A stretch of DNA of 63,066 nucleotides, the filler included, from Octopus bimaculoides (taxonomy: Eukaryota): assembly GCF_001194135.2 (NCBI RefSeq). It is 6 parts of 6 records of this genome, joined end to end, with 100 filler letters (N's around TTAATTAATTAA, not from the genome) between each part and the next. Parts side by side here need not be neighbours in the genome. Positions count along the whole stretch, not along the records: positions 57,211 to 60,267 come from NC_068992.1; 5 more parts are not named here. One strand, 5' to 3'. Below, piece by piece: positions 1 to 63,066 of this stretch. The notes below the pieces were generated by a model. The model ran no database searches. It saw only the letters and a list, made by a program, of their open reading frames with translations, and was not told where the DNA came from. Numbering within the stretch: position 1 is the first letter of the stretch; every line of letters starts with the position of its first letter. Made by a program: the position numbers and the translations under genes.

Positions 1-12200: not shown

Positions 12201-12944
12201 TTACCTTGGTTGGAAACAGGTCTGGGTGGATGACAGAAAGGACATCCAGTCATAGAAAAATCTGCCTCAACAAATTCCATCCTACAGATACAAGCACGAA
12301 ACTGTAGATTTTAAATAACCACGACGATGTTGAAGAATTTCGTGAAAACAGCATAGATGCGACGAAAGACAACCGTTTGCAGGGTGACGATCAAGATTAT
12401 CAAGGACACAAAAGATAAAAGATGGGGAAAGACCCGTATCAGGGGACAGACATGAAGATTTAACACAGAAAGAATAGGAGAACATTTTCAGCATCAGTGA
12501 TGAAATAGAATCTGCCTTTGATGGCTTTTAAAATTGATTTTAAGTTTAATTTCTTTTGAGTTGTAATTAATAAATCTTTAGTTATTAATTGATAATTTTA
12601 CAATTGTGCTTAACCTCAAATGTGCCTTGATGACTTCTTTTATTTAATTTACTTTAATGATTTCTTTGATATAATTTACCTTACAATCGTATATTATGTA
12701 TGTAGTGGCTGTTCCGTAATTGTGTTCATAATTTCATAAATTATTTTGTTAATAAATGTGATCAATGTGGCAATTCATTTAATTGTCTTACTCCACTAAT
12801 AACAGTTGATATCCAATATGATTTCAAAAATTTCTTGACCTTTATAATCCCATCTTCCATGGATCTTAGTTATAGAAGTTCCCAACCAACTTTTCTATCA
12901 AAATATAGGATGTCACTTATATACAGTTAAATATGGCTTTTATA

Positions 12945-13330
12945 TGTGCAGGAGTGGCTGTGTGGTAAGTAGCTTGCTTACCAACCACATGGTTCCGGGT
13001 TCAGTCCCACTGCGTGGCACCTTGGGTAAGTGTCTTCTACTATAGCCTTGGGTTGACCAAAGCCTTGTGAGTGGATTTGGTAGACGGAAACTGAAAGAAG
13101 CCCGTCGTATATATGTATCTATATATATGTATGTGTGTTTGTGTGTCTGTGTTTGTCCCCCAAACATTGCTTGACAACCGATTCCGGTGTGTATACGTCC
13201 CCGTAACTTCGCGGTTCAGCAAAAGATACCGATAGAATAGCTACTAAGCTTACAAAGAATAAGCTTTGGGGTCGATTTGCTCGACTAAAGGCGGTGCTCC
13301 AGCGGGGCCGCAGTCAAATGACTGAAACAA
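12945..13330 (+). mobile_element. tRNA-derived SINE family B, near full length
   Basis: gcaggagtggctgtgtggtaagtagcttgc...ccgggttcagtcccactgcgtggcaccttggg.aagtgtctt..., internal (TA/TG)n, tail gactgaaacaagtaaaagag. Confidence 0.9.
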
Positions 13331-13844
13331 GTAAAAGAGTAAAAAAGAGTGTATGTATGAGCACATTTATGAGCAGTTGAAAGAAGCACTATCCAGCCAT
13401 TAAGAATAAAGAACTCAAAACTGAAGATTATAGAAGAAACAAAATATGTTTTGTGTCACACTAATGATTATGGGTTAAGTATTTTAAGTGTGTGGGGCAA
13501 CAGCATTAAGTGGTAATGTGAATAAATACAAACTTGTCACCAGTTCAAATATGCTTCAGGCATATTTGACCCTGCAGGAAAGCTACTCACTGTATTCTGT
13601 CATGGAGAAAATTTCTCACTGTAGACAAATAGCAGAAAATACAGCTAATCATCTCAGAGCAACCCCCTAACCTGACTATTGGATACATGCCTTCCATATA
13701 CTTGGTAGTATATTAGGGTTGTGTAATAACATATGGTGTCCCTACCAGCAATTAATACGTATCTACTAATTGTCAAGAATGTGTTTAATATATATCAAAA
13801 GATGTTACACAACTAAATTTGATGACTATTTAAGCAATGGGTTA

Positions 13845-14144
13845 GATACGATGCTGAAGAAAGAGCAATATTTCCCAAAATAGGCATATACAAGCATTAT
13901 CTAAGATGTGATACTGAAGAAAGAGGAATATTTCCAGAAATATGTATATACAACCATTACCTATGATGTGATACTGAAGAAAGAGCAATATTTCCTGAAA
14001 TATGCATATACAACCATTACCTATGATGTGATACTGAAGAAAGAGCAATATTTCCTGAAATATGCATATACAACCATTACCTATGATGTGATACTGAAGA
14101 AATACCAATACTACCTGAAATATGAATATACACCAATTAACTAT
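13845..14144. repeat. 60-bp minisatellite, 5 units
   Basis: Units start at 13845, 13905, 13965, 14025 and 14085 (gatgtgatactgaagaaagagcaatatttcctgaaatatgcatatacaaccattacctat); units 3 and 4 are identical. Confidence 0.95.
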
Positions 14145-14254
14145 TTTCTGTCATTTGTCACATTATGTAGATGTTTTCCTATACAAAACATTGTAACTGT
14201 CAGTGTTAGCTCTAGTTTCTACAGAAAATCAGTAGCTACAACATTAAAATCTCT

Positions 14255-14405
14255 GTGAAGTGGTTGGCATTAGGAAGGAGACCTAGCTGTAGAGACCATG
14301 CTAAAATTAACAAGGGAGTTCAACATGGTCCTTCAGCATGCCAGTTACCTATCAAACCATCCAACTCATGCCAGCATGGAAAGTGGATATTAAATGATGA
14401 TGATG
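14255..14405 (+). mobile_element. SINE-like family D, degenerate 3' part
   Basis: gtggttggcattaggaagg...gccagcatggaaagtggatattaaatgatgatgatg. Confidence 0.75.
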
Positions 14406-14653
14406 AAGATAAAACACTCACTGACATCTCAGAAGTAAACAAAAACTCTGTGTTGAACTGTTTCATTTGCACAGACACTATTCATTAGTGCAATGCTTAA
14501 ATGAGCAAAAATCATTAAAATTGCACAAGGCTACTCTACTAAACATTAGTCATCAAATTCTGTTTTTTTTTTAGAAATATATCATTCAAAAATTATGCCT
14601 TTGTTTAAGCATGCTTGTGTGCACATGTGTGTGTGTGTGTGTGTGTGTGTGCA

Positions 14654-14704
<51 letters not shown>

Positions 14705-14863
14705 ATATACAAATATATATATATATGTATATATGAATATTTATATATGTATATACAAATATANNNNNNNNNNNNNNNNNNNNNNNNNNNNNNNNNNNNN
14801 NNNNNNNTTAATTAATTAANNNNNNNNNNNNNNNNNNNNNNNNNNNNNNNNNNNNNNNNNNNN

Positions 14864-14896
<33 letters not shown>

Positions 14897-15394
14897 TAAG
14901 CTATCTAAGACGACGTTATGCACTCTTCTCACTTCACCTGGACATTTAAACCCTGATCTACTTCGGTGCTATGAAAATGCTCGTGATGACTCTTTTGTAG
15001 ATTATACAGAGTGTCTAAATAAAAACTGGGGTGAGGCCACCCAAACATAATCGATCTTCTCAAATTACTGAGAACCAATCAAAATCTGCCATAAGAGAGA
15101 GACACCCCAAAACAATGTAAGCATGGCTAAACTCTCGTATATCTCCACATGCAGCTGATTCAATAGAGACGGCAGTCGAATATATTCAGTTAAAGAACAT
15201 TTTGAAATTATGGTTCATAAAAACTTTTCCAGTTTTTCTGAGCTGTCGTGAAGAAAAGGCCCATCGCTTTCCTGTTGAAAGTCATTGATGACGTTGCTGG
15301 ACAGCTGTTATTATTACTTTTAAAGAACGTCAAAGAGAAATCGGTAATTTCCGTATACTAATGAAATTAGTATACGGAAATTTCTATCACATGC

Positions 15395-15780
15395 AAGCAT
15401 TATAAGCCGGATACAATTGTTTGGGACAGACAAAATGTATGTACCGTGATAAAAGTCAGCTGTCATGATGTGAATATCTCTTCTAAAATCAAAGAAAAAG
15501 AAGGATAACTACGGACAACTGCTTCGAAACCTCTGTAGCCAGATTATAAATTCACATTTAGACTAATAATAATTGGTGCACTTGGTTTTGTTAATAAATG
15601 TCTAAATAACAATTTGGAAAACTAGGGTTTTCAGACAAAGAAATCAACTAGCTAACACGCACGTTATAAATACAGTCTGTAAGAGGAACAGTAAAAATAT
15701 GCAGGACTTTTATTAAGTTCAAAATGTGACATTGTTTCTGTTATCTATATTTCAAAAACGGAATCTATCTTTGTTAAAAT
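15395..15780 (+). mobile_element. RLE-type LINE 3' fragment
   Basis: HYKPDTIVWDRQNVCTVIKVSCHDVNISSKIKEKE..., homologous to the 26374 ORF NRPDIMIWDREEKLCTVVEISCP. Confidence 0.75.
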
Positions 15781-15904
15781 TGTTCCTTACAGGAAGACTT
15801 CAAATAATTAAAAATACACGCGCGCGTACACACACACAAATGCACACATACATAAATACATACACACATGCTCATACATACATACATACATACATACATA
15901 CATA

Positions 15905-18840
15905 CACGATGGCCGTCCACTCGTGATCGAGGAAGACCATTGCTGACCTTCGGGAACATTGTGCGCTCTAGGACTAACTTATATTTTGCATTTGCGGCGG
16001 CTCCGTTGGTGGCTAATGAGCCCTGCTCTTGACAAGCATACGCGACTGCAAACATTGCAGACCAAGCTTTCCCCATTCACTATACGAGNNNNNNNNNNNN
16101 NNNNNNNNNNNNNNNNNNNNNNNNNNNNNNNNNNNNNNNNNNNNNNNNNNNNNNNNNNNNNNNNNNNNNNNNNNNNNNNNNNNNNNNNNNNNNNNNNNNN
16201 NNNNNNNNNNNNNNNNNNNNNNNNNNNNNNNNNNNNNNNNNNNNNNNNNNNNNNNNNNNNNNNNNNNNNNNNNNNNNNNNNNNNNNNNNNNNNNNNNNNN
16301 NNNNNNNNNNNNNNNNNNNNNNNNNNNNNNNNNNNNNNNNNNNNNNNNNNNNNNNNNNNNNNNNNNNNNNNNNNNNNNNNNNNNNNNNNNNNNNNNNNNN
16401 NNNNNNNNNNNNNNNNNNNNNNNNNNNNNNNNNNNNNNNNNNNNNNNNNNNNNNNNNNNNNNNNNNNNNNNNNNNNNNNNNNNNNNNNNNNNNNNNNNNN
16501 NNNNNNNNNNNNNNNNNNNNNNNNNNNNNNNNNNNNNNNNNNNNNNNNNNNNNNNNNNNNNNNNNNNNNNNNNNNNNNNNNNNNNNNNNNNNNNNNNNNN
16601 NNNNNNNNNNNNNNNNNNNNNNNNNNNNNNNNNNNNNNNNNNNNNNNNNNNNNNNNNNNNNNNNNNNNNNNNNNNNNNNNNNNNNNNNNNNNNNNNNNNN
16701 NNNNNNNNNNNNNNNNNNNNNNNNNNNNNNNNNNNNNNNNNNNNNNNNNNNNNNNNNNNNNNNNNNNNNNNNNNNNNNNNNNNNNNNNNNNNNNNNNNNN
16801 NNNNNNNNNNNNNNNNNNNNNNNNNNNNNNNNNNNNNNNNNNNNNNNNNNNNNNGTACAGAGTCCATGTCTCACATGAGTAGAGGAGCGATGTCAGTACA
16901 CATGCACGGTACACAGCAACTTTTGTTTGCCTTGCGATGCCATGCTGGGACCAGACACGAGACTGAAGAGACCGGAAGGAATTAGTTGCTCTCTGCAACC
17001 TGAAAGACATTTCCTCATCCAGGGAGCAAGAACGGCTGAGTGTGCTGCCCAGGTAGACAAACTTGTCTACTACCTTCAGAATTGTTCCTTCAACCAAGAT
17101 AGCTGGTTTCACATATGGATTTCCTGGTGCAGGCTGGAACATTACAACAGTCTTGTCCAGACTAATGTTAAGTCCAAATGCTTTGCAAGAAGCAGAAATA
17201 CAATGCATGAGTATTTGCATGACATCCACTGTATGAGTGACTAAGTCAGTCATCTGCATAAGGGAGGTCACGAATAATAGACTGGAGTACCTTTGAATTG
17301 GCAGCAAATCGGCGAAGATTAAAGAGGCGGCCAGAAGATCGATATCTGACATATATTTCCAGAGAGCTAACCTTAGCAAAAGCATGAGTAAAAGCAGCAG
17401 CAAAGTACAAAGAAAAGAGAGTTGGGGTAAGGATGTCCCCCTGCTTGACACCATTCTCTACAGGAATGGGTCCCGCCATGCCACCACCAACATTGACTCA
17501 AGCCTCCATCCCACCATAAAATTATTTAATTTTAGATACAAAGTGATCCGGACATCCCAAGTTTGCCAAGTATTTTCCACAGAAAGGCCCTATTTACAGT
17601 ATCAAAGGCCTTGGTTAAATCAATGAATTCCTGGATAAGATCCATATTCTGCTCATAGCACTTCTCCTGCATCTGTGTTGCTGTGAAAATCATATCCATT
17701 GTCCCTCTACCAGATCGGAAGCCACATTGAGATTCAGATAGGACATCATTTACGAGACACCCATTCAGACGGGTAAGAAGAATATTTGCCAGAACCTTGC
17801 CAGCAGCTGATAGTAGAGCAATACCTCTGTAGTTACCACACATTGTTCTGACTCCTTTTCCTTTATATAGAGGAAGAATAATTGCATCCTTCCAATCCTT
17901 AGGGATTGCACCATCCCTCCAGACTGCACTAATAAGTTCATGAAGGGACTGTGTGATGTAATTACCACCAAATCGCAAGACCTCAGCACGAATTCCATCC
18001 TTTCCAGGTTCCCTACCAAGATTCAATTTACTTATTGATGTCATTACTTCATCTATTGAGGGTGAGGAGTCTAAGGAGCCAATGATAGGTCTTTGTTGCA
18101 TTAGTATCAATTACTGTTTCAACCACAACTGACTCATGGTTTAGGAGTTCAGAGAAGTGTTCAATCCAGCGACCTGTCATTTCTGTTGATTTAGTAAACA
18201 GAGTGGAAGACTCTTTGGAAAGCAAAGGAGTTGATGTGGAGCTCTTAGGCCCATAAACTTGCTTCATAAGATGGTAAAGCTTCTTGCTGTCATTTGCTTC
18301 AGCAGCAGCCTGAACATCATGAAAAAGATCCTCCCACCAAATGTTCTGCATCTTCCTGAGAGATCGCTGCAATAGTGATTTTACACTGTTATAGTGGGCA
18401 AGTGCTAGATTTCGCTGCGCAGCTGAAAGTCCTCTATGCAACAATACATTGTGGGCATGGCACTTTACAACCAATAGTCGCTGAACTTCAGCACCATTTT
18501 CATCAAACCAGTCTCTGTGTCTAGCAGTAGCATATCCCAGTGTTTCGGCAGCACATTGAAGAACCTGATCTCGAAAATTTTCTCAGTATTTTCAATGTTG
18601 GACAAGCGAGTCTGAAGCTCTTTCCACAACACAGCATCATATATCTTGTGGACATTCAAACACCGAGGAATGCCAACTGGCCCTCTTCTCTCTTTCACTC
18701 TAATCCTCATCTGGAACTTTGCTCGCACCAGATTGTGGTCTGTCCAGCATTCCGATCTATGTCAGGTCACTTATGAGGCTCTAATAAGCGCTACTGGTAA
18801 CATGGAATCCAGTACAACCTGTTGCATGGTCGGGTTGTCA
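15905..18840 (-). mobile_element. RTE/BovB-type LINE, 3' part (end of APE, RT, C-terminal CxxC..H), frameshifted
   Basis: ECWTDHNLVRAK; ESQCGFRSGRGTMDMIF; FIDLTKAFDTVNR; GVKQGDILTPTLF; YADD; FVYLGSTLS; LLYSCETWTLY; VCNVCSRVCLSRAGLISHQRS*; (TATG)n at the 3' end. Confidence 0.95.
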
Positions 18841-18849
18841 GCGACTAAA

Positions 18850-20114
18850 CCGGCGCCTAGGCTACCGTGGTGAGGAGGGTTGCAGGATTAAAAACAAGAC
18901 CTGTTGAAAGGTCGGATGAACCTAGTGCAGTTTCAACGGCTATCTAACAAAAGCACGGGTACGCAGAAATTCCGGGGTGGTGTCCGGCGTGCTGAAAGAC
19001 CACTGGGAGTGAGGCGCCCCTCAGCTTTTGTTAATGCATGTCTCTAGGAGAAGGTCACTCTGATATAAGACCAGATATGCAGGGAATGGCATTGGAGATT
19101 TGGGGGATCTTTAATTCGTGCTAGAGATCATGGCGCTCCCACATCCTGAGCCTGCGACTCATAGGCAACAGACATCTCGCTCTCGCTTGTCTCTGGATAA
19201 TATCAATAGAGTAGAGAGGGTCTATGAAGTGTCATGCAAGCCTTATTGGACCTAAAACTTTGCACAGGCATTGCTGACCTTTGCTCGATATGTGCTGCTT
19301 TTTTCTCTTTCCCTATATGTATTTATTTATTTTATTTTCAGTATATATGTATCTTTATTTTTAGTATATATTTATTTATTTTTAGTATAAATTATTTTGT
19401 TTTTATTCGGAAGTCCTGCGGCGATGGGAAAGNNNNNNNNNNGAGAAGGTCACTCTGATATAAGACCAGATATGCAGGGAATGGCATTGGAGATTTGGGG
19501 GATCTTTAATTCGTGCTAGAGATCATGGCGCTCCCACATCCTGAGCCTGCGACTCATAGGCAACAGACATCTCGCTCTCGCTTGTCTCTGGATAATATCA
19601 ATAGAGTAGAGAGGGTCTATGAAGTGTCATGCAAGCCTTATTGGACCTAAAACTTTGCACAGGCATTGCTGACCTTTGCTCGATATGTGCTGCTTTTTTC
19701 TCTTTCCCTATATGTATTTATTTATTTTATTTTCAGTATATATGTATCTTTATTTTTAGTATATATTTATTTATTTTTAGTATAAATTATTTTGTTTTTA
19801 TTCGGAAGTCCTGCGGCGATGGGAAAGTGGCGAAGCATGCAGACCTGACGGGCTGGAAGCATGTAGTCAGCGACCTGCACGTAGGCGTCTTTCTATATCT
19901 GGTTAGTTTAGCGCGGTTGACAGATGTGCACACTGCGCTTAAATAGAAAAGAGACTTCTTATTTTACAAAATCTGGATGGAACTTGAACATTTCATGTTG
20001 GAATGCGCGCACTCTGTTGGATAACACGAATGACTGTAGGCCTCAAAGAGGCACTGCACTTGTTACTCGCGAGCTGAACCGCTATAACATTGATATAGCT
20101 GCACTTTCAGAGAC
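18850..20114 (+). mobile_element. 5' UTR and APE N-terminus of an RTE LINE, in opposite orientation to the adjacent 3' part
   Basis: LNISCWNARTLLDNTNDCRPQRGTALVTRELNRYNIDIAALSET (about 19980-20114), preceded by RTE-type UTR motif ctaggagaaggtcactctga. 19050-19430 is duplicated at 19443-19830 across an N-gap. Confidence 0.88.
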
Positions 20115-21446
20115 TTGTACATACATACATGCATACATACATAGATGCATACATATATGCATACATACATACATGTATACATACAAACATACATACATAC
20201 ATACATACATACATACATACATACATGCATACATACATACATACACGATGAATACCTCGTCTTGTCAGATGATTGCCGTCTCACNNNNNNNNNNNNNNNN
20301 NNNNNNNNNNNNNNNNNNNNNNNNNNNNNNNNNNNNNNNNNNNNNNNNNNNNNNNNNNNNNNNNNNNNNNNNNNNNNNNNNNNNNNNNNNNNNNNNNNNN
20401 NNNNNNNNNNNNNNNNNNNNNNNNNNNNNNNNNNNNNNNNNNNNNNNNNNNNNNNNNNNNNNNNNNNNNNNNNNNNNNNNNNNNNNNNNNNNNNNNNNNN
20501 NNNNNNNNNNNNNNNNNNNNNNNNNNNNNNNNNNNNNNNNNNNNNNNNNNNNNNNNNNNNNNNNNNNNNNNNNNNNNNNNNNNNNNNNNNNNNNNNNNNN
20601 NNNNNNNNNNNNNNNNNNNNNNNNNNNNNNNNNNNNNNNNNNNNNNNNNNNNNNNNNNNNNNNNNNNNNNNNNNNNNNNNNNNNNNNNNNNNNNNNNNNN
20701 NNNNNNNNNNNNNNNNNNNNNNNNNNNNNNNNNNNNNNNNNNNNNNNNNNNNNNNNNNNNNNNNNNNNNNNNNNNNNNNNNNNNNNNNNNNNNNNNNNNN
20801 NNCATACATACATACATACATACATGCATACATGCATACATACATACATACATGCATACATACATACATGCATACATACATACATACATACATGCATACA
20901 TACATACATACATGCATACATATATACATACATGCATACATACATACATGCATACATACATGCATACATACATACATACATACATACATACATACATACA
21001 TGCATACATACATACATACACGATGAATACCTCGTCTTGTCAGATGATTGCCGTCTCACATGAATGGTAGTTAAACATTTGTACGTCAATAGATTTAAGC
21101 AATAAAAGTTTGTACAACACTTTTACCATTCTCCAGGTCGTCATAGTAGGTTCCAGTGACAAGCATTGCAAGATGACTGGTAACTATTTTGATTGCAAGT
21201 TTTAGGTCAGAGTTTTTTCTCATAGATGAGCCGTCTTCCTCATGACTAGTCAAAAATAATGGGAGCCTCCCCTACCCTTGGAAAATCTACTTAATCCATG
21301 AATGGGATCCTGACAAGTACTACCGTTCCGGGTCACAACGGTCCGGGGAGTAATGGTAATTAAGGAGTGATTCCGCACTCCTCACCTCTCCAGAATCCCC
21401 GAACTGGAGCTTCAAGACCGGATGCATTTTAATGTTATAATCAGGG

Positions 21447-21499
<53 letters not shown>

Positions 21500-21528
21500 C
21501 TATATACATATATATATATACGCATATA

Positions 21529-21945
21529 CAGGGTTCCCCCCCAAAACTGACATCATTCTGGTGTCTAATAACAATTCTCTCTCAAATGGTCTCAAATTTT
21601 AACAAAATGTGTAAAAACTAATTTTGGTTGGAGCATGCCAGTCATAATGGCAATGTGCTGTTGAAATGACAGCCACGTTCACCTGACTTGACACTGAATT
21701 TTTTTCTATGGGGCTATATGAAAAGATTGGTCTATATCCCCACCTACAAGCCTTGAGGAACTCAAGCAGAGAATCACTGAGGTGCTGGAGAATGTTATGC
21801 AAGACATATTACACCGTGTTTGGGAGGAGCTGGACTCCCGCCTTGACGTGGGAGCATATTGAACATTTGTGAAGCTTTGTGAAATCGGTTATAAAATCTA
21901 CAACTCTCTGATTCTCTTAAATTTTTCATTGTTCAACATGAAACT
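21529..21945 (+). mobile_element. Internally deleted IS630-Tc1-mariner element
   Basis: TA-cagggt.. start; degenerate PRSPDLT..NFFLWGYMKRLVY...LEELKQRIT. Confidence 0.65.
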
Positions 21946-22023
21946 TATTTAATTTCGTTACTCAGGTATTCACATTTCAAATAATATAAACTTATATATA
22001 CATATATATACATATATTTACAT

Positions 22024-22083
<60 letters not shown>

Positions 22084-22334
22084 ACCCTAACGAAGAATAA
22101 TACTGGCGTCTTATCTGTATCTTTATTTTTCATTCTCTATTTTAATTTTACTCTCGCCCTCATTCAATCTTACCCACACCTATCCCATTCCTTTCTTTTC
22201 TCTCTTTCTCCCCTTTCTTCTGTTCATTCACTCAGAACCCATATCTGTCTATCATGATGTCTGTCTTTCTCACTCTATATACCCATGTAGACCTTTTTCA
22301 TACTAGCTAACCACTTGATTTATTCCTTCAACAT

Positions 22335-22650
22335 GAGAGAAACATTCAAAATACTGCCTGGATTTACCTGGAATTATACTTAAGGACCTATATCTTCACG
22401 GAAGTACGGGCCAACCTCCATACCCTCTGGAAGAAGATGAGGTGTGAACTTTATTCTCCTGCCTGTATTCCTCTATCTACTGTTTTACTCTTTATTCTTC
22501 TATCTACTATTTTATTCCTTTACTCCTTTATAAAGTGTGAATTCCCTGTCTAGAACTTTCATACATACTCACCTTGTCTCTGATGACAAAATACCCAGTG
22601 TATGGAGATGCTAACCTAACACTTGGGGTAAGACATCCAATAATTAATTA
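22335..22650 (+). mobile_element. Penelope-like terminal repeat copy (hammerhead core partly deleted)
   Basis: Homologous over ~300 bp to 59453-59750 (reverse). Contains tgtct-CTGATGA but lacks the atatcccagaaacagct segment; ends gacatccaataattaatta. Confidence 0.65.
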
Positions 22651-22654
22651 ATTA

Positions 22655-23752
22655 TCAGGTCATCTCATAAGTTCTGTCCGATGTAACCTTTTTTAAAATT
22701 GAATGAAATTTAATAGTATTTTAGCATGTCTAATGGAATTAAAAAATATTTTTATGCATTTGTGTACATTTAAACTAATTAAATATTATTTTACAGAATA
22801 ATAGAATTAAAATTTCTTTGATTAACACCCTTTCTAACATAGAAGTATCCAAAGAGCATTTGAGGCACATAATGCTTTATGAATACAAAAAAAGGAAACT
22901 CTGCAGCCGAAGCGACTCGAAACATACACTCAGTTTATGGGAAAGAATGCTTGAATGAAAGAACTTGCAGAAGATGGTTTGCAAAATTCAGAAGTGGAGA
23001 TTTCAGCCTTGAAGATGAAGATCGAACAGGACNNNNNNNNNNNNNNNNNNNNNNNNNNNNNNNNNNNNNNNNNNNNNNNNNNNNNNNNNNNNNNNNNNNN
23101 NNNNNNNNNNNNNNNNNNNNNNNNNNNNNNNNNNNNNNNNNNNNNNNNNNNNNNNNNNNNNNNNNNNNNNNNNNNNNNNNNNNNNNNNNNNNNNNNNNNN
23201 NNNNNNNNNNNNNNNNNNNNNNNNNNNNNNNNNNNNNNNNNNNNNNNNNNNNNNNNNNNNNNNNNNNNNNNNNNNNNNNNNNNNNNNNNNNNNNNNNNNN
23301 NNNNNNNNNNNNNNNNNNNNNNNNNNNNNNNNNNNNNNNNNNNNNNNNNNNNNNNNNNNNNNNNNNNNNNNNNNNNNNNNNNNNNNNNNNNNNNNNNNNN
23401 NNNNNNNNNNNNNNNNNNNNNNNNNNNNNNNNNNNNNNNNNNNNNNNNNTCCTCATCCACTTATTCTCCCGACCTTGTTCCTTCAGACTACCATTTGTTT
23501 CGTAGTTTACAGAATCATTTGGAGGACATAACTTTCGCAAGCCAGGAGGAGGTCGAAACTGACATTTCAGAGTTCTTCGCTTTGAAACCAAAAGAGTTTT
23601 ACATTGATGGGATTAAAAAGCTTGCAAATAGATGGAAGGAAGTCATAGATAATCAGGGAAAGTACATTGATGATTAAATTTCAATTAAATATAGCATTTG
23701 ATCACTTGTTTCCTTTATTCAAAATTCGGACAGAACTTATGGGATGACCTGA
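22655..23752 (+). mobile_element. Mariner transposon with intact TIRs and TA target duplication
   Basis: 27-bp TIRs tcaggtcatc(t/c)cataagttctgtccga at 22655 and 23726-23752 with TA on both sides. N-terminal HTH (KKGNSAAEATRNIHSVYG..LNERTCRRWFAKFRSGDFSLEDEDR) and C-terminal YSPDLVPSDYHLFRSLQNHL...GIKKLANRWKEVIDNQGKYIDD. One frameshift; the middle is in a gap. Confidence 0.95.
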
Positions 23753-25134
23753 TAATTAACTAATTGCTTCAAATTCACTTCTCTAATTAAATATTCTAAA
23801 TGACTTGAGATACTCGTCCTGCCTTGGTTTTTGTTGTCCTTTTCCCTCGAATACCTGCTAACTCGGAACCATCTACGGTTCCTTAGCTCCAGCTTCAACC
23901 GGGAACACTCGGAAGCTAACGGATGACTAACTATAGCACTTACACAGCGTACCTACCTATTCGTTTAGATCACCAGTAGACCCCACATATTCTATGTATA
24001 ATTCTATATATATCTCTCCCCTCTTTCGTTTCCTCTCTCCCTTTCTCTAATTCTTTTAATCTCCTCTTCTCTCCCTTTCGTTTTCCTCTCTCCTCCATTC
24101 TTTTCCCCTCCTCTTCGCCATTCTCTCTCTGTCCCTCTCTCCCCCTCACTCTTCTGCCTTTGCTCTCTCGTTGCTCGCACGTGACCATCGGCCATCTTTC
24201 TTTTCCTAACTTGAATTTCTTTCTTTCTCTCTGATCAGCCACAGGGATAAGACGCATTCTTGTCTGTCTCCTGTCAGAGCTTGTTTCTCCGCATTCACCA
24301 ACTCAACTCCTTTAGGCTTAACAGCCCTTCCAGTTTGTTTTCACTGTCTTGCTTTTGTTACCAACTTTGACCCTCCGCAAAAATCCCAAATTTTATTTAA
24401 TTTGCTTTGCGAGAGAAACTGTTTTGTCGAAAACGTATCTTGTGAATTGCTCGAAATACGAAGTAGAAAAACAGCCTATAACTGATGAAGGGACGTTTTN
24501 NNNNNNNNNNNNNNNNNNNNNNNNNNNNNNNNNNNNNNNNNNNNNNNNNNNNNNNNNNNNNNNNNNNNNNNNNNNNNNNNNNNNNNNNNNNNNNNNNNNN
24601 NNNNNNNNNNNNNNNNNNNNNNNNNNNNNNNNNNNNNNNNNNNNNNNNNNNNNNNNNNNNNNNNNNNNNNNNNNNNNNNNNNNNNNNNNNNNNNNNNNNN
24701 NNNNNNNNNNNNNNNNNNNNNNNNNNNNNNNNNNNNNNNNNNNNNNNNNNNNNNNNNNNNNNNNNNNNNNNNNNNNNNNNNNNNNNNNNNNNNNNNNNNN
24801 NNNNNNNNNNNNNNNNNNNNNNNNNNNNNNNNNNNNNNNNNNNNNNNNNNNNNNNNNNNNNNNNNNNNNNNNNNNNNNNNNNNNNNNNNNNNNNNNNNNN
24901 NNNNNNNNNNNNNNNNNNNNNNNNNNNNNNNNNNNNNNNNNNNNNNNNNNNNNNNNNNNNNNNNNNNNNNNNNNNNNNNNNNNNNNNNNNNNNNNNNNNN
25001 NNNNNNNNNATATATATATATACATATATATATATGGATGCATATACATACGCATAAATATATACACACATATACACAAAAATATATACACACATGCATA
25101 TATTCATATATACACATATACGTGCATATGAGGA

Positions 25135-25415
25135 TCCTCTTCGGTCATGAATGATCATGGGATTGCACCTAGAAAGTTTCCCACCGCGGCTCAAGTCCAG
25201 GCAAGTTTGTTTCAGGAAGATCATCAGTCGCCCATTCACACCAGCCTCTCCTCTGCACACCACAGATGTTATCCAAAGGAAAAGCAAAGCTCGATAAAGC
25301 TTGGCACCAGTGACGTTATAACTCATCTCTACAGTTAAGTGAAATGGAACAACGTGAAATAAAGTGTCTTGCTCAGGACATAACACACAGCTCGATTCGA
25401 AAATCGAACTCACTC
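25135..25415 (-). mobile_element. SINE family C copy
   Basis: Reverse complement matches 51608-51946 (cttgagcaagacactttatttcacgttg...aggtgcaatcccatg.tcattcatgaccgaag). Confidence 0.85.
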
Positions 25416-25429
25416 GCATATAGATAAAT

Positions 25430-25715
25430 TACAGGATTGCGTAAGCTAGTACGGCTTTCGGGAAATTCAAGAAACGGGTCTGGTGAGGTATCACAAGAGA
25501 CAGAAAACTCACTGTGCATGAGGCCTGTGTTCTTACAGCCCTGTTATACGGGTGCTAAACGTGAACAACTTACAAGCATCATATCTATCAGTTGGAAAGG
25601 TTTCATCAGCATTGCATTCAGCGCATCCTGAACGAGGAAGTGCTTCTCTTACACACCTGCTATTGTTGTACCTGAGAAAGCCGGCTGCTTCAGTATTGAG
25701 AAGAGGATAATTTTG
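25430..25715 (+). mobile_element. RTE LINE internal fragment
   Basis: Degenerate ..YKHHIYQLERFHQHCIQRIL..EVL. Confidence 0.75.
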
Positions 25716-25842
25716 AACATACATATGCACATACATACATGCACACATACATAATGCATACATACATACATACATGCATGATTGCATGCATGCATGCATG
25801 CATACATACATACATACATGCATACATACATACATACATACA

Positions 25843-25874
<32 letters not shown>

Positions 25875-26765
25875 ATCTTAAATACATGCACAAAGAAGTT
25901 GCACGACTCTACCGCAAAGTATCATCAGATGAAAGGATGAGCCTATATGAGCAGAAGACTATGCATGGACATATTAGTTGAAAGCTCAGAGATGATAGTA
26001 ACATCGATCATCAAAGCAGTCTATCATGGACCAATAGCCAGATTACTACCTCCCACTTTGAAGGGTATGCATTTGCAATCCACGAACAGGAAATATCAAC
26101 CAAATACCTGATGCACAAAAGGGATAGAGGTGCAGGAAAAGCAGTAAAATTTGACAACTGATGCAGACTTTGTGGAGTTAACACCGAAGATATCACCCAC
26201 ATCATAAGCAGTTGTCCGAAAATGTCATCACGGTATTATCTACCAATGAGACATGATGTCGTAGCTAGGACACTCTATAGAGAAATCCATCGGAAGGATA
26301 ACCCCGAGGACAAAGAAATAAGAATCTACAGTATGGTAGAAGCCATAGCCACTCATAATAAAAAAGAGTCCCAGTGAAGAGCTTAATAAAATGTAAGCAC
26401 AACAGACCTGATATAATGATTTGGGATAGAGAAGAGAAACTGTGTACAGTTGTAGAAATTAGCTGTCCAGCGGATGTTAACATAAAGCTGGAGATCAGTG
26501 AAAAAGAGAATACCTATGCTGAACTATTGAGAAATCTGCAGTTACACTATCCAGATTACAAGTTCAGGTTTATACTTGTAAATATTGGGACACCGGGATA
26601 TGTAACATACTGTCTAAATACCAATCTTGAGAAATTAAGTTTCTCAAAACCAGAAATGAGAAAGCTGATTCGATGACAGCAGATCCAAGCCATCGCTGGG
26701 ACTGTAAAAATCTGTAAAACTTCCCAGAAGTTTATCATTCAAGTCTAGACATGCAACTATATGCA
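25875..26765 (+). mobile_element. 5'-truncated RLE-type LINE beginning in a (TACA)n tract
   Basis: EQKTMHG; CRLCGVNTEDITHIISSCPKMSSRYYLPMRHD (CCHC); NRPDIMIWDREEKLCTVVEISCPAD. Confidence 0.9.
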
Positions 26766-26769
26766 TGAG

Positions 26770-26860
26770 AATATAACAGAAGACACTTTCCAAAGGTAAG
26801 GCGTAGTGGGACCGAACTCAAAACTTCGTGGTTGCGAAGAGAGATTCTTAACCATGCAGC
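26770..26860 (-). mobile_element. SINE family B head fragment
   Basis: Reverse complement gctgcatggttaagaatctc..cgcaaccacgaagttttgagttcggtcccactacgccttacctttggaaagtgtctt. Confidence 0.7.
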
Positions 26861-26868
26861 AACAGACA

Positions 26869-26928
<60 letters not shown>

Positions 26929-27548
26929 NNNNNNNNNNNNNNNNNNNNNNNNNNNNNNNNNNNNNNNNNNNNNNNNNNNNNNNNNNNNNNNNNNNNNNNN
27001 NNNNNNNNNNNNNNNNNNNNNNNNNNNNNNNNNNNNNNNNNNNNNNNNNNNNNNNNNNNNNNNNNNNNNNNNNNNNNNNNNNNNNNNNNNNNNNNNNNNN
27101 NNNNNNNNNNNNNNNNNNNNNNNNNNNNNNNNNNNNNNNNNNNNNNNNNNNNNNNNNNNNNNNNNNNNNNNNNNNNNNNNNNNNNNNNNNNNNNNNNNNN
27201 NNNNNNNNNNNNNNNNNNNNNNNNNNNNNNNNNNNNNNNNNNNNNNNNNNNNNNNNNNNNNNNNNNNNNNNNNNNNNNNNNNNNNNNNNNNNNNNNNNNN
27301 NNNNNNNNNNNNNNNNNNNNNNNNNNNNNNNNNNNNNNNNNNNNNNNNNNNNNNNNNNNNNNNNNNNNNNNNNNNNNNNNNNNNNNNNNNNNNNNNNNNN
27401 NNNNNNNNNNNNNNNNNNNNNNNNNNNNNNCACAGACTCACATATCTAGACTTACAAACAAATGCAACACAACCACTAACCCAAAGAGAAAAAGAAGAAG
27501 AAAAAGAAGAAGAAGAAGAAGAAGAAGAAGAAGAAGAAGAAGAAGAAG

Positions 27549-27579
<31 letters not shown>

Positions 27580-27929
27580 GAATACTTATTTATTGATCTA
27601 TAAATGCGAGCTCGATTTACAGAGTCAGTTGCTTGTCTGCATGTATGTCTGCATGTATGTCTGTATGTATGTAAGTAGGTAGGTACGTATATGCATGTAT
27701 GATCCCTTTTCTTTGAGATGTATTTGGGGTCTTGATGGAGTTCAAACTGAAAGCTAAGAAACTGACAAGACCTTTTGAGTCATGACAGTTCTCGGGGTGT
27801 GTAGTGTGTGCATATATGCAGGTGTGCACATCGACACTTACGTTCTGTGTAGGTGTTTGTGCGCTCTGGAAGAAGACACTTTCAAATGTTACCGTGCAAC
27901 GTGTTAATAAAAGTAATTTCTTAGTCACG

Positions 27930-28100
27930 CAATGGTGGTGAGCAGGCAAAGTCGTTAGCACGCCGGGCAAAATGCTTAGCAGCATTTCGTCCGTCTTTAT
28001 GTTCTGAGTTCAAATTCTGCCGGGGTCAACTTTGCCTTTCATCCTCTCTGGGTCGATAAATTAAGTACCAGTGAAACACTGGGGTCGATTAAATCGACTA
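27930..28100 (+). mobile_element. SINE family A copy
   Basis: gtcgttagcacgccgggcaaaatgcttagc...gagttcaaattctgcc...gtcgataaattaagtaccag. Confidence 0.88.
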
Positions 28101-28109
28101 GTCAGTAGA

Positions 28110-30730
28110 CTAAGGTGACACTTAGTTACTGACCATGCTTCAAGAACCTTGCAGTTCCAAGCCGTGATGATTTTTATAGGTGTTCTATCTTTACATTTGT
28201 ACCCATCTTTTTGAGTCACGTTGGTAGTTAAGTGCTGATACTTCCCAGCGCGCCAATTACTACTGATATCACGTCCACTTTCTTCATTGCCCACCGTCAT
28301 GATTGTTCAGTTTTTTTCTTCTTTCTCTTTGATCCTATTGTCACCGGGATATGCAATGCAATTTTGTCATGCAATTTTTCCCTTTTTTGTTCACCACATC
28401 AATGTCGGGTTTGAGATGCCTGATCTGATGGTCATACCGAATCGTTGCATTCCACAGAATTTTGCAGTTTTCATTCTCGGTAAACCCTTTTGGGATTTGG
28501 TCATACCACGGCTATGCTCTTTGTAAGCCTAATCTCCACAGAGCTCCCAATGGATCATTTTTGCCAAATTGTCTGTCGTCGAATGTACCAATTTCGGGCA
28601 TCCGCTAACAATGTGCCAAACCGTTTTACCCCTCTCGTCATGCATTCTGCGTTTGTCGCTCACAGTTGTGCTGTCAATTCTGCACTTCACTTAGTTCTTC
28701 CTTGACGCTTGTTCTTGTGCCACGCATATAAGTGCTTCTGTCTCTATCTTCAGGTCACTCCTCCGCATCCATAACCATCAGTCTTCTGTATTTGTCTTGG
28801 CGTTCATATCTCTTGCAAACTGACCGTACATTTCTTTCCTTCCATGCTATTTATATTTTGAGTTCATTTCCTCTTTAAATTTTTCTTTACACAATTATAA
28901 ATTTTGATGATTCCGGGCTTCTGGACATGTTTCAGCAATGGATCTACAGCACTTTTTACATACCAACCTAAGCCGTTTTCCTCTGCTTCTACACAATCCG
29001 GCAACTGATCAAACCTCTCTCACCCTTTCCTCTGGACAAGTACAACCTATCAGGGATGGAATGATCCGTGCACTGTCAATATTTTCCTTGTCTTCGTATC
29101 CATGATCACCAGTCCTTTCGTTTGCCAGTTTATGATTCCAGCTCCATACCGAAGTGATATTATCGCCCATGTATTTACTGCTTGGATTTTATTCCATCCA
29201 GTCAATTTTGAGCGTAGCACCAATCTTAGCCTTCGGAAATATTCTTTCCTCAGCTGTTCTTTCATTTCTTACTCCATGATTTCGTCGAACTCTAGTATGA
29301 CAAGGTATGTAAAGCCTACCTTTTCAGTTTGCTTAATCACTTCTCTATAAGGTAATTCTATTCCTGCAAGAGACTGTATCTTGTTTCTTTTCAGGTTCAT
29401 TATACCATACTTCTTGAGTTCGAATTCCATTCTAATATCAGCAGTAAAACAGTGGACCACGTTCACCAAAGAACTTATTCGTGCTTCGTCTTTGCCATAC
29501 AGCTTCAAATCCTCCAAGAAGGGGAAGTGGTTGATTCTTTAAGATTCTCCATTTAATTGATATCTTAGTTTCATTTTCTTCATCACAAAGCTCAGAGGGA
29601 TCATATAAAGAACAAAAGCAATGGCGATAAGCTAACTCTTTGGAAAATCCCTCTCTTGATGCCCAGAGTGCCTAAGCCTTGTCCGCACGATGTGAACTCA
29701 GTTTTCCATCCCACCATACTTCTCTTTAGAAAACATGTTACAGTCCTTGCAATTCCAAACAAATATAAGTACTTGATGATCCACACTTGCGGAATTATAT
29801 CGTAAGCTTTGCGATAGTCAATCCAGGCCAATCCCAAATTTGTCCTCCTTCGCTTACAATTTTGCATTACCATTTTGTTTATCCTGACAGTAGCTTCCGC
29901 ATTAATGGAATGCAAGAAATTGGCCTGTAATTGTCGGTAGCATTTCCTTTCGATACATCCTTCAAGCACAATACTGTTCGTCCTTTCGTCAACCACCTCG
30001 GGATTTCTTCTTCTCTATTGGTCAATGCATTAAATTTCTCTGCAATCAATTTACGGCACCTACTGAACTTTATTTTTTATCCAAAAACCCTGTACACCAT
30101 CAGATCCTACTGCTTTTCAATTGCTAATCGTTTTGCTCATATTTCTGATACAGTCTTCGGTAAAAAGGATAATTTTTTTCTGGAAATAAGAAGCTGTTTG
30201 CTTCAGGCTACACAGCCCATTCATCTCCAGAATTGTGTCGTTCTTGCTTGCTCCATATCTTATCCCAAAACTGTCGACTTTCATTAGCACCAGGAATTAA
30301 TCTTTTGCATTCTATATCATCATTAACTTCTTCATAATATCTTTTTTTGGTTGATTCTAAACAATCGGTTTTGCTGGTGTTGCTTAATCCGTTGTTCAAC
30401 CAATTTAGCTTTGCTTTCTTGGCAAGTTTCTGCTGCTTCAATACAACATTCAGTCACTTTATATAAACATCATATTACTTCTTCAACTTTTCAAATTTGC
30501 GATAATTCTTCAGTTTTCCACTTCTTTTCCTGTCAAGTATTGATAATACACTGTTCAGGGAGCATATATTTTCTGATATTATTTTTGCACCAAGGTTGTT
30601 TATTTCCTTTTCTTTCTGTCAATGTTCTGTTCTCATTGCACTTCAATACCATTCTTTCTGCTACAATCCTACTTGCAGCCTTGATAACTTTATTTGTTTG
30701 TGTGATGTACTTTGTTTACTATTTTCCTTA
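28110..30730 (-). mobile_element. Degenerate R4/Dong-type LINE with RT and RLE
   Basis: LGLAWIDYRKAYDIIPQVWI; RGIFQRVSLSPLLLF; MEDLKLYG; KEYFRRLRLVLRSKL..NKIQAVNTWA; many stops and frameshifts. Confidence 0.9.
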
Positions 30731-30734
30731 TAAT

Positions 30735-31730
30735 ATATTTTTGTTTATTATTATTTACGACGTCGCATAGTATCCAATATCGTGATGTTGATTGAAGATA
30801 TTGTGTCTACCGGGGGTTTGTACTGTCTGTCAAGTCACAACAAAAACATCAAGCAAACAGTACTTTACGCAATATGCGTGCAGTTCCAAGTAATGCTGAT
30901 TTTTGCAATACACTTAGATTGTAGTGTATTTCTAAAGTTTCCAGATGTTTCTTCGGGTTGGGTGGTTTTGAACCCAATGCTCCGATAACAATAGGGACAA
31001 CCTTTATGTTTCACTCTCGTAGCTGCAACATTTTGGCGATTTCAATTCTCAGGTCTCCATATTTATCAATCTTTTCTCTTTCTTTCATGAAAATATGTCG
31101 ATCTCCTGGCACTGCCACGTCGATTATTTGGCACTCTTGTTTGTCTCTCCTGACGGTTACTGTATCTGGCCTTCGGTGCTCTAACACTTTGTCTGTCTGG
31201 AAGTCAAAGTCCCAGAGGATTTTTGCCTTCCGCTTTTCGTCCATTACCTTTTCTGGTACCTCATATCCATACTTCCAGCATAGTAGCCAGCGAAGGTTTT
31301 GGGCTACCTTGTCGTGTCTACGCTTGTATTCATTCTGCACAAGACTTTCATAGGCACTAACAATGTGAGCCACGCTTTCTCTGCAGAAGTTCGTTGCACT
31401 TGTGTGGTATATATCCTTTTTCACTGAGTTGGTATTCAATGCCTGATCTTAGGCAGCAATGATTAGGCTTTCAGTCTTCTTTTTTTTAGGTTACTCTTGC
31501 TGAGCCACTTCCATGATGTTTCCCGCTCTTTTAGTTTGTTAGTTCCACGGTGGAACTGACCGTGTAATTCTATGCGGAGTAGAGTTTCTTTTCTCTCGCT
31601 GGCTATTCGTGATCGGAATTCATTAGCACTCTCAACTCCATCGTTGGTAAATCCTTCTGCAGTAGCAATATATTGTAGCAGGTCTTGTTTGCTATTTACC
31701 AAATATTCTGCCATGTTTCTTCTTTCATTG
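30735..31730 (-). mobile_element. 5'-truncated R4/Dong-type LINE (CCHC and RLE)
   Basis: LHGQFHR; CRESVAHIVS..EYKRRHDKVAQNLRWLLC; DFQTDKVLEHRRPDTV..CQIIDVAVPGD. (GAT)n at the 5' side, (AAT)n at the 3' side. Confidence 0.9.
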
Positions 31731-31784
31731 CTATTATCATCATCATCATCATCATCATCATTACTATTTAGTAGTCTTATTTTT

Positions 31785-32055
31785 ATCACATACTTTTACT
31801 ACACTACGGAGCACAGCTCTGTGTGCCTTGGGTGTGTATTGTGGTTTGTTGTGGTGTTCTTATTTTCACTGTATTGAAAGTGTTTTACGTAGGATGTGTG
31901 CAGTGCCCAGTAGTGCTGTTTTCTGTATGTTACATATACTTGTGAGTCCTGGTGTTTTTGTTATGTATTTGTTTGAATGCTTTTTTTATCATACCTAATG
32001 CGTCTACTATAGCAGGAATTATTTCTGGTTTTAAGCTCCACATTCGAGTTACCTC
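31785..32055 (-). mobile_element. Short 3' fragment of an RLE LINE family also at 1-30, 39677-40325 and 40620-41135
   Basis: Shared UTR cacactttcaatacagt...cacccaaggc.cacagagctg.gctc.gtagtg; split by a SINE A copy. Confidence 0.75.
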
Positions 32056-32235
32056 GTTAGCACGCCGGGCGAAATGCTTAGCGGTGATTCGTCTGTCTTT
32101 ACGTTCTGAGTTCAAATTCCACCGAGGTCGACTTTGCCTTTCATCCTTTCGGAGTCGATAAAATAAGTACCAGTTGGCCCACTCCCCCCAAATTTCGGGC
32201 TTTGTGCCTAGAGTAGAAAAGATTATTATTATTAT
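32055..32235 (+). mobile_element. SINE family A copy, (ATT)n tail type
   Basis: gttagcacgccgggcgaaatgcttagcgg...gagttcaaattccaccgaggtcgactttgcctttcatcctttcgg; tail gtgcctagagtagaaaagattattatt. Confidence 0.9.
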
Positions 32236-32239
32236 TTGT

Positions 32240-34345
32240 TTGACTTTTGCTTAGTATTTGTACAAGTTGGTTCCAAATTTCACCCAGAGATTTCAAGAGA
32301 CAACGAGTTAGAAGTTCTGGTGTTATGCCTAGGGTGTCATATATTTGGTTTTGCACATAGTATTGTTCTAGAGAATGTTTAAGAAAACATTAGAAAATTA
32401 TAAATTTGTTTAAAAATTTGAGATTACATATACAGTATTTTATGTAGGGTATGGGCAGTTCCCATGAGCACTATCTTTTGAATTTCTGCCATTTTGGGGT
32501 TTCCTGGTATCTGAGCTAGGTAGCAATCATCCTCTTTTGCTATCATTCCTAGAGCACCTATGACTACAGGTATTGTTTTAGACTTGAGGTCCCACATTTT
32601 GCCAATTTCTATTTCATGATCTTTATACTTGCTCAGTTTTTGGTAGGTCTTGATAGATATATTTATATCGATTGGGACAGCCATATCAATGAGGAGGCAT
32701 GATTTTTGTCTGAAGTCTTTCAGTATAATGTCTGGCCTACTCGCATCTATCTTTCTGTAAGTTTGAATGGTGAAGTTCCAGAGGAGTGAGATGTGATCAT
32801 TTTCAAGCACTGGAGGTGGTTTGTGTTCCCACCAGTTTTTATCATGGGGCAAGTACAGGTTTTTGCAAATTACCCAGTGAAAATATTGTGCTGCTCTATC
32901 ATGCCTGTTGAGATACTCTGCAGGCGCAAGAAGACTGCACATGGAGACAACATGATTAATGGTTTCATTTTGTTGTTGACATATACAACATGTTGGGTAG
33001 CTGTTGTTCTTTAATATGTTGACATGGTAGTTTCTTGTAGGTAGGCGTTGTAGGTACCCATTGATGGGTAAGGGCTTTGTCAACATCGGCACTATTAGCT
33101 TTCTTTGGGTATTTGCCTTTGAGACGTTTTTTTTTGCCATTTATCATTAAGAATATCTAAGGCAGCAGTTTTAGCACGCTTAGCTTTTTCTGTGCTTGTT
33201 TCGAGTACGTCTAATTCTGGAATTTGTTCCTTTGCCTATTTTGTTACTGAGTATGATCCTTTCTTGTTTTCATACTTTGAGACAAATTTTAACATCCAGT
33301 CATCAGAGTTTTTCAGGTAGGTGTCTTGGCCAATTGTTGCAATCTTCATTGTTAATTCCAGTTGTAAAAGTCCACGACCTCCCTCTTTTCTTGGCAAATA
33401 AAGTCGTTCTATATCTGCCTTAGGGTGGTGCATTCTATGCACTGTCAACAATTTTCGTATTTTTCTGTCAAGATTATATATTTCAGTAATTAACCCGTTA
33501 ATGATAATGAAACTGTAAGTCACGACTGGTCTGGCTAAAGTATTGATCGCTTCGATCCTGTTTCTTGCATTCAGCTCTGTCTTGAGTATTGTCCTTACCT
33601 TGCGATAACATTCTCTTCTGATACTTTCCCTCATCACTGAATGTTTGATTCCGTCCCCTTCAAATACCCCTAGGTATTTGTAGTTCTCCGCTGGTTCTAA
33701 TTTCTTTATGACATTCTGCTGGTCAAGATTAACATTGGATGTTTCTGTCATTTTTCCTTTGATAAAGGTAGCTTTTGCACATTTATCGAGGCCAAATTGC
33801 ATCCTGATGTCATCACTGAATTGTTTAACAATCGCTAGTAAGCCCTGTAGTTGTTGGTCATTTTTTTCAAAGAGCTTTAAATCATCCATATAAATGAGAT
33901 GATTCATATTTTTATCAAACATTTTATAACCGTATTGTACATCATTGAGTAATTTCGAGGGAGGTATTAAGGGTAGACAAAAGAAGAGTGGTGATAGAGA
34001 GTCACCCTGGAAAATGTCACATGAAATTCTTATATTTCCAGCATTAAGCGATTCATTGTCACTGTTCAAAGTCAGTGTGGTTCTCCGTGATCTCATACTT
34101 ACAGACATGAAATTTCACTGAGTAGGTGCTATTTTATACATTTCCAGACATTTCTTAATCCAGCTATGTGGTAGACTATCAAAAGCTTTTTTATAGCCTA
34201 TCCAGGCTATCGACAAGTTTTTGTATCGTTTGTGACAATCTTCCAAGATCATCTTATTGATGAGTAGCTGATATTTACAACCATAGGACCCACGTTTACA
34301 TCCTTTTTGCTCATTAGGGAAAATGCCACTTTCTATTGAAAAACT
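32240..34345 (-). mobile_element. R4/Dong-type LINE, RT through RLE and 3' UTR
   Basis: [18 protein letters not shown]; IFQGDSLSPLFFC; LIYMDDLKLF; FGLDKCA; LYLPRKEGGRGL; CCICQQQNETINHVVSMC; RHDRAAQYFHW; RPDIILKD..LIDMAVP; (AAT)n tail. Confidence 0.95.
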
Positions 34346-34858
34346 ATAGATTTATCTCTGCTACTATTTTCCACGATCCGTCTTTTGATAGCTTCGAGCT
34401 CTACTTCTGTGAACCAAAACTTTTTCCTTATTACTCTAGCTTGATCACATAGTCTCTGTTCCGTGAGTTGAAACAATTCCTTTTCTCTCCAATGATCATA
34501 CATACATTGTCGGTAACCCCTAATTTGAGCACCATTTTCATCTACCGGGCTGCTCAGGTAGTAACACTCCTTGACCACGGCATTAATTTGCTTGCTCATT
34601 CAACGCCGTGTGTGGTGGTCCCTTTCTGGATATCGACAGGTAAGAGCCGGACCAGAATCTCTGAGCCTACCGGGTGTAACACTGTCACCATCATTGGCTT
34701 CAGTTTCTTTACCACCGTTATTCACAATATTTTGTTTTTTCATTGTCACTCATATGAGGTAGCGATCATCAGGTTGCGCAATTACCAGTGTTTTTATTGT
34801 GACACAATCACTAGATGTATCATTAATCAGCCTATGAGGCTCCACCCGTTTCCTTTCA
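34346..34858 (-). mobile_element. 5' UTR and N-terminal domain of an R4/Dong-type LINE joined directly to the RT fragment
   Basis: INAVVKECYYLSSP...GYRQCMYDHW...EQRLCDQARVIRKKFWFTEVELEAIK; begins right after (ATA)n at 34860. Confidence 0.8.
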
Positions 34859-35149
34859 TTATTATTATTATTATTATCATCACTGATATCACTGATATTA
34901 TTGCTTTTATTTGTAGTAGTAGCAGTGGTTGCAGCAACAGCAACAGTAGTAGGGGTGGGGGTAGTGGTAAGGGTGGTAGTTGGGCCCCAGATTCCTGTGC
35001 TAACATAATAGTAGAAGTTGTAGTATTATTGTAGTATCAGTAGCATTTAGTATTAGCATCTGCAGCATATCATTATTATTTTTATCATTATCACCATCAC
35101 CACCACTACTATTGTTATTATCATTGTTACTATTTCCATTTATTATTAA

Positions 35150-36348
35150 AGGATTTTACTAAGTGTTCTTTATTTTCAACTTATGTCTTGTACTTGAGAT
35201 CATACATATGTGGTTGTTGGAGGAAATAGTTAGGTAGCAAGTTGGTGAATAGATCATATTCTACAGGTCTATAAATAGATTCGGCAGATGGTGGGGAAGT
35301 CAACCATAGAGACAAAAGAATCTTCGTACCCAGAGATCCACTGAGAGCGCTGCCTTGAAAAGAAGCAATTCAACTTGTTCTATTTGATGCCATAAATGTG
35401 GATCTGTAAAACACTAAAAGGTTTCCTGCCCTGAAACAAAGAAAAACTAAGTCTCACCGCAGCCAACATTACAAGTACCACAAGTGCTAAATCATAAACA
35501 AGTGCACTAGACTCCTACACCTTCTCCCACACCCACGCTCACACCCACTCCCAAACCAAGACAAATAAGGAGTCTACTCCCGGTTGCTACGGAAAAGCAA
35601 GTTTCTCTTGAATGCTCTTCCTCCAAAACCAACATCAACTGCAATGACATGGAGAAGTAAGAGCTGAATGATCAATGGATCACTGTGACAAAAGCGGGTA
35701 GGCGAAAAAAGAGGAGAGTACATAGCCCGACTCCAAGAAATCAAGAAAGACTTATTCTGAAACCACAACTGCAACACAATTCACAACCAATCCAATAAAA
35801 ATTGCAAGAACATGATCAACAACTTCAAAAACAGCAACATCATCAACAACAGCTTGAAATTAAAGAAACTAAGAAACAACCGATTACAGAACGTCAAAAA
35901 TATTCATCAGACTGTAGGCGAAATGTATCCATCAAATTCACTGTTGTGATATCAAGTGTAACAGTGAATTGATGGATTTTGTAAATCAAAATAAAAACAG
36001 TACAGAGACGGGGGGAAAGGAATTTGAGGATTTCATCCTCAAAACACCCAAGGACAGACTTTTAATTAAAACGTCGTCAGACGTTTATAAAACTACGATA
36101 GAAAAGTTCCCAGGATGTGTGAGGATTAAAAAAATAATCTATTGCTAAAAGGCTGTTGGAAAGGCCTTTAAAAAAATTTTCGCTAGTAGAGAAGCCTGGA
36201 ACTTCCGGGCTTCTTGAAAGCCAAGATGAGTAACCTTCTCATTTTATTTCTCCGACTAGCATGGCCGTGATGAGAATAGGGTGTGTGAATGTGCGTGGCC
36301 TGGGATCAGCCTGGAAGCAAGGTCACTTGCTCAATGATTTCAGGTCAC
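35150..36348 (+). mobile_element. L1/Tx1-type LINE: ORF1 remnant plus start of ORF2 (APE)
   Basis: CCHC knuckle CHKCGSVKH*KVSCP (35388-35432), QWITVTKAGRRKK and Q-rich tail; ORF2 start MAVMRIGCVNVRGLGSAWKQGHLLNDFRSL at 36261. Confidence 0.8.
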
Positions 36349-36728
36349 TGTGCAATTTTTATATACAAGTTGTCTACTTCACTGTGTGTGTGTGCATACT
36401 TACGTATATACATATAAATACACATACACACACGCACGCACACACACACACACACACATACACACACACACACACACTAACACACACACATATATATACA
36501 TACATGCATATATATATATACATACATACATACACGCATGCATACATACATGTATACATACATACATACACACATACATACATACATACATGCATACATA
36601 CATACATGCATGCATATATATATATATANNNNNNNNNNNNNNNNNNNNNNNNNNNNNNNNNNNNNNNNNNNNTTAATTAATTAANNNNNNNNNNNNNNNN
36701 NNNNNNNNNNNNNNNNNNNNNNNNNNNN

Positions 36729-37095
36729 CTTCTTCTTAGGTTGGTTAACTTTTTCCTTTTCCACCTGAAAAGGAAAATAAGGCTGGAGAAGAGATGCTTG
36801 TCACAAAGTGCATTCGAGAAAAGATGGAAGATTGTTGCGAGCATGTTGAGAATGAACGAACCTACATGAGCGAGAACAAAAAGGAAGAAACTCAAGTCTC
36901 AGTGTTGGTACGTGGTTTGTTGGGTTGGCCGCGTCCCTCACTCCATTCTGTTTTAATCAGCTCGATTTTCATATTTTTCATTTATTTTTAACTATATATC
37001 TAACTTCATGTTGTTAATCATTCGTTCCCCAGCCCCTTGTCTGTCTTTGTAACAACCCCTCTTTGTGTAGACCAACATGGTTAAATAAAAATTTG
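36729..37095 (+). mobile_element. L1/Tx1-type LINE 3' end (ORF2 C-terminus and 3' UTR)
   Basis: FF.FHLKRKIRLEKRCLSQSAFEKRWKIVASMLRMN-like C-terminus; UTR ending ..cccctctttgtgtagacc..aaataaaaat. Confidence 0.7.
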
Positions 37096-50621: not shown

Positions 50622-51607
50622 TGCATATATACAGGCATACAAGTATACGAATAAGTCTGTATATACGTATGAATGGATCTTAAAACTGAAGAACGGATAT
50701 GAAGATATTGACTAAGTCCAAAAATATATATGTACGCTTAATTTTACGATATCAAATATGTTTCCGTGAATCTTTAACGATATATGTACAACAGCTTGGT
50801 TTAGTTCAAATGGTAGTTTCTTTACCCACGAAACTTCAAGGAATGTTTACATGAGTGAAGCTGTAATTCGATATATGTATCTCTGACCAAATATATTGGT
50901 AACACACACTGACGCACACTCACACATATACACAGAGACACACACACGCATACACACATTTATATATACTTATACCCGTATGTTTTCTACATATATTTTC
51001 TTATCTTTATCGCAATCATTTTCTCTTCAACTACGAGATGAGCTCAAATAATCGCACCATGAATCACACTTGAATATTGCGCACAAGCGTATGTTTAGAC
51101 AAACGTTCACTAATACAAACTATTATCCCTCTCAATGTAATGTATTTTCAATGATGTATAATCTCTTCTTTGTATTCTCGAAGCTTATTTAAAACTTCAT
51201 TCACGTGCATTTTAAAACAATTACAAATTTCATGTATCTACACATTGTTTCACTTCTATTTTTCTAACATTCAGTCGCTTCTAAGACAATGCCTGTGTAA
51301 TATCGTAAATGGCATACTGATCTAAATGTCTTCTTTCCTTTCGCAATAACCAATGCATGCATACAACTATTTGTTATGGGGTATTTTCAGCGTTTCTGAG
51401 TTTGGATATAAAAAAAACACTGTTAAAATACATATATGAGACATATGGAAACCGTAAAGAAAATATGTCACTGATAGACAAAGTGCGTACTTTGTCACAC
51501 GAATAACATGTGTGTAATTGGTGTGTATGTATTTGTGTTTATATGTATGTATGTATGTGCAGATTTATATGTTTTATGTATGTATTATCATGCATATAGT
51601 TGCATAT

Positions 51608-51946
51608 GTGAAGGCGCATGACTCAGTGGTTAGAGCGTCGAGCTTACGATCGTGAGGTTGTGAGTTCAAATCCCGGACCGGGCTGCGTGTTGTGTACCTG
51701 AGCAAGACACTTTATTTTACGTTGCTCCAGTTTACTCAGCTGTAGAAATGAGTTGCGACGTCACAGGTGGCAAGCTATATCGGCCTTTGCCCTTCCCTTG
51801 GATAACACTGGTGCCGTGGAGAGGGGAGACCGGTATACATGGGCGACTGCTGGTCTTCCATAAACAACCTTGCCTAGGTTTGTGCCTGAGAGGGTAACTT
51901 TCTAAGTGCAATCCCATGGTCAATCATGACCGAAGGGTGTCTCAGC
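51608..51946 (+). mobile_element. Full-length SINE family C with 10-bp TSD, inserted in the 3' UTR of an RLE LINE
   Basis: tRNA head gaaggcgcatgactcagtggttagagcg...gagttcaaatccc; TSD agttgcatat at 51598-51607 and 51947-51956. Confidence 0.93.
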
Positions 51947-51956
51947 AGTTGCATAT

Positions 51957-53150
51957 CTAGACATGTTCAGATATATTTAAATGATAAACTTCTGGAAAGC
52001 CTTACAGATTTTTGCAGTTCTAGTGATGGATTGAATCTGTAGTCTTCGAATTAGCTTTCTTCTTTCTGGTTTTGAGAAGCCTAATTTCTCAAGACTGGCA
52101 TTTAGACAGTGTGTTACATATCCAAGGATCCCAATAATTACGGGTATAAACCTGAAATTTTAATCTGGATGGAGTAATTACAGATTTCTCAATAGTTTAG
52201 CATAGGTGTACTCTTTGTCACTGATCTTCAGCTTTACATTAACATCTGCTGGGCAGCTCATTTCTAAAACTGTGCACAGTTTCTCTCCTCTAACCCTAAT
52301 CATTATATCAAGTCTGTCGTGCTTACATTTTACTGAGATCTTCACGGGTACATTCCACCAGTATTCCTTTCTATTATGAGTGGCTATATCTTCTACCATA
52401 TTGTGGGTCCTTATTTCCTTGTACTCGAAATTATCCTACCGACGGATTTCATCACAGAATGTCCTAGCTACAACATCTTGTCTCATCGCTAAATAATGCC
52501 GTGATGACATTTCGGACAACTGCTTATGATGTGGGTGATATCTTCAGTGTGAACTCCACAAAGTCTACATCGCTTGTCACATTTTACGGCTTTTTCTGTA
52601 TCGCTATCACTTTTGTGCAACAAGTACTTGGTTGACATTTCTTGTTCCTCGATTGCAAACGCATGCTCTTCAAAGCGGGAGGTAGTAATCTGATAAACTG
52701 CTTTGATGAACAATGTTACTATCATCTCGGAGCTTTCTACTAACATATCCATGCATAGTCTTCTGCTCATACAGGTTCATACTTTCATCTGATGATACGT
52801 TGCGATAAAGTCGTGCGACTTCTTTGGGCATGCATGTAAGGAGCTGCCTTCCAAGTCTTATGATGTTATCAGCCTCATGTATGCAATCTTGGTAAAGGTA
52901 TGCACTTCGAGACATGTTCGCTAAAAGATATTGCTGAACATCTTGGTACTTTTCTACTAACATATCCATGCATAGTCTTCTGTTCATATAGGCTCATCCT
53001 TTCCTCTGGTGATACGTTGTAGTGCCACTTCTTTGGGCATGTATTGTAGGTTATCAGACAAAGGATAGTGTGCAAGGAACTGTCTTCCATGTCTTATGAT
53101 GTTATCAGCCTCATATATTCAAACTTGGTCAAGGAATGCACTTCAACACT
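51957..53150 (-). mobile_element. RLE-type LINE (same family as 25875-26765) with internal tandem rearrangement
   Basis: CRLCGVHTEDITHIISSCPK; RLDIMIRVRGEKLCTVLEMSCPAD; the YEQKTMHGYVSRK block occurs twice. Confidence 0.9.
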
Positions 53151-53179
53151 TGGTGGTTAAAACATGTTGTCGGTGGGGG

Positions 53180-53405
53180 GGGGGTGATGCCAGATTCAAA
53201 GGCATTTTGAAGGAATGCATCACCAACTCCTTTGCCAACGTATCACCAGATGTGCTATTACGAGTTCACAATGAGTGGGGTAAACGTATTGCAATGTGTA
53301 TTCAAAACAATGGTAAACATATAAAGTCTGTTTAAATAATAAAAAGAAACTGTTCTTATAAAAAGATAAATTGTTCCTGTGCATGGCGACTTTTGAATCA
53401 CCCTG
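53180..53405 (+). mobile_element. IS630-Tc1-mariner 3' fragment with right TIR
   Basis: LKECITNSFANVSPDVLLRVHNEWGKRIAMCIQNNGKHIKSV*; ends gcgacttttgaatcaccctg-TA. Confidence 0.8.
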
Positions 53406-55709
53406 TATAATAAACGACACTATTATTTGTATACATAGAAAGCCTTTTGGCTATACGACAGAATTTAGAGAAAACATGGAGATCTAAAGCTATCAGGAAA
53501 GAACGCGGTCATTTCGAATTAAAAAATAAATGTAAAAAATCACGTCAAATATACCTAAGCGTCGAAAAACAATGAGCTGGAACTCGATTTAAAAATAACT
53601 TAGAAAAGCAGGAGCTGAAAACACAGAAAAGCCTAACTGTGCAAGAGATCGCTCATTTTAAAAAATATAGGTAGATTCAAAATAGTATGGTCATGTGCTA
53701 CCTTGTAGGAGAGGAGAGAAGAAAAGTGTAATAGTGGGTTGAAAGAAAGAGAGAGACTAAGAAACAGGGAAAGTGAGAGAGAAGGAGGGGCCCCACAGAG
53801 GAAGAAAACTAGAAAAAGACGTATCAAAAGACAAAAATATACAGAAAGTTTAAGATAAAGACATCGGAAAGAAGACAGAAAGAATGTGAAAGAGAAACAC
53901 TAGAACGATGATGGGAAGCGAGCAATGGAAAGAGACGTGTGGAAGGGAAAAAGAGACAGTTATTAAACGAGAGGGAAAAAGTGGAGTATATAGAAAGGGA
54001 AGTAAAAGGTACAAAGCGAGCAGGAAGGTAAATAGAAATGTAGATACGGATGTGTAGAATAAGAGAAGTGGAGAAAGATAGAAAATGTAGAAGGAAGAAA
54101 ATAGAAGATAGAGAGATATGATAACGGGAAAAGGGTAGGTAAAGAGGAAAACAGATAAAAGAGAATTGTTGAACGAAGTTGAAAGCATTGCTAGTGTGTT
54201 ATGTATGCATGTACGTATATAAGTATATTATATATATATATATATGTCTATGCCTAAGTATTCATTATGTATGCATGCATGTGTGTATATATGTATGCAT
54301 GTATGTATGTATGTATGAATTTATCAATCTATATATATATATATATATAAATATACAAACATACGTACCATATATATATANNNNNNNNNNNNNNNNNNNN
54401 NNNNNNNNNNNNNNNNNNNNNNNNNNNNNNNNNNNNNNNNNNNNNNNNNNNNNNNNNNNNNNNNNNNNNNNNNNNNNNNNNNNNNNNNNNNNNNNNNNNN
54501 NNNNNNNNNNNNNNNNNNNNNNNNNNNNNNNNNNNNNNNNNNNNNNNNNNNNNNNNNNNNNNNNNNNNNNNNNNNNNNNNNNNNNNNNNNNNNNNNNNNN
54601 NNNNNNNNNNNNNNNNNNNACTTACATATACACACACACATACACACACATATATATGCAATCATGTAATACATACATATATGCGCTTATGTATAGACCC
54701 GCACTTATTTGTATATCCATACATGTAAATACACATACATATATATGTGTGTGTCTGTGTGTGTATGTATATATGTATGTATATACAAATATATGTGTGC
54801 ATGTCGGCCTAGGCCTAGCGATACCAATAACCAGTTGTTAGAACTCAATATACCTATACATGATTTGTCAGAAGTTCTCAGCTCAGGACACTTATGTGAC
54901 CCAACAGGTCTGTACCGAGCATAAAAGGAATTAATTAATTAATGACAAAAGAACGAGAGATTCGTAATCACTTTCATTTACTTACAGCAGTTTCTGCTAC
55001 AAAGAACTGTAAACAAATTGCTCTGAGTAAGCTATTAGATATTCCACTGATAATCAACTGTGTGGTAGCAGTATTTATAACAGAAACTGTTGTAAGCAAA
55101 AGAAAGCGATTACCCGGTTCCAATTTAATTGTCGTTAATTCATGAATATAAATTGTGAACGTTCTTTTGCGCGCGCACGCGTTTACAAATCTCTGTTGAT
55201 TCATCAGAAGCGATCAAGCGATAAACTACAGGACTTGATAGAAATATAGAATATTCTTTGATAGTGAGAGGTTCCGATTTCCAATACACCGAGTTCCTCG
55301 TTTCCGATCAGCATCTGGTAAACTAAGCTTCCTTTTCTTTTGAATATTCAGAACCTGAATTTTTTTTCAAATATGAAATGTAAGTTTAAAAGAAACGCTT
55401 ATCCTTGTTCTTTGTTTAAAAATCTTTGTGAACGACACGTACTAAAACGGCGGCCTCAAGCTCACGCTTTTTATTTAATTTCTGGTTCTCGTGGTGATAT
55501 CATTATAAAAGTCATAAATTCCATACAATCTAAATTATGAAATTGCGTTGTTATTTAAACAATTTACCAAATATTAGTTAAAGAAATACGTTTAATTAAT
55601 ACGTTTATTTTCGAAATGTTTAATTAATAGGTTTTAATGTCATATGTTTTAATATATATGTCCGTGTCTATATATGAGTATATGTATATAAGCATATGTA
55701 TAGATATAT

Positions 55710-56370
55710 GATTATTGCCACTTCTTTGCAGAAGAAGTTGCTTTTGATAGCATTCCTAAAACATTTCTTAGGTTTATGTCTTGGATGTTTGCCACACTGC
55801 AACTCCTCGTAAAACAACTGCTTCGGCAACATGTCATCCTGCATTCTGGCAAGGTGCCCAACCCAACCATCTGATTGCGTATGAGGGTCATTTCAATACT
55901 GGATGTGTTAGCTTGCTGAAGAACAATGGTGTATGGTGTTAAAGACTTCCATTTGATGTCTAGTATCCTCCTTAGGTAAGACTGATGGAATCTTTCTAAA
56001 GCCTTGATGGGGCGCCGATATGTCGTCCACTTTCAGAAGAGTACAGGAGGACCGTTAAAATGCAAGATTCATAGATACTAAGCTTGGTTTTGAAGGTGAT
56101 ATCTCTATCACCTTACACATGATTTTCAAGCCTTCTAAATGCTTTGCTGGCTTTTTCAATTTTCAGGTTTATTTCAGAATCAAGGGATCCATTTCTAGAA
56201 AGTGTGCTGCCAAAGTAGATGAACGAGTCAACCACATCTAATCTTGTACCCTGTGCGAAGATGTTTGGTTCCACATAGGGTTGGCCTGGTGGCTGAGAGA
56301 AGATGATATTGTTTTCTTTAGACTGGTGGTAAGTCCAAACGCAACACAAGCTCTACAGAAGTGACGCAAT
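55710..56370 (-). mobile_element. 5'-truncated RTE LINE
   Basis: FGLTTSLKKT; QPPGQPYVEPNIF..LDVVDSFIYFGSTLSRNGSLDSEINLKIEKASKAFRRL. Confidence 0.88.
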
Positions 56371-57429
56371 CCTATATAGTAATAAAACTTGTTTATTATC
56401 CTTTGTGCATTTCGATGCAAGATCCCGACTTACTCTTGTCTGAGATAAGAAATTAGGCCCTTCCATTTCTTCAGGGCCAAGTTGCATTAATTCACAACAG
56501 ACAACATTATTACTTGTAGTTAAATTACATGTGTATAAAAAAAAATTCTAATCAAGTTGTTACGACATGAACATATTGAAACTGCTGGCAATATCGGTTA
56601 AGAAAACCGTTATATAGTAGAGTAACTAAGTACAAATGTTAACCTAGGATATTAAGTAACGACATGCATACGACGCTGTTTCATCAAATAAAATGCATTA
56701 GAAGTTTGAAAAGAAAATAAAAAAAGTAAAACGAAGGAAGAAAAATTACCTATTATAGATCTTAACAGAAATACAAATTAATGGTCAAAGAGAGGTAAAT
56801 CTAGCAAAATAATATTTTTGATCTACATAATTCACTCCATTGTGATTAACCCTGTCAAATAATTATATTTATTTTTAAGTTTACAATAGTTTTGAGACAT
56901 AATTTAAGGATATGCAATCAAGATAAATTATAAATTATAAATTATAAATTATAAAATACAATAAATTATGCCACATTCAAGTTGCAACCATCAAGAATTT
57001 AAATAAACATTACATTAACTTAGTAGTGGAATTAAAATACAATATTAATGAAGGAAGGGATTTAAACGATGAGGCAAACATTTAAATACACACACACACA
57101 CACACACACANNNNNNNNNNNNNNNNNNNNNNNNNNNNNNNNNNNNNNNNNNNNTTAATTAATTAANNNNNNNNNNNNNNNNNNNNNNNNNNNNNNNNNN
57201 NNNNNNNNNNCATGCCACCATGGGGAGCGGACGTTTTAGCTATGATGATCAGGATATGGACAAAAAGAAAAAATGTTGCTGTAAATTTCTTTTAATATCA
57301 GGATATTACCGAGGAATTGAAATAAAGAATTAGAGACGAAACAAAACAAGAATTAAATTTGAAGATGGTGCTACAACCTGGATGGTATCCGTCGACCACA
57401 AATAGCTCCAAAGAAGGAATGATACTCAC

Positions 57430-57557
57430 ACTATCACAGCTAGACCATGGTAATTTTGATTGCATCGAGGCGAAGAAATAAAATAATGTATATGCCATGA
57501 TGACGTTGTAATAAATGGCAACAAAGAGGGAGATCATAGCCATAGAGATTCCAATTC
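57430..57557 (-). CDS. Next coding exon of the same SLC6 transporter (TM3 and start of EL2); GlyT2/amino-acid-transporter-like
   Basis: Translates [43 protein letters not shown] (cf. GlyT2 IYYNVIICYTLFYLFASF..LPW.SC). Acceptor ctactttttcag; phase 1 matches the upstream exon; donor gtgagt at 57429. Confidence 0.93.
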
Positions 57558-57975
57558 CTGAAAAAGTAGAAGATAAATGAGGCCGTTTTTCGAAAACATT
57601 TGTTTTGCTTTAAATATTGATCTTTATTCAGGGTAAACAAAAAATCGTTATTTTTTGGGAGATGGCTAACAATAATCTATTATTGGTACTAATATTTCAT
57701 ATTCAATTTATGCAGTTATGAATGGTGATATAAAGAAACACCAATGAGCAAAGATGTAGGAATATTTTCTCCTTAAATTTGAATTTTTATACCGGGTATT
57801 ACTGTGGAACGAAGAAATAAAGCGCATACGAAAAATGGCGAATGTAGATTTTGGTAGGAATCGTGGAGGAAGAGACGAGGTTGAAAGAAATACAAGACCG
57901 ACTTTTTGGACAGTGATGGTCTGCAACTTTTATAAGCCGCACTTATTTACTCAAATGTACAAGTATTTCATTTAA

Positions 57976-58658
57976 AATAAAAAAAAGGAAAAAGGGGAAA
58001 AAGAACGGGAGACGGTCGGCGGAGGTGCCGACCGAACCAGAAGTCCCTCCGGTGGGAAATGTGCCACCGAAGAGGAATTGTGCCGCTGACAGAGTGGTGT
58101 GACGTGAGGATAATGATTTTTATGTTATCCTGTACCATGGAAGGACTATGAATGAGTTCTTGGCCCACGAGTGCGGCCAAGATAGGAACTACTCGGAGTG
58201 TGCGAGTAGTTCCACATGGCCTCCGCAGGTGGCTGCGGTGGTTATAACAGACAACATGATGACAAAAGTCATAAAAGAATGTAACCTGAAATATTTCTTC
58301 TACCTCGCGGCAAATTCAAGCCTAACAATAGACACTTGTTTGTCAGGGGCAGCATATCCGCTTGCGGAGGGGTGGCGTGAAGAAAATTGTGAAAAATTTT
58401 TAATATATTGAAATTGTGTAAAATTTCTAATATTGATAGTGTAAGAGGTTTGCAACCTCATAAGTGTTTTTTAAAGGAAAAAAAAGAACAATGTTTTCGA
58501 GGGGTTATCAGTCGGCGGGTGCTGGTGCCTCATTATTTGTTTCATCCTTATCACCATCATCTCATTAATGTCCATGTCCAGCCCGCAGCTACTTTATGTT
58601 TGTCTGTCATTGTTTGTCCCCTCTATGTAACGCCGCTAATGGCGAATTTATTGAAATA
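57976..58658 (+). mobile_element. Unclassified hairpin-rich retroposed element in the SLC6 intron
   Basis: 15-bp direct repeat aagtatttcatttaa at 57961 and 58659; about 9 adjacent hairpins at 58013-58368; 3' tail 29/30 identical to the SINE tail at 4442-4471. Confidence 0.6.
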
Positions 58659-58814
58659 AAGTATTTCATTTAATTATTTGATTTAATATTTCTTGAATTT
58701 AGAGAGGCTATTTGATGCAAAGTTCCAGAAAATTCGATGTACTTTTATCAAATTATATTAGACAAACTGAACGCACAATTTATGGAAATTAGTTGATAAA
58801 TAAACAAACTTTAC

Positions 58815-58946
58815 CTTTTGCGCTTGGATTCATTTCCCAAACACCTGTTGGACCCTTTGCTGAGTATTGTCCCATTACTAATTCCATAAAATACATTGGT
58901 TTACCAATCAAAAGCTGAAGCACCAGATAAGCAATGAGAAAGGCCG
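58815..58946 (-). CDS. Internal coding exon of an SLC6 (sodium:neurotransmitter symporter) transporter, TM2 region
   Basis: Translates (A)AFLIAYLVLQLLIGKPMYFMELVMGQYSAKGPTGVWEMNPSAKG, matching the SLC6 pattern GGAFLIPY..G.P..F.E..LGQ...G...VW...P..KG. Acceptor tctcttctttccag and donor G|gtaaag; 132 bp, phase 1-1. Confidence 0.93.
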
Positions 58947-59119
58947 CTGGAAAGAAGAGACAAAACTGTTTAAAACTTAGAAAAGTCGGCTTACATAAAT
59001 AAATAAATATATATGAATAATATACACATACACAAATACGTGTACATGCAGACATACAAATACGTGTATATACACACACACACACAAATACGTGTACATA
59101 CATACAAATATTTATGTAA

Positions 59120-59275
59120 CTTTATTCTTTTGTTTCAGTCATTTGACTGCGGCCATTTGACTACGTTTAGTCGAACAAATCGACCCCAGGACTTATTCTT
59201 TGTTAGCCTAGTACTTATTCTATCGGTCTCCGTTGTCAAGCGATGTTGGGGGACAAACACACGTGTGTATATATA
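59120..59275 (-). mobile_element. SINE family B 3' part
   Basis: tttcagtcatttgactgcggcc...tttagtcgaacaaatcgaccccaggacttattctttg. Confidence 0.82.
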
Positions 59276-59452
59276 TATATATACACACACACATACATAT
59301 TGTATACATATATATATATATACACACACACATACATATTGTATATATATATNNNNNNNNNNNNNNNNNNNNNNNNNNNNNNNNNNNNNNNNNNNNNNNN
59401 NNNNNNNNNNNNNNNNNNNNNNNNNNNNNNNNNNNNNNNNNNNNNNNNNNNN

Positions 59453-59750
59453 ATTAATTATTGGATGTCTTACAGCTGTTTCTGGGATATCCCAAGTGAT
59501 AGATTAGTATCTCCATACACTAGGTATTCCGTCATCAGAGATAAGGTGGGTATGTGGGAATGTTCTAGACAGGGAATTCACAGTTTATAAAGGAATAAAA
59601 TAGTAGACAAAAGAATAAAGAGTAAAACAGAATGCTAACAGGATAATGAAGTTCACAGCTCATCTTCTTCCAGAAGGTATGGAGGTTGGTCCGTACTTCC
59701 GTGAAGGTCCTTAAGTATATTCCCAGGTAAATCCAAGTAGTGTTTTGGCA
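59453..59750 (-). mobile_element. Penelope-like terminal repeat
   Basis: Homologous to 22335-22650; contains a hammerhead motif near its 3' end. Confidence 0.7.
59465..59545 (-). ncRNA. Minimal type-I hammerhead ribozyme motif (palindromic stem III)
   Basis: atct-CTGATGA(59538-59532)-long stem II-GAAA(59482-59479)-CAGCTG-TA-agaca; GUA cleavage triplet. The stem II closing pair is C.A, so this copy may be inactive. Confidence 0.65.
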
Positions 59751-60399
59751 GAATTTTGAATGTAGAGTTCATGTTGAAAGAATAGATTTATCAATATCTA
59801 TCTATCTATCTATCTATCAATCTTTCGCAGCTTTATATTTTCCGACGCTACTCTATCACTTTCTCTTTCTTTCTCTTCCTCTTCATTTTTCCCCCCTCTC
59901 GTTCCTCCTCTGTTTACTACTACGTATCTCTCTTTACCCCTCTCGTTCTTCCTCTGTTACTACTACGTATCTCCATTTCCCCCCTCGTACTTCCTCTCTT
60001 CCTCTCGTTGCTCACCTATTCTTCTACTTCCTCCTTTTGTTTCTCCCTCTACCACTCTCTCTCTCTTCCCCTTACACCGGCATGGTCACATGCTTCCGGT
60101 CAATAATCCTTTTCTTCCTTGGCTATCGCCGAGCAAACACGCGAACTTCGTCCCCACTTTCAAGTTCGTGCCTCACAGCGTTCATACACACATAATTTTC
60201 CCCGTCTGGCCGTATAGCCTTTTCTGTTTGTTTTCCTGTCTTGTCCGCCACTACATTCCTCCATGGCNNNNNNNNNNNNNNNNNNNNNNNNNNNNNNNNN
60301 NNNNNNNNNNNTTAATTAATTAANNNNNNNNNNNNNNNNNNNNNNNNNNNNNNNNNNNNNNNNNNNNACTTTCACTTTCCAGTACTCAATATACACAGT

Positions 60400-60900
60400 T
60401 TAAAATGCCAGCATGACTGTGTAGTAAGAAGTTTGCTTATCAATCATGTGGTTTGGGGTTCAGTCCTATTGTGTGGCACCTTGGGCAGGTGTCTTCTTCT
60501 ATAGTCTTGGTGCCAGCTTAAAGAATTGTCAGTGGATTTGGTAGAAGCAAACTGGTAGACAGAAACTGCCCGTCTGTGTGTGTGTGTGCATGTGTGCATA
60601 TGTGTGTGTGTGTGTCTCATTCTCTTGACATCATGTGATAGTTGTAAAACAATGTCAACACTAAAACACACACCTCTTCCCTTATGCCATAATCCTGACC
60701 TAGCATACAGACCCAGTGCCCTCCCTCCTTGGGTTTGTTGATTTGCTATCTTCACGGGGGCCTCAGTAGTGTTGGTGCTACATAAATAGTACCCAGTACA
60801 GTGTTTAGTTTGGGCTCTATAAGTTCTGAGTTCAAGCCCTGTCAAGGTCAGTTTGCTTTCCATTCTTGCAGGGGGTCGATAAGATGGTCAGCCAAGTGCT
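60400..60900 (+). mobile_element. Adjacent degenerate SINE family B (60400-60680) and family A (60740-60900) copies
   Basis: gtggtttggggttcagtcctattgtgtggcaccttgggcaggtgtctt; ttctgagttcaagccctgtcaaggtcagtttgctttcc. Confidence 0.75.
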
Positions 60901-60995
60901 GATTGAATCAACCGGTTTTCTTGGACGTATATTTGTGGCCATTTGCCAAAGTTTGGAAAATCAATAATAATAATAGTTATGATGGTGATGACAGC

Positions 60996-61024
<29 letters not shown>

Positions 61025-61026
<2 letters not shown>

Positions 61027-61205
61027 GCTTTGAAATTTTGGGGTTTGACGTTAGGAAGTGCATCCAGCCATAGAAACCATGTCAAAAAAGACACTGGTGT
61101 ATGATGGAGTCCCCCTCCTCATTGGCTATTCAACAAACCGTCCAACCCATACCAGCATGGAACATGGACATTAAATGATGACGGTGATGATGATGATGAT
61201 GATGT
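61025..61205 (+). mobile_element. SINE-like family D 3' part
   Basis: gacgttaggaagtgcatccagccatagaaacc...ccagcatggaacatggacattaaatgatgacgg. Confidence 0.78.
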
Positions 61206-61439
61206 TATATATATATATATACACACACTTTGGTGAAACTTGTTTGGCAAGTGATTTCATCTGCAATTGCGAATTGATAATAAAATAGTTGCATCACAGT
61301 TGTCATAGCAACAATTAAAAACACACAGACACGCATAAATATATTTGCATATACTCATATATATACACACAGACTTAGATACATACATACATACATACAT
61401 GCATACACACATTGTTTTAGTCACTTTTACATTATTATT

Positions 61440-61590
61440 ATTATTATTAAAAGGTGGGTGAATGTAGTGCAAATGGCAACTTAGCGATTTGGCAAAAGAG
61501 ACTGATAGAATAAGTACTAGGCTTACCAAGAATAAGTCCTGACATCGATTTGTTTGACTAAAGTCAAGTAACTGAAACAAGTAAAAGAAT
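61440..61590 (+). mobile_element. SINE family B 3' part
   Basis: caacttagcgatttggcaaaagagactgatagaataagtactaggcttaccaagaataagtcc...gactgaaac-like end. Confidence 0.75.
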
Positions 61591-62510
61591 ATATATATAT
61601 ATATATATANNNNNNNNNNNNNNNNNNNNNNNNNNNNNNNNNNNNNNNNNNNNNNNNNNNNNNNNNNNNNNNNNNNNNNNNNNNNNNNNNNNNNNNNNNN
61701 NNNNNNNNNNNNNNNNNNNNNNNNNNNNNNNNNNNNNNNNNNNNNNNNNNNNNNNNNNNNNNNNNNNNNNNNNNNNNNNNNNNNNNNNNNNNNNNNNNNN
61801 NNNNNNNNNNNNNNNNNNNNNNNNNNNNNNNNNNNNNNNNNNNNNNNNNNNNNNNNNNNNNNNNNNNNNNNNNNNNNNNNNNNNNNNNNNNNNNNNNNNN
61901 NNNNNNNNNNNNNNNNNNNNNNNNNNNNNNNNNNNNNNNNNNNNNNNNNNNNNNNNNNNNNNNNNNNNNNNNNNNNNNNNNNNNNNNNNNNNNNNNNNNN
62001 NNNNNNNNNNNNNNNNNNNNNNNNNNNNNNNNNNNNNNNNNNNNNNNNNNNNNNNNNNNNNNNNNNNNNNNNNNNNNNNNNNNNNNNNNNNNNNNNNNNN
62101 NNNNNNNNNNNNNNNNNNNNNNNNNNNNNNNNNNNNNNNNNNNNNNNNNNNNNNNNNNNNNNNNNNNNNNNNNNNNNNNNNNNNNNNNNNNNNNNNNNNN
62201 NNNNNNNNNNNNNNNNNNNNNNNNNNNNNNNNNNNNNNNNNNNNNNNNNNNNNNNNNNNNNNNNNNNNNNNNNNNNNNNNNNNNNNNNNNNNNNNNNNNN
62301 NNNNNNNNNNNNNNNNNNNNNNNNNNNNNNNNNNNNNNNNNNNNNNNNNNNNNNNNNNNNNNNNNNNNNNNNNNNNNNNNNNNNNNNNNNNNNNNNNNNN
62401 NNNNNNNNNNNNNNNNNNNNNNNNNNNNNNNNNNNNNNNNNNNNNNNNNNNNNNNNNNNNNNNNNNNNNNNNNNNNNNNNNNNNNNNNNNNNNNNNNNNN
62501 NNNNNNNNNN

Positions 62511-62556
<46 letters not shown>

Positions 62557-62689
62557 AAAAATGGAACAAGAATGTAACAAACGACAATAAAACATCTGGA
62601 CAGATAGACGATACGAAGACAGACAGGAAAAAGAACAAAATGACAAACAGGGCAACACAAAGACGGGCCATTTGTGGCCTTCTCTCATC

Positions 62690-62930
62690 AGTCAAGTTTC
62701 CATATATCGTTGCCAGTATTGCTTGACTGGCCTTCGTGCAGGTGACATGTAAAATCACCTACTACACTCTCTGAGTGGTTGGTGTTAGGAAGGGCATCCA
62801 GCTGTAGAAACTCTGCCAAATTTAGATTGGAGCCTGGTGTTGCCATCCGGTTTCACCAGTCCTCAGTCAAGTCGTCCAACCCATGCTAGCATGGAAAGCG
62901 GACGTTAAACGATGATGATGATGATGATGA
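62690..62930 (+). mobile_element. SINE-like family D copy
   Basis: gagtggttggtgttaggaagggcatccagctgtagaaactctgcc...ccatgctagcatggaaagcggacgttaaacgatgatgatg. Confidence 0.9.
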
Positions 62931-62972
<42 letters not shown>

Positions 62973-63066
62973 CACACCCACACATTTCTTCACCTGTGCT
63001 TGAGGTGTTGTGACTTGTCTCTACCATAAAACCAGATGTGTTTACATGGTAACAGACTTCACTCTG

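What the first reader, a model, noticed from the sequence alone, without database searches (positions are those of the whole stretch)
58013..58368. Dense array of ~9 back-to-back GC-rich hairpins inside an AT-rich SLC6 intron: candidate structured non-coding RNA
Seen: perfect stems cggtcggc/gccgaccg (58013-58034), cggtgg/ccaccg extended by cctc/gagg (58046-58075), aggataa/ttatcct (58107-58131), tcttggcc/ggccaaga (58158-58182), ggaactactcg/cgagtagttcc (11 bp, 58185-58213), ccgcag/ctgcgg (58223-58238), atgac/gtcat (58259-58272) and ccg-CTTG-cgg (58358-58367). There is also a 10-bp stem, ttgtgccgct/agtggtgtga (58078-58102). Spacers are mostly short. Most imperfect pairs are G.U-compatible on the + strand (5 in the 58078 stem, 2 extending the 58107 stem, 2 extending the 58223 stem); one in the 58046 stem favours the - strand. 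Inference: this is folded RNA transcribed from +, antisense to the SLC6 pre-mRNA. I do not recognise it as tRNA, snRNA, 7SL, RNase P/MRP, or a hammerhead/HDV ribozyme. It could be a new structured SINE-like RNA or a LINE 3' UTR.
Basis: partly seen in the sequence, partly recalled or inferred. Interest (0 to 1): 0.72.

Follow-up and report, generated by a model that had tools for sequence, protein, structure and literature searches.

The report
Palindrome cluster in an intron insert
A 240-base run of six or seven short, mostly perfect GC-rich hairpins really exists in this transporter-gene intron, but it folds equally well on both strands and sits in a repeat-flanked non-coding insert, so it is more likely part of an uncharacterised mobile element than a new RNA gene.

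Summary
Six perfect stems of 6-11 bp lie in 58013-58241, against 0.65 expected (0 of 2000 shuffles). Folding z-scores are -7 (+ RNA), -6 (- RNA) and -8.6 (DNA).

The + strand call is not supported. Pairs flanking the perfect stems give 3 G·T against 4 A·C. Only one weak G·U stem (58078-58102) is specific to +.

Nothing known matches: no Rfam family, no tRNA, no pol III boxes, no protein homologue, no Pfam domain in any frame, no terminal inverted repeats.

The island is the GC-rich leading part of a 683-bp block (57976-58658). That block is bracketed by a perfect 15-nt direct repeat, AAGTATTTCATTTAA, matched by 1 of 500 shuffles. The block lies in an AT-rich, lineage-specific intron of an SLC6 gene.

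Best reading, at about 0.5: a young, non-coding insertion derived from a mobile element, whose palindromes belong to the element. A free-standing structured RNA gene stays possible at about 0.1.

No other copy or orthologous intron could be reached with these tools, so copy number, covariation and transcription are untested. A BLASTN search of the source genome would decide.

The parts
57961..57975 (.). Left copy of the perfect 15-nt direct repeat AAGTATTTCATTTAA. It is a candidate target-site duplication. The imperfect similarity extends back to 57945.
   Evidence: D3; 1 of 500 shuffles of the intron gives a 15-mer repeat; 57945-57975 against 58646-58673, score 35, 0 of 300 shuffles
57976..58005 (+). 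A-rich tract (AATAAAAAAAAAGGAAAAAGGGGAAAAAGAA) directly before the island. On the - strand it reads as T5-C4-T5-C2-T9, starting 10 nt after the last hairpin.
   Evidence: sequence read directly
58013..58034 (.). Hairpin 1: CGGTCGGC / GCCGACCG, 8 bp perfect, 6-nt loop
   Evidence: I3; -17.4 on +, -16.2 on -
58046..58075 (.). Hairpin 2: CGGTGG / CCACCG, 6 bp perfect, extended by CCTC/GAGG. It is slightly better on the - strand.
   Evidence: I4; -16.5 on +, -18.8 on -
58078..58102 (+). Weak G·U-rich stem that exists on the + strand only. It is the sole strand-specific element.
   Evidence: -7.9 on +, -1.3 on -. In the full-length fold the segment goes into long-range pairs instead of this hairpin; it does appear in the fold of 58006-58250.
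58107..58131 (.). Hairpin 4: AGGATAA / TTATCCT, 7 bp perfect, 11-nt loop that contains a T5 run
   Evidence: (I9)
58158..58182 (.). Hairpin 5: TCTTGGCC / GGCCAAGA, 8 bp perfect, 9-nt loop
   Evidence: I5; -13.9 on both strands
58185..58213 (.). Hairpin 6: GGAACTACTCG / CGAGTAGTTCC, 11 bp perfect, 7-nt loop
   Evidence: (I1)
58220..58241 (.). Hairpin 7: CCTCCGCAG / CTGCGGTGG, 6 bp perfect core, 9 bp at 89%
   Evidence: (I6)
58251..58375 (.). The fold is not unusual. Long-range pairing back to the island is weak at best.
   Evidence: z about -0.8; energy gain -11.5 against -6.4±2.5 for shuffles; 4 of 150 on +, 16 of 150 on -
58376..58490 (.). AT-rich middle of the insert (GC 0.235). It holds a 27-bp tandem duplication (58384-58433), a 9-bp hairpin (58442-58462) and a T6/A-rich tract (58467-58490).
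   Evidence: I7; D4
58491..58658 (.). Moderately GC-rich (0.435), pyrimidine-rich right part of the insert. Its start (58462-58531) weakly resembles 57961-58034.
   Evidence: (score 68.5 against a shuffle maximum of 68.0, partly driven by A-runs)
58659..58673 (.). Right copy of the 15-nt direct repeat, followed by a 13-bp mini-array (58662-58692)
58815..58944 (-). Upstream SLC6/SNF exon of the host gene (…AAFLIAYLVLQLLIGKPMYFMELVMGQYSAKGPTGVWEMNPSAK-G). The donor GT is at 58814.
   Evidence: PF00209 relatives
57430..57557 (-). Downstream SLC6/SNF exon ([43 protein letters not shown]). The acceptor CAG is at 57560-57558 and the next donor GTGAGT at 57429.

Best explanation
The hairpin island (about 58011-58245) is the GC-rich leading third of a roughly 0.5-0.7 kb non-coding block that was inserted into an AT-rich intron.

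Two boundary readings are possible:
- 57976-58658, bracketed by the perfect 15-nt repeat.
- About 58008-58479, read on the + strand, bracketed by the 9-nt A-rich repeat AAAAAGAAC. This reading ends in a small stem-loop (58442-58462) and an A-rich tail.

Most likely the block is a young copy or fragment of an uncharacterised non-autonomous mobile element of this (probably cephalopod) genome. A non-LTR retroposon or 3'-UTR-like piece is the most probable type. On this reading the row of short perfect palindromes belongs to the element's own sequence. It would be kept because the element's RNA, or a single-stranded DNA intermediate, is recognised, packaged or stabilised through these stem-loops. 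It would then not be a host RNA gene.

Shown: the palindrome cluster, its strand symmetry, the foreign composition, the flanking direct repeat, and the lack of coding capacity or any known RNA family.

Inferred: mobility, the type of element, and any role of the hairpins in its propagation.
For: - Palindrome cluster: six perfect stems against 0.65 expected, 0 of 2000 shuffles.
- Equal local fold excess on both strands and as DNA.
- No G·U asymmetry around the stems. This marks sequence-level palindromes, not an aged, strand-specific RNA.
- Composition: GC is 0.55 in the island and 0.43 in 58491-58658, against 0.24-0.32 in the surrounding intron.
- Flanking direct repeat: perfect 15 nt, matched by 1 of 500 shuffles. 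It extends to about 30 nt imperfect, 0 of 300 shuffles. A flawless repeat together with flawless stems suggests a recent event.
- No coding signal in six frames, and no protein relatives.
- No known RNA family.
- Prior: about 45% of an octopus genome is repeats (PMC12988792), and another SINE-like fragment lies 450 bp away in the same piece.
Against: - Only one copy could be examined, so dispersal in the genome is not shown.
- The A-rich tract lies at the 5' end of the + strand under the 15-nt-repeat boundaries. That is the wrong end for a classical poly(A) retroposon in either orientation.
- No terminal inverted repeats, no tRNA/7SL/5S head and no adjacent reverse-transcriptase remnant were found, so no superfamily can be named.
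- The 15-mer is related to a local 13-bp mini-array. It could reflect minisatellite dynamics rather than a target-site duplication.
- ORF-based searches of public assemblies found no other copy. Those collections evidently lack this genome, so this is weak evidence.
Confidence: 0.5

Rival explanations
1. A free-standing, lineage-specific structured non-coding RNA gene of about 240-260 nt, built as a string of independent stem-loops.

Two orientations are possible:
- On the - strand, where 58264 to 58006 has no T4 run and the last hairpin is followed within 10 nt by T5-C4-T5-C2-T9. That arrangement resembles a pol III terminator.
For: - Very strong fold excess.
- The hairpins persist in the centroid structures.
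- On +, three stems gain from G·U pairs.
- On +, pairing of the island with 58251-58375 is slightly better than shuffles (4 of 150).
- On -, the T-run arrangement follows the last hairpin.
Against: - No Rfam family even at E of 10 or below, and no A/B boxes.
- A T5 run inside the island on + argues against a pol III product.
- There is no strand asymmetry next to the perfect stems.
- The stems are perfect, whereas old functional RNAs usually carry wobbles and bulges.
- The absence of a T4 run on - has roughly a 0.6 chance by my own estimate.
- The T-rich tract is equally an A-rich retroposon-type tract on +.
- The island lies inside a repeat-flanked insert.
Confidence: 0.12
2. Non-mobile, non-functional DNA. 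The palindromes and the block would have arisen locally through replication template switching, fold-back repair, filler DNA captured at a double-strand break, or unequal exchange within the AT-rich mini-array. They would be young enough not to have decayed.
For: - The stems are perfect, strand-symmetric and unrelated to each other in sequence.
- The flanking 15-mer belongs to a local 13-bp repeat motif.
- There is a weak internal duplication, 57961-58034 against 58462-58531, and a 27-bp tandem duplication.
- No transposon hallmarks were found.
Against: - Six or seven independent palindromes side by side within 240 nt would need many separate template-switch events in one spot.
- The GC content of the block is foreign to the intron, which argues for import rather than local origin.
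Confidence: 0.2
3. A cis-acting element of the host gene. It could be a cluster of palindromic protein-binding sites in DNA (an intronic enhancer or silencer). Alternatively, it could be stem-loops in the sense (- strand) intron RNA that influence splicing or the stability of the excised intron.
For: - The hairpins fold on the sense strand too (z -5.9).
- The motifs CCTCCG/CGGAGG (58020, 58046, 58220, 58364) and GAGTG (three times, in or beside hairpin loops) recur (read directly).
- A long pyrimidine tract follows the island on the sense strand.
Against: - No complementarity to the neighbouring exons, so it is not an editing-site partner.
- The motif recurrences are within what multiple testing allows (my estimate).
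- The intron itself is absent in relatives, so any such role would be recent.
- There are no data on expression or binding.
Confidence: 0.08
4. A chance cluster in a GC-rich patch.
For: None beyond the small size of the region.
Against: - 0 of 2000 shuffles reach six hairpins.
- Fold z-scores are -6 to -8.6.
- The rest of the piece has z within about ±2, except over the microsatellites.
Confidence: 0.01

Closest known systems
3' stem-loop tails of non-LTR retroposons (stringent-type LINE/SINE pairs, R2 3' UTR). Comparison made from my own knowledge.
   Same: - Non-coding and GC-rich, with short stem-loops.
- A repeat-flanked insertion of SINE-like size.
- In the + reading, a small stem-loop (58442-58462) lies just before an A-rich end.
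   Different: - Seven consecutive hairpins at the 5' part, rather than one or two at the 3' end.
- No reverse-transcriptase remnant nearby.
- The A-rich tract is at the wrong end under the 15-nt-repeat boundaries.
- No partner LINE is known.
tRNA-, 7SL- or 5S-derived SINEs
   Same: Size class, intronic location and flanking direct repeat.
   Different: - No tRNA-like head.
- No Rfam match to tRNA, 7SL or 5S.
- No B box and only one A-box-like site at chance frequency.
- Internal T5 and T6 runs on +.
Hammerhead-bearing retrozymes and Penelope-like element repeats of invertebrates. Comparison made from my own knowledge.
   Same: - Highly self-paired non-coding retroelement RNA of a few hundred nucleotides.
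- Known from molluscs.
- A possible partial tandem arrangement here.
   Different: - No hammerhead or other ribozyme motif at E of 10 or below.
- The fold is a row of separate short hairpins, not a rod or a branched whole-molecule fold.
Mobile GC-rich palindrome clusters in AT-rich DNA (yeast mitochondrial GC clusters, bacterial REP/BIME arrays). Analogy only, from my own knowledge.
   Same: Short GC-rich perfect palindromes packed together within AT-rich non-coding DNA; strand-symmetric.
   Different: - Those systems are organellar or bacterial.
- Their units are related in sequence, whereas each stem here is different.
- Scans of bacterial/archaeal and viral collections found nothing related.
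Helitron/Helentron terminal hairpins and MITE inverted repeats
   Same: GC-rich palindromes in a non-coding insert.
   Different: - No terminal inverted repeats.
- The insert ends do not read 5'-TC / CTRR-3' on either strand.
- 15 nt matches no target duplication length I know of for any cut-and-paste superfamily (my own knowledge).

Membership tests
Known structured RNA families (Rfam 15: 7SL, 7SK, RNase P/MRP, snRNA, snoRNA, ribozymes, miRNA and others) | Covariance-model match at or near the gathering score | tested here: not met
   No hit within 58000-58300 reached E of 1 or below. The only overlapping hit is VqmR, a bacterial sRNA, at 13 bits against a gathering score of 76 (E 8.9).
tRNA-derived SINE | tRNA-related head with internal A and B boxes | tested here: not met
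   ARAGORN found nothing. No B box with up to 2 mismatches lies in the island. One A-box-like site at 58087 occurs at chance frequency, in 33 of 100 shuffles.
tRNA-derived SINE | Many dispersed copies, each with its own target-site duplication | not testable with these tools
   No eukaryotic genome collection is available. Indirect routes found nothing.
Non-LTR retroposon (LINE 3' UTR or non-autonomous derivative) | Flanking target-site duplication of variable length (about 7-20 bp) | tested here: inconclusive
   A perfect 15-nt direct repeat flanks 57976-58658. However, it overlaps a local 13-bp repeat motif. An alternative 9-nt A-rich repeat (57998/58481) is not significant.
Non-LTR retroposon (LINE 3' UTR or non-autonomous derivative) | A-rich or simple-repeat tail at the 3' end of the element | tested here: inconclusive
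   Under the 15-nt boundaries the A-rich tract is at the 5' end on +. Under the alternative boundaries (58008-58479, +) a short A-rich tail follows a 3' stem-loop.
Non-LTR retroposon (LINE 3' UTR or non-autonomous derivative) | Adjacent reverse-transcriptase or endonuclease coding remnant (for a LINE 3' UTR) | tested here: not met
   Six-frame Pfam scan of the whole intron gave no family at E of 1 or below.
Hammerhead retrozyme / Penelope-like repeat | Hammerhead ribozyme core | tested here: not met
   No hammerhead model hit at E of 10 or below.
MITE / cut-and-paste DNA transposon | Terminal inverted repeats next to a short target duplication | tested here: not met
   Self-comparison found no significant inverted repeat at the insert ends. 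The best long-range inverted match, 57590/58500, has E 0.67.
Helitron | 5'-TC, 3' hairpin followed by CTRR, insertion between A and T | tested here: not met
   Read directly. Neither strand of either boundary model has these ends.
miRNA cluster | Hairpins of about 60 nt with stems of about 20 bp or more | tested here: not met
   Stems are 6-11 bp. The Rfam miRNA hits in the piece lie only on microsatellites at 59027-59352.
SLC6/SNF transporter gene (host) | Exon translations match the SNF family | tested here: met
   The joined exon translation finds PF00209 proteins at 72-80% identity. Splice sites were read.

The most novel reading that the evidence does not exclude
The island is a lineage-specific structured RNA of about 250 nt, made of seven independent stem-loops like beads on a string, and hosted in a lineage-specific intron of an SLC6 transporter gene. 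It would be either antisense (+), or sense (-) and ending at the T-run block right after the last hairpin. It would belong to no described RNA family.
Probability: 0.1. Interest if true: 0.6.

Novelty: new member of a known kind. Interest (0 to 1): 0.3.

Why it matters
If it is a mobile-element fragment, it matters little. It would add one uncharacterised, palindrome-rich non-coding repeat to a repeat-rich genome, and it shows that perfect palindromes inflate RNA-fold z-scores on both strands.

It would matter more if the block proved single-copy and conserved, because it would then be an RNA class with no Rfam relative.

The side observation is a small but concrete case for intron gain-or-loss studies: relatives have one exon where this gene has two exons and the host intron.

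Tried and rejected
1. Collecting copies through translated ORFs of the island.
- Two word-indexed searches found no candidates.
- A full phmmer run against 1.84 billion representatives gave only a chance multi-repeat hit, P0004.
- Exact-sequence look-ups of 12 window ORFs found nothing on record.

2. Orthologous intron through the host gene. The exon query returned only three distant relatives. Their contigs have no intron at this position.

3. DNA pattern scans.
- Metagenomes gave 8 contigs sharing only the 11-bp palindrome, with a different loop and different flanks.
- Viral contigs gave none, or 9 chance hits to a 16-base pattern.
- Bacterial and archaeal genomes gave none.

4. Literature. 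Sequence strings were found in no paper, nor in the supplements of the octopus LINE/lncRNA paper PMC9115989.

5. Relatedness to the neighbouring SINE-like fragment (59108-59262): not significant on either strand.

6. Terminal inverted repeats or another copy within the piece: none.

7. Exon-intron complementarity, as an editing-site partner: none of note.

8. CpG observed/expected as an age or methylation clue: about 0.9 nearly everywhere, so uninformative.

9. Tandem-unit reading (57961-58461 against 58462-58658): only the first 70 nt or so are weakly similar, and A-runs drive much of the score. This is left unresolved.

Full report
**Setting**

Only 57211-60267 is real sequence. On the - strand it carries two exons of an SLC6/SNF transporter gene, at 58815-58944 and 57430-57557.
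- Their joined translation finds PF00209 proteins at 72-80% identity.
- The exons are separated by a 1,257-nt phase-1 intron, 57558-58814. Its ends read GTAAAG… and …TTTTTCAG.
- The intron is AT-rich, at GC 0.24-0.32. The exceptions are a block around 58011-58250 (GC 0.55) and another at 58491-58658 (GC 0.43).

**Check of the observation**

- A script that lists maximal perfect hairpins (stem at least 6 bp, loop 3-12 nt) finds six in 58005-58375. Their stems are 8, 6, 7, 8, 11 and 6 bp.
- Dinucleotide shuffles give 0.65 on average, and none of 2000 reaches six.
- RNAfold gives -153.6 kcal/mol for 58005-58375 on + (z -7.8). It gives -110.5 kcal/mol for 58006-58250 (z -7.05).
- The local hairpins survive in the centroid structures.

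A sliding 120-nt scan of the piece shows the excess is confined to about 58011-58290. The rest of the piece lies within about ±2, apart from the microsatellites near 59211-59330. The observation therefore holds for a 240-nt core with six strong hairpins plus one weak one, not for nine.

**Strand**

This does not hold up.
- The - strand scores z -5.9. In the local windows it scores -5.3 to -6.8, as good as + at -5.5 to -5.8.
- Folded as DNA, the island scores z -8.6.
- Extending the six perfect stems outward by five positions gives 7 Watson-Crick pairs, 3 G·T and 4 A·C, so there is no asymmetry.
- The + advantage comes from three stems: 58078-58102 (half G·U; -7.9 against -1.3 kcal/mol), hairpin 7 and hairpin 4. 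Hairpin 2 favours -.
- The + strand is G-rich (80 G against 51 C), which by itself offers more wobble pairing.
- Long-range pairing of the island with 58251-58375 is only marginally better than with shuffled partners: 4 of 150 on +, 16 of 150 on -.

The signal is a cluster of sequence palindromes. It says nothing firm about which strand is read, or whether either strand is.

**What it is not**

- No Rfam family. This holds at E of 10 or below over the piece and over the insert alone. The miRNA-like sub-threshold hits in the piece sit on (TA/CA)n microsatellites.
- No tRNA or tmRNA.
- No B box, and one A-box-like site at chance frequency.
- No Pfam family in ten ORFs or in stop-tolerant six-frame translations of the entire intron.
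- No protein relatives for the two longest ORFs over the island. One chance hit came from an exhaustive phmmer run.
- No terminal inverted repeats and no other copy in the piece.
- No similarity to the neighbouring SINE-like fragment.
- No complementarity to the flanking exons.
- Nothing related in viral, metagenome or prokaryote collections.

**Surroundings**

A perfect 15-nt direct repeat, AAGTATTTCATTTAA, lies at 57961-57975 and 58659-58673.
- Only 1 of 500 shuffles of the intron yields a repeat that long.
- With gaps, the similarity extends to about 30 nt, which 0 of 300 shuffles reach.
- The repeat brackets 683 bp. In order these are an A-rich tract (57976-58005), the hairpin island, an AT-rich stretch with a 27-bp tandem duplication and a 9-bp hairpin, and a pyrimidine-rich GC-moderate tail.
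- This is the signature of an insertion with a target-site duplication of the length that non-LTR retroposons make.

Three caveats apply.
- The 15-mer is related to a 13-bp mini-array just to its right.
- The A-rich tract is at the 5' end on +, which does not fit a poly(A) retroposon in either orientation.
- A second reading is possible, as a + strand element at about 58008-58479. It would be bracketed by AAAAAGAAC and end in a stem-loop plus an A-rich tail. Its repeat is not significant.

The first 70 nt or so after each of the two A-rich starts (57961-58034 and 58462-58531) are weakly co-linear, including GTCGGCGG…GGTGCC. I leave this unexplained.

**Best explanation**

I put about 0.5 on a young, non-coding, mobile-element-derived insertion whose palindromes belong to the element. 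The support is:
- strand-symmetric perfect stems;
- foreign composition;
- a flawless flanking repeat;
- no coding capacity and no known RNA family;
- a high prior, since about 45% of an octopus genome is repeats (PMC12988792) and another SINE-like fragment lies in the same piece.

The type cannot be named. The block fails the tests for tRNA/7SL/5S SINE heads, hammerhead retrozymes, MITEs and Helitrons, and it has no reverse-transcriptase remnant beside it. That the hairpins serve recognition or stability of the element's RNA or single-stranded DNA intermediate is inference.

**Rivals**

- Locally generated, non-functional palindromes or filler DNA: 0.2.
- A free-standing structured RNA gene on either strand: 0.12. 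On the - strand the island has no T4 run and is followed within 10 nt by T5-C4-T5-C2-T9.
- A cis-element of the host gene: 0.08.
- Chance: about 0.01.

**Limits**

No second copy and no orthologous intron could be obtained. The protein-indexed assemblies evidently lack this genome, and the relatives found have no intron at this position. The other criterion, fold energy no better than shuffles, did not refute the finding.

**Verdict**

This is a real and statistically striking palindrome cluster. The claim of a + strand structured RNA is unsupported, and a mobile-element origin is more likely. Interest is 0.3. One genome-wide BLASTN search would settle most of it.

Noticed in passing
57558-58814 (- strand intron); L001 526-776, L002, L003 484-754: The intron that hosts the island is absent in three genomic-looking contigs of SLC6 relatives (72-80% amino-acid identity). 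There the two exons form one exon, while the flanking acceptor (…ttgcag| / …ttttcag|) and donor (|gtgagt) are kept. The intron is therefore lineage-specific: gained here or lost there.
   Followed up: partly
59119-59262: A SINE-like fragment (…GTCATTTGACTGCGGCC…AGTCGAACAAATCGACCCCAGGACTTATTC…GTTGTCAAGCGATGTTGGGGGACAAACACAC) lies between microsatellites. From memory it resembles the abundant Octopus SINE, which would place the piece in an octopod. No tool verified this. It is not related to the hairpin insert.
   Followed up: partly
59022-59106 and 59262-59352: (AC)n/(TA)n-type microsatellites and 24-39-bp repeats give sub-threshold Rfam hits to mir-297, mir-466, mir-1277 and others (29-45 bits against gathering scores of 81-100). 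These are low-complexity artefacts.
   Followed up: yes
59353-59452: A run of 100 N inside the piece: an assembly gap next to the microsatellite.
   Followed up: no
59795-60210: (TATC)7 at 59795-59823 is followed by an extremely C/T-rich stretch on + (GC skew down to -0.70). That stretch holds a 42-bp tandem repeat of 2.5 copies at 59893-59997.
   Followed up: no
58384-58433 and 58662-58692: A 27-bp tandem duplication (AAATTGTGAAAAATTTTTAATAT / AAATTGTGTAAAATTTCTAATAT) lies inside the insert. A 13-bp mini-array (TATTTCATTTAA-like, 2.5 copies) starts inside the right-hand direct repeat.
   Followed up: partly
57961-58034 vs 58462-58531: Two segments of 74 and 70 nt share the same order of motifs: AAGT-TTT-TTAAA, an A-run, GAAC, GGG, GTCGGCGG, GGTGCC. 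The alignment score just exceeds all 300 shuffles, but A-runs drive much of it. This could be a partial tandem copy of the start of the element. It is unexplained.
   Followed up: partly
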